NCBI GenBank assembly: GCA_021613535.1
Contig: CP075495.1
Location: 7,936,001-8,000,000 of the forward strand
Direction of reading: 5' to 3'
DNA: 64,000 nt
Source of the DNA: Adineta vaga
Taxonomy: Eukaryota > Animalia > Rotifera
Part shown: piece after piece, positions 1-64,000 of the stretch
Layout: every line of letters begins with the position of its first letter
Numbering within the stretch: the stretch's first letter is position 1
Notes under the pieces: model-generated
The model's database searches: none
The model's input: the letters and a program-made list of their open reading frames with translations, nothing else
Told to the model about the DNA's origin: nothing
Position numbers and translations under genes: made by a program

Positions 1-387
1 TTTCAAACCATATTTTTTATCGAGAAGCACACTAGTTTAAAAAGAAAATTGAATGAACAATCATAAATCGTATTTTGTTTTTCATACCGATGTTGTTGTT
101 GAAATTTCCATAATTTTGTATAGATATCAAATGTACGTCCAAAATAAGGTTGCCATTGTTTATGTCCATATTGTGGAAGATCTCTGTAAATAAATCTATG
201 CATCATAGTTTATCAATTCTTGAAAATATTACCTCAATCCATTGAATAATTGTTTCGATTTTTCTAATAGATGACCAAATTCTTGAACAATTTTTTCTTC
301 ATAATCTTCATTATGATTTTCATTAAATTGTTGTTGATCAGTCGGTGATGTATTTTTTTCTGTTGGCGTCATACCTGCTGCTGTCAT
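1..387 (-). CDS. SCAI: Protein SCAI homolog, 5' part (runs off the window start)
   Basis: Spliced translation MTAAGMTPTEK...EEKIVQEFGHLLEKSKQLFNGLR|DLPQYGHKQWQPYFGRTFDIYTKLWKFQQQHR matches the conserved SCAI N-terminus. Short GT-AG intron at ~186-232. Confidence 0.9.
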
Positions 388-739
388 ACTTGTCTTATCA
401 TGAGGAAAAAGATGTTCTTTTCGTCAAAATCTATAAAATACAAAAAAAGACTCAAATAAATCGATTAATTAGAATGTTTTTGTTCACGTTTGCATTTATT
501 TCCATGATTAATCGCTTATTCGTTAGAGATATGGACGGAAAAATGAAATAACAACATAAATACAATTACAATATGAAGAAGCACACGGAAAGATTCAAAA
601 AAGAAAAATTGATTCTCTAAAGTTACAAATTCACAATAAGAATACGATAATTAAGCAAACATTTGCATGCTGGCAAAATTATAAAATTTATCAAGCTGTT
701 CATTTGCATCATTCGCTGATTGACTTATAAAATCTAGAA

Positions 740-2238
740 TTAGAAATTAAACATTTCTTTTTCCTTGAAAATAAGATTAAATGTTGAATCCTTACGAGGT
801 AAATTGGAATATTTTGTTGTAAGTAAAGTTCGTAAGGCTTGTTGACATAATTGTACACAATTTGTACCAGCAAATTCCAATCCGAGTACAGGACCTTTAT
901 TTACTAGTGAACTGTACGTTTTAATACCAGAAAATAAGCGTTCAGCACTCATTTCATTGATTGTATAAAATTTCGTCTGAACAAGTACAAGCTAAATTTA
1001 ACAAAAATGAATCTTATTATTCGATTATAGAAAGACGATTCATATACTTCAGATTGTTTGGTCATAGCGATTAATTCTCGAGCACAAGCACTAGCATTTG
1101 CATCATGAAATAATACAACTAAACAACGCTAAAATTTAATCAAGCAAATTTTTTGTTTTTCTTTCGCTACAATCAATTCGATTGATCTTACTTCTTCATT
1201 TCGATGACGATATAATTCTCCATACGTAAATGGTGTAACACTTGTTTCCATACTATCATTTATATTTAAATGACTACATGATGGATCAATTGGAATTGGT
1301 AAATGTTTAAATACATTCTCATTCTATTGCAAAACAAAATCAAACTATTGATTCAATACAAACTTCATAATCATACTTGATCAAGTAAACTGTAATTTTT
1401 TGAATCAGGAATTGAAGTAAAATCATGAATATTTCCCCAAGTATTATTCCATGGATTAATACCAGCTGAACTGTATTGTTCTAGAATTTCAATGAATATC
1501 TAAATAAATATATATCTATTCTTTTTTTGATTTATTTTTACCTGATAAATGTTGATAATTAAATGTTAAACATCCAAATTTGATATTGTGTGATGATTCA
1601 ATAATTGGTTGACTACCACAGGTTAAGTAAACATGTAGATCTCGACAATCTCGTGTACGAAATTGTTGACAGATTGTTGCTAATACACAATTTGTTGAAT
1701 CTCGAATGAAAATACTGAAAAAGAAAACATGTTTTTGATCAGATCTAATCGATATCTAAATATACCTTCCACGAACTGGACCAATAAAAATACGACAATT
1801 GGTACAATCATCAATTTGTATTTGACCAGTATGATCAAAAACATAAACAATACAATTCTATAGGAAAGAAATCAATCAATTGATAATCTAACGATTCGTC
1901 GCATTAACTCACGTCACAATTTTGTACTAGAAGACGAAAAAAAAAGTCTTTTTTTTTTAGAACAAAAACAAATGTGCAAAAGTTACCTATGAACTGTTGT
2001 CCATTGATTGAACCTGGTAACCGATAAACAGTTTGATCTTTCAATTTGTCAAGAATAAAATCTTCTTTTCTTATTGCTTGTCGATCTTCACGTTCCCTAA
2101 ATGAACAAAACTCTCTATATATATATACGGACATATTAAATATGCGCGATTATTCTACCAGGAAAATACTTGACGCGGTGTTTCTACAATATCAGCACTA
2201 GCCGAAGGACGCAAGAAATATGAGAATAAGCATCCCAT
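740..2238 (-). CDS. RP2: XRP2/RP2 (ARL3 GAP; TBCC-like beta-helix plus NDK-like C-terminus), multi-exon
   Basis: Starts MGCLFS (dual acylation motif). Exons encode [54 protein letters not shown], the C-CAP/cofactor C signature of RP2. Confidence 0.92.
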
Positions 2239-2539
2239 ATTTGACAGCAATGTCCAAATCAATACAAAAATGGAACGAGAGGATAGTTTTTCTTTTTCTT
2301 CCTGTTGTTTACGCTCTCATGTCATCGTCGATCAAGAGATCTGCTTTTCGTCCATAGTTTACCCAATGCATTCCATTCTTCCATTGCTTAACTAACTTAT
2401 TGGAATGCAGAGAAAGAGAAGAGAGGACGAATGTCTGTATCGCCATGGCACTCTTCTCTTCTGGCATAACAGACAGTTGTTCGATTCGATGATAAGAATT
2501 GAATGTTTTATTCTTTCTGATACAATCAATCATTAGATC

Positions 2540-2991
2540 ATGTCTCAACAAGGTGCTGCTTTACAAAATTATAACAATGAATTAGTTAAATGTATGGTTT
2601 TTCTATTGATTTTTCATTATGTACACAAGAGAGTTTTCTTTGTATTTAGGTATTGAAGATTTATGTGGAAAACGTGATGAATTACAACGACAAATTTTAA
2701 TTGAAGAAGAAGATAAACATAAAATCGAAAATGATATACGTTTAGCAAGTGAAAAACTTGCAAGAATCAATGAAAATCTTGCTAAAAAAGTAACTGCACG
2801 AACTGAATTCGATCGAACAATCAGTGAAACAGAAGCTGCTTATATGAAAATTCTTGAAAGTTCACAAACATTGCTCAATGTAATTCCAATCTTTTTCTTC
2901 TTCATAATTTTTCAATGACTTATTTATTTGTTTTTTTGTTCAGGTACTCAAACGTGAATCACATTCACTTCGTACTAAAGTTGACGATTAG
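2540..2991 (+). CDS. SSNA1: SSNA1/DIP13 centriolar-ciliary coiled-coil protein, 3 exons
   Basis: [17 protein letters not shown]|[12 protein letters not shown]...[18 protein letters not shown]|VLKRE matches the SSNA1 family pattern. Introns at ~2592-2650 and ~2880-2943. Confidence 0.95.
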
Positions 2992-3068
2992 TGTCATACT
3001 TTATATATTTACTTCCATATATAAAAATTAAGTCATTTTTCTTTCTTTACTTTTCTTGTCAGACACAT

Positions 3069-3755
3069 TTATTTGTATATTAGAAATAAATATAAAATAA
3101 ATACAATCAAACAAAAATGTATTTCGATCGAACTAAATCGAAATCTAAAAGCTGAATTTGTATAACATGATTTAATTCCATGTGAAATTTTTTCTAAACT
3201 AGTTGAATTGATACATAATGTCTTTTCAACATATTCCTCAAGTTCTTTCAAATATTCATCAGATAAAATTGTTGTACGACTAAATATCCATAAAATTCGA
3301 TCTGCACATTGATGTTCAACTAGATAATTTACTGACATGCAGCTATAAATCAATGCATAATGTTCATAATCCGTTTTTAAAATATAATATGGCCAATTTA
3401 ATGTTGTAGTATTGTTTAAATCTTTCTTTTCAAGAATCATCTTAGCACTTGAGTTTATATTTAATAACCATGGACCAAATGAAAAACATCGTTCTTCATG
3501 AATGAATCGTGCTCTACCACGTGCAAGAATAGATTCACTTGAATTTTGATCTAATTCAAATGATTGAGTAAAATCGTGCACTTCATCGAATTCATTTTCG
3601 ATAGCATTTGAAAATCCTTCAATTTCATACCATATACCAAGAAAATGATGAATACTAAAATTTGATTGAATTGATAAATTTGCAAATCTTGGTATCGTAC
3701 ATGTTGTTGAATAATGAATAAGAAGAAAAACTTCTATCATCCAAATTTTATACAT
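3069..3755 (-). CDS. Lipocalin (apolipoprotein D/Lazarillo-like), intronless, signal peptide and hydrophobic C-tail
   Basis: Lipocalin SCR1 QSNF...FLGIWYEI, SCR2 YYILKTDYEHYALIYSC, SCR3 LWIFSRT. Hydrophobic N- and C-termini. Confidence 0.85.
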   Translation of the reverse strand: MYKIWMIEVFLLIHYSTTCTIPRFANLSIQSNFSIHHFLGIWYEIEGFSNAIENEFDEVHDFTQSFELDQNSSESILARGRARFIHEERCFSFGPWLLNINSSAKMILEKKDLNNTTTLNWPYYILKTDYEHYALIYSCMSVNYLVEHQCADRILWIFSRTTILSDEYLKELEEYVEKTLCINSTSLEKISHGIKSCYTNSAFRFRFSSIEIHFCLIVFILYLFLIYK

Positions 3756-4755
3756 ATCAATCGATCGTTTTATTTCTACACTTATCTCGTCAGAAATATA
3801 CTGATGTAAAACAATCCTATGTCATCAATCTTATATACAAAACGAAGTGTGAAAAAAAAAGAAGAAATCAGTAGATAAACCAATCGAACATAGTTCGTTT
3901 TTGTGTACTTATTTTCGAAGTATATTAGTATACATACAGTAGTGGAAAAAATAAGCTGTCGAAGAACTTTTTCTTTCTTGATGGATGTCCTAATTTCTAC
4001 CTAGTATTTCAAGGCAAAAGAGATCGACAATTTTTCCTATTTCAAGATATCAGTTCATTGATAGATTTTACTACGTACGAAAATTGAGGTCTATTTACGA
4101 AAACATGCGAATTTTTCAAAAAAAAGAGAAGATTTCTATTCAATTTTCAATTATTGATTAAAGTTTATCCTTCAATGTCTAATGACAGATATTGTCATTC
4201 AAACAAAATTTTCTTTTCTAAGACACAAGATCAAATTACATATCAATCTTTCCTAACAAGATCGAACAGATCAAATAACTTTCATTCTTTTCTTTTTCAA
4301 TAGATTAATATTAAAAAAAAAAAAAAAAAGAAAAGACGATTCAATTTATAGGTAAAGTGTCAAATACCGATTTTTCACTTTCTTTTTTCTCTTGTTAAAG
4401 ACCTTTAAAAAAACAATTAACTATAACGAAACTATTCAATAAGAAAAGAAAACAAATGAACAAAAGAAACGTCGAAATAAACAACCTTCGCACACATGAA
4501 CTATACTGCTCAAAAATGGAGAAAGACAATATGTACGAGATTGCGAACAAACCGCATTAGATGATAGATACTTGTTAGAAACAAAAAGTAACAAATAGAT
4601 ACAATGTGTGATGTACACGTAGAACATCGATTCACACCATATATAAACAAGAACAATAAGAGACAACACATATACAGGCAAAAATACTTAAGAAAGAAGA
4701 CAAAGAAATGATTAAATTTGTTTGTTTTGTACAATATTTATAAAAATTTTCATAA

Positions 4756-6293
4756 TCATTTATTAATATTCTTACTGAGTTTTAATTTTTCATAGACATT
4801 AGCAAACAAATCGTTGTAATTGGTTGGTTCATAGGATGATTTGATATTGATTTTTTTATTTTCAAATAAAACTTCATCATATAATGAAACATCATGTTCA
4901 GGCGTTGAATAGATATTGGATTGAAGTGAAGTTACAGAATATTCATTCGATTGTTTTTCAACTAATTTTTTGTAATGATTTAATTCATTTTGAAGTGAAT
5001 CAATATCATCCCGATGTTGTCGTTCAAGTTGTGTCATATGATTGATGAGATATTGTTTGTCTTGTTCAGATTGATGAAGTTTATCATTCAAATTTGAACA
5101 TTCCGATGTTAAAGATTTAATACGTAATTTCAGTTCAGTAAGATGTGTTTTAAAAATCGAAGTGGATGAAACATCAAAAATATTCGATGATGGTGATGAT
5201 GAATTCTGTGTTGAATTAATATGAATTGATTGAGAATATCGTCGTGATCGTGATTTTGATGGTGTAATTGATGGTGATGTTTGAACAGGAGAAGGGATTG
5301 ATTTGGGAAAAAATTGAGTAGAAAATTGTTTTAAACGAAATCTTTCATATTCATGTTCAATTTCAAGACATTGTTTACGTGTTTTGTCACATAGATCAGA
5401 CAATCTAAAGATAATATAATTATAGGTATAATCTATAAATAATGATTTCATTTTCTTAACTATCAATGTCTCTGTTTTGAACTAGTCGAGAATAAGATAC
5501 GATGGTCAGATATAGACAATATGAATCTATATGATAAAAATATGTCTTTGTATGTCTATATACATCTTCTCTTAGTCTTATGGTTGAATGAATTTCTTTA
5601 TAGAAAAGAACTTACTCTTTAACACGTTGTCGTTCTCGTTCATTATCGCGACGTTGTTGAGCAAGTTCTCGCTCCAGATCGAAATTTGTTGCATCCAATA
5701 TTTCCGTTTGTTTGCATTTAGTGTCAAGTTGTTCACGAGTTGATTCAAGTTTAGTATGTAATAACTAAAACCATAATATAGTTATGTGTTAATCCTTCAT
5801 ATGAAAAGAAACGAGATCTATACATATATGTCTATCTATTTATATCGTTATTTAAAATCGATTAAAATAAGAAAATGATCAGATTGTGTAATGTTTATTC
5901 TAATCTTCTTACTTTTATATCGCACTGTTCATCATCGATTTGTTTTTGTAAAACGCCAATATAAGTTTGTAATTCTTGATTTCGTTCAAGTAAACATCGA
6001 CCAAGTTCAGCAGCTAATTGAAGATCTAGAATAGTGTCAAGTATGAATAATGATAGAGTTAAATTTCTTTTGAAAAATTTCAGACCTTTGTCATAATCAT
6101 CGGAAGTTGAAATGGTTGATGTTGCAGTTGTTGTTGTTGTTGTTGTCGTCGCTGTTTTCGAAGATGACGATAGAGATGTATTGTTAAGATCGAATTCGGC
6201 ACCATCCATGACTGATAAAAGCATTATAGAAGCTTGAACATGACGATTAACCTGAAATAAGTGACGTTTTTGTGGTGGCATTGGTGAAACCAT
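4756..6293 (-). CDS. CDR2/BICD-family-like coiled-coil dynein adaptor, 4 exons; start may be at 6209 instead
   Basis: DLQLAAELGRCLLERNQEL is a CC1-box (AAxxG) as in CDR2/HAP1/BICDL. In-frame exons at ~6085-6293, ~5913-6026, ~5616-5764 and 4756-~5404. Confidence 0.7.
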
Positions 6294-9200
6294 GATCTTT
6301 CTCGCTTCGTTATTTATTCTAATTATTTATCGAACTCAATTGAGCATGTTTCGAAAAAGAAAGCGAACGACGAAAAAAGAAGAGTCTGTCGAATATATGT
6401 GGTAGGAAGCAAGAGAGAAAGAGACAGAAGAAGGAGAATGAAAAGAAATACTCTGTATACTTCTTGTTCATTTTTTTCGCTCGATTTTTTTATTTTATTT
6501 GAAGGATTGAAGGTGGAGACTAATTAGAACAATGTACTCAAATCTACTACATTAACCAGTGAGACGTGCTTCGAAAAAGAAGAACAAGAGAATAGAAGTA
6601 ATTTATGAACAAATAATCGAATCATCTTCATTCACCCTTTCTTTGTTTCTTACTTGATTTGATTTGATTTATATATGTATGTGTACGAACAATATAATGG
6701 TGAATGAGTTTATATACCATCAATTCTTCTCTTTTTTTCCTTATAGTTTAGATACATATAGGCATGTGTGTATACTGTTTTCCTTTCCTTTCTTCCGACC
6801 GCTTAGTTCTAGATGAGAGATAAGTATTCTATATATGTGTCATTTTCAGCAAGAAAAAAACCAAGAAAATCATTGGTAGTAACAGAAACGATAAGGACAA
6901 ACGACGGATACAGACCATTATTGTCGTCGCTGGCACTGTCGTCTCATATAATACATATAAACATCGCAGAAAAGGAAAAGAAAGAAGAGAACGAAAGAGA
7001 GAGAGAAAGAGTAAGGAAGAAAGATAAGCTAAGGGCCTACTATCTATATTGTCGTTTACTCAAAGATTATATAGGCCTTATAACCGTGCGTATAAACAGC
7101 TGTATATATGTATGTAAGATGAATCGAAAAGATGTATGTGTTCAAACATAAAGTTTCATTGTATACCTTTTTTGTTCATAAAGGTGTCAGATCAATATCA
7201 TCAATTTTTCTCCCCCCCTCTCTCTCTCTCTGTGCCTTCGTTTGCTTCTTCTTCTCATTTTTTACATAATAGCTTCTATAACGATTAATGCGACTGCTTC
7301 TTGCTGACACAATTTAGTCAGTATGTGCTTTGCTTCGAGTTACACCACTATGATCGGTCGACCTCGAACACTGCATACGATAAGACGATGTTATATTTAT
7401 TTTTATTATATGTCGTCGTTAGCATCTTTTTGCCTTCCTTGTTCTTGTCCATCTGAAATTGATGAATTGACTAACACCATTTTGTAATGTTGTATACATA
7501 TAATCTTATTTAAACTCTAGTAATTGTTGATTTTTCATCTATTTCGTATATCTACACATTACATATCATTAACAATTTGTTCTTTTTTTTTCTTCTTACT
7601 CGAATAAAACTAAATCCTTGACATCTCTCACATTCATTTCATTGATCGGAAGAGAACGAGAAAAGAAAGTAATACCTTCTTAGATCATGTCTTCGTAAAT
7701 TTCTTTCAGCTTATCAAAGAAATCCAATAATTGTTCATATATATATATATACATATACATGTATTTATCAAATATGAAAGTCAAATACTTACAGAACTAC
7801 AATTTGAAGAGAAATGATCATTTTTAATCGTCCAAGTAGACATCGTATGAATTTTTTCGTACACTGAATATAAATAACTGACGAAATGGTTCGTCGCAAT
7901 GATCCTTTTGTACATGATCATAATACTTGGTATTATTTTATGACGTCATATAATGAAAGCATATTTTTATATGCCTTTACTTGTTTCTTTGGGTATATAA
8001 TTGTCTTTGATACATTATTCAAGTATCTTATCTTTGAAATTTTCGTTCGTCTTTTAGTTTCATAATATTTCAATCAAATCAATTGAGATAATGTACATGT
8101 CAGATTTCATTACAATATTTCATTATTTTCTATCATACGATCATTATATTTTTGACAGAAAATAATTTGAAACTATGTCATACTTTTTGTAACAAGAGAG
8201 TATATAACTATGCAAATATCTATAGAATATTTTACTGATCAGTATATCTTTCAAGTGAATTACGCTTATCTGTTGATAAATAAATATGACTGCAGTCAAG
8301 ATATGTTGAGGGTCATAATTGTATAATTTCGGTTCATGTAGGTATTTCGAAGAAAAAACATGAAGAAGATGTCTGACAGAGAAGATCATTATATGATTTC
8401 TTTTACTATGTATATATTTGATTATTTACTTATTTATCACGTCCAGTAATATATGGCTTACTGCTAGATGATAATGTCCTCTTAATCTCACTCAATGGAA
8501 ATTTTATTAGCTATCACTTTTAACTTTGAAATAGTAGTACATTTGTTTTTCTGCTTAATGATGAACCAATTGCTCAACTATGTCAGAAAAACGAAACGAA
8601 TACATATGAAAATAAATTCGATATGATGTAATGTAAAGTAATACTTGATGCGATTGAGGAAGTCTCAAAGGCTGTATATAGGATACACACAGATGTATCA
8701 TTGTCTGCTTCGACCAACTTAACTTTAATCGTACAATTCAACGTAGATAAATTACCAGATGTAAAAAAAAAGTATATGATAACGGAAGTATAAAAAAAGT
8801 TAGTTCATATAGTTATGTATGATATTGTTGGTTGCCAAACAATCGATTAATCTTGACTCGTCATGTTGTTTTTTGTCTACTTACATATTGATTCATTCTA
8901 TTCTTATTATTTATGCGCACTTTTCAAGGTTAGTTGACGAGAGAATTTATATCAAATGATATTAAGTTATTTTATAATTGCACGATGAGTGTCCCGTTTT
9001 CATGTTACTCTTTTTTAATACAAAAAATATTTGATGGAATCTTGATTTTGTTGTCGTATTGCTCTATTAAAACACTTGCTTTTCGTTCTGTTTTTGTCAT
9101 ATCAGTTGTTATTTCTGTTTGGCAAAGAAACCTTGCCACCAACGCCCATATATACGTCAGCTAAAAAGAAAAAGTTCGATAAGAAGGCAGAGATAGATAT

Positions 9201-9314
9201 GAATCAGCATTGTCGTCAACACAACATTTAAATAGGCGTTCTCTTTTTTTTTAAATAATAGTAGTTACATAAGCGTCAACTGATACACAACAAAAATACA
9301 CACTAAGCTTCGTT

Positions 9315-11368
9315 ATGAGCAACTATCCTTATGGAAATCCAGGTGGTGGTTATCCATCATCCTATGGCATGGGTAACAGTGGATATCCAAATTATCCACC
9401 GAATAATGGTTACCAATCAGTACCACCACCATTACCAATGTATGGTGATAATCAATCTTGTGCATCCTTTTATGGTGCACCAGCACCTCCTATGCCTGGT
9501 AACAATAACTATTCAACACCATCTTACGGTGCAAATCAAATTCCAGGCAACTCATTTGGATATGGTGGTGGTAGTAATTACCCACCGCCAGTACAACAAC
9601 AGCAATATGGAGGTAGATAAAAATAAACGATTGAAAATGAGCCATGTACATATGTTTTAGGCTATGGAAATTCACAATATCAAACACCCTATCCTCCAGA
9701 TATGTCATCATCATCTGGTGGATTATATCCAAATATATCAATGCCAACTCCTTCATCTAATTATGCTGTAAGATTGAATATTTTTCTAGAAATTATCTAG
9801 TGCTTTCTTAGGGAAGTGGCCCAGCTCCTTCATATAACTCCTATCCTTCACAGCCATCAGTTTATTCACAAGAACCACCATCTGTTGTACTTGCTAGTTT
9901 GGAACAATATCAAGGTACAATTTTTTCAGCACCAAACTTCCATGCAGAAGCTGATTGTCAAGCATTATCTGCAGCAATGAAGGGTGCAGGTAAATGAGAA
10001 AGAAAATAATAATAGTATGTATTGATTATTTATTTATAATCGTTTATTATTTTAAGGTACGAATGAACGTGCTCTGATCGATATTATTACTAATCGATCA
10101 AATGCACAACGTCAACAAATAAAACTACAGTATAAATCAATGTATGGTGTGGTATGTTTATTACGAAGACAAGATGATTCAATTGGAAGTATACTTTTCT
10201 TTTATATTCCATTTAGGATTTAGTTAAACAATTAGGTGGAGAATTAAGTGGACATTTTAAAGAAACGATAACTGCTTTATTTGATTCACCAGCAAATTTT
10301 GATGCATGGTCAATACATGAAGCTTTAAACGTTCGTATTATTATCACAAATATGTACTGATCTATATTACGCTTCTTCTTCTTCTTCTTACAGAGAAATA
10401 AGGAAGGTACACTACGTGAAATTCTACTTACAAGAACAAATAGTGAAATACAAGGAATTGTTGATGCATATAGACGATGTAAAGCATTTTTATCTTGATG
10501 TTTTAATCATTCATATTTTAATGACATTTGTAGTATATAAAAAGGAATTAGAAAAAGAAATTAGTAATCGTGTACGTGGTACTGATTTTAAACGAATACT
10601 GGTTTCAGCTGTACAGGTATATGAATTTCTTAAATTATTCATCGATTATTATTATATATTCGTTTAAGGCCAATCGTGAAGAATTGAGTCCAGGTCAAAT
10701 TCAACAAGCACGTCAATCGGGTATTGAAAGTATTCTTGATCGGTAATGATTTTAACAGTTGAACAAAAGTTGTTTCAAAATTCGTTCGTCTTCTCTTCTT
10801 AGTAATCGTGCTCGTCAAGATGCCGATGATTTATACAAAGCTGGTGCTGGTAAATGGGGAACAGATGAGCGAACATTTAATGCTATTTTTTCACAACGTT
10901 CATACTATCAACTTCGTGCTGTCTTCGAAGAATATCAGAAAGTAAAGTTATTACATAAGAAAATTCAGATAGATTATCAGTTTATTCTAACTTCTTTTCC
11001 TATTGAAATAGAAACATCGACAAGATATTGCTCAAGTAATTCGATCAGAATTTTCTGGTGATGCTAAAGATGCTTATCTTGTTCTTATCACATGTATTCG
11101 AGATCGACCAACATATTTTGCTGAACGTATTCATCATGCTATACAAGGTTTAGGAACAAAAGATTCAACACTTATTCGTGTAATTGTCACACGATCTGAG
11201 GTAAAATATTGATAAGCAGAAGAACTAATGACGATTTATTTATAATAGATCGATCTTGTCCAAGTAAAACAACGATATCAACAAATGTATAATCGTTCAT
11301 TAGGTCAAGATGTAAGTGGAGATACATCAGGTGATTATAAACGTATTCTTTTATCTATTGTAAAATAA
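9315..11368 (+). CDS. Annexin with long Gly/Pro/Tyr-rich N-terminus (A7/A11 type), multi-exon
   Basis: Low-complexity GYP-rich N-terminus followed by annexin repeats [48 protein letters not shown]. Confidence 0.93.
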
Positions 11369-11387
11369 GATTAACATTTTCTATGTA

Positions 11388-11406
11388 TGTGTGTGTGTGT
11401 GTGTGT
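11388..11406. repeat. (TG)n microsatellite in the annexin 3' region
   Basis: Run of tgtgtgtg directly visible. Confidence 0.8.
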
Positions 11407-11599
11407 CAAAAAACAATACTTCTCTTCGAAATGTATCCCGATGATTCCTAATTTCAATTAAGATTTCTGTTCATGCATTGTATAAATAAAATAATATAAT
11501 AGAAAGATTGATCTCAATTTATTCCTTTTAAAGAAAAACTTGAATCAGTATCATAGAAGTAGATGTTATTTATCAATGATATTCTATCGTATTATTGCA

Positions 11600-12088
11600 C
11601 TAGCCCAATGATGTCAGTAACTGTTGAGCTAATAAAGCATGATTACCATTATTTAGAAGTGCTTGAAATGTTGCTTGATTCAACGCTCCTAAATATCATA
11701 TTATTGAAAGATAAGAATGAAATTTTTACTTCTCACCTGTTACAGGAACACCTAATACATTTTGAAGAGCAATCCAAGCTTGTCCAACTCCTGCTTGTTG
11801 ACATACTGTTTGAAAAGCGGGTGCTAGTTGTGACTGAGGCCACCATTGATTAAACAATTGTTGGGCTTCATAACATTGCGTTGGATTTCTTTTAAATACG
11901 AAAAAAGATACCTTCAAAAAAAATCAAGAATAAAAGTCGAATATCTACCCTCCATGACCATAATGACCATGGCCATGCCCGTGTCCGTGCCCATGTCCGT
12001 GACCACCACCACCAGCACTAACCAAATGTATGGTAATAAATGTTAAACATAGAACAGTAGTAAAAATGATCCACTGATTGGTGTGCAT
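11600..12088 (-). CDS. Novel 126-aa secreted protein: signal peptide, (Gly-His)n tract, PGBD-like helical C-terminus; 3 exons (12088-11949, 11888-11737, 11688-11600)
   Basis: Two canonical GT-AG introns join in phase: MHTNQWIIFTTVLCLTFITIHLVSA-GGGGHGHGHGHGHGHGHYGHGG-NPTQCYEAQQLFNQWWPQSQLAPAFQTVCQQAGVGQAWIALQNVLGVPVTG-ALNQATFQALLNNGNHALLAQQLLTSLG*. Confidence 0.8.
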
Positions 12089-12709
12089 GTTATTTTCAAA
12101 AGATTTGTATATGATTTGACAAGTCAATGATGTAAATATATATATACAACTAAGATTTGAAGTCTTAACAATGAAGTAATGTACTTTGAATCCTGAAAGT
12201 AAATTTTATTTGAAATTTAAACTTATTTATCAATATGGATAACTATATTTATCACATCCTTGTTGTTATGTCATTATATGACTTCTCATTTTAAAATTAG
12301 CTCTTCGTTTTATGAAGTTTATTTGAACAGACAAATGTTTGCCAAGAATGGATCAACTAATAACAATTGATGTTCTTATTGAAACGAAATTTAATCGCTT
12401 CGAGAAAGACTCAATATTGACAAGAACTTTGTGAGGGTTGTTAAGAAAGAATCTTTAAAATGATTGCATAGTCAAAAATTATTAAACATAAACGGTTATT
12501 AAATATTCTTCCACAAGATAGATTATTGTTCGAATTTTTTTATAGTTTTACATTATTCATTCTTCAGTTTATACTTCGATTCTAAGAGTATTACAAACTG
12601 CTTATTTTTACATGTCTTTTGTGATCATATACGTTCGAAAATAAAAGATAAAGTTTAATATAAGCAAAAGGTCAATGAAGTGTAAAATAAGAAAAATCAA
12701 GAATTTCTC

Positions 12710-14934
12710 TTAATGGTATACAATCGGAACAGGTAAGATTGGACGAGATTGTTGGGGTTGTGCTGTATTATAACGAGGAGGAAGATTGCGATCATCTTTG
12801 TTGCAGAGTATACTACCATCATCATCGAAAAGTACAGGTTTTTCTGGTCGATAGAGTGTACCTCTATAGAAAAAAAGATAATATGTATATAGATTAAAAT
12901 AAAAAGAACAATAACAATAACATCAAGTGTAAGACATACGTTTTTGCTGAATACCATTGACGAATTGGATGTGGATTGGCCACACCTGTTTGTTGAAGTT
13001 CGAAATTAAGACGTTTTTGATATTCAACTTCGGTTTGCATGCCTTCTGCAAATTCACGTTGATTTTCATTTTCCTCCTAATAACATTTTTTTATAGTATG
13101 TCGTTTGTTTTTGATAAATATATATATATATATATACCTCTTTCTTCTTTCTTTGTTCATAATCCATTTGTCCAAATAAATCTTGTCGATAAGCAAGTCG
13201 TTTATGTCGATTACGAGCTTCAAATTCTGCATCTTCCACTTTGACTTGTTCAGAAATATTCTTGATATTATCTTTTTGCCATTGATATTCACTTGCTTCT
13301 TGTGCTTTTCTTTCGGCTAAATCAAATGAAAGAATAAAAAACATGATCAATCAATTGAATCAGATCATACTTCGTTCGATCAATTGTTGTTGTCGACCTT
13401 CGACTACTTCCTGAAGAAGTTTAGCACGCTTGTCTTTTTCTGCACGTACTTTTTCTAAACGTTTAGCATTTTGTCGATCTAATTCAGCTTGTACAATACG
13501 ATCAAGTTCAATTTGTTGTCGTTTTTCATCAATTTTACGTTGTTCCAAATATGTTCGATAACGTAAACTTTCATCACGAAGTTCCAACTAAAGATAAAAT
13601 CATCATGTATAATAGTTTTTCGAACTTGTGAATTATAGTACAAACCTTTCGTTGAAATCTATCTTTTTCATCATTTTTAGTTGCTTGACGAGTTTCATCC
13701 GTAATTTTATCTTCGAGTGCTTGTTCTTCTTCTGCTTTACGTTGTTGAACTCTTTGTTTGGTACTAAAAGAAACGTTTGAAGATAGGAGATCATTCATCA
13801 ACATGACAATTAATACGCACGCTAAAACAGTATCTAATATACGTTTTTGTTCATCTTGTTTACGTAGTTTTTCTTGAAATTCAGCCATTTTTTCATCTTT
13901 TTGTGCGCGAAATTGTGTCCACTAGATAACAAAAAGAAAACCATTGCACTAATACACAAGAACAATTCAATATGTTAAAATATATTTACAGCTGCTTCCG
14001 AATGTTCTTTTCGTTTGCTTTTCTGTAAGATACGTTCATCTTCAACAACTTGCATTTGTTCGCGTATAACTTTAGTCATATTATCTGTTTTAACTTTAGC
14101 TTCAAATACATCACGATCTTCACGTTCTTTCTTTTTCGCAATATCATTATACCATAATTCTGTCCAAAATTCTTCTTCTGCCTAGAAAGTAGGTTGATCC
14201 ATGACGCATTATTAAAACTAACAGAATAATCAATCTTACTTTTTGATCTTTTTTTCTATCGAATTTTTCTTTCATTTGCCATAAATGTTCATTACCTAAT
14301 TCATGATCTAATTCTTTTGATTGAAGTTCACGTAATTCTGCACAATCACGTCGAAAACGTTGATCATATTTTTCTTGAACAAGTCTTGCATGTTCACTAT
14401 CTTTTTCTTCACGTATACGTTTTGCTTTTTGACGCATTTTCCCAATACGTTGAGCTAAACTTTCTTTTGATGATGTTGCTTCTTGAAGATATTGTGCATC
14501 TTCAGATGCAAGTAAATCACGTAAACTAAAATTGAATTTGTTTCGTTTCTATAAGAAAAATAAAAATGAAAATTCAATTAGTCATACCGTTCACGACGAT
14601 CTTCAAGTTGATGATCGACATGATTTAATCGTCGTTCAACTTCTCGTCGAACTTGAGCATTGAAAGATTTGGTTGATGTTAGTTCATCAAATTGAATTTT
14701 ATTTAATTCAAGTTTTTCTGCTCGATTGTATTTTTCACGTGCTTCACGTATATCTTCAATCTCACGATTTTTCGTTACAAGATTTTTTTGTGGTCGATAA
14801 GGTTTCTCGAGCTAAGCAAAAAATAGACAATTACATTGTTTAGTCAGCTCTATTTTCCTTACCAAACCAAATTGACCAGGTTGTGGACCAGGAACATCAC
14901 GATTATGTATAGGTGGATACAGACTTGTTGCCAT
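12710..14934 (-). CDS. CFAP53: Cilia- and flagella-associated protein 53 (TPH-domain coiled coil), multi-exon
   Basis: RDVPGPQP, LEDRRERLRDLLASED, MRQKAKRIREEK...VQEKYDQRFRRDCAELRE parallel the CFAP53/CCDC11 N-terminal pattern. Confidence 0.82.
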
Positions 14935-15173
14935 CAATAAAAGAAGTACTACTCAAAAATTCTTCTCACCTACTAATTCGACAACACAAAATAAAGTGCC
15001 ATTCAAGAAAAACTCGTCAAGTAAAAGACTTTACTTTGGATGTTATTTATGATTGAATTCGAAAATAAACTATAAAATATCTCTACGAATATTTTGCATA
15101 ATATTTTCCGTTTAATTTTTTATTGATTTTAATTCATTCGTAAAAAACGACATCTATTACAAATCTGACAAAT

Positions 15174-15187
15174 GTTGTCTAGGTTAC
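15174..15187. promoter_or_regulatory. RFX X-box-like element in the CFAP53/PIFO divergent promoter
   Basis: GTTGTCTAGGTTAC (reverse GTAACCTAGACAAC), an imperfect palindrome of the GTTNCC-NN-GGNAAC type between two divergent ciliary genes. Confidence 0.6.
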
Positions 15188-15266
15188 ATATCTTGAGTTA
15201 TTTGACTAGTATGATATTCTAAAAAGAACATATATATCACTTTTCTCAACTCATCCGTGTATCGAT

Positions 15267-16545
15267 ATGTTGTTTGGTAAGATTTAGTTCTTTTTTTGCT
15301 CATATTTAGCTGCTCAGCTCATATAAATATATATCAAAATATGATTTCTTGCATGATTTGCTTTGCTTGCTTTTTTCTCAGGTGATGAACCACCTGCAAA
15401 AATTGTTTTTGGTACAACAGCACTCAATCGACCAACATTTCCTACTGATATAGCGCATGATTGCTTTGGAAATCAGCAAACACCATTACGAGGTGTACCA
15501 AATCTGTAATTGTTTTCTTATCTTTCAATTAATTATATATATATATGCTTTCAATGCTTTATCTAATGCTTTATCATCTCTAGTGGACCGGGCGCATATA
15601 ATAATGAGGAAAAGACAAATTTTCGGTATGTTCTTGAACAGCAACCGATGAGTCGCCGTGGATATACATTCAATGCACGTACAGAAAAACGAAAAACTTT
15701 TGAACCAAAGGTGATTGTTTCAGAAAAGCTTTGCTCTCTTATTAACACATCGATAAAAACTATAATGAATGGATTCAAAATTGTTCTCTCTATACATGTA
15801 GATTGATGTTCCAAGTCCAGATACGTATCAAATGGATCTAACACGTTTACCAAGTACAAAACGAGCATTCAAACCTTTTAATGAAGTTTCAGAACGATTC
15901 AAAGCACGTGCTAGAAGTGCTGATATACCAGGGTAGAAGATTTATTCTTTCTTCATTCTATACATCGATACTCTTTTTCTTGCAATCAATAGACCTGGTA
16001 GTTATGAATGTGATGTTAAACAAAATCGTCAAATACATATGCTTCATAGTTTCGGTGGACGAACAAAACTTATACCAGCTGTTAAAACGAAATGTGTGGC
16101 ATTGAATACGGATAAGGTTTGAGGAAAATAAAATCAATGATTTCGATACTTACAATATTTCTTCTCTATTGATTATTCAAGTGTGCAGTTTGTTCTCAAA
16201 CAACAACAGGCGATTATTATCAATATCGAAATGAAATTCTTTGTCCAAAATGTTTTAATTTCAATTGGCAATGGCAAGAAAAATATAAACGAACGTAAAA
16301 GAATCTATGACAAAAGTTATTTTTTTAACATGAAAACAAATTCTTTTAGATATCTTCAAGCATTTCAAAAAGTTCGTGATTGTTCATCTATTCATGATCA
16401 TGCTGGAACTTCTGCAAAAATCCAAGTAAATCAATATGAATTGATTTTTTCATCGTATCTTATTTTTCATTTTTAGTTAGCAGATGATAAATCAACAAAA
16501 AAACTTCAACGTAAAGAAGCATATCTTAGTCTCTATTGGGCTTGA
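15267..16545 (+). CDS. PIFO: Pitchfork/CIMAP3-like ciliary microtubule protein, multi-exon
   Basis: PGPGxY-type repeats (GPGAYN, PSPDTY, PGPGSYE), HSFGGR, and C-terminal KLQRKEAYLSLYW typical of the pitchfork family. Start exon ATGTTGTTTG|gtaag. Confidence 0.78.
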
Positions 16546-16656
16546 TTTTACTATTATTATTTTTTTTTGCTAAATAAACATTAAAATGATTTTTCTATTA
16601 AAAACAAACAAAATTTTGTCTTTCGTAATTACATTTCTAGATATTAATTTCCTTCC

Positions 16657-17915
16657 ATGACATCTTATAATCAATCGGAAATTGAACGACTCAAAGCTGA
16701 TATTCATCATGAAGAACAAATCAAGTAAATAACTCATTTATATATTGAAAAATCATACATTTCCATCTAATAAATAGATCATCTCTTGAACAATCATGTC
16801 AAGAATTACAAAGTACAGCTGTAGAATTAGAAAAACGTTTAAAAATGATCGATGAAGAAAGTATGTGAAATATTCATGTCATTTTTCTTATCCTTTTCAT
16901 TCAAGATTATTCATTCTATAATGACATTTTCCTATAGTGAATACTCATGCAGATATAGGCGGTGTAGTAGAAGGTATTGATTTTTGTGTCAAACATTCGA
17001 ATAATTACATCTAATCATATAAATTCGACTTGTTTTTTATCCATCAAAACATCACATATGTTTGATGAGATGAAAAGTCATTTATTTCTCTTTTATTAGC
17101 AGAATTGAAATAAGAATATTTTCATTTTAAAGGTAATGAATGGAAAACACGTTTCGAAAATCAAGAAGAAATTAATCGTCATTTAACAAGACAAATTGTT
17201 TTACTTGATAAAAATATTGATCAAGCAAAAGAAGAACTCAAAGCCGGTATGAAAAGAAATCAAAAGAACAACAATGAAATTTGATTTGTTTTGTTTTTTA
17301 AGCTAAAACACGTGCATTAAAAGTTAATCCGAATGAAGTAAATATTGTTTTTTTCTTTTTGTTTTGAAAAATAATACATGAGATATATTGTACTTTCAAG
17401 GTTAATCAAGACGTACTTAAAGGTGTAGAAAATGAAAAGAAGAATTTGTTAAGTCAATTACGTGATTATGAATGGCGATTAGAACAAGAAAATAAGGTAA
17501 ATAGAAAATGTATTATTCATATGTTATATCATAGAAATCGAATTCTTAGGCATATCATCGGGCTACTGATGAACGAAAAAATTTAACCAATGAAATAACG
17601 GATGTCCGAAGTAAGACTAGCTGTGCTGCTTCTGAAAGAATAAACTAATATACGTATTAAAAAATAGATGCGATTTCAACGATTAAAGAACGAACACATG
17701 CAGTAGATCATATGAAAAGTGATCGAGGTGGACAAGCTTCATATCGTGAACCGAATGCGTAGGTGAATTCAGGATAAAATTATTCGATATCTTATTTTGA
17801 TATATTTAGAGCTACGCCAGTTGAAAGACGTGCTCCCGATACAAAACGAGGTCCAATTACAAGTCGAAATACAACCACAACAACATCGCGTAGTCTACCG
17901 AAATTAGATAAATAA
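16657..17915 (+). CDS. CCDC169: Coiled-coil domain-containing protein 169, multi-exon
   Basis: GNEWKTRFENQEEIN, LRDYEWRLEQENKAYH and C-terminal RGPI...SLPKL resemble the CCDC169 (DUF4600) family. Confidence 0.8.
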
Positions 17916-18448
17916 TAATGACAGTATAGAATTAGAATGTTCAGCACTGCAATGAATATGGGGCTGCTTTACTTCTCGGTGTTATTTTGTTCATTGTCCT
18001 TGTTTGATAATACTTTCCAGTGATTATATATTAATCTCATGACTTTTTTTTTGTCGTCGTTTGCTGTGTATAATGATGATCAGGTATCTATTGGGAGCCT
18101 CATAGATTGCGCGAAAAATAACAAAACTTAATTTTTTTAAACATTCTAACTTACTTCTTTTTCTTTGTTTCTATTCATCATGTCTATAACAGAAGAACGG
18201 ACGGAACTTTTATTGAATACACTTAATGAAGCTGTCACTATGTTACTTGAAGCTTTTAATGCTAACAAAACACAGACTGACATTGTTGTCTCGATGGAAA
18301 AAAAGAATCATAGAAATCATAAAGAACACAAGATAATGAAAAATGTTCATTTTATACGAAGAAATATGTCAGCAAATTCTACTATCAAAAAAATATCGAA
18401 TACAACGACAAAGAAAAGTGTTAAGAATAAAAGATTTCATTGATATTT

Positions 18449-18799
18449 TTATGGTAATTGAGCATTCGTTTGTGAGATAATATGTGAAATATTACGTTCG
18501 AGATCATCAATACGTTTACCAACATCATCAACTAATTAGAAAAACAATAGAGAAATATGAACAAGTATCTGTCGATTTCTTCTCTTACTTTTTGCCATAA
18601 TTGAATCACTCATTTGACCAAATTTATCTTGGATTTGACCTATTGTATGTTGAACCTGAGGAAGAGAAGAAAATAATCATGATCAAAGAAGAAAAAATTC
18701 GAGAATTTAAATATTTACTAAATTAACAAATTCTTGGGCATTTTGTGGTTCGCGTATGGGATATTCTTGATTATTAGCTAATGTAGTTGAATTTGTCAT
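18449..18799 (-). CDS. HSBP1: Heat shock factor-binding protein 1, 3 exons
   Basis: EPQNAQEFVNL|VQHTIGQIQDKFGQMSDSIMAK|IDDVGKRIDDLERNI is the HSBP1 signature. Not present in the ORF track because the exons are short. Confidence 0.92.
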
Positions 18800-19404
18800 G
18801 ATCTAAAAGAAAATATGAAAAATTTTCACATATAATCTTGCTTTCGATAGTCTCGCGTTGAACTTTATCATCATCGTCTTTTTCTCTTTTCTCACATACT
18901 TAACTACCCGAAGATGTTTAAAGAAAAAGAAAAAAAAATGACGGTGTCCGACGTGTTTTCACCCGTATTCTGATGTTGTATGCAAACGACATAACGACAG
19001 AAAATGAGCGACGCGTACCGACCAACATTACAGCAACAGAATATGCATCTTTAAATAGAAACGAGAAGCACAAAAAAAAACAGAATGGAAGCTTTTTCTC
19101 TTGCTCTACTATTTATATTAAAAGCAAAAAAAAGTTTTAAGTAGGTTTCATTCATCACTTAGTAATTGGATATTATTTATTGAATGCTTAAATAAATTCA
19201 AATAAGTCCAATAGTCAAGGATAACAAACAACATATAAAAAAAACAAAAGATACGTCAATGTTTTCACTATCTGTCGATTTGTTACAGCAGTGTAATTGC
19301 GTAATAACAAATATATTTCATCACTTGTGTAACATTTCAGTATAGAATCAAATATATATATATATATATAAACATCGTGTGTACAGTTGAAAAATAATAT
19401 CAAG

Positions 19405-20448
19405 ATGGCAATGGCAAGTGCGACGACAACAAATCAAACAGCTTTATGTTTGATTCCACCGGAAAATGTTTGGGAACAGATTCAAGCGATTCGTTCAACG
19501 AATGATAGAGCATATCCACGTTGGATGCCACATATTAATTTGATCTATCCTTTTGTACCAGAAAGTAATTTCGACAATATTAAAACACAATTAGAATTAG
19601 TTCTTCATCGACAAAAACCATTTTCAATTCAATTTGATCAAAATTCTTTTCATTATTTTCAACAAAAAGATAACGATTGTACATATCATCTTCAACCAAC
19701 GGACACTACGAACGTGATTGATTTACAAAAACTAATTCAAGATCAATTAATAAAAATCTGTAAGAAAAAACGTCCATTTGAAGCGCATCTTACACTTGGT
19801 CAAAGTAAAATCAAAATTATTGATAATGTATTTACAAAATTGAAATCGAATTGGTCAACAATTGAATTTACTGTTGATCGTATTTATATGATTAGTCGAG
19901 AAAATCATCCTGAAAATTTATTTACAATTAAAAATGAAATTCTTCTTTTAAATCAAAAAGACGAATTGAATGTTTCACAAGTAACATGTTCACCTACGAA
20001 TACTCTTAGTATCTTATCACCAAATGGATTTTCTACACGTGTTCATCAGTTATTTGAACGTACATCATTTCAACCATTGAAATCATTTCGAATTATTCTT
20101 GCTGATTATGAAAATGGTCCTATAAATAATGATTTACGTTCAAAATTAGAATCAACATTAAAATTTACAATCGAATTTGGACAAGATTCACTTGGATATG
20201 ATGAAACAAGTTCACGAGTTTTCTTAAAACCAAGCAATATCGAAGCAATACAACAGTTACAAATACTTGATCAAACGAAATATGATGGATCGTTAACTTT
20301 AGGTCATTTAAATAAAAATGATTTCAATCAAGTCTTGGATCGTTTCATTCAAAGTTGGCCAGGTGGAATGAACAGTATCGATATTGATCGAATACATTTA
20401 ATAGATGCAAATGATAAATTTAAATTTATCTTTCGTTTAAAAACTTAA
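19405..20448 (+). CDS. 2H phosphoesterase (2'-5' RNA ligase/LigT-like) with a second, degenerate 2H copy; intronless
   Basis: TALCLIPP...IQAIR...DRAYPRWMPHINLIYPFV and FEAHLTLGQ provide two His motifs. The C-terminal half aligns to the N-terminal half. First ATG at 19405. Confidence 0.85.
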   Translation: MAMASATTTNQTALCLIPPENVWEQIQAIRSTNDRAYPRWMPHINLIYPFVPESNFDNIKTQLELVLHRQKPFSIQFDQNSFHYFQQKDNDCTYHLQPTDTTNVIDLQKLIQDQLIKICKKKRPFEAHLTLGQSKIKIIDNVFTKLKSNWSTIEFTVDRIYMISRENHPENLFTIKNEILLLNQKDELNVSQVTCSPTNTLSILSPNGFSTRVHQLFERTSFQPLKSFRIILADYENGPINNDLRSKLESTLKFTIEFGQDSLGYDETSSRVFLKPSNIEAIQQLQILDQTKYDGSLTLGHLNKNDFNQVLDRFIQSWPGGMNSIDIDRIHLIDANDKFKFIFRLKT

Positions 20449-21037
20449 TATTTTGTATTCTGTTCTGCCGATTTAATACTTTTTGATGGAAAAAATTACC
20501 GAAATATAGAATACATCAAACAAAAGGAAAGTTTCTTCGCCGGAGATGTCTACTAATGCAATCAATAATTGATCTGATTAAATAATAAATTTCGCTTTTA
20601 TGTAACGTCATTTTTCCATGTATTTTTTTTTTTGGTACCAATATAATGACAATATTAACACACTTCACGAAAGAAGAAGAAGAAGAAAAAGTACAAATTA
20701 AGACATTCTTTAATGGTAGATTTATATACATTCAACAGGTCGAGAAAACAAGTGATAAGCGTTCAAAGGATTACTAATTAAATAGAATTTAACAATAAGA
20801 TTTCAAAAAAAATCTAACGGAAAAATTTGTACTGTACAACAAAGAAGGCTCGGATGAAAGAAAAGGAAAATTTCATATAGATTCTATTTTCTCATTATAA
20901 AATACAGACACTAGAAAAAAAATAAATATGTATATATAATCATACTGATTTACTGTTTTGTACATTCGAAAAAAGGAAAAAGAAAAAGGAAATTAATCAT
21001 TTTTTTAGCTTTCAATTTAAAAATATTTTATAAATCA

Positions 21038-24000
21038 TTAGTGTAACATAGATTTGGGATAAACAACATTACGTTCTTGTTCATCATCAGAATATCGTTG
21101 ATTATTATAACGATTCCATGGATTTAATCTGTCTATATTGTTAGGATGTTGTATTGGAGTATAAAAATCATGCAATGGTTCAATAATATGATTGACTGGA
21201 GTTGATGAAATAGGATAAACATAATTAACAGTTGATGAAGTTGGTTGTCGTCGAGTTGTTGAAGATGGTGACATTGCTCGTTGCGATGATGAAGAAACGG
21301 CTTCTAATTCATACTGTGGTTTACGTATTCGAGGTGTTGGACAAGGTAAGGGTTTTACTAAAGAGAATTCATCTTCGGATGAAGATGGTGGTAATGGTGT
21401 AAGAAATTTTCGTGGTAATGGTATTGGTGGTTGAAGAATATAAAGATGTTGTTTATCTTTTGATGGTGACCAAATGACATTTTCTTCCTTTCTTAAAGGT
21501 TGTGGAGAAGATGAATAATCTATATTTAGTTGTTCATCGAAATCATTTGTTATTAAGTCTATTAGTTGATGTTGAGGTTTCTGTTTAGGTAGAAGAGTTG
21601 GAGATTTAGAATGAGGTTCTGGTGACAATGATAGTAACTGTGGTGTGGGTGATGGAGAGATATCACGACGGCGATAAAATAATATATAAGCATCTGGTGT
21701 ACATACACGAGATGGATCTAGTTCAGTTACGAGATGATCATCATAACAGAACCATTTTCCTGTGACTGGATTTTTACAATAAGCTAAAAATGAAAAAAAA
21801 ACAATATTTTGTATAATTCTAAATTATTCTATTGTTGAAATAGATAGACTTTTGAAAATCAGAATAATAAGGAAAAGCATATGTGTGTTTTACTTAGAAC
21901 GTCAAATCAGAAGAAAAGAGAAGTCGTTATTAATAGAGATTTTGTTTTAGAAAAAAACACTAGACTACCTGTATAATGTCCATTTGACATGCTTCCACGA
22001 TGATTACAAACTGCATAGAGATCGTAAAGTCCATATTGTTTTTGTTCCTGTTGATTGATTTCATCTTGTTGATCCTCATCAGCTCCACTATCATCATTGT
22101 TGATATGCTCATCATTTCTTTTCCTTGATAGATATCGTCGAACATCAAGACCAATCAATGGAAACTGTACTGGATACACTAATTTGGAATTGGATACTTT
22201 TGTTTGACAGAATCGTTTTAAATGTATGATTAGCACTGATGGTACTGTCGAAATTTTCAAATTCTTCACAGTTCCATTCTCTTTTCGACGGCAATGTGTA
22301 CACATCCATGCATCATCCTATAGACACAAATGAAATGAATAGATAGTTTCGTTTGATTAAATCGAAAAGAAGAACACATACATGATTTAAACTTTCTGAT
22401 TGTGTAAATAATGAAAAACAATCAGCTAATGATATGGAGGAAGATGGTTGATGTAATGCTGCACGAGCTTGAGCAACTGATTGATGAATATCAGGTTTAT
22501 CATCAGTACAACCCCACTTCGATATAAATTGTCCAAGATATTTTTCTTGCCAATCTGCATAAACTTGAATATGAGATGGTCCAAGACCTGGACCATCATA
22601 TGCATCCAGAATTTCAACAATTTTCTCAAGATAAAGTGGCCATTGAACATCATGTAGAATAGGATGTTCTTGTTTCATGGTTTCATTATTTGTTGATTGA
22701 TATTGATCAATAAGAGACAGTTGAAAAAGAACAAATTCTTGGGCATATTCCATTGCTTCATCGAGTATGATCGATCGTTGCGCTTTTATCATAGATAATT
22801 GTAATGCACGATAATTGGATTCACGTGGAACACGAACAGCTAAAAAGCAAACAATTAAGATTTTCATAGAAATACAAAGAATTTCGTACCAATCGGTGCA
22901 CCAAAACGTTCTACACGACCAGAATTTAATCGTACACGATTAATTACAAGTAAATTAACGAATAAATTAGTTGATTCTGATGGTACTATTTGATTCGTAG
23001 ATTCCGTAGGTAAAGCAACATGTTCAACACTTTCCGTTGTTGTTGTTGTTGTTGACGATGATGAAGGAAATTGTATTGCATAAACATCATGTGTAAGTCG
23101 AGACATCGATTCTGTATCGTGAAAGACTTGAGAAAAACCATTGTATTGATCAATTTCAACAAGAGCAAGCTAGAAGAGAACAAAAATCATGATTATCATT
23201 GATAACAACAATATGAAAGATGACGATCTATCAAAGTTCGATATTTTATCTTTTAAAAATATATATATTTACATCATTTGGATCCAGATTTGATTGTTGA
23301 GCAATAGCTTCTCGAACATCTTTCACTGTATTTGTAACTGGTAGACATAATCCAATTTGTAATTGTTTTGGTGATTGATTAAGAAATACAACCGTAATGA
23401 AAACTGATTTAATAATTTTTTGTGGAATTGGTAATGATAATAATGTATAGGGTTCAAATGTTTTACTTTCTTGTTTACATTGATGACAACGTAATGTTGA
23501 ATGAAGTTGAGCACTAAATGTTGATGTCATGATACTTTGATTTGCATCTGTATAATCTGACCATGCACGACACCCTAATTCAGCTGATGCTAATGATGAA
23601 GATGAAATAGTTTTCGTAGCAAATGAATTCTAAATATAGATAAGAAAGAGAGAGAAAAAAAACACATTGTTATGATTGCTTGACTGTGATAAGAATTGAT
23701 TTACTTTTGTTTGTGATCGTAGTCTTCCATTTGTAGCTAGATTCAATTCATCATGAATAGTATTAATAAGAAATAAGAGAAATTCTTGAGCATCATTTTG
23801 ATCATTTCCTGAATATTGTCGACTAAGATTTCCAATAATTGACTTAAAATCATAGGATAATTTTGATGTCGTATTCGAGGAATTATTCCATAGTGCTTGA
23901 AAAATTTGAACAAAAGATTTCGTTACTTTAAAACCATGTGGTTGAGATGATGATGATGATGATGATGATAAATGTTGAGAATCAGCAATGGTATTTTTAA

Positions 24001-25008
24001 TATTACGCATATCGATTTCATAACCTTTTCGAAGAATATATAAAGCTAATTGTTCAGTATGACATAAGCATTGTATAATAGCATTGATAAAACTAAAATA
24101 TTACATAAAAAAAAAGAAGTCATTTTTGTTCCATTATTCTTAGCAAAGATGCTTTTTCTCCTAGACTCAATCTGAAAGCAACTCATTCTATAATGAGATT
24201 TCAAATCTTTGAGCATGACTTAAAGACATAGAAGAAAAGTAATCTTATCAAATGTCGACATTGTCTTCGTATTCAAATCATCTTATCACATGAAAATGTG
24301 AATTATCTATTTTGTTGATTTACTTACCATGTATTTCCACAATTTTTCAATCCATATAAAAATGGTACATGTTGCGTTGCAGGTGCTAATGTTCGTCGAT
24401 TTGATTTTCTTCGAATATCTGAACGTGTTAATGAATTTCTACGATTTTCATATGGATTGGTTCCTGTAGATGATTGAGAATTTTTAAATGAAATCATTGG
24501 TGAGTTTGAATGATGAAAATTTTGTTCATTGCTATTTGGTGACACTTGATAATCGGAAGATTTTTTCGTTGAAGGAAAATTCATTAAACGTTTCAAGCGA
24601 GAAAAAAATGATCGATGAGATTTTGATGATTGAGATAGACCAGATTCATAACCGGATGATGATGATGATGATGTAGTTGTATTGGTTTTATGAGATGATG
24701 TCATATCCGATGACTTTCGTTCATTTAATGCAAGAGAATATGAATGTGTCGATAAAGGTAAAACATTCGAAATGAAATCAACGGAACCAGATTGCATGGA
24801 TCCTACGGTACGAATATGTTGATGTAGACTATTCGTATTTATTATTGGTGATTTACTAAAAGAAAAATGAAGGATGATTCATTAAAAAAATGAAATTTGA
24901 GAGAAGTGAATCAGTTTACCTGCCAACAACATCAGCTGCATCACGTTGTTTTTTTATCTGATAGGAACCAATATCTGTACTAGCTGCATTGACACAATGT
25001 TGAACCAT
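21038..25008 (-). CDS. Ubiquitin-specific protease, USP31/USP43-like, multi-exon
   Basis: Cys box GLKNCGNTCFINAIIQCL, QNDAQEFLLFL, LIIHLKRF, His box YDLYAVCNHRGSMSNGHYTAYC and WFCYDD. RFGAP-containing insertion as in USP31/43. Confidence 0.9.
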
Positions 25009-26093
25009 GCTGTTGTTATGCTAGTCAAATGATTCAATGAACATGATCTATTTCAATGCATGGCAAAAAAAAGGAACAAATAAATAAATAAAGACTATAT
25101 ATATAATATGTCTTTACTAGCTAGGAAGGAATGTCGACTCATTGATGATTGGTTATAGATGTCATTGATGTATGTACTTTATTCATTTTTAATAGAAGGC
25201 TCCTTTTTTTTAGTTTTTGCCGGTAATTAGCAAATAATGAGAAATTGATTTGAATGATGCGTTTGATTCATAAAAATGATTAGTCATATGATCTTGTGGG
25301 ACATCTGTCGTACATAAGGTACGATCTGTCATTCTTCTTCTAACTATAGTTATGACAGATGCTTAGAAGAGAACGCTATTCTACCGAAACTAAAGAGAAA
25401 CAGTTCGTTATATTAGAACTTATTAGTAATGAAGGTCTTTCTATGTTATTTGTAGTAATTCGGCATCAAGTGTCTTTTGACATATATTCAAGTTTCTTTT
25501 TGTGACCATCTTGAAATGAAACCTGTAGTGCTTTAATTGAGTCTCTCGAATCATCAAACATTTAAATAGATTATCATAATTAACATAGAGAAAGTTTCTA
25601 CAGTATTTGCTATTCTTCTATGTGATTAGTTTTGCACCAACTATAGAAGATGTTTAATGGCAATGATATGTCAAAGTATATTGATCCGAATGGCAGCGAT
25701 TGATCGAGAAGATATTGCTTAATCTATCTTTTGTTATTGATCTGAACAAAAAAGTATTAAGTATCCTGAATTTGATAGTTGCTTCTTCGAAAACAATGAT
25801 CCGCTTTCTTTAAAATACCAATCCAATCCTCCTGGGAATATATATTTTTGACTCATTTTAAACAATAGTTCATCGATAATGACAATGCAAAACGTTTTTC
25901 TATGATTGGAAAAAGAACAGTCGTCATTTTTCTTAAATTTGAGGAAACACTTCTCCTTTTTTTCTTTCGAATATACCGGTGATAATTATGTTTTTCTAAT
26001 GTGAGATATTATTAAAGGAGAAAAGAAAATCTATCGTGCAAAGAAAATATATTATTATTTCACAATTTTTTATATGAGAATCAGACATCAACG

Positions 26094-26405
26094 ATGGCAT
26101 ATTATATTTCTCTTGTATTTCTCTTTTCATTCATATCACCATCATTGATTCATTGTCAATCCGGAACATTTCTTCCAGCAACAGGACGATTAGATTCAGT
26201 TACATACAAAAAAATGGATTGGATGATTACTGAACTTGGTTGTGTATCAACTTGTCTTCAACAAAGATGGCCATTATGTTATGCTATATCTTATGAAAGT
26301 TTCCGTCAAGAGTGTCGATTAATCACACAAGTCGTTCCATCAACACTTTATCTAAATCAATCGTTTCATAATTGGAGAACATATGTTCGAGTAGATGACT
26401 CGTAA
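26094..26405 (+). CDS. Small secreted PAN/apple-domain-like protein
   Basis: Signal peptide followed by C-x3-C-x7-C-x11-C (CVSTCLQQRWPLCYAISYESFRQECRL), the PAN 4-Cys core with the ECRL end. Confidence 0.7.
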   Translation: MAYYISLVFLFSFISPSLIHCQSGTFLPATGRLDSVTYKKMDWMITELGCVSTCLQQRWPLCYAISYESFRQECRLITQVVPSTLYLNQSFHNWRTYVRVDDS

Positions 26406-26884
26406 ATAAATGAAAACATTCCCATATATATATATTTGAAAAATAAATAGATCGTCATCATTGATTATTTCTTATAAAGTACTATGTTTTAATGCTTAAA
26501 ACTAATAAAATTTCGTCTAATGAGATAGATCGTTTGTCAAAAATAAACATATAGGATTCATAGTTTTAAGAAAATATCATTATAGTAATGATCGGCAGTA
26601 ATCCACTCAATATTCACTCCGTCGTAGATTCATTATCAAAATTCACAACAAGATCTGAACATGCTCTATTTATTGAGAAATATCGCAAATAAATCGCTTA
26701 ATTTAACTACAACATACATACAACGTGATAAAAGATAAAAAGAACATCGAATAAGTACGCATGATACTTGTGATGTACTTTTTGTTGTTTTTTTTAAAGT
26801 TAAGATTAAATATCTCATCACAACTATTAAAGGTAACAATGTTCGTAGACAATTCATTTTATCTGTAGTTTATTTTACAGTGAG

Positions 26885-28871
26885 ATGTTGCGAGCATCTT
26901 TTTTCTTATTGATAGTAGTATGTGGTTTTATTCATGCACTATTGTATCCAACAGAAAGTGAAACAAGACAAGTAAAACTACTGGATGGTCTCTGGCATTT
27001 TCGACTCGATGAACAAGGTGTTGGAGAAAGTGAACGTTGGTTTGCTTTACCACAATTACCTGCCAACGATTTTCATGCCTGTACCAGCTTCTTACAATGA
27101 TATCACACAAAATATCACCATTCATCGACATATTGGATGGGTATGGTATGCACGAGATGTTTTTGTTCCGAAATCAGCAACGCTTCGTTGGGTACTACGA
27201 TTTCAAGCTGCTCATTATGAAAGTCGTGTTTGGGTTAATGGACAATCGGCTGTAAATCATTCTGGTGGACATTTACCATTTGAAGGTGATATAACACCAT
27301 TTATCGAAGGTAATAGTGAAAGTTCATCCAAAGTACGCATAATTGTAGCAATAAACAATACTCTTACACCAACAACATTACCACCAGGTGAATTACATAT
27401 TTATAGTCCTACTTATCGTGAATTAGAGACAGGATTTGATTTCTTTAATTATGCTGGTATTGATCGTTCTGTTATGCTGTATTCGACATCAACTACTTAT
27501 ATTCAAGATATTACTATTGATACTCAAAGTATTGATTATGATGCACAACATACAGCAACATCAGCTATTCTAACTTATTCTGTTACAATTGCTGGTGTTA
27601 ATTCAATCAATGCACTTCGTGTTCTAATCGAATTGTTAGATGCCAATGGAATGGTAGTTGCTAACAATACTGCTTCTCAGTCACGTCTTGTAGTTAACAA
27701 ACCAAATTTATGGCAACCATGTGGGATGAACCATACTCATCCATGTACAGAACATAGTTATCTGTATACTCTCCAAGTTACACTGTACAATGATGCATCA
27801 CAAACTGATATAATCGATATCTATCGAATTTCACATGTTGGTATTCGAACAATTCGACTAACAAATTCACAATTCTTAGTTAATGAACAACCATTTTATT
27901 TTCATGGTGCTAATGCACATGAAGATAGTGATATTCGAGGTAAAGGTTTTGATCATGTTATTCTTGCAAAACATTTTAATCTGTATGGTTGGTTACATGG
28001 AAATTCATTTCGAACATCTCATTATCCATATGCTGATGAATTCTATCATATGGCTGATCGTTTTGGTATTGCTATCATTGGTGAAACACCAGCTGTTGGA
28101 ATACGAAAAGCACAATATTTTTCATCAGCAACGCTCGAACATCATAAACGTGTGACAACTGAAATGATTAATCGTGATCGAAATCATCCTTCAGTACTCA
28201 TGTGGTCACTTGCGAATGAACCTGCATCTGACTTACCCGAAGCAAAAGATTATTTTAGTTCATTAGCTAATTTTACAAGACCAATAGCAGCTGGCCGTCC
28301 TATAACCTATGTTATCTCTGCTGGTTATCATAGTGATCAAGGTATACAATTCTTCGACATGATATGTGTGAATCGATACTTTGGATGGTACAGTCAATCA
28401 GGTCGTTTAGATCAAATTCCTGCTTTAGTATCTCAAGAACTATCAAATTGGCGACAAAGATTTCCGAACAAACCAATCCTGATGAGTGAATATGGAGCTG
28501 ATACAGTACCTGGTCTACACAATGATCCACCATTTATGTTTACTGAAGATTATCAAAGAGATTTTTATATTGCATATCATGCATCATTTGACAATGTTTC
28601 ATCTCTGATTCATCCTACTACTGGTTTTTTTGTTGGTGAATTACCTTGGAATATGTTTGATTTTGCTACTGAACAAAGTACTACTCGTGTTGGTGGTCTT
28701 AATCGTAAGGGTCTTTTTACACGTCAACGTCAACCCAAAGCAGCTGCTTATATAATTAAAAATCGTTATGAACAATTAGAAGCTGTACCTCATCACATTA
28801 AGCAATCAAATGAAATACGATTCGTTTATTTTTGTCTTACTTTGTATTCTAGATTTTGCTTTTACACATAA
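26885..28871 (+). CDS. GUSB: Beta-glucuronidase (GH2), secreted/lysosomal, intronless, with a frameshift at ~27062
   Basis: Signal peptide and LLYPTESETRQVKLLDGLW in one frame. MPVPASYND, DFFNYAGI, FRTSHYPY, WSLANEP (acid/base), SEYGAD (nucleophile) and NRKGLFTRQRQPK (GUS NxKG motif) in another frame. Confidence 0.9.
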
Positions 28872-29564
28872 AAAAATGTCTATTCATTATAATAAAGTAG
28901 ATTAAATCCATTTTTCATCAATGATTAGTTGAGGAAAATAACGTAATACTATTCTTTATGATGAATGGCACATATCATATATTGTTCATAAAAACATAGA
29001 GAAACCTTCTTGTTTTACAATTCGACGTCATTATTCATGAATTTAATAGCATTACAAGAAATTTATTTATCTTCAAACGTCTTCTATTTGTTTGTTAAAC
29101 GGAAAATCGAGGTTTTCTTTAATGCCATATTTGATTTGAAAAATATTTTGTCATGATTCTGCACTATTAGTCTTTTTAAGATAAATCAATACAAAAAAAA
29201 ATGCAAATTATCCAGAAAAAACAACATATTTACACCTGTCTTTCAAGCATTCTTAAGTATTTTTTTATCGCTCTGAAATACATCAGATAATCAAACGACA
29301 CGTTTATTTTCTTTCCAATATATTAAATGAAATATAAGGTCAAAATGACTACTATGATCAATAGATTAAAGCTTTAATTTCAATATCTATTCGGTCTTTA
29401 TGTATATAGTCTCTTGCTTTCTACTATTTAATTATCTTGTCACTACTAAATACAGCTGAATCAACCAATAATAAATCGACAGACACATGCAGGTATTTAC
29501 AACGTATTTATTTTTCTTCTCGTTCGTTCTACACATCTAAGAAAAATAAACTGTTTCTATTTCC

Positions 29565-30405
29565 ATGATGTACCCAGAATTAATCTTAATTATTCTTTTC
29601 ATTGTCTTGCCTAATATTTTATCTACAAATACATTTGAAGATATTTATTCATTAGAAACATGTAATATACCTGAAGAATTTTCCTTAATTACTCAAGATG
29701 AATTCAATAAACGTTATAATAGTAATGAAAAGCTATCTAGACCAGTTGTATTTCGTCAAGTACCTATTAATAAACAATTTCTTCAATTGATACAAATTGA
29801 TTCAATTTTAAATCGTTATGGAAATAAATATATTACTGTCACGACAGCAAATACTCATTCCTATAAAAAACAATCGATTAAACTAAATGATTATATTCAA
29901 TTACAACAGAATCCATCATCAACAATTAACAAATGGGGAAAGTAAGCATAACGAAAATGAAAGAAATTCATACTTGTATTTTTTATTCTATAGTGAAACA
30001 CTTTATTGGTTTGGTGATGATCTATTAAATGAACGAAATTGGTTGAATCAAATTCTTCGTTATTATAAATCTCCATCGTATGTTGTTAATGATTTTATTC
30101 AGCCATCTGTGACATTTGGAATGGGTGGACAAGGTACAGGTGTACCATTTCATTTTCATGGTCCCGGTTTTCAACAAATGATATTAGGACGAAAACGTTG
30201 GTATTTATCGATGAAAAAACCATCGTTTGATCCCAATGAAACAACCATTCACTGGACTATTGAACGACGTTGGAAAGATAAACAACCATTTCTTTATGAA
30301 TGTACATTAAATCCAGGTGATATGATCTTCTTTCCTAATTTATGGTGGCATGCAACATTAAATTTAGATTTTGCAATTTTTCTATCAACTTTTTTAAGTC
30401 TATAG
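29565..30405 (+). CDS. JMJD8: JmjC domain-containing protein 8-like (secretory pathway), 2 exons
   Basis: Signal peptide, TANTHSY, FGMGGQGTGVPFHFHGPGF, GRKRW, ECTLNPGDMIFFPNLWWHATLN. Intron at ~29942-29993. Confidence 0.85.
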
Positions 30406-31516
30406 TTTATATTTGATGTATAGAATAATAACTAGATGATTATGATTCATTTAAATATAAAAATAAAAGCAACTCAACTAAACAATAGTCGTTTTTCTTT
30501 CTCTCGAGTCATGTTTATCGAAAAAGTGTACTAATACGCAAATGATAAAGTGTCTCAACTATCAATACTATTCAAAATTTTTACAGCTGTTACAATTCTA
30601 TCTTGATAAATTATTATCTCACAGACGTCAAAGAATTTCAAAGAAACATAATCTTTTCATGTCTGATAGAATACAAATATTTTCATGCGAAATAAACGAC
30701 TAGATAATTCAGGATAAATGACGAATTTTACTAATACAAACATTCCGATTGTAAATTTTCTGATTCATAAAATACTATCTTGAATAATATTTTTGCCCTC
30801 TTCAACATTCTTCCTATTCACCTCGAATTTTCTGCCTATCATTTACAGTTGGCAACATACATAACTTAAAATACACATAGATTTAAATTTATGTTTCGTT
30901 TTTCTCTTCAAAAGACATATCCATTAACTGCATCTGTTTCTCAAAACATTAGTGTCATCAACAAACATACATTCTCTTTGCTTTATCTCCTATCACATTT
31001 ACGTAACTTTTCTTTTAATCGTCGTCATCAAATAATCAAGGGTCAAATTTTTTTTTCAATATTTTCTCTCGCTTTTTCCTAATGATAGTCACTATGACAA
31101 TATCTAATCTCGTTTTCTATTGGTCGATCGTGCGAACATTAGACATATCATCGAGCCTTTATTGTGTACAATGTATATATACATACATACATGCATTTTG
31201 TTTGTCGCTTTTTTTTTACGTACATTTCTTTTCATTTGATCGTTAGTTCTAATAATAATAACAACAACAACAAAAAAACAGCTGTTTATCTGACTTTTAT
31301 TAGATTACTCTCGAAAGTTGATTTCTTCTTCGTCTTTTTTCACGGCGTAAAAAAAAGAAAAACATTTGCGTTTACACTTTTTTTTCTTTTTTTCGTCCTT
31401 CTAGATTTTTTTATCGTTTACTTCTCTCGCTTTTTTTTCTCTTCCCCTCCGCTCTCTCGCTCTTTCTAACTTTCTCGCAAATAAAAAAGAAATACAGAAG
31501 AAACATATTCAAGCGA

Positions 31517-33679
31517 ATGTTCACCTCGTCCGACTCGAATTTAACCGATTTGGATTTTGAACTCATCGAAGAATTACAACAGAATCAATATTCGAACGAA
31601 TCAATGATGAAAGATATTTTATCCTCATCAACACCAGCATCGACCTATCGACTTGTCAAACCAATGTAAGAAAAAAAAAAGTATGGCGAACATTTTTTTC
31701 TTATTTATTTACTTTTAGTAATACGAATAATAAACGTGTTGGAACAATTCAGTTACGTCGACAATTAGTAAATTTTTCAGCTTGTCTTTCTAACAAATTT
31801 TATCTTTTCCTTGTTTATTTTAAAGACTGATGATGGAACAAGACAACAACGTACACCACCGAACTCCACGGGTACAAGTGTTTCACCTCTATCAAGTTCT
31901 TATTTAAGTCGACTCTCATCGAATGACAATAGTCCAATTCGAGCACCGAATTCTATTCGTATGACATCGCCAGCAACTACGATTAATAATAATAATAATA
32001 ATCATAATGGACTATCTTCATCAACAAAACAAGTCGATACAGTGACTTTATTACTTAAACAGACAATTGCCCCGGCGCAACTTATACAGGTAAACAAAAT
32101 AGAAAAGAAACGACGGGAAAAAGAAAAGGCAGAGAGAAAAACGAATGAATGAATGAATGCATGAATGAAACGCTTTGCTAGGTATCTTCAATATATTTAT
32201 GACACAATGCATAATATTGACCTTAGTTAGTTTGATTGTATCCCATTTTATATATATGTATATTTCAATAGACTGTTCAAACGCGTTTGGAAAATCCAAC
32301 AAAATATCATTTGGAACAGATGTGTCGTAAACAGACTTTAGTTGCTGATGATGAAACTTCAACAAATACAGTAATTGTAAGTTCAAAAAAAAGATAATCT
32401 TCGATTTCTTTTAAATAATCGATTCCTTTATTTTTCTTCGTAGTTACCTCAAACACTTCAACGCGAAGAATCCTCTCCAGATAGTGAAATAACATCTGAG
32501 GTATAATTTCAATGAAATTTGTTTTCATCGAAATTTTTTCTAATTTTATTTTAGATGGATGATCAACTTAATGATGATACAACCTGTGGAAGTATTGATA
32601 GTACATCACGAGGAATTAATATTACACCACGGGTAAAATTTTCTTTTTTTTTTCAAACAAAAGAAGGTGAAAACGAAAAACATTTTGTTTTTCTTTTAGT
32701 TATCGACAACTTTAACTGGTGATCATGTCGGCTCAATTTATTTATCATCATCAATATCGAAAGATTCGAATGATAGCATCAGTCATCATTCATCATCATG
32801 TCCAACAAATATTCTTAGTGCTAAAGCAAAAATTGGCTTGCCATTAACAGACGATGAAATGCGTCTTGTTATACGTGATCGTCAAAAAAAAGATAATCAT
32901 AATATGAGTAAGTGAAGAAGAAAAACAACGAATAATTTGTGAAATTTAATTTTAGTCGAACGTCGTCGTCGATTTAATATCAATGATCGTATTAAAGAAC
33001 TCGGAACTTTATTACCCAAAGGAACTGATTTGTAAGTTCGAAAGAAAAGAAAGTTAAATCAGGTCAGGATAACCCTTTCATTATCTTTAAGGGATCTAAA
33101 ACAAAATAAAGGTACTATTCTACGAGCATCCGTTGATTATATCAAAATTTTACGTCGTCAATATGAAAATACATCGTTAGTTGAACAGAAATGTCAATTA
33201 CTTACAGAACATAATTTAGCATTACAAGATCGAGTTCGAGTAAGACTTTTTTTCGATAAAAAAATATTGATAGTATTAGAAAAATTCATTTGTTTTTTTA
33301 GGAATTAGAAAAAAAATGTTTATCAAATAATATTTCAGTTAATAATTCATCACGAAAGAGTTCATCAGCTATAACTGTAACAACATCGAATGTTATCAAA
33401 GAAGAACCTGTTTCTCTATCATCATCATTAAATAATTCAACAATAAATCCGTTAGTACCACCTTCCACACCAATATTTCAAACATTTGATAATTATCCAC
33501 CATTGGATTCCTTATCAGCTTTTGGTCTTGATGATGATAGTAATGATCAAACAAATGTTAGCGGACATACAAATACAAACAATATGAATTCCTTGTCACC
33601 ATTAGGTCACGATCCATTTCTGTCTTCGACATCATATAGTTTTGATAATGAAATGGATATCGGAGGAGTTTTTCCGTGA
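31517..33679 (+). CDS. MITF: MiT/TFE family bHLH-Zip transcription factor (MITF/TFEB-like), ~10 exons
   Basis: [33 protein letters not shown]...[15 protein letters not shown] is the MiT/TFE bHLH. Also QLRRQL, SSSCP and C-terminal DPFLSS motifs. Confidence 0.92.
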
Positions 33680-34567
33680 AATCTTCACGTTTATGCTCAA
33701 TAATTTCTATCTACTTATATGTATTTTTTGTGTGTACAGATGTGCAATGGAGTTTGTTACTTTTTTCGTATGTATATATGATAATACTGATGATGATGAT
33801 AATAACATTTCTTGCTTATTCTCTTTGTTTTCTTTTTCTTTTACCCACTGCTGCAAAACAGTGTTTGTGAATATGGTGCTGCTGCTGCTGCTGTAAAAAA
33901 CAGATGATGACAAGTTAATGAAAATAAGGGGCCTTGTTCGTTTTCTTTTTTTTTCTCCTATGATATTTCTATTGACAAAAAATAATTGCTAATACACATC
34001 TATCTTTTTCATCCGTGTGATATAAACATTTATCATTTGTCGTTTGTACATATCTCATTCTTCCTTTTATACAGCCGAAATAAATGTATTTGTTTATTGT
34101 ATTATTCTCGAGTACTTGTATAGTGTACATTTTCTTTTCTTCTTTTGTATAGAAGGAACAGTGGTGTTATTCGCTCATTGTGTCATTAACTATTTATCGA
34201 TATTACTTTTTCTTATCGCTCGTCGTCGTCTTCTTCTTCTTCTTCTTCTTCCTATTTATCATCATCATCATCATACTTATTTTATTGTGAAAAAATATAA
34301 AACATACTGTGCATGATATTAGATATTTCAATAAAGATTTAATTAAGCATAACATTTGTTTTATGATTAGAGAATTAAGTAATTTTTGAGTCATCTTTTA
34401 CTATTATTAAATACGATATAAATATCGGATTAGAAAACAATTAAAATAGCATTAGTGATTTATTGATCAATGAGGCATAGGAGAAAGAAAAACTTTGTCT
34501 TTTTGTTTAATAAGACGAACAGACGGTAATCTTTTGAATGTCTTTGATCAGTATTTCTTTTGTTATT

Positions 34568-34848
34568 CTATTCTTTAGTCTCATGAGAATGATGAATAGT
34601 TGAATCTAATTTAACTAGTTCATGAGATAGAATGCCATTGTTTCGTTCATTAATCCTAAGATAAATAGAGAAGAAAAGAAAACATTAGACAAGGTTAAAA
34701 TTAAAATATACAATTGTTGACAAGTAATCGAACAAAATTCGTAGATATTCTCTGGTTGTGATCGAAGAATTTCACGTGTTAAATATGTTAGTAATTCTTC
34801 AAAACCAAATGGTATACGACGATGTGTAGTTGACAATGATGGCGGCAT
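34568..34848 (-). CDS. Small RIIa dimerisation/docking-domain protein (SPA17-like), 2 exons
   Basis: STTHRRIPFGFEELLTYLTREILRSQPENIYEF resembles the SPA17 N-terminus. An intron at ~34656-34711 gives an in-frame short second exon ending HETKE*. Confidence 0.72.
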
Positions 34849-35442
34849 ATTTAATTACATAACAACCAAATCGTTCAATTACTTGTTTAACATTGTTGAC
34901 AAAATCTTTCGATTGACATTGTCAAAATCAACAATGTGCAGTCGTTACAAATGAAATTCTTACTTGTCTATCTATCTAGTTGAAATGTGGCTTGATTTGA
35001 ACCGTTCGATCATAGAACCTTGATTCATACATTTCATAAGCTTGGATTATGTTAGACAAACTGAAAAATGTTTGCTGTAATAAAGCTATTCGAAAACATA
35101 ACGAAAATGTTTTGCAAATAGAAAAATAATATATCCTTTGAATAGATCTCTTTTTTTTGTGTAATTGCAAGAATCATGTTTCAATACCTGAAAAATATTC
35201 TTCATTGACAAAATTTAGTTGAATTAATTTCAAAAATGACCGAAAAAAAACATCTATTTCACACAGCACATACAACAATAAATAAACTCACAAACGAGAA
35301 AAAAAAGGTAACAAAGAGCACAACACAGAATAATTTCATTTCTATACATTATATTCAAAAGAGAAAACAAGAGCACATATTTCAAGTTTACTATCAGAAA
35401 ACAAGCTATTAAAGCAACGAATCATCTTTCTTTCATGACATT

Positions 35443-36956
35443 TTAAACGAATGTATTCGTTGGTGAACCTTTTACAGCTAACATAGACGAATTGGTCATT
35501 TCATAAAATGGTTGTGGTGCTGTTGACGTAGCTGTCGTTTGTCGAATCATAGGTTTAGGTTCAACATAATGTCCTAATTGAGCAAGATCGACAAAATGCC
35601 GATTTGCATTTGTTAAAGGCATTTGTTTTAAATGATGTGAACGATAGGATATTGATGAATCACTACATGTTGAGGAATCTTCTGTTGAAACGGTACCAGT
35701 TGACGATAATAATGAAAGAATATCACGATTAGCTGTTGGATGTCCAGTTGGATAACGATGAATATCTAATGTCACTGAATGTTTTAAATGTCTAAAAATG
35801 AAATGAGTTTTAGAGAGAAAAAATAGAAGATTTAATTTCATTATCGTACTTAATTAAATTCGATACAGTTCTTTGTTGTGCACGTGAAACATTTTGTCCG
35901 TTTACTTTCACAATATAATCGCCCGGTTTCAAACCACATTGAGCTGCTGGACTATTTTCTGTTACTTTACCAACAAATGTTGGACTATCACCCACAACTG
36001 TAAAACCAAATGAATCATTAATACCACGTGATATAATGAACTAAAGAAAAAATCTATATGTATAACAAACAAATCTTTATGTGTATATATATATAATATA
36101 CTTGATGTTCTTCTAGATCTGCAATATCACGATTTATAGCAGTAACATGTTTTTCACCATGATCAGGTACTTGTTTATGACGTAATTCTCCAACATCTTC
36201 TTGTAAAATATAGAACCAACCACGAATCTAAGAAAACGAAAAAAATCAAATGTTCATTTTCCATTTCAATTCATTTAATTTTCATTACTCGTTGTTTTTT
36301 CAATGTATTTTTTATTCCAAATGATACGCAACCTTGTAAGTGCATATCATTTTTTTCCTGTTGATAATTATAGATTGAAAAACATAAACGTTTATGTAAA
36401 TCGTCTGTATTGATTTCAAACGTAAATTTTTCATTAAATATAGCTGAACCATTTATATTTGGAACGGCACGAGTATTACATTCTAATGGTTTACGATCTG
36501 GGATTAAAGTCATTTTAATCAAAATATTTGATGAACGTTGATTGATGCCTTTAATTCTTATAACTACAAAATAGAAATAGTTATCGAAGAATTTCAAATG
36601 AATTCTATTACTTTTAACCGTTAAATGATTATCAGATGTAATAAGACTTAGTTGAATAATTCCTAAAATATATGAGATGTGAAGAGATTTCTTTGTTTTT
36701 TTTTGTTTCTATTACCTCGATTTAATTGTAAGGGTGATTGTTCATTCATATTTGTTAATTTTCTGGTTATAGCTACTCGATGTTTTTGAAGTGGATTATA
36801 TGATGTATAACTTGGTGAACTTGAACTTGTTGTCGAATCCAAATTAGGATTGTTTTTTTCTTGTGTATGAAGTGTTTTATTAAGAAAGCGTACGAAATTT
36901 GGTGAATCTAATAAACTGCGTCGACGATTAAAATCACTTAATGGTGAACGATTCAT
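35443..36956 (-). CDS. C2 + PDZ domain protein resembling the N-terminal part of long RGS3 isoforms, no RGS domain
   Basis: C2 (FNEKFTF, KRLCFSIY, GCVSFGI, IRGWFYIL) followed by PDZ (SFGFTVVGDSPTFVGKVTENSPAAQCGLKPGDYIVKVNGQNV). Ends TNTFV*. Confidence 0.8.
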
Positions 36957-38223
36957 TGATAAATGAAATTCTAAATTGATCAAAAATAAATATTCATATG
37001 GAACATTCAATCTGTATTTATAGGAGATATGTTTTCTACTGTTACTAATGAATAGCTGTTCATCATTACACTCACCATGTCAATTCGTCTGTCGTATTGG
37101 AAAAATGACTGTGTGTGTATATACACACGTTCGACCGTTTCTATTCAAATAATGATGATATATGTTGCTACTTTTTCTCTCTCTCTCCGTCTCTTTTTCG
37201 TTTTCACATCGTAGGAAAGGAAAAAAAACGACGCTGAACTTCATGATCGGTCAACGAGAAAAAAATATAGACGCTAACGATTGACGCCCAACGAATAAGA
37301 AGAAAAAAAAACGAATCTAAAGAATGTAACAGCTGGATCAATTATGCAAATGAATAAAATGGATTGTGTTTTTATTTTGGTGTTTTCTTTATAAATGTTT
37401 ATGAGAATTATAACGGATAAGTGTTAATGATGATCAGTTTCTCACAAGAATTTTCCGAAATCAAATGACAATTAACGAGTTGTTCTCAATGAGACAGATT
37501 GACATACAGTGATTGAGAATGTAATTTGAAATTTAAGAGCTAAATGACAATTAGTAATGGCGATTGATGATCAAAGAAGTCGAAAAAATTTATTCGCTTT
37601 ATTATTCAGTGTATGTTTCTTACATTATACTTTTTTTGGGTGTAATCGATGTGTGAATCACAAGCACATTGTTTTCCTTATAATTAAATCATCCGAAATC
37701 TGTGAATTACTGGCGATAGATACGAATAGGCATAGAATCATTCCATAGGATTGATCCATAGATGTAATTCATCACTTCTGCTGTCAATGTTAGATATGTA
37801 TTCTCACGTAATACAACTCATTTGTTATCAGACAGATGATATACGTGTGATTTTTTGAAAAAGAAAAGCGAAATCAAACGTACCAATCAAAAATTATCGG
37901 TGAATATGATAATGTTTGTCAATATAATGTTAATAACTAAATTATTTATTGTTTATTTAACAAAAAATGCGAGTACAAGATCTGAATAGAAACCGGATTC
38001 GATGAAGAATGTACGGCAATGAGAAAAGAAAATGAAAACAAAAATAGTCAACATTGTACGTAGTCGAATAAATTAGATAATAAATAAAGAGAAAAAACTC
38101 TTAGTAACTGAATAAAAGATAAGATCTCGAATTAGAAATAAAAAATAAGAATGAATACACAGGAGAAAAGAAAACGAAGGAGAGAGAGAGTGCGTGTTTA
38201 TTTTTATTTGATTCGATTTTTGA

Positions 38224-42232
<4,009 letters not shown>

Positions 42233-42392
42233 GTTTATTGTAGTATAATGAAAATATATGCACTATAACAATCTAGAATCGATGTAAAAGAATAACTAAA
42301 AAATCCAGGAAAGATAGATTATATAGAGAAGAGAATGATGTATTAATTGACAGGACGGAGAAAGAAAAAAACGAAAAGGTAGTAACTATAAG

Positions 42393-42417
42393 AGAATTTT
42401 CTCGACCATTCGAGAAG
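42393..42417. promoter_or_regulatory. Heat shock element (five alternating nGAAn units)
   Basis: aGAAttTTCtcGACcaTTCgaGAAg, ~160 bp upstream of the HSP110 ATG. Confidence 0.85.
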
Positions 42418-43711
42418 AAGGATATGTATTTATATATTTATTTTACACAGAATGGTATTATATGGATGATAGTGTATTTAGTATTACTCATTCGATTGGA
42501 ATAGTCTGACCTCTGGTGAAAATATTATTCTGATCGGTTCATAAGAAGTATGTTCTAAGGTATTAAATGGGGTACAAAATGTGAAGTATATTCATGTCAA
42601 AAGACGATTGACGATCTGTTCTTCCTATATATCAAAGTTAAGCTATTGTTTAAAAGATAAACAAAACATATGGAAAAAAGAGAAGAAGATTCTAGTAATT
42701 TTATGATTTTTTTAAAATTTAAATTCATATTGTTATACTTTTCTCAAATTTCATAATATTTTCGACTCGAACATGGATCTCTATCTAGTAATCAAATATG
42801 ATGTAAATGGTAAGAATGATGACTTATGTATAGTGTTCTATTGCTTCTCCTATGATTTGTTGAAAGCTCAAATGACATATCTTATTCTAAAAGGATCTAT
42901 TTGCTTTTACATATGTACATAGATAAATAAAATTTGCATACTTGACATATGTCGTTTCCTTGTAGTCTAAAGATAGAAGTCTATCTATCAAAAATGTATG
43001 TCTCACTCTTTCATCGTAACGAGTAGGTGTCTCACTCTCATCTATCTATATTTATACATATACGTACATGAAAGATACTATCACAAGGTTGATAATGTCT
43101 ATTTATTCTTCTGAATTCCTCGGGCATTGTCTGTCATTCAATTGACAAGGAGAAGTGTTTGAGTACGCATTCTTTTTTTTTTCTTTTCAATATTGACAAA
43201 CCTTTTGCGAAGCACAGGATTAATTACAAAAATTCTTTAAATCAAAGATTTTTTTCTTCTGTACTACGTAGATATCAAATAATTTTATTATTATGGTAGA
43301 AAAATAAATCATCGAATGACTGCCAAGAAGTAGAGCAATATCAGTGCAATTTTTTTATTCTCCACCATAAGAACGTCTACACACGATAATCACTTTTGGT
43401 CATGCTTCGATTTCACTTGATCGTGCATGTAGATATGTTTCAGCTCAGGTAGATCGATTCAAACTAATAATAATGGAAATGGTTCATTATTTTTAGATAC
43501 TGAATGCTGTATCGATGAAGAAGTGCCTAATGCGGGTATTCTTTAAGTAGAAATAGGCAATCGGATTAAAAAAGTGAAAGAAAATGTTCTTTTTGCTGAA
43601 TGATTATTAAACCATATTATGAAACTCTTGAACTACAATCGGTTTTGTTTTTTCAATTGTCTAATGTTAGGTTTGTTTTAGTTACCTTTATTAAATTTTT
43701 TATTTTTGTAG

Positions 43712-44918
43712 GCTAAGATTCCTTTCTTGGTTGGCTTCACATTTGGATATTCAACATCTACTTGTGTATTTTCATCTTCATTAAAAAAATTCAAAGCGTT
43801 CCTTAGAATAATGCAGTACAAACTTCTACAATAACATCTATATCTGTGCGAGCTTGTTCTACTATCCTTGCAGTAACAACTTCAAATATAACCTCTTCTT
43901 TTCTGATAGCATCTTTTTTTAAATTTAATCTATTCTGTTGCGTCTTTAATAGTTCCAACAGTATCCGATTGATAAACATAATTTTTTGTTGTTGATGATC
44001 TCGTGTAATTTGACGATGTTTGAATATGTTGAATCAATCTATTTATTCGATCTCTTTTTTATCACCACCAATTCATAATATTAATCAATGATTACTAAGG
44101 AGAACTGACGATTTTCTTCACCTTTCAGAACTCGAAAATCTCTTTAGCATAAAAAAGCGAATCCTCTTTTGGTAAAAATATAGGATGTGGTCAATCCGAT
44201 TTAAATGAATCGTTGACAAGAACTTCGACTGCATCTCTTGTTCTCATCTTTTATCGCCCAGGGACTAATTACTGATAATTATGAAACAACTTATGAATTA
44301 ATACCATTTGAAGCTTCTTTCAATTGCTGATCAATCAAGAAAATCAAAGAAACTGAATGGTTTTCGTATCCTAGTCAGACCATCTTTTGTATATGCCTCA
44401 AGAATAGTATGGACTAATGCTATTACATGTTTCATTCAACTATTCATACCATGTTCAGGCCAAAAATATACATTCATCGCTGTATTTCGAGCAAGAAATG
44501 CTAATACAGTTTTTTCTGCATTCATATCGCTTGTTAGACGTTCACAATCTTTATGTCCAACATCAAGTTCGCAATCAATCACGGATGCATGACGAACATT
44601 AATTTAAATGAGTGTAACATTGAAGACATCTTTTAATAGAATATTAAAAAGCTTTAAACCATGGCAAACCATATCCCAAAGAGGGTGAGTCTAGGCATTT
44701 CTTATCATCTAATAAATTCAATATTGTTTTATCAGAATTATTAGCTTTTTTAACCAGAACTAATACTTCTTTACGAAATATTCACAAACACCTGAACCTG
44801 CTGCATTTCAACTGCACATATTTTAATACTTGTTGATGTTGGCCATATAAGCTCATTGATACATACCACCAGAGACAATCACGATCAATGTTTCCTTATC
44901 TTTTGATACTCTCGACAT
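43712..44918 (-). pseudogene. Heavily decayed coding remnant of unknown identity
   Basis: Stop- and frameshift-broken but protein-like minus-strand segments, e.g. MSRVSKDKETLIVIVSGGMYQ*, INVRHASVIDCELDVGHKDCERLTSDMNAEKTVLAFLARNTAMNVYFWPEHG, HRQITRDHQQQKIMFINRILLELLKTQQNRL...IVEQARTDIDVIVEV. Confidence 0.35.
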
Positions 44919-45640
44919 TTTAATTTCACAAAAATTTCTTACTACAAGTAGACAAAAAAATAAACAATTACCAATGTGAATGATATGTATATATGCGTAT
45001 TCAAAGTTGAAGTATATTGCTTTGCAATTGAAATAGAAGAAATTTCTTCAGTGGAAATATTTCAAAAAGACAGATAAAAAGAAAAATAAACCAAATATCT
45101 ATTATTCGATAGGAAAAGCATTGTATCTGTCTATTCAACTATTTTTTTTATTAGCATCCAATCTAATCAAAGGACCAAAAGTCCGACTAAGCGAGATACG
45201 ATTTGGTTATAACTCTCTACAATTTCACAGTTGTACTTCTTTCTTCGATTTAGAGATTGTCTTTTAATACTATCTTTTACAACAGAAATCAATACGAATT
45301 TTTAATGAGATAAACTGAATAAAATTCTTCCTTTTTTTATCAGAACACATGTGTAAAAATATATCAAAGTAGTAAACAAATAATGAAAGGGCTATATATA
45401 GTGTACCATGTAAATCATCCGTTCGCCATTTTCTACTATATTTATAATTCCAATCGATTAGATAACAATCATAGTGATCTGTTGGACCACCTATTTTTAA
45501 TGAACATTTATGAAAATTGTTTGAGATGACGGCATCTTGTCAGCTTCTCTGCTTAATCTGACACTGTCATTCATCATTCATTATGTATATTTTATATAAA
45601 ACAAAGAACACAGAGAATAGAAGAATGATTACATATTTAG

Positions 45641-47197
45641 CTAAGCTATTTCTTTCATCGTTTTGATAAGAGCCAGACGAATAAGTGATTGTACCACACA
45701 ATTTAGCTCATTAGAAAATCCATCAAATACATTCACACAACCTTGTTGACAAGTTTGATTATATGCTTTATTAAATTCATTTAACATAATATCTCGCAAT
45801 AACCAACGAGCACTTGTCCATTGATGATCAGACATTTCTATCCAAGCTGTTACACCACTATTACTTTGTGAATCTCCAGCTAATGTTAATTGAAAAGCAG
45901 ATAATTCTAATTGAATTATCTCATCAAATGAGCCTGTATTCATTCGATTTGGTTGATAATTTGTTTCAATAAAACTCATATCGAAATCCAATGGTGCTAA
46001 TAAAAAAGATGATGATGATGATGATAATAATTTAATAACTAAATTATTCGGATGAGCATTACAATGAACACCTAATTCATCTGTATAAGTACCCCAACTA
46101 ATACGATAATGATGCATTAGACCAAGAATAGATCCACATTCGAAACCAAATCGTTTGTAAACTAAACATAAGAGATCTGCTAAGTGTTTGTTAGTTTGTA
46201 AATAATTATTTAAAACATTAATATGTGTAGTCCACACACGTTGCCAATGATGTTCATCAATATCAGCAGGAATTTCATGGGAAAAATGTGATGATCGGTG
46301 AAGCCATTTAGATTTGTGATAATCAATTGGTCGAAGAATATTTGTTAATGACGCAAACCAAGTTGATAATGGTACAAGTTGTTTACTACTCGTTTCTGAT
46401 TCTGTTAAACGTTCTGAAGGAAATAATGAAATTAAATTTGATTGATCAACAGGATGTGATTGTTCATTTGTAATGATCAACGAAAATAATTGTTCTAAAC
46501 CATATAAAACATGATCAGATAAACGTTTATTACCTAATGTTTCCATTAAAATACAACAACGTTGAATGTTTGACCATTGATGTAAGGAAATATCTTGTAC
46601 AGTTGGAATATCAGAATGAATCTTATCATCAGATAGTTTGTATTCGAACCAACCAATTGAAATATTTGCAGATTGAATTCTATGTGAAGTAAGTAGCTGT
46701 GTGATATAATGTGTCATGTACAATTCACGATGAGTTGTATGAAAAAAAGCACATCCACGAATAGTAAATTTAATATCTGAATTCGAGATAGATTTAATTG
46801 GAAAACCATCTGTATTATCACCACAACCTTTCAATCGATACCATTTTGATGAATGAGTTTTGATCAGCGCAGATCGTGTACCAGAAACAATTCCTTTCAT
46901 AGGACTTGAAAGCTTTGTTTTAATCAATGGATATTGAAATATATTATGTAGTGAATGAGGATTAACGATAGTTGAATCTATTTCGACAGATGTTGTTGGC
47001 AATTCTGGAAGAATCAATTGATGATGAAGATGATTATCATTATCTGTTGATAATACTGAATTTAGAGGAGAAGTATCTTTATTAGTACGACATTCAGATT
47101 CAGGATTACTTAAATGAACTGAACCACAATGATGAGCAAAGTTAATCTTTATAGAACCATAAAATAACAATTCATCGTCTGATAATGCATCCATCAT
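45641..47197 (-). CDS. Intronless 518-aa kinase-fold protein, SelO/YdiU-like pseudokinase
   Basis: SGTRSALI...WYRLKGCG...RGCAFFHTTHRELYMT...SWG...HCNAHPNNLV...LAPLDFDMS are colinear with SelO GDGRxxL, LKGAG, GRAVLRSTIRE, HGVMNTDN, LDYG. Confidence 0.7.
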   Translation of the reverse strand: MMDALSDDELLFYGSIKINFAHHCGSVHLSNPESECRTNKDTSPLNSVLSTDNDNHLHHQLILPELPTTSVEIDSTIVNPHSLHNIFQYPLIKTKLSSPMKGIVSGTRSALIKTHSSKWYRLKGCGDNTDGFPIKSISNSDIKFTIRGCAFFHTTHRELYMTHYITQLLTSHRIQSANISIGWFEYKLSDDKIHSDIPTVQDISLHQWSNIQRCCILMETLGNKRLSDHVLYGLEQLFSLIITNEQSHPVDQSNLISLFPSERLTESETSSKQLVPLSTWFASLTNILRPIDYHKSKWLHRSSHFSHEIPADIDEHHWQRVWTTHINVLNNYLQTNKHLADLLCLVYKRFGFECGSILGLMHHYRISWGTYTDELGVHCNAHPNNLVIKLLSSSSSSFLLAPLDFDMSFIETNYQPNRMNTGSFDEIIQLELSAFQLTLAGDSQSNSGVTAWIEMSDHQWTSARWLLRDIMLNEFNKAYNQTCQQGCVNVFDGFSNELNCVVQSLIRLALIKTMKEIA

Positions 47198-48577
47198 CGA
47201 TATTAGATCTAGAATGTTATTTTAAAAGTATTCAAGACAAAATAAAACCGATCATTGAATACAAGAAACAAAGAAGGAAATATTTTCATTTCTCTTCGAT
47301 ATAATAATTTCAACATCTTTGTGACAATCTAGTACAAAATAATATTAAAATAAGTGGTTTCTATTTTTCTCTCTTTGCGGAATAAACAACATCAAAACAT
47401 GATGAGTCATATGAGCAGGTAAATCGTAAAAGAATACAAGTAGTTTTTCGTTCAGACTACCAGTGATTGGAGAGAATATTATGACAAATATCGTCATACA
47501 ATCATTTTTATACTATTGCATTCATCAACGAGTATTATATCTTATGTTAAATAGAAAATTAAAACATCATGTATCGATGTTATGATGGGAAATATTTTAA
47601 GTGTAATTACTTATTACAACAAAAGTAATGTATCACATGATTATTTTAAATATGACAATATTTCCTGTACACATAAAATCGAGTATATGAAAGAGTTATT
47701 ACTTAACATCGATATACTAATCTGATACAGTCTATCAATTTAATCTCTTGAATAATCCAGGATACTGTGAATGATAAAGTGAATATTTGTATTTATTATC
47801 AAAAAAATTCCATTGAAACGCGAGATTATTTACATAGATTATTTTCCCTTACAAAAATGTTTGATATTTCAATAACTTTATCTTATAAATTACTACAACA
47901 GCAAACATTCTTACACGATACTTTTCTGATTGATTAAAACCACAAAATAAGCAACTGTTATGGTCTTCAAGATGTTTATTTCCTATTCAGCTTTCGCATT
48001 ATAATTAATTAAATAACTTACAGTTAGTCTTTCTGATTTTCATAGTGCATCAATTGAATTAACGCTTTCCTATAAGCAATATACTTAGAATGATATTGAA
48101 TAACATTATTACATAATATAAACATGAATTAATTGAGAAAAGAAAAAAGTTTCTATCAATTTTGTTGCCAAATGTTTACTCTCATACATAATATATTTCA
48201 TCCAGACAATACCTTGAAGCAACAAAAGAGAAAAAAATAAACACACGGACAAAGACAAACTGAGAATACTGATTGGTGACTTAATCTAACAGATTGAGAA
48301 AAAATTCTTAGAAACTCTAATTATGGAACAAAATACACAATTCATAGACAAACAGATAGAAAGAAAGGAAGAAAGAAACTGTTACAATTAATTAATTATC
48401 GTATCACAAAGGTAAGTATATGTATTTATTTATTTGTGTGTGCGTGTTGATGAGAAAAGGATAGATAGACAGATAGATAGAATCTTCTTATCTGACCTCG
48501 TTTTGTTTTCATTGTCCCTCATCCATGGCCTAAATTTTTGACTAGATCTGACCCAATATGTGGATTTTGAACATAAT

Positions 48578-50278
48578 TTAAATAATTGGTGCTGTTTGTG
48601 GGACAAGTTTAAACGAGGTAATACGACGTTTATGATAGATAATATAAGTAATTATAGCAATAACTAACGTCAGACAAAGACAAGATGCAATAATGGCAAA
48701 TGGAATCCATGAGACAGTTAAATATTTCGCTGATTGATGTTCTTTAGAATCTGGATGAACACGTTTCATAACTGGTGTTGAGAATTCATTCTCGATCTCT
48801 TCTGGATCAAGTAATGATGGTGATATTGTTATTGGTTGATTATCAACAGGTATTGTATTAAATTCATTATCATCATATTGAACTCCTTCGATTGGATTAT
48901 ATGTTGAACTAGTTTTTCTATCATTTCCATCATCATATGTCTTTTCAAAAGGATAATCCGGTATCATATTATCATTGAAATCAACTGATGGTGGTTCAAA
49001 TGGTGCAATTGGTGGTGATGATGGTGTAACAACTGGTGGTGTATTTTGTTTTTGTTGATCTTCAATATCTTCTTTTTGTTTTCGTGTAAAATATTCCGAT
49101 ACAATTGGACAGGAAGAAAATAAACAACGATCATTATTTGTTGATTGACATTTAACTAATTGTGATCCATCATCAACCATATTATTAAGAAAAACTAATA
49201 TACAATCACAATCTGGATTTTCATCAGGTAAATATATTATTAAACCAAGCATTCGACGACGATTAATAAAATCTGCTAATGAACAACTTGTACTACCTTG
49301 TAAAGTTGAAAATTGTACATAACGAACATCTAATTGTTTTAAAGCTGTTAATGAATTTAAACTTTCAACATCGAGAATTTTTAAATATGAACCAAGAATT
49401 AATGTTTCAATCTGTTTAACATGTTTTAAAGCACCATCAGCAATACGTTCGGCATCGAATGAAACTGATTTCAATGTCGGAATTCTTTCTAAACCATTGA
49501 GAATTTTTGGTGTAATAGAAACATCCGGTTGAATAATATTTAAACCTGTTAATTGAGTATAATTTAGAAATGATAATGCATCTAATGTACGCATTTTATG
49601 TGCTTCAATTGTATAAGATTGAACTGGAAATGGTGGAAATTCTTCACTATTCACAGTATCAATCATTCGAGTAATTTTTAATGATTGAATATGTCCAGTA
49701 AAATCTTTTAATAGATTTGGTTCATGTGCAACAATTGCACCTTCAAGATTTAAATGTGTAATATTTGTATTATTAAAGATTAATTCAAATGGTGATGATA
49801 ATGAATCGCCATACATTGAAAGTTCATTAACATGTAGATTATCAAAAGCATTTTGATCGAAATTTATTGTTTTAGCTTTCACTGGATGTAATTCTATCGT
49901 TAAACGTTTATTTGTAGATGTAATACCTTGAAATAAATTAGCAAAGGAAGATGCTCGTGCATGAAATGATTGAAAATTTTGAAAACGAAATGTCATTGAA
50001 ACAGATTTTCTTGCTACATTTGGTAGAAGTTGATTGAGAATAAGAAAATAATGTCTTCCAAGTTCAATATCTTCATCGGTTTCAATTTTGAAATCAATTG
50101 AATGAAATTTTTTCGGTGAACTTATAGTTGATGAAGTGAGTATTAATGGTGCAAATTTTGTCATTGTACAACGAATTTCATTGGAATCATAACAAGTACA
50201 TCGTATGCCAACGAATACATCACATGAATATGTTAATGAAATTGATAGAAGAAAAATATAGACATGAAAAAATGCCAT
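48578..50278 (-). CDS. Type I transmembrane leucine-rich-repeat protein, single coding exon
   Basis: Signal peptide, N-terminal Cys cap (CTCY...C), LRR-like spacing (FDNLHVNELSM, FLNYTQLTGLNI, LNSLTALKQLDV), LRRCT-like NPDCDC, Pro/Thr stalk, TM helix, short tail. Splice acceptor just upstream at 50286-50287. Confidence 0.85.
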   Translation of the reverse strand: MAFFHVYIFLLSISLTYSCDVFVGIRCTCYDSNEIRCTMTKFAPLILTSSTISSPKKFHSIDFKIETDEDIELGRHYFLILNQLLPNVARKSVSMTFRFQNFQSFHARASSFANLFQGITSTNKRLTIELHPVKAKTINFDQNAFDNLHVNELSMYGDSLSSPFELIFNNTNITHLNLEGAIVAHEPNLLKDFTGHIQSLKITRMIDTVNSEEFPPFPVQSYTIEAHKMRTLDALSFLNYTQLTGLNIIQPDVSITPKILNGLERIPTLKSVSFDAERIADGALKHVKQIETLILGSYLKILDVESLNSLTALKQLDVRYVQFSTLQGSTSCSLADFINRRRMLGLIIYLPDENPDCDCILVFLNNMVDDGSQLVKCQSTNNDRCLFSSCPIVSEYFTRKQKEDIEDQQKQNTPPVVTPSSPPIAPFEPPSVDFNDNMIPDYPFEKTYDDGNDRKTSSTYNPIEGVQYDDNEFNTIPVDNQPITISPSLLDPEEIENEFSTPVMKRVHPDSKEHQSAKYLTVSWIPFAIIASCLCLTLVIAIITYIIYHKRRITSFKLVPQTAPII

Positions 50279-53200
50279 TGATTATCTAAAATGTAGATAG
50301 AACAAAAGAAGATTGATTTGTCTTTTTTTCATGCTTCATGTCTTTCAATGACAAGATCAACTCCTTTTCTTTTTTTCCATGTTTGAGAGCTGCTCTTATG
50401 TCATAATAAACAGCATGATTTTGAGATAGAAAAAAAAGAAACGAGTACTTTAAAGATAATTAATATGGACAAAAAAGAAAAGAAAACGTACGATGCGAGC
50501 GATGGATCACGACTACTCTCGAAGTAATAAAAGAGAAAAAAAAGTAGAGATGCTGTTCGACGAGCGGATTGATATATAAAGATGTTGTGTCATCATAAAA
50601 TGTATGGATGGTAACATCAATGCGATTTATTTATTTTCTTTTTTTTGTGTTTCTCTCATTCCTTCCGTTCTTTTTCTATTCATTTGTTTTAAGTGTGTCT
50701 CAGTTTTATCCTATTGTTTCAATTCTCGACACCTCTACTTTGAAGGATAATAGAATGGTGTTTGGACTAAATTTCGAGATTTAATCGATTGAATACTATG
50801 TGAGTTCCGTTTTTCTCTCTTTTTTTATCATATAGAGTAGGTCAAGGTCAAGGTGAGTTGTAACTCATTCTAAAACCTGAAATATTCACGCGCATATGTT
50901 GTTTTATATGAACGATTACGTTATGGCTACCTATAAAAATTGTTCAAAAATGTGTGAATAAAACGAAATTGATCTGTTCAACCTATAACTACGACTACGT
51001 TTCACTTTTTATGGTTATTAATTTATTCTCAATGTCTTTCGTATTCAGTATCTTTTCGTATGTTGTTCATAATTACACAGGACATTTATCGTTACAATAA
51101 GATCTATGACTGTATTATCCTAATTGTCCTATACAAAAGAGTAAAAATTAGTAATTACATACTATTGATGTTTAAAAGAAATAGATTAATTCTCATACAA
51201 ATAATATGAGGTATTTACAATGAATGTTCAATCATTTAAGTGTATCTTTTAATGTTTTTCTTTTGCTCTCTCGCTCTCTTGTAGTCTTCTCTTACCGTCG
51301 CCGACGACAATAGTAATGATTACTGATGATGATGATGATGATGATGTAATAATCGATTCGCTACAGCTGTTCTTCAATCGAATCAACTTTCTCCTTCGTT
51401 TTTTTTTGTTTGAATGTGTGAATTTGAAAGAAAAAGGAAGAAAGAATGAAATGAATTGTTCCATATATGAAGACATATAGGGTTATGTATTTATCTAGAC
51501 AAACGAAGTAAAATAGACTGCAATCATGAATGATAAGAAAAGAAAGATTTTCGGCAAGTCAGATCAATGATGATCGACTATTTTCAGAACGTGACATTTT
51601 TCTCGTCTTTGTTTATCTCATAAATAATGACACGGAAGAGAAAGTGTGATCAAATGAAGATGATCTTGTAGGAAAGGAATTCTTTTCGTCTCCAGATGTG
51701 TATGTCAAGGAATATCCAGCCGCTCCATGTCATTCCCAGCATGTTTCGACCTTCATCATTCATGCATCTTACCTGCCTAGTGCCTCATGATAACTTGTTT
51801 GTGTCTGTTCCACTCAGCTTGAAAATGATCAAGATGAATAATCGCAATACTAACTAAGCTTCGATAATTTCCCACATAACTGTAAATAGACACAGCGCCT
51901 TCATACATGTATGTATATATATATATATATATCTCATCCTCCCACTACTACTGTTACTGACGTTCTCGCTAACTATTCTATTACTGTGCGGATGACTTTT
52001 ATTGAAAGAGTAGCGCTAAAAAGAACAGAGACAACAGGCTCTTGCATATTTGGCTCGCCTCTGAGCAATCGCTGAATTTGGTTATAGGAAGAAAAAAGAA
52101 ACGCAAAGAGAAGAAGAAAAACGAAGGACAACGACGATGACGGCGACGATGATGACGAACAAGAACTTCATCGTTCTATGTGTCAATACGATGCATGTCT
52201 GAACCAGTACGAAGTCTTTATGCCATGCGTCACCTTATATGGAAGATAACCTTCGGTTTTTTTTCCGTTCGTAGAAACGAGGATAAGAGAAAAAAGGCTC
52301 ACAAGATGAATACCATCATGATTGAAATAGAGACGCCGCGACGGCTGTTGCTAGAAAAAAAGAGAAAGAACGAGGGGAAAAGAAAGTGACTGAATCGTTT
52401 GTGTAACGTTCAAGGTCTCCTGTTCAAGCTAATACATGTTAAGAAACCACTATCCAAGGTTTCATTCGTTTTCTTTTTACCGCTATCATCATAATTAATC
52501 ATATCACCTGCTTCGTTTCTCAATACTAATAGATTATGACAGAAGACAAAGTAATAGATTCTCTTGTCTCTCTTGATCGACTATCCTTCAATAATCAATC
52601 ATCAAAGCAATATTCAAAAGAATGAAACAAGACACGCATACCACGACATATTCGTATACATACAACTTTTTGTTTCTAATTCTTAAGTATTGAAGGCTGT
52701 GTTCATATAAAATAAATCTATTGTATATGAAATGAATAAGCTCATTGCCAAAGTGATCATATTAATAAACGATATGTTTGAACAATTGTATAGATTGGAT
52801 GATATAAGTGGTAATGTCTAGGTATACTTGATAAATAATGGTTTAACAAACAAGTATGAAAAGAGAAAAAAATATTTCAGTCTAGTATAAATAGACAAGC
52901 TTATCTTTCGATGTATCAAGGGTAACAGAAAAAGAAAACTATGTGCAAGCTTCGACAAAAAAGGTATGTATGTTTATTTGATCGCCGCAAAAAAACGAAA
53001 ACCTCTATGTACACATACCAAAGTATTGATAAATATTACAATACATAGCTTATACAAAACGAAGTCAGAAAAGAAAAAAAACAAAGATTGTATTCAACAT
53101 TCTACTCAAATACTCGTCTTGTTTTATTAATGGTAATATAAGCGAAACAAAAAATAACATGTTTTTTTTTCTACATAAAATAATCAAGGAAAAAATCTCC

Positions 53201-56200
53201 GATATTGTATTGAAATTCTCAAATCACGAGAGAAAGCTTTAGTTATATATTAATAATAAATCTATTACCTTCTAACGTCATAACGATTTGACGAGTCATA
53301 AAAAAAAAGAGAGAAAACATAACATTCAATTCCCTTCTCTACTACTACTACTAACATTCTTTTCTCAAGTAATACTCGAAATGTGTGTAAAAGCATGCTG
53401 AGCCTCCAGTCAATGTTCACATACCATTTCCTTCATTGAACAACCATCTTACTAGAATGATGTAAACAAGCTGAAAAGAGAAGGAATTATGTGCATTTTA
53501 TTACTACTGACAGTTTACTGATGGTAATAATACTTGATATACACATGTCAACAAGACCTACTGGACATTGAAAGATATACGTCAATAATCACCATTCACT
53601 TATCAAATTTTTTATATGTCATTTTCTTTCGTTCGTTCTCTCTTTTTCTTTTCCTATTATGAAACATCAATCTATCTCACAACGTAATCTTCTTAATTGA
53701 CTTTTTTTTTGTTTTATACTCTTGTGTATACGATTATAAGTCTTAACTAGTAAGAATGAGTGAAGAGAGTAGATAATACTCGTTGATAGATAGTCAACGA
53801 TGAACATGTCTTTAAGATTAAACTATGAAAGAATAGTTTGTTCTCTGACTAACGATGGAAAGATGTTGACTACTATCATCAAAATATAATTAGAGTAATC
53901 TTTCGATTTATCTACTGAATATCAAGATAGTTATTATAAGATATTCAACATCAAATGATGCCCGAACGACGGAAAGAAGACGAGAAAAAAACGAACTAAT
54001 TATTAATAATCTTACATAATTTGTCCATTTTCATAACGAGATATCTAAACATATAAATATAATGTTGAACGTCAAATAAATCGTTGACATTGACACACAT
54101 TTAAGAATGAGAAGATTGACATCAGTCAAAGAATTGATATAAACAAATGTTTATGCCGTTCTGTATTTCCTACTGAACATTTTGACCTTCTTATCTTGTT
54201 GGATGATTGCATGATAAACAAAACATACCGTTCATTCGTCTATTTATCTAACAAAAAGAATTTTTCTTAACATTCATGCATCATTTAATCAGTCAGATAG
54301 ATAGTTCGCTCTGCCAAATCTTCTTACGATGATATTGTCAGGAACTAACCCATTCTCTTCTTTCTTCCACGATTTTCTTCAAGTATGATGAACACATCAT
54401 GCGAGATATATACTTATCAGATCATGCATATATACATATGTTAGATCATCCATCTTAAGATATAGTGAGAATTGATGACAGCACTGTTTGCATCATAAAT
54501 TTGTTTTTGTTTCATAAAATGATTCTTTTATTTTGATATTACTTTCTCTTCTTCTTCTTTGTTCATATTGTTGATATGATACGCTAAAATAAAAAGTCAA
54601 ATAGAATGATATAGTAGACTCGTTTTGATTCAGTCGATCTATATTTAGTTTATGATATATGATGAGAACGAATAAGGTAGCAATTATTTTCGATGAATAT
54701 AGACAGTATATGATCGAGGATATTTGATATGATTAAAAGGATTGATAAATTACTTCATGAAGTGATAAAGAACAAAAAAAAAATTTGAATACAAAAATTA
54801 TACTTATATATATAAAAGAAGAGAACATTGGATCTATTTTACCGTTGTCTGATTTGATAAAAAAGCAATATTTCAACGAAGAAAGTCTATGCGAAGGAAA
54901 CAGAAGTATTTATTTGACTTGTCATATTATCAGAGACTTTGGAGGACATGAAGAAATGGATGTTCTTTTCTTTTGTCTCAGAAATATATTATTCAGAAAT
55001 ATATCTTATTATTACTTCATTGAATAATTATTATACATCTATCATATTATTTAACAAAAACAACTTGTCATTTAACGGAGTTATTCGTTTCATTAGTATG
55101 GAATAACAAACGATGACAGGAAAAAGTCTCGGAAGAATGCTTTCGGTTTTCAACTGTAGTTTGAAAATAGAATATACTCACTGATAAAATGTTTGCTATT
55201 TTAAAGAGTAATGTATTTCTATTTAATAGAGCATTGAATAATCTCAAATGTTTCAATATGCACGGTTTATCGATGATTTCATATGAATATTTATAATTCG
55301 ATTATGAAATTTTGTTATTTTGTAACCTTCATCTATAAATACACAGAGAATGTCTTAATAATTATGAAGATATAGTAATAGATATCATTAACTCTTCGAT
55401 ATAAATATTTGTTTTAATAAAATTGAATATATACATACATATGTATCTGTACTCCGCATGAAGGTTTTCTTAAATCAACACTTTTCTACTACGATTCTCA
55501 ATACAATATGCTGTCATTGAAAGATTGTTTTCTATCTATAATCTTTGATAATATCACTGGATTATAGAACTTGTTCTCATTAATAAATAGATATCGATGC
55601 CCTCTCGAAACAAGATGGACCTATAAGGCAAATAAACAAATTATCTTAAAGTCAATAATAATTCGATATTTATATTTGTAAGAGGAAATCAGATATAATG
55701 AACTCTTTTTAATAACAAAAATAAAATGATGACAGAAAAGTTCAAACAAATGTGAAGATGCCAAATTGTCACTGACGAGACAGACGGAAAAAGAAGAACG
55801 AGATTTGTCTGTCTATTGGTTTGTTATCGTCAATATGAGATTTGTACGTTCTATGAATATCATAGCGTTGATTACTACAATTTATGAAGCTTCTCCACAC
55901 GGTAATCATCAACAAAATATGACATTGGATTTCTTTCCTATCGATGATGCGAGTACGAGATCGACAAACGTATTTGTACTTTTTCTATGTGATTTCTTAC
56001 ATCTGCATAAACAACTACGACGAGTTTTATAGTTAAGCATTCAACCGAAATTTGATCTGTTCTATATTGCGTTTGATAATCATTCTTGTTAGATAGAATA
56101 ATCTAAGTCAAGATATTCTAAAGTTCTTGAAATAAGATCAGATTACGCAAAAGAAAAAAACACTTGTTTTATATTTTATACTATCTATCTTTTCTTTTCT

Positions 56201-56642
56201 TTCGACTTTTTTTCTCATCCGTTGTACTATAACGTTTTATATACAGAGACAATATTGTCTGGTTTATCAGTTTACTACTGTCGCCGTTCTGTCACTCTGT
56301 TATCAACATCATACGTAGATACAAATATATAATACAGGTAAATAAAGCTAACGTTAACTTTTTTTACTTAAATAATAACAAAGACAATTACTTTTTGATG
56401 ACGTGTCTTAGAAAAACGAAGGACAGAACCTTGTTACAATCCTATAAACTTTTCATAATGTAATAATCATTTACTCTTCAAGATCATTGAATACACCATG
56501 TACGATCATTATCATTCCAGAATCAGATCGAAGTAACATGATTAAGTAAAAGGATGGTACTATGATGGATATGCATGTACATTTTAGAAGTAATTTATAT
56601 AGACTAGGTTCTCTCTTTTTCTTTTCAATATTTTGCATAGAT

Positions 56643-57440
56643 ATGATTACAAAAGAACACCAATATCATTTGAATTGGTCTATTGAGTTAACTGATTCAC
56701 TTTGGTTTCACATTGCTACCTATTTAACTATTAATGATATTCATCGTTTAACGCGTACATGTTCTCGTCTACATACACTTTTAACTAATAATGATTTTTG
56801 GTCTTATCTCATTCGTAAACAATTTGGTCATGCAATATGGTATCGTTTGATAAAAAATTCATCTATATTTACTGATAAAAATCAAATATCTGATTCCGTT
56901 AATAAAGTATGTCGTTCGAAATTAATCTATTTAGATTTAATTAAACGTAAACGGATCGCATTCTCCGAATTTAATCGATTTACATTGGATACAAATCGAA
57001 ATTATACAACAATCATTGATCCATCTAGTTTAAACGGTTCCGTACTTCATATTAAAGATTCACTGGAGCTTTGTTATACATTACATATTGAAACACTTTT
57101 CAAAGATATTTTACCAGGCAAATACGATGTCATATGGCGTATGAAATTGGATTTACCCTATATGTTAGGAGAAACGGAATTTTTCGCTGTTGCTGAGCAA
57201 ATTAATCCCGGTCATATAGCATATATGCGATGGACACAGGACGATTTTTCATCAATGTATAGATGCTTTTATTGTGATTTAACTAAAACAAATCTATGGT
57301 TTTATCAAAGTATAGGTTATATCGAAATTCATGGAGATAAACCATCTAATGTTTATATATCAATGACAAATTATGATTCAATTCATGCTAAATATGGAGT
57401 ATATTTAGATTATGTAGAATTAAAGCATTATTTAGAATAG
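56643..57440 (+). CDS. F-box protein with a phloem protein 2 (PP2)-like lectin C-terminal domain
   Basis: F-box ELTDSLWFHIATYLTINDIHRLTRTCSRLHTLL..FW. C-terminal ILPGKYDVIWRMKL...WFYQSIGYIEI...VYISMTN...KYGVYLDYVELK follows the PP2 pattern. Start uncertain (acceptor at 56640). Confidence 0.7.
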   Translation: MITKEHQYHLNWSIELTDSLWFHIATYLTINDIHRLTRTCSRLHTLLTNNDFWSYLIRKQFGHAIWYRLIKNSSIFTDKNQISDSVNKVCRSKLIYLDLIKRKRIAFSEFNRFTLDTNRNYTTIIDPSSLNGSVLHIKDSLELCYTLHIETLFKDILPGKYDVIWRMKLDLPYMLGETEFFAVAEQINPGHIAYMRWTQDDFSSMYRCFYCDLTKTNLWFYQSIGYIEIHGDKPSNVYISMTNYDSIHAKYGVYLDYVELKHYLE

Positions 57441-58735
57441 AATGAAAATCTTTTTTTTTCTTCTCGCTTTGTTTTATATATGCTTCTGTTGCTTCTATGA
57501 TGAAGAGCAATTTTATTTGTTGTATGTTTAACAAAACACGTTTGTTTTTCTGTCTTCTATGACCTTGTTGCTTTTCTACTTGTTGTCATTGGCAGTAAGA
57601 AGAGAAACAAGACGCTAATTTTTGTTACAACCAATGAATTATTAAAAGTGGTAACTTATACGCGTGGAAAAAATTTAAATTATTCGGATTTATTTAATGT
57701 ATTTTCCACAAGTAAAACACTACTGGTATTAATTTATATTATAGTGATCATAATTATTGTGAGGTATAACACAAGCTGGATTATTTCCTTAAAGAATCGA
57801 CCAGAAGTTCTCGATTTTCAGAACGTATATCGAATATTTTTCTTTACATATTCCACTAAATGAATAATCTACTATGGAATATTATTCTCACTTTTATTAT
57901 TATTGTCATAGCTTATATTCTATGTTTATGGACGATATTGCTAAATATATCGCGAAATCATAACGAAACATATCACAGACGATTATCAATCATACATCGA
58001 TTGACAATGTTGATTATTACGATTGTGACTTTTATTCTACTGTATAAAATATGGAATTCGTTTGTTTCATGAACTGAACTAATAAAATAAATCTGCATAT
58101 ATACGTTGAAAAGTTAAAACAGTATCAGATATCTTTTGTCAGGTAATTAATAAGAAACTTTAACTCATTTACACATCACCTATTAAAACGACTTCACTAT
58201 TGATTCTATCTCTATTAATATTTTCTTTTAAATTTAGATATATTTTTGCATTTAGACGAGCGTATGGGTAAGAACACGAGAAGGATAAATGATTAACTGC
58301 GAGAGATGCATGAGGTTAGATGAGAATAATCAAATGAAATACGTATGACCGAAGATTGGTTATAGGAGAAAGAAACAAATTAAGATAAAATTAATTAAAA
58401 GCAAGAAGCTAAAACTCATAATTCATCGTTCATCTTAGGAATGAAGGTGTAAGAATGATTAGATGTTGGTTTGAATAACGAAAGAATCAATTCATCTTAA
58501 AATAGTTTCATGTGATCAAGCTTTTCAAATGATCGATTTTAAGAATCAGATTAAATAAGTGTTGATTGTTGTAGTTAGAAAGAACAACATTTTTCTTTGA
58601 AATCCTGTTTTACAACATGTTAAATAATAATAATAATAATAAAGAAAGCAATATAGAACATCGATGTATCCACTTATTATTTGTATGTACAATACAAAGA
58701 TGAGAAGAGAGAAAAAACAAAAATAATCAGTTCAA

Positions 58736-61700
58736 TCAAAACATTTGCTGTTGTTGTTGTTGATATTGTTGTAGATAAGCAAAGAAATTAGCTGGTGCCA
58801 TCATCATTTGAGGTGGCGGTGGTAAAACTGGTGGCATAGTACCTAAGGCTGGTGGTGGTTGACTAAAACCACTTGTGACCATACCAGGAGGTGGTGCTGT
58901 TGGTAGAACGCCAGCAGCAGCGGCGGCAGCAGCGGCCGCAGCTGCAGCTGCAGCTGCTGGTGGTGGAATACTGAAACCTGATGTTGGCATAGGTGGTGGT
59001 GGTTGACTGAAACCAGATGAAACCATTGATGCACCAGATTGTATTGGTGTAGAACTTATTGACATTGAATGAGTTGACGGTGGTGGTGGTAATGATGATG
59101 AAGTACGAATATTTGTTGATGACGTACGCATTGGTGATGGTGTAATTGCGTTATCATTATAATGTATTTTAAACCAATTTAATGTTTCTGTTAATGTTGA
59201 AAACATTTTTGAACGAAATCGAACACCATTAGGTGTAACAGTAAAATATTCATGTACGGGACGACGTACAGGCATGTATGATAACAGAAATTTTGTTGGA
59301 TATTCACGTGATATTGTTATATAGTAACGTATGCGTGTTGGATTACGTCGTTTATCATCAGTTAGAAGATTATTAAGAATTCTTTGTGCATCATTTGACA
59401 ATGGGGGCAAACCAGATGTTGATGAAGGTATAGTTGTTGCCGTCGTTGTTGTGTTTGTGCTGGTGTGGCTGAACCAGATGGCGTGGCTGATGGTAATGGT
59501 TGAGCTAAATTACGATAATATTTATGTGAAGTTATATCTGCAACTGTATTTGCCATTGGTTTAATATAACGTGCAAGAATTTCATCAAGATCTTCAAATT
59601 CTTCAGTATCTTGTGTACGTGGATCAATAATCAATAACCGTTTACCAAGTGAAAATTGATTTGTTTTCGATTTTTCAATAACATCAATATTATGTAAAAC
59701 TCCATCAACTAATTTCCATGTGATTGTTAAATGATCCGCTGCTTTTGAGCTTGGTCGTACGATAGCATCACCAAGATCTTTAGTTGCAAGAATTCGTTCA
59801 CATTCATTATAGTTTATATTCATAAATGATGGATGAGCAATGACACGTTTAACAAAACTACGTTCTTTTGCTGCTTGTTGTGATTGTTTTTCTTTCTCAG
59901 CTTCAGCTAAATCATCTGTTTCACGTGTATGATCATAGAAAGCATCTTTTTGTGGTCGTCGTCGTTCTTTATCATCACGTAAATCGCTAGATTTCGATGT
60001 TAAGTCAACACTAAATTGTTTAATATTAATATTTATAATACGTGCATAGATAATTTGATTTAATTTAACTCGATCTAGAGGATTTGTTACTTGAGAATCC
60101 GATAAATCACGAAGTTTTATAAAACCTGTACAACCATTATCCAAACGAACACGTACACCGACTGAAACACAGGAAAAAAGGATCGTTTTTCATTGTACGA
60201 ATATGTTCTAGCCTTATTTGATTTCACTTACCTGGTATTCCTTTGCATTTGTTAGTTGAATCAAAATGATTCCAAGCCTAGTAGGAAGAAAAAAAATGAA
60301 ATCAGCTCAATCAAGATTGGTATGTTGAATTTTATAATTTCATACTTCTTTGACATTATGAAATCGTTCTGTATGACATAATGGACATTTTAATAGTCCA
60401 GTTGCTTCGTCTTTTTCTGGTTGTGCACCTTCACGTTGTTCTAATGTCGGTGGTCTTCTTGCAAAATCAAATACTTGACATTGAATTAATTTACCCAAAT
60501 GAAATGTTTCTGGTGTTTCTTTTGTAATAAAATGAAATAGATCTTCTGGACTTGGTTGTTCATAACGAACACGTACATCGCGATATCGATGTGTCAATTC
60601 TGCACGTATATCATAAAGAGTAATTGATTGATCTCCATACATTGTATTTTTCAATTCTACTGCAAATGCATCCAAATCGAGATCTTTTAAACGTTCAGAA
60701 TTTTGAAAGATCTCTTCTAATGCAGCACTTGGCTCCATTTCAGATGATTCTTCAATATCTAATGCATCAACTGCCATTTTTCGTGCCCAATCATATGCTT
60801 CAGGATGTATACGTGTACTGTCCAAAATTTCAATATATGAATTACTTTCTTTCATTGCATCAGTATTAATCTTAATAAATCCTGCACAATTGGAAAAAAC
60901 ACATTTACCCATTGGATAATTAACAACAAGAAATGTACGATTTTCTAATTGAGCATTATTTTGTTTGAAATGTTTGACTAAATGTGTCGCTTTACGTGGA
61001 CCAAGACCACAAACAAATTGTAAAACATTTGCTGTATGAGCGAATGCAATACAACGATTTAAATCGACACCAACTTCATTCGTTCGTGCAATGAAACATT
61101 GTTCAAGACTAACTAATAATTGTTCACGATCAATTAAATCTTGTAATGGATGAAATTTAATCAAAAGAATTTCTTTATCATAATTAAATAATTGTGAAAA
61201 TTCTAGTAATGGATCTTGTAAACGGCGACCTTGAGATATAGCTTGACGTAACTTAGCAGGATAATCACGAAAATCGGATTCACCCTTACGAGATTGAGCA
61301 TAGGTCTTGGCTAATTCAGTATCACATAAAAGAACTTTAATTGGTTCAGGTAAATTTTGAAATTGTTCTTCGTCATGTTGTAATTGACTAACCATCTCTT
61401 CTAAACGTTTACATAAATATAATGCATCACGACTTTCCACTCCTAAAAAAAGAATAATAAAATTACAAGTTGAACAAACAAACATTATCTAACCTATGCA
61501 AATGACATCTGGAACACGTTGTTTAATAAATGTTTGAATTGCTTCAAAATCTTTATCCTTTTTCATTCTATTATCTGGTGAATAATGATCTCTTAACATT
61601 AAATTTGGTAAACGAATAAAATCCATCACCTGTCCTTCGGAACTTAATATAACAGCGTATGAAACATCATCGAGATCAGTTGAATAAGCAATTGATAAAA

Positions 61701-64000
61701 CTCGTACACCAGCATCAGATATACTTGTTATATTTTCATCATTGGATAAACGAAAAGGTGCTACTTTAATTAAATCATTTAAAGATTTTGAACATTGTTT
61801 AATAACATATTGTTTTGCTTCATCAAGTAGAATTTCTTCGATTTCACGTTGAAATTTTGGATAAAGAAATTTCGTAAGCATTAAATCAATACACATTGCA
61901 CGAATTTTATTCCATTCAAGAACATTATCGGAATATTCATCACGTGTATATGAACGTTTAATATCATCAGCATACGTATGTTGACTATTTTTACTATCAA
62001 TAACATATTCAATTGTCATTAAACCATCTTTAACAGCTTGATGTAAATTAAGAAATTGATCTTTTGCAAATGTATTAATCGGTTTTCCCAAAATATATTT
62101 CATTGTATAACAGGGATATCCTCGGAGATCGATTGCATACCAAGACGTGTTGGTTGAGCATTAATCATACAACGTGAAGTATATTCACGACGAATAACAT
62201 AACGTACTAATGGATCAAGAGATAATTGACGAGCATGCATAAAGATTGCAGCCTAGAATATATCAAAATTCCAATAGTATTCGAATATGATAGGATGAAC
62301 TCATGATTCAATTAATTACCTGTAAAACAGCTTGTGTATTTGGAAATTGTTTACAAATAAATTCTTCACATGTAGCCAATGGTCCAATAGGATATTGATC
62401 AATTTCATTTTTTTGATAATTTTCATACAGATTTTCACCTAATTTATCTGATTTCAATCCAAATTTTTTCACTAAACCTTCTAAATGTGCTTGTTTACAA
62501 ACACTATAATAATCCGTTTTTTGTAAAGGTTGTGCTTTAATATTTAATTGTACACGTAATTGTTCAATTAAAGTTTCTTCATCTAATTCTTCTTCATCAT
62601 CGATTGTTGGCAATGGTTGATCATCATTGTCATTCTGTTCCATATTTGCTATTAATTTCTTTCGTTTATCACGTTCTTCATGATATTCAAGTACTTTTTC
62701 ACGTAAACGCATATTTGGTAGATCTGCATTATAATAAACGTGAAATTGTTCGCGTAAATCTGCTATTTCTTCGAGTGTTTGTGCACGCATCAAACGATCT
62801 TTGTCAATATCACAATCAGTTAATAATTTTGTTGTTAATGCTTCTTCATTGGTATCACCTAATTGTTCATATTGATAATTACGATATTTATCCATACGTT
62901 CAAACATTAACATCAATTTATCTTTTTGAGATTTGAATATCATCCACTACGGAAAAGAAAAAAAATGTTAACATTTTTTGTTTGGAAATAGATCGATTAT
63001 CTCGCATATAAAATAAAAACAGAGTACATGAAGATCATCGTTATTCATATTGTTACATATCATTGAGATTAAATACCTTTTCATCCCATTGCCAAATTTT
63101 CCAAAGATCTTGTATTTTAAGATCGGGTTCAATATGTTCTTTACGATAAAATGCAATAAATGGTACCTAAAACAAATGCCATTATTTCATAGATCTGAAA
63201 TTTCAAACTTCAAATATCCTTACTTCAAATGAATCATTTCTTATATAATTCAAAGCGTTTTTGATTTTCTTTTTTACTTGAAGATTTTTAGTTGTATCTT
63301 CATCAACCGGCTAGAAGTAAACTTAAGTTAATATCAATTATTCACAGAATCTTCCGTTATTACTTGAGAGGAAATTGTCGATTTAAGAAATGCTCCATTA
63401 TAAATCCATTCAGCTTCTTCTTCAAGTTCGTCTTCTTTTGCTTCTACTACTGGAGTGTGTCTTAACTAAAAAGTGTTCAAAAATCATTTGTAATTAAAAC
63501 ATTATTTATTATTCAATGAATTATAATCTAACTTGAAATCGTTCTGGTTTATCAATTTGCCGAATATTTATATCAGCTTCTGTTAAATAACCACGTTGTA
63601 ATTCTTCAGGCTCAAATAATTCTTCTGCTTTTTGTTTTCGCCGTTGAGTTTTACGTTTTACTTGTCTCTTCACCACTGTTGATTCCTAAAGAAATTTAAA
63701 TAATAAAACGTTTTTTTTCTCGCTTTATTCTTATTTACACTTTCAATGATATTCCCGTCGTCATCATATTCTGGTTCTTCTTGTTCTTCGTCCTCTTCAT
63801 CTTCTTCTTCTTCTTCATCCTCTTCGCCATCATTTAACTCGTCAAAATCAATATTAAACGAAAAATCATCACCAAATATTGCTTGTGCTTCAGCTATATT
63901 TCTATTGAAAAACAAATACAATCTCACATTTGATTTTGCCAGAAAAGAAAAGCATATTCTTACGGTGCATTTTGACTTCTTCGATGCGATGATTTTGGCA
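58736..64000 (-). CDS. SUPT6H: Transcription elongation factor SPT6 (5' end outside the window); two apparent 1-nt frameshifts (~62117, ~59451)
   Basis: [84 protein letters not shown]1 and tandem SH2 ([27 protein letters not shown]). Confidence 0.95.

Follow-up and report, generated by a model that had tools for sequence, protein, structure and literature searches.

We propose that protists and bdelloid rotifers share a protein-modification module with two components, a SelO-like kinase-fold enzyme and a dedicated ThiF/MoeB-type E1-like adenylating enzyme. In Adineta vaga, the enzyme is encoded by a 518-aa open reading frame in the window (the whole stretch of DNA analyzed, 64,000 nucleotides). 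It belongs to a large, unnamed and undescribed kinase-fold family and is very probably coupled functionally to its ThiF partner. The pair may carry out a form of protein modification that has not been described before in eukaryotes.

An intact and apparently expressed gene

The reading frame is intact from ATG to TAG on the minus strand (Table 1), and the gene is single copy, with one match in its own A. vaga genome (100.8 Mb, 6 contigs searched). It is apparently expressed: RNA-like contigs cover the ORF and leave the flanks uncovered. One colinear piece (45689-47152) contains no joint, as expected from the initial annotation, which had called the gene intronless. The RNA status of these contigs is the guess of the tool; one such contig shows a spliced joint in a neighboring gene. 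Comparison of the query with four other bdelloid copies gave dN/dS values of 0.16-0.30, indicating that the gene is under purifying selection. Contamination was ruled out because the order LRR gene, 518-aa gene, Hsp70-family gene is maintained in Adineta ricciae; GC3 (0.14) is also like that of the neighboring genes.

Other features of the region were recorded. In A. ricciae, an 849-aa gene lies between the counterpart of the 518-aa gene and the Hsp70-family gene. In the A. vaga window, the LRR gene (48578-50278) is intronless, encodes a membrane protein with a signal peptide and is syntenic in A. ricciae. The interval 42100-45600 has no open frame above 96 aa on either strand, and a spliced RNA-like contig maps at 44602-45017. 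Further away are an intronless glycosyl hydrolase family 2 gene (26985-28871, 628 aa), an ORF with two 2'-5' RNA ligase/2H phosphoesterase matches (19387-20448) and an F-box protein whose plant-like architecture includes a weak phloem protein 2 domain (56562-57440).

Table 1. Features of the 518-aa gene, in window coordinates
Feature	Position	Strand	Basis
Intronless ORF, 518 aa, predicted protein-kinase-like fold with N-terminal extension	45641..47197	-	ORF, model
Extra N-lobe strand PLIK, near-invariant Lys93 (K 190/194)	46919..46930	-	model and alignment
G-loop equivalent SGTRSALI	46862..46885	-	invariant Arg108, Ser109 in alignment
beta3 strand WYRLKGCG, catalytic Lys123 (K 198/198), Arg121 (R 196/198)	46820..46843	-	alignment
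RG-x9-E segment ending in alphaC Glu158	46724..46759	-	alignment
beta5, hinge and start of alphaD; invariant Arg225 (201/201)	46511..46558	-	alignment
Poorly conserved insertion of ~95 residues (241-335) between alphaD and alphaE	46193..46477	-	model, alignment
SWGTYTD motif and beta-hairpin, inserted just N-terminal of the catalytic loop; Trp368, Asp373 near-invariant	46079..46099	-	model, alignment
Catalytic loop HCNAHPNNLV: His378, Asn380, His382, Asn384, metal-binding Asn385	46037..46066	-	alignment
DFG equivalent PLDFDMS: Asp404 and second invariant acid Asp406	45974..45994	-	alignment
Tail of six residues, TMKEIA, with its stop, beyond the last helix; candidate substrate of the partner E1	45641..45661	-	model, alignment

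A predicted kinase-like fold with its longest alignment to SelO

According to a confident AlphaFold model (pLDDT 93.9, pTM 0.94), the protein is a protein-kinase-like fold, bilobal and with the beta3 lysine, alphaC glutamate, catalytic-loop asparagine and DFG aspartate all present. The model, together with Foldseek and structural alignment matches, bears out the kinase-like fold first suggested from the motifs. In a Foldseek search, YdiU/SelO ranked first (E 5e-4) and SidJ was a weak match (E 3e-3). With VIA-align, SelO/YdiU aligned at Z 11.2-12.2 over 249-262 residues, from residue 1 and including the N-terminal extension, and was the longest structural match. Bud32/PRPK reached Z 12.3-13.1 over ~200 residues, tied with or slightly above SelO; Bub1/BubR1 likewise tie with SelO in Z, and the near tie was repeated with a second homolog (SelO Z 12.0 over 252 residues). 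The nearest named ESM clusters were MchC/SelO by features (0.95) and SelO by shape (TM 0.42).

At the sequence level, Pfam (E<=1), NCBIfam, PADLOC and PDB sequences gave no match to the query, and the Pfam SelO model (PF02696) left it unmatched. In profile-profile comparisons, run on the whole protein and lobe by lobe, SelO and MchC scored probabilities below 1%, with a shallow SelO profile (7-10 sequences) and a single MchC sequence. Despite this non-significant result, the N-lobe motifs fall in register with those of SelO and MchC. The initial annotation had noted that SelO signatures were missing, and our analysis extends this to the family: neither the query nor any of the 223 homologs tested contains YxGHQF, GDGR, TPYSR, HGxxNTDN or the C-terminal CxxC. 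The query also lacks DYG and a C-terminal Cys/Sec. It had also been argued that the protein is not the SELENOO ortholog. We agree, and reject orthology, because the A. vaga genome holds two ordinary SelO genes elsewhere (L003:1405-2871, on G000:C4, and G000:C6:4090956-4091963). One of these has no introns, a hydrophobic extension at its N-terminus and a C-terminal Cys; the other contains introns.

The proposal of a distinct SelO-fold family therefore holds in part. SelO is the top Foldseek match and gives the longest alignment, but it ties in Z with Bud32/PRPK and the profile comparisons are not significant. The family is probably a sister branch of SelO/MchC.

A predicted basic adenine pocket and a rewired catalytic loop

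The motifs first reported (SGTRSALI, WYRLKGCG, GCAFFHTTHRE, SWG...HCNAHPNNLV and PLDFDMS) are all present and in that order. Among ~200 non-bdelloid homologs (~25-38% identity), residues S105, G106, R108, S109, R121, K123, G124, G126, G148, E158, R225, W368, H378, N380, H382, N385, D404 and D406 are 97-100% conserved. Since they are near-invariant across so many distant homologs, the motifs are not due to chance. The Gly-to-Glu distance of 10 is the same in SelO and MchC, as the initial annotation had stated for SelO.

In ordinary kinases, the N-lobe positions of PKA Val57 and Ala70 sandwich the adenine. Mapped through the secondary structure of the model, these two positions would correspond to invariant Ser109, in the place of the adenine-covering Val, and invariant Arg121, at the VAIK-Ala position where SelO has Gln or His and MchC has Gln. 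Arg108 is in register with SelO GDGR and MchC GGAR, and alphaD starts with invariant Arg225. The hinge position 219 is Glu, Arg or Lys, and the residue expected beneath the adenine, at position 387, remains hydrophobic in the alignment. SelO binds ATP flipped and buries its phosphates against Lys113, Arg176 and Arg183 (PMC8097203); from the alignment, Arg225 is a candidate equivalent of the phosphate-binding Arg183. Because the adenine pocket would be basic, we consider it reasonably likely, from alignment and model, that the kinase fold binds ATP in the flipped orientation and transfers a nucleotide.

The catalytic loop is rewired, as had been proposed. The position of the HRD Asp is Asn380 in 198/199 homologs, and the catalytic Asp of the HRD/HGD loop, a feature of ePKs, Bud32/RIO and APH/choline kinases, is absent from the query. 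In SelO and NiRAN, an Asp preceding the metal-binding Asn acts as a substitute base (PMC8863163). At the corresponding position 384, we found Asn in 173/198 homologs and Asp in 24/198, and His382, two residues earlier, is invariant.

An unlikely alternative to flipped-ATP chemistry is that the protein is an atypical phosphotransferase of the Bud32/RIO/WaaP kind, working in the ordinary direction on the E1, its product or a small molecule, with His382 or Asp406 replacing the HRD Asp. The top Z of Bud32/PRPK would fit such an enzyme, as would the intact nucleotide-metal ligands (Lys123, Glu158, Asn385, Asp404), the predominance of Glu at position 219 and the DxD, which resembles choline and aminoglycoside kinases. 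This reading is, however, difficult to reconcile with invariant Arg121 and Ser109 at the adenine-sandwiching positions, with invariant Arg225, with the missing catalytic Asp, or with the SelO-like N-terminal extension and KGxG / G-x9-E register. Loss of both the HRD Asp and the substitute Asp of SelO in most members could also mean that the protein is catalytically dead and serves the E1 partner as a nucleotide-binding scaffold or regulator. That is highly improbable, as ~20 polar residues of the active site stay invariant from protists to rotifers and bacteria, more than scaffolds usually retain.

The family is widespread in protists

A word search retrieved 114 homologs, those of bdelloids at 45-74% identity and a broad set of others at 23-41%. 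A profile search counted 1,374 clusters at 50% identity, of which 444 had E <1e-30 and the best 150 were listed. Among the matches listed, named members include an apusomonad, a choanoflagellate, amoebozoans, foraminifera, another rhizarian, ciliates, diplonemids, a centrohelid, a haptophyte and a dinoflagellate. No named animal outside the bdelloids occurs among the matches, most of which carry no species name, and no viral relative or viral contig was found. In the literature searched, which comprised papers open without subscription, none joins SelO-like folds with ThiF/E1 or describes the family. KINtaro families lacking Pfam ids (HOMD1-5, TOXO1 and others) were compared by name only, so that a prior mention is possible.

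In a FastTree tree built without 16 near-identical bdelloid rows and partial sequences, the bdelloid copies are monophyletic (support 1.0) and nested within sequences of protists. A recent bacterial origin was rejected on this ground. The nearest group is foraminiferal, with a support of 0.58, and no donor can be named at that value. The earlier suggestion of a probable non-metazoan origin agrees with the lack of a named animal homolog beyond bdelloids among the matches. The relatives are mostly protist, not prokaryotic. Transfer from a protist to an early bdelloid would be the simpler reading of the tree, the alternative being retention in bdelloids with loss elsewhere.

Some single homologs carry additional domains. 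P0064 has an acylphosphatase domain inside the kinase N-lobe (residues 133-194), a single case suggestive of acyl-phosphate or acyl-adenylate chemistry. P0154, P0138 and P0160 have N-terminal MYND finger, alcohol dehydrogenase and rhomboid domains, respectively; P0138 and P0160 may be merged gene models.

A dedicated ThiF/E1-like partner

An N-terminal ThiF/E1 domain was found in 14/229 retrieved homologs, and in 12 of the 19 with an N-terminal extension longer than 150 aa. Among these 14, one is decayed and another is a gene model with a frameshift. Fusions are seen in at least four places of the tree and include Pterocystis, two Diplonema species and Prorocentrum. A further ThiF-kinase fusion (L068:1-2955) shows an in-frame stop within its ThiF part, which could reflect another genetic code, an intron or an error.

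In A. vaga, the partner is a separate intronless gene (G000:C2:15228560-15229711, minus strand; protein P0231), located 7.2 Mb from the 518-aa gene on the same chromosome. P0231 matches the fused ThiF domain at E 2e-47 and MOCS3 at E 2e-14, and is distinct from the rotifer's own MOCS3. The partner is 63-81% identical among bdelloids and was also detected in Thecamonas, Balamuthia, Arcella and Entosiphon; its named range matches that of the kinase-fold family in bdelloids, Thecamonas and amoebozoans. On two other rotifer-type contigs (L021 and L022), both genes lie head-to-tail with 55 and 610 bp between them, and the pair has no small conserved gene beside it.

Structural alignment assigns the partner domain to the E1 fold (Z range 24-27; MoeB Z 27.4, UBA5 Z 26.1). 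Its adenylation motifs are intact (GxGGxG, SNLNRQ, the Lys and the metal Asp) and its zinc cysteines are mostly kept. The partner falls below every NCBIfam cut-off. It differs from MoeB/MOCS3 in carrying N-x-I-D-x-G-x-x-F-D where they have D-x-x-D-x-x-x-x-R. A conserved E1 crossover-loop Cys is absent, with T-R-x-x-G-S in the place where MoeB/MOCS3 carry it, in a register set by eye; MAFFT left the loop unaligned. No E2 domain is fused or adjacent in the eukaryotic loci. Searches of the rotifer genome for a bacterial Ubl, a bacterial E2 and a papain-like domain, weak searches run with no positive control, returned nothing. Three protist proteins (P0137, P0203 and P0206) carry an additional N-terminal papain-like domain; this call is a lead, made from motif (Gln, Cys, His, Asp) and atlas scores below 0.9. 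A model of the fusion (pTM 0.69, from a mostly unpaired alignment) shows no clear interface.

The kinase-fold protein ends in a conserved small residue

E1 substrates typically end in a conserved small residue. In the kinase-fold family, the stop falls in the same register in 197 of the 213 eukaryotic homologs that are complete to the last helix, and genomic loci have real stop codons directly after the tail. The consensus is T-x-D/E-x-I/V-A. Among non-bdelloid homologs, 153/189 (81%) end in Ala or Gly, against a background of 15%. After thinning to below 50, 40 and 35% identity, the Ala/Gly share is 77, 60 and 53%, and the share ending in Ala, Gly, Ser or Cys is 86, 77 and 82%; we claim no p-value because the sequences are related. 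Bdelloid tails alternate between Ala, Gly and Ser, and ~11% of members end in other residues. For comparison, 5/49 partner ThiF proteins end in Ala or Gly. The tail is missing from four bacterial proteins that have their own Ubl gene and from one fusion with a decayed ThiF (single case); one fusion with a peptidase domain ends in Gly plus three extra residues (single case).

In the model, the short tail is ordered (pLDDT 89 in the last block), and it may simply pack on the protein with its carboxylate bound, whereas the tail of cGAS is long and disordered. In CBASS operons that contain no Ubl, Cap2 activates the C-terminus of the cGAS enzyme (bioRxiv 10.1101/2022.03.31.486616).

Bacterial relatives are embedded in Ubl operons

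The initial annotation had advised inspecting the neighbors of any prokaryotic homologs. In rare bacterial homologs, the kinase fold lies C-terminal to a JAB domain, in a conserved operon of the order Ubl, E1, E2 (one or two), JAB/kinase. A GTDB pattern scan gave 1 locus, and the form occurs in 1/339 genomes of its class. The bacterial E1 is not an ortholog of the eukaryotic partner (63 bits versus 90 for MOCS3), and the kinase fold is therefore linked to an E1 in two different settings.

In two groups, the Ubl-like ORFs (L018:7369-7599, L002:470-697 and L042:735-956 across all groups) finish with PQAVK or PRVAK before a real TAA stop; in a third group, the last residues are KEGGR. As there is no exposed Gly-Gly, they may need trimming by the JAB domain. 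Other genes at these loci include a divergent operon beside the bacterial genes (L018:569-6818 and L038:106-2101) with tubulin/FtsZ-like, Hsp70/actin-like and vWA-like products, identified from motifs by eye. A vWA membrane protein is encoded downstream in L002. In L042 (2814-3758 and 5959-8288), two tandem E2-like genes precede the JAB-kinase, which is followed by an ATPase matching the PADLOC SspH/mad8 models and a phospholipase D-like ORF.

These operons, in which a tail-less JAB-kinase fusion accompanies a separate Ubl, an E1 and one or two E2 genes, bear on whether the eukaryotic pair acts on a third molecule. The E1 would then activate an undiscovered Ubl, a peptide or a small carboxylate, the kinase-fold protein would AMPylate or ligate that molecule or regulate the E1, and the conserved tail would be structural. 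In the bacterial setting, since the operon has its own Ubl, the kinase fold does sit in a pathway whose E1 substrate is another molecule. MchC as the nearest named ESM cluster and the well-ordered tail also agree with such a role. As parallels, MceJ/MchC assists in joining a siderophore to the C-terminus of a peptide, and SidJ shuts off the SidE ligases. Against a third molecule stand the lack of bacterial Ubl or E2 homologs in the rotifer genome (in the same weak, uncontrolled searches) and of a small conserved gene beside the L021/L022 pair. It also leaves unexplained why the chain ends on a small residue in exact register. We regard a third-molecule substrate as rather unlikely.

A proposed two-step mechanism

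In the mechanism that we propose, the partner E1 would first adenylate the kinase-fold protein at its C-terminal carboxylate, at the expense of ATP and with no Ubl needed. By analogy with CBASS, we lean slightly towards this step being correct. An E1 acting on the enzyme's own C-terminus would account for why neither Ubl nor E2 was found for the eukaryotic pair. Because the partner has no conserved crossover Cys and no E2 was found, the acyl-adenylate would then be resolved directly by a nucleophile, either an amine, a lipid or a sulfur donor. The acyl-adenylate formed by SidJ provides a precedent (bioRxiv 10.1101/2021.04.13.439722). The modification of the tail would switch on or localize the kinase-fold enzyme, and would itself be trimmed or removed by the papain-like domain that some protist members carry.

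In the second step, ATP would be bound flipped, its phosphates in a pocket formed by Arg108, Arg121, Lys123 and Arg225. The group transferred would be AMP, or another NMP, and not the gamma-phosphate, and the residue beside the acceptor would be His382 in place of an Asp. That both steps hold together, adenylation of the kinase-fold C-terminus by the E1 and nucleotide transfer from flipped ATP, is possible but somewhat short of probable. Several results weigh against it: the Z of Bud32/PRPK, the non-significant profile comparisons, the Asn that mostly stands where SelO and NiRAN use an Asp, the hydrophobic position 387, the short and ordered tail, the fusion model without a clear interface, the ~11% of members with other terminal residues, and a bacterial E1 that is not orthologous to the partner. 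More tentative still, again by analogy, is a ubiquitin-free conjugation system of most protist supergroups and bdelloids, in which the E1 would couple the kinase-fold C-terminus to a target and the papain-like domain would act as eraser, a counterpart of bacterial cGASylation built from unrelated parts.

The SelO-like folds studied so far (SelO, SidJ and NiRAN) all proved to do unexpected chemistry. Here, a further large unnamed family with a different catalytic loop is found in tractable organisms (Tetrahymena, Physarum, Diplonema and Adineta), and, thanks to its partner gene, the system can be tested with just two purified proteins. Should the tail prove to be the substrate of the E1, eukaryotes would possess an E1 pathway that modifies an enzyme directly, without a Ubl, as known until now from CBASS immunity in bacteria. 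For rotifer biology, our results describe a two-gene pathway, not a lone gene, common to bdelloids and protists and kept under selection.

Comparison with known systems

Bud32/PRPK, RIO and WaaP give the best or tied core-fold Z, over an aligned length of ~200 residues at 12-14% identity; they keep the catalytic Asp and hydrophobic adenine-pocket residues, and Bud32/PRPK binds ATP in the ordinary orientation. SelO/YdiU (PF02696) and MchC/MceJ resemble the query in combining a kinase-like fold with an N-terminal extension, a G-x-R loop and no HRD Asp, and SelO and MchC also share the polar residue two before the beta3 Lys, KGxG and Gly-x9-Glu. In contrast to SelO, the query has Asn plus His for the NTDN Asp, DFD for DYG, a different C-terminal half and no C-terminal Cys/Sec, and it differs from both SelO and MchC in its link to an E1 enzyme. 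SidJ and NiRAN are kinase folds without the HRD Asp that bind the nucleotide flipped and adenylate or NMPylate (bioRxiv 10.1101/2021.04.13.439722; PMC8863163); the query differs from them in having no sequence similarity, a different catalytic loop, no calmodulin site and no viral context.

On the E1 side, ThiF, MoeB, UBA5 and MccB share the E1 fold and the adenylation motifs with the partner. The logic that we propose parallels that of Cap2/Cap3 in type II CBASS (cGASylation), where the target of the E1 is the C-terminus, a conserved small residue, of an enzyme that transfers nucleotides, with no Ubl and a peptidase alongside. A dedicated E1 linked to the enzyme gene and a conserved small C-terminal residue are type II CBASS-like features, and both are present here. 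However, our module is eukaryotic, its enzyme has a kinase fold instead of a CD-NTase and a short tail, no E2 and no conserved E1 crossover Cys were found in it, and conjugation is a proposal of this work. CD-NTase and effector genes are absent, and PADLOC has no match for the query. The module is thus not a member of CBASS; at most, it works like CBASS.
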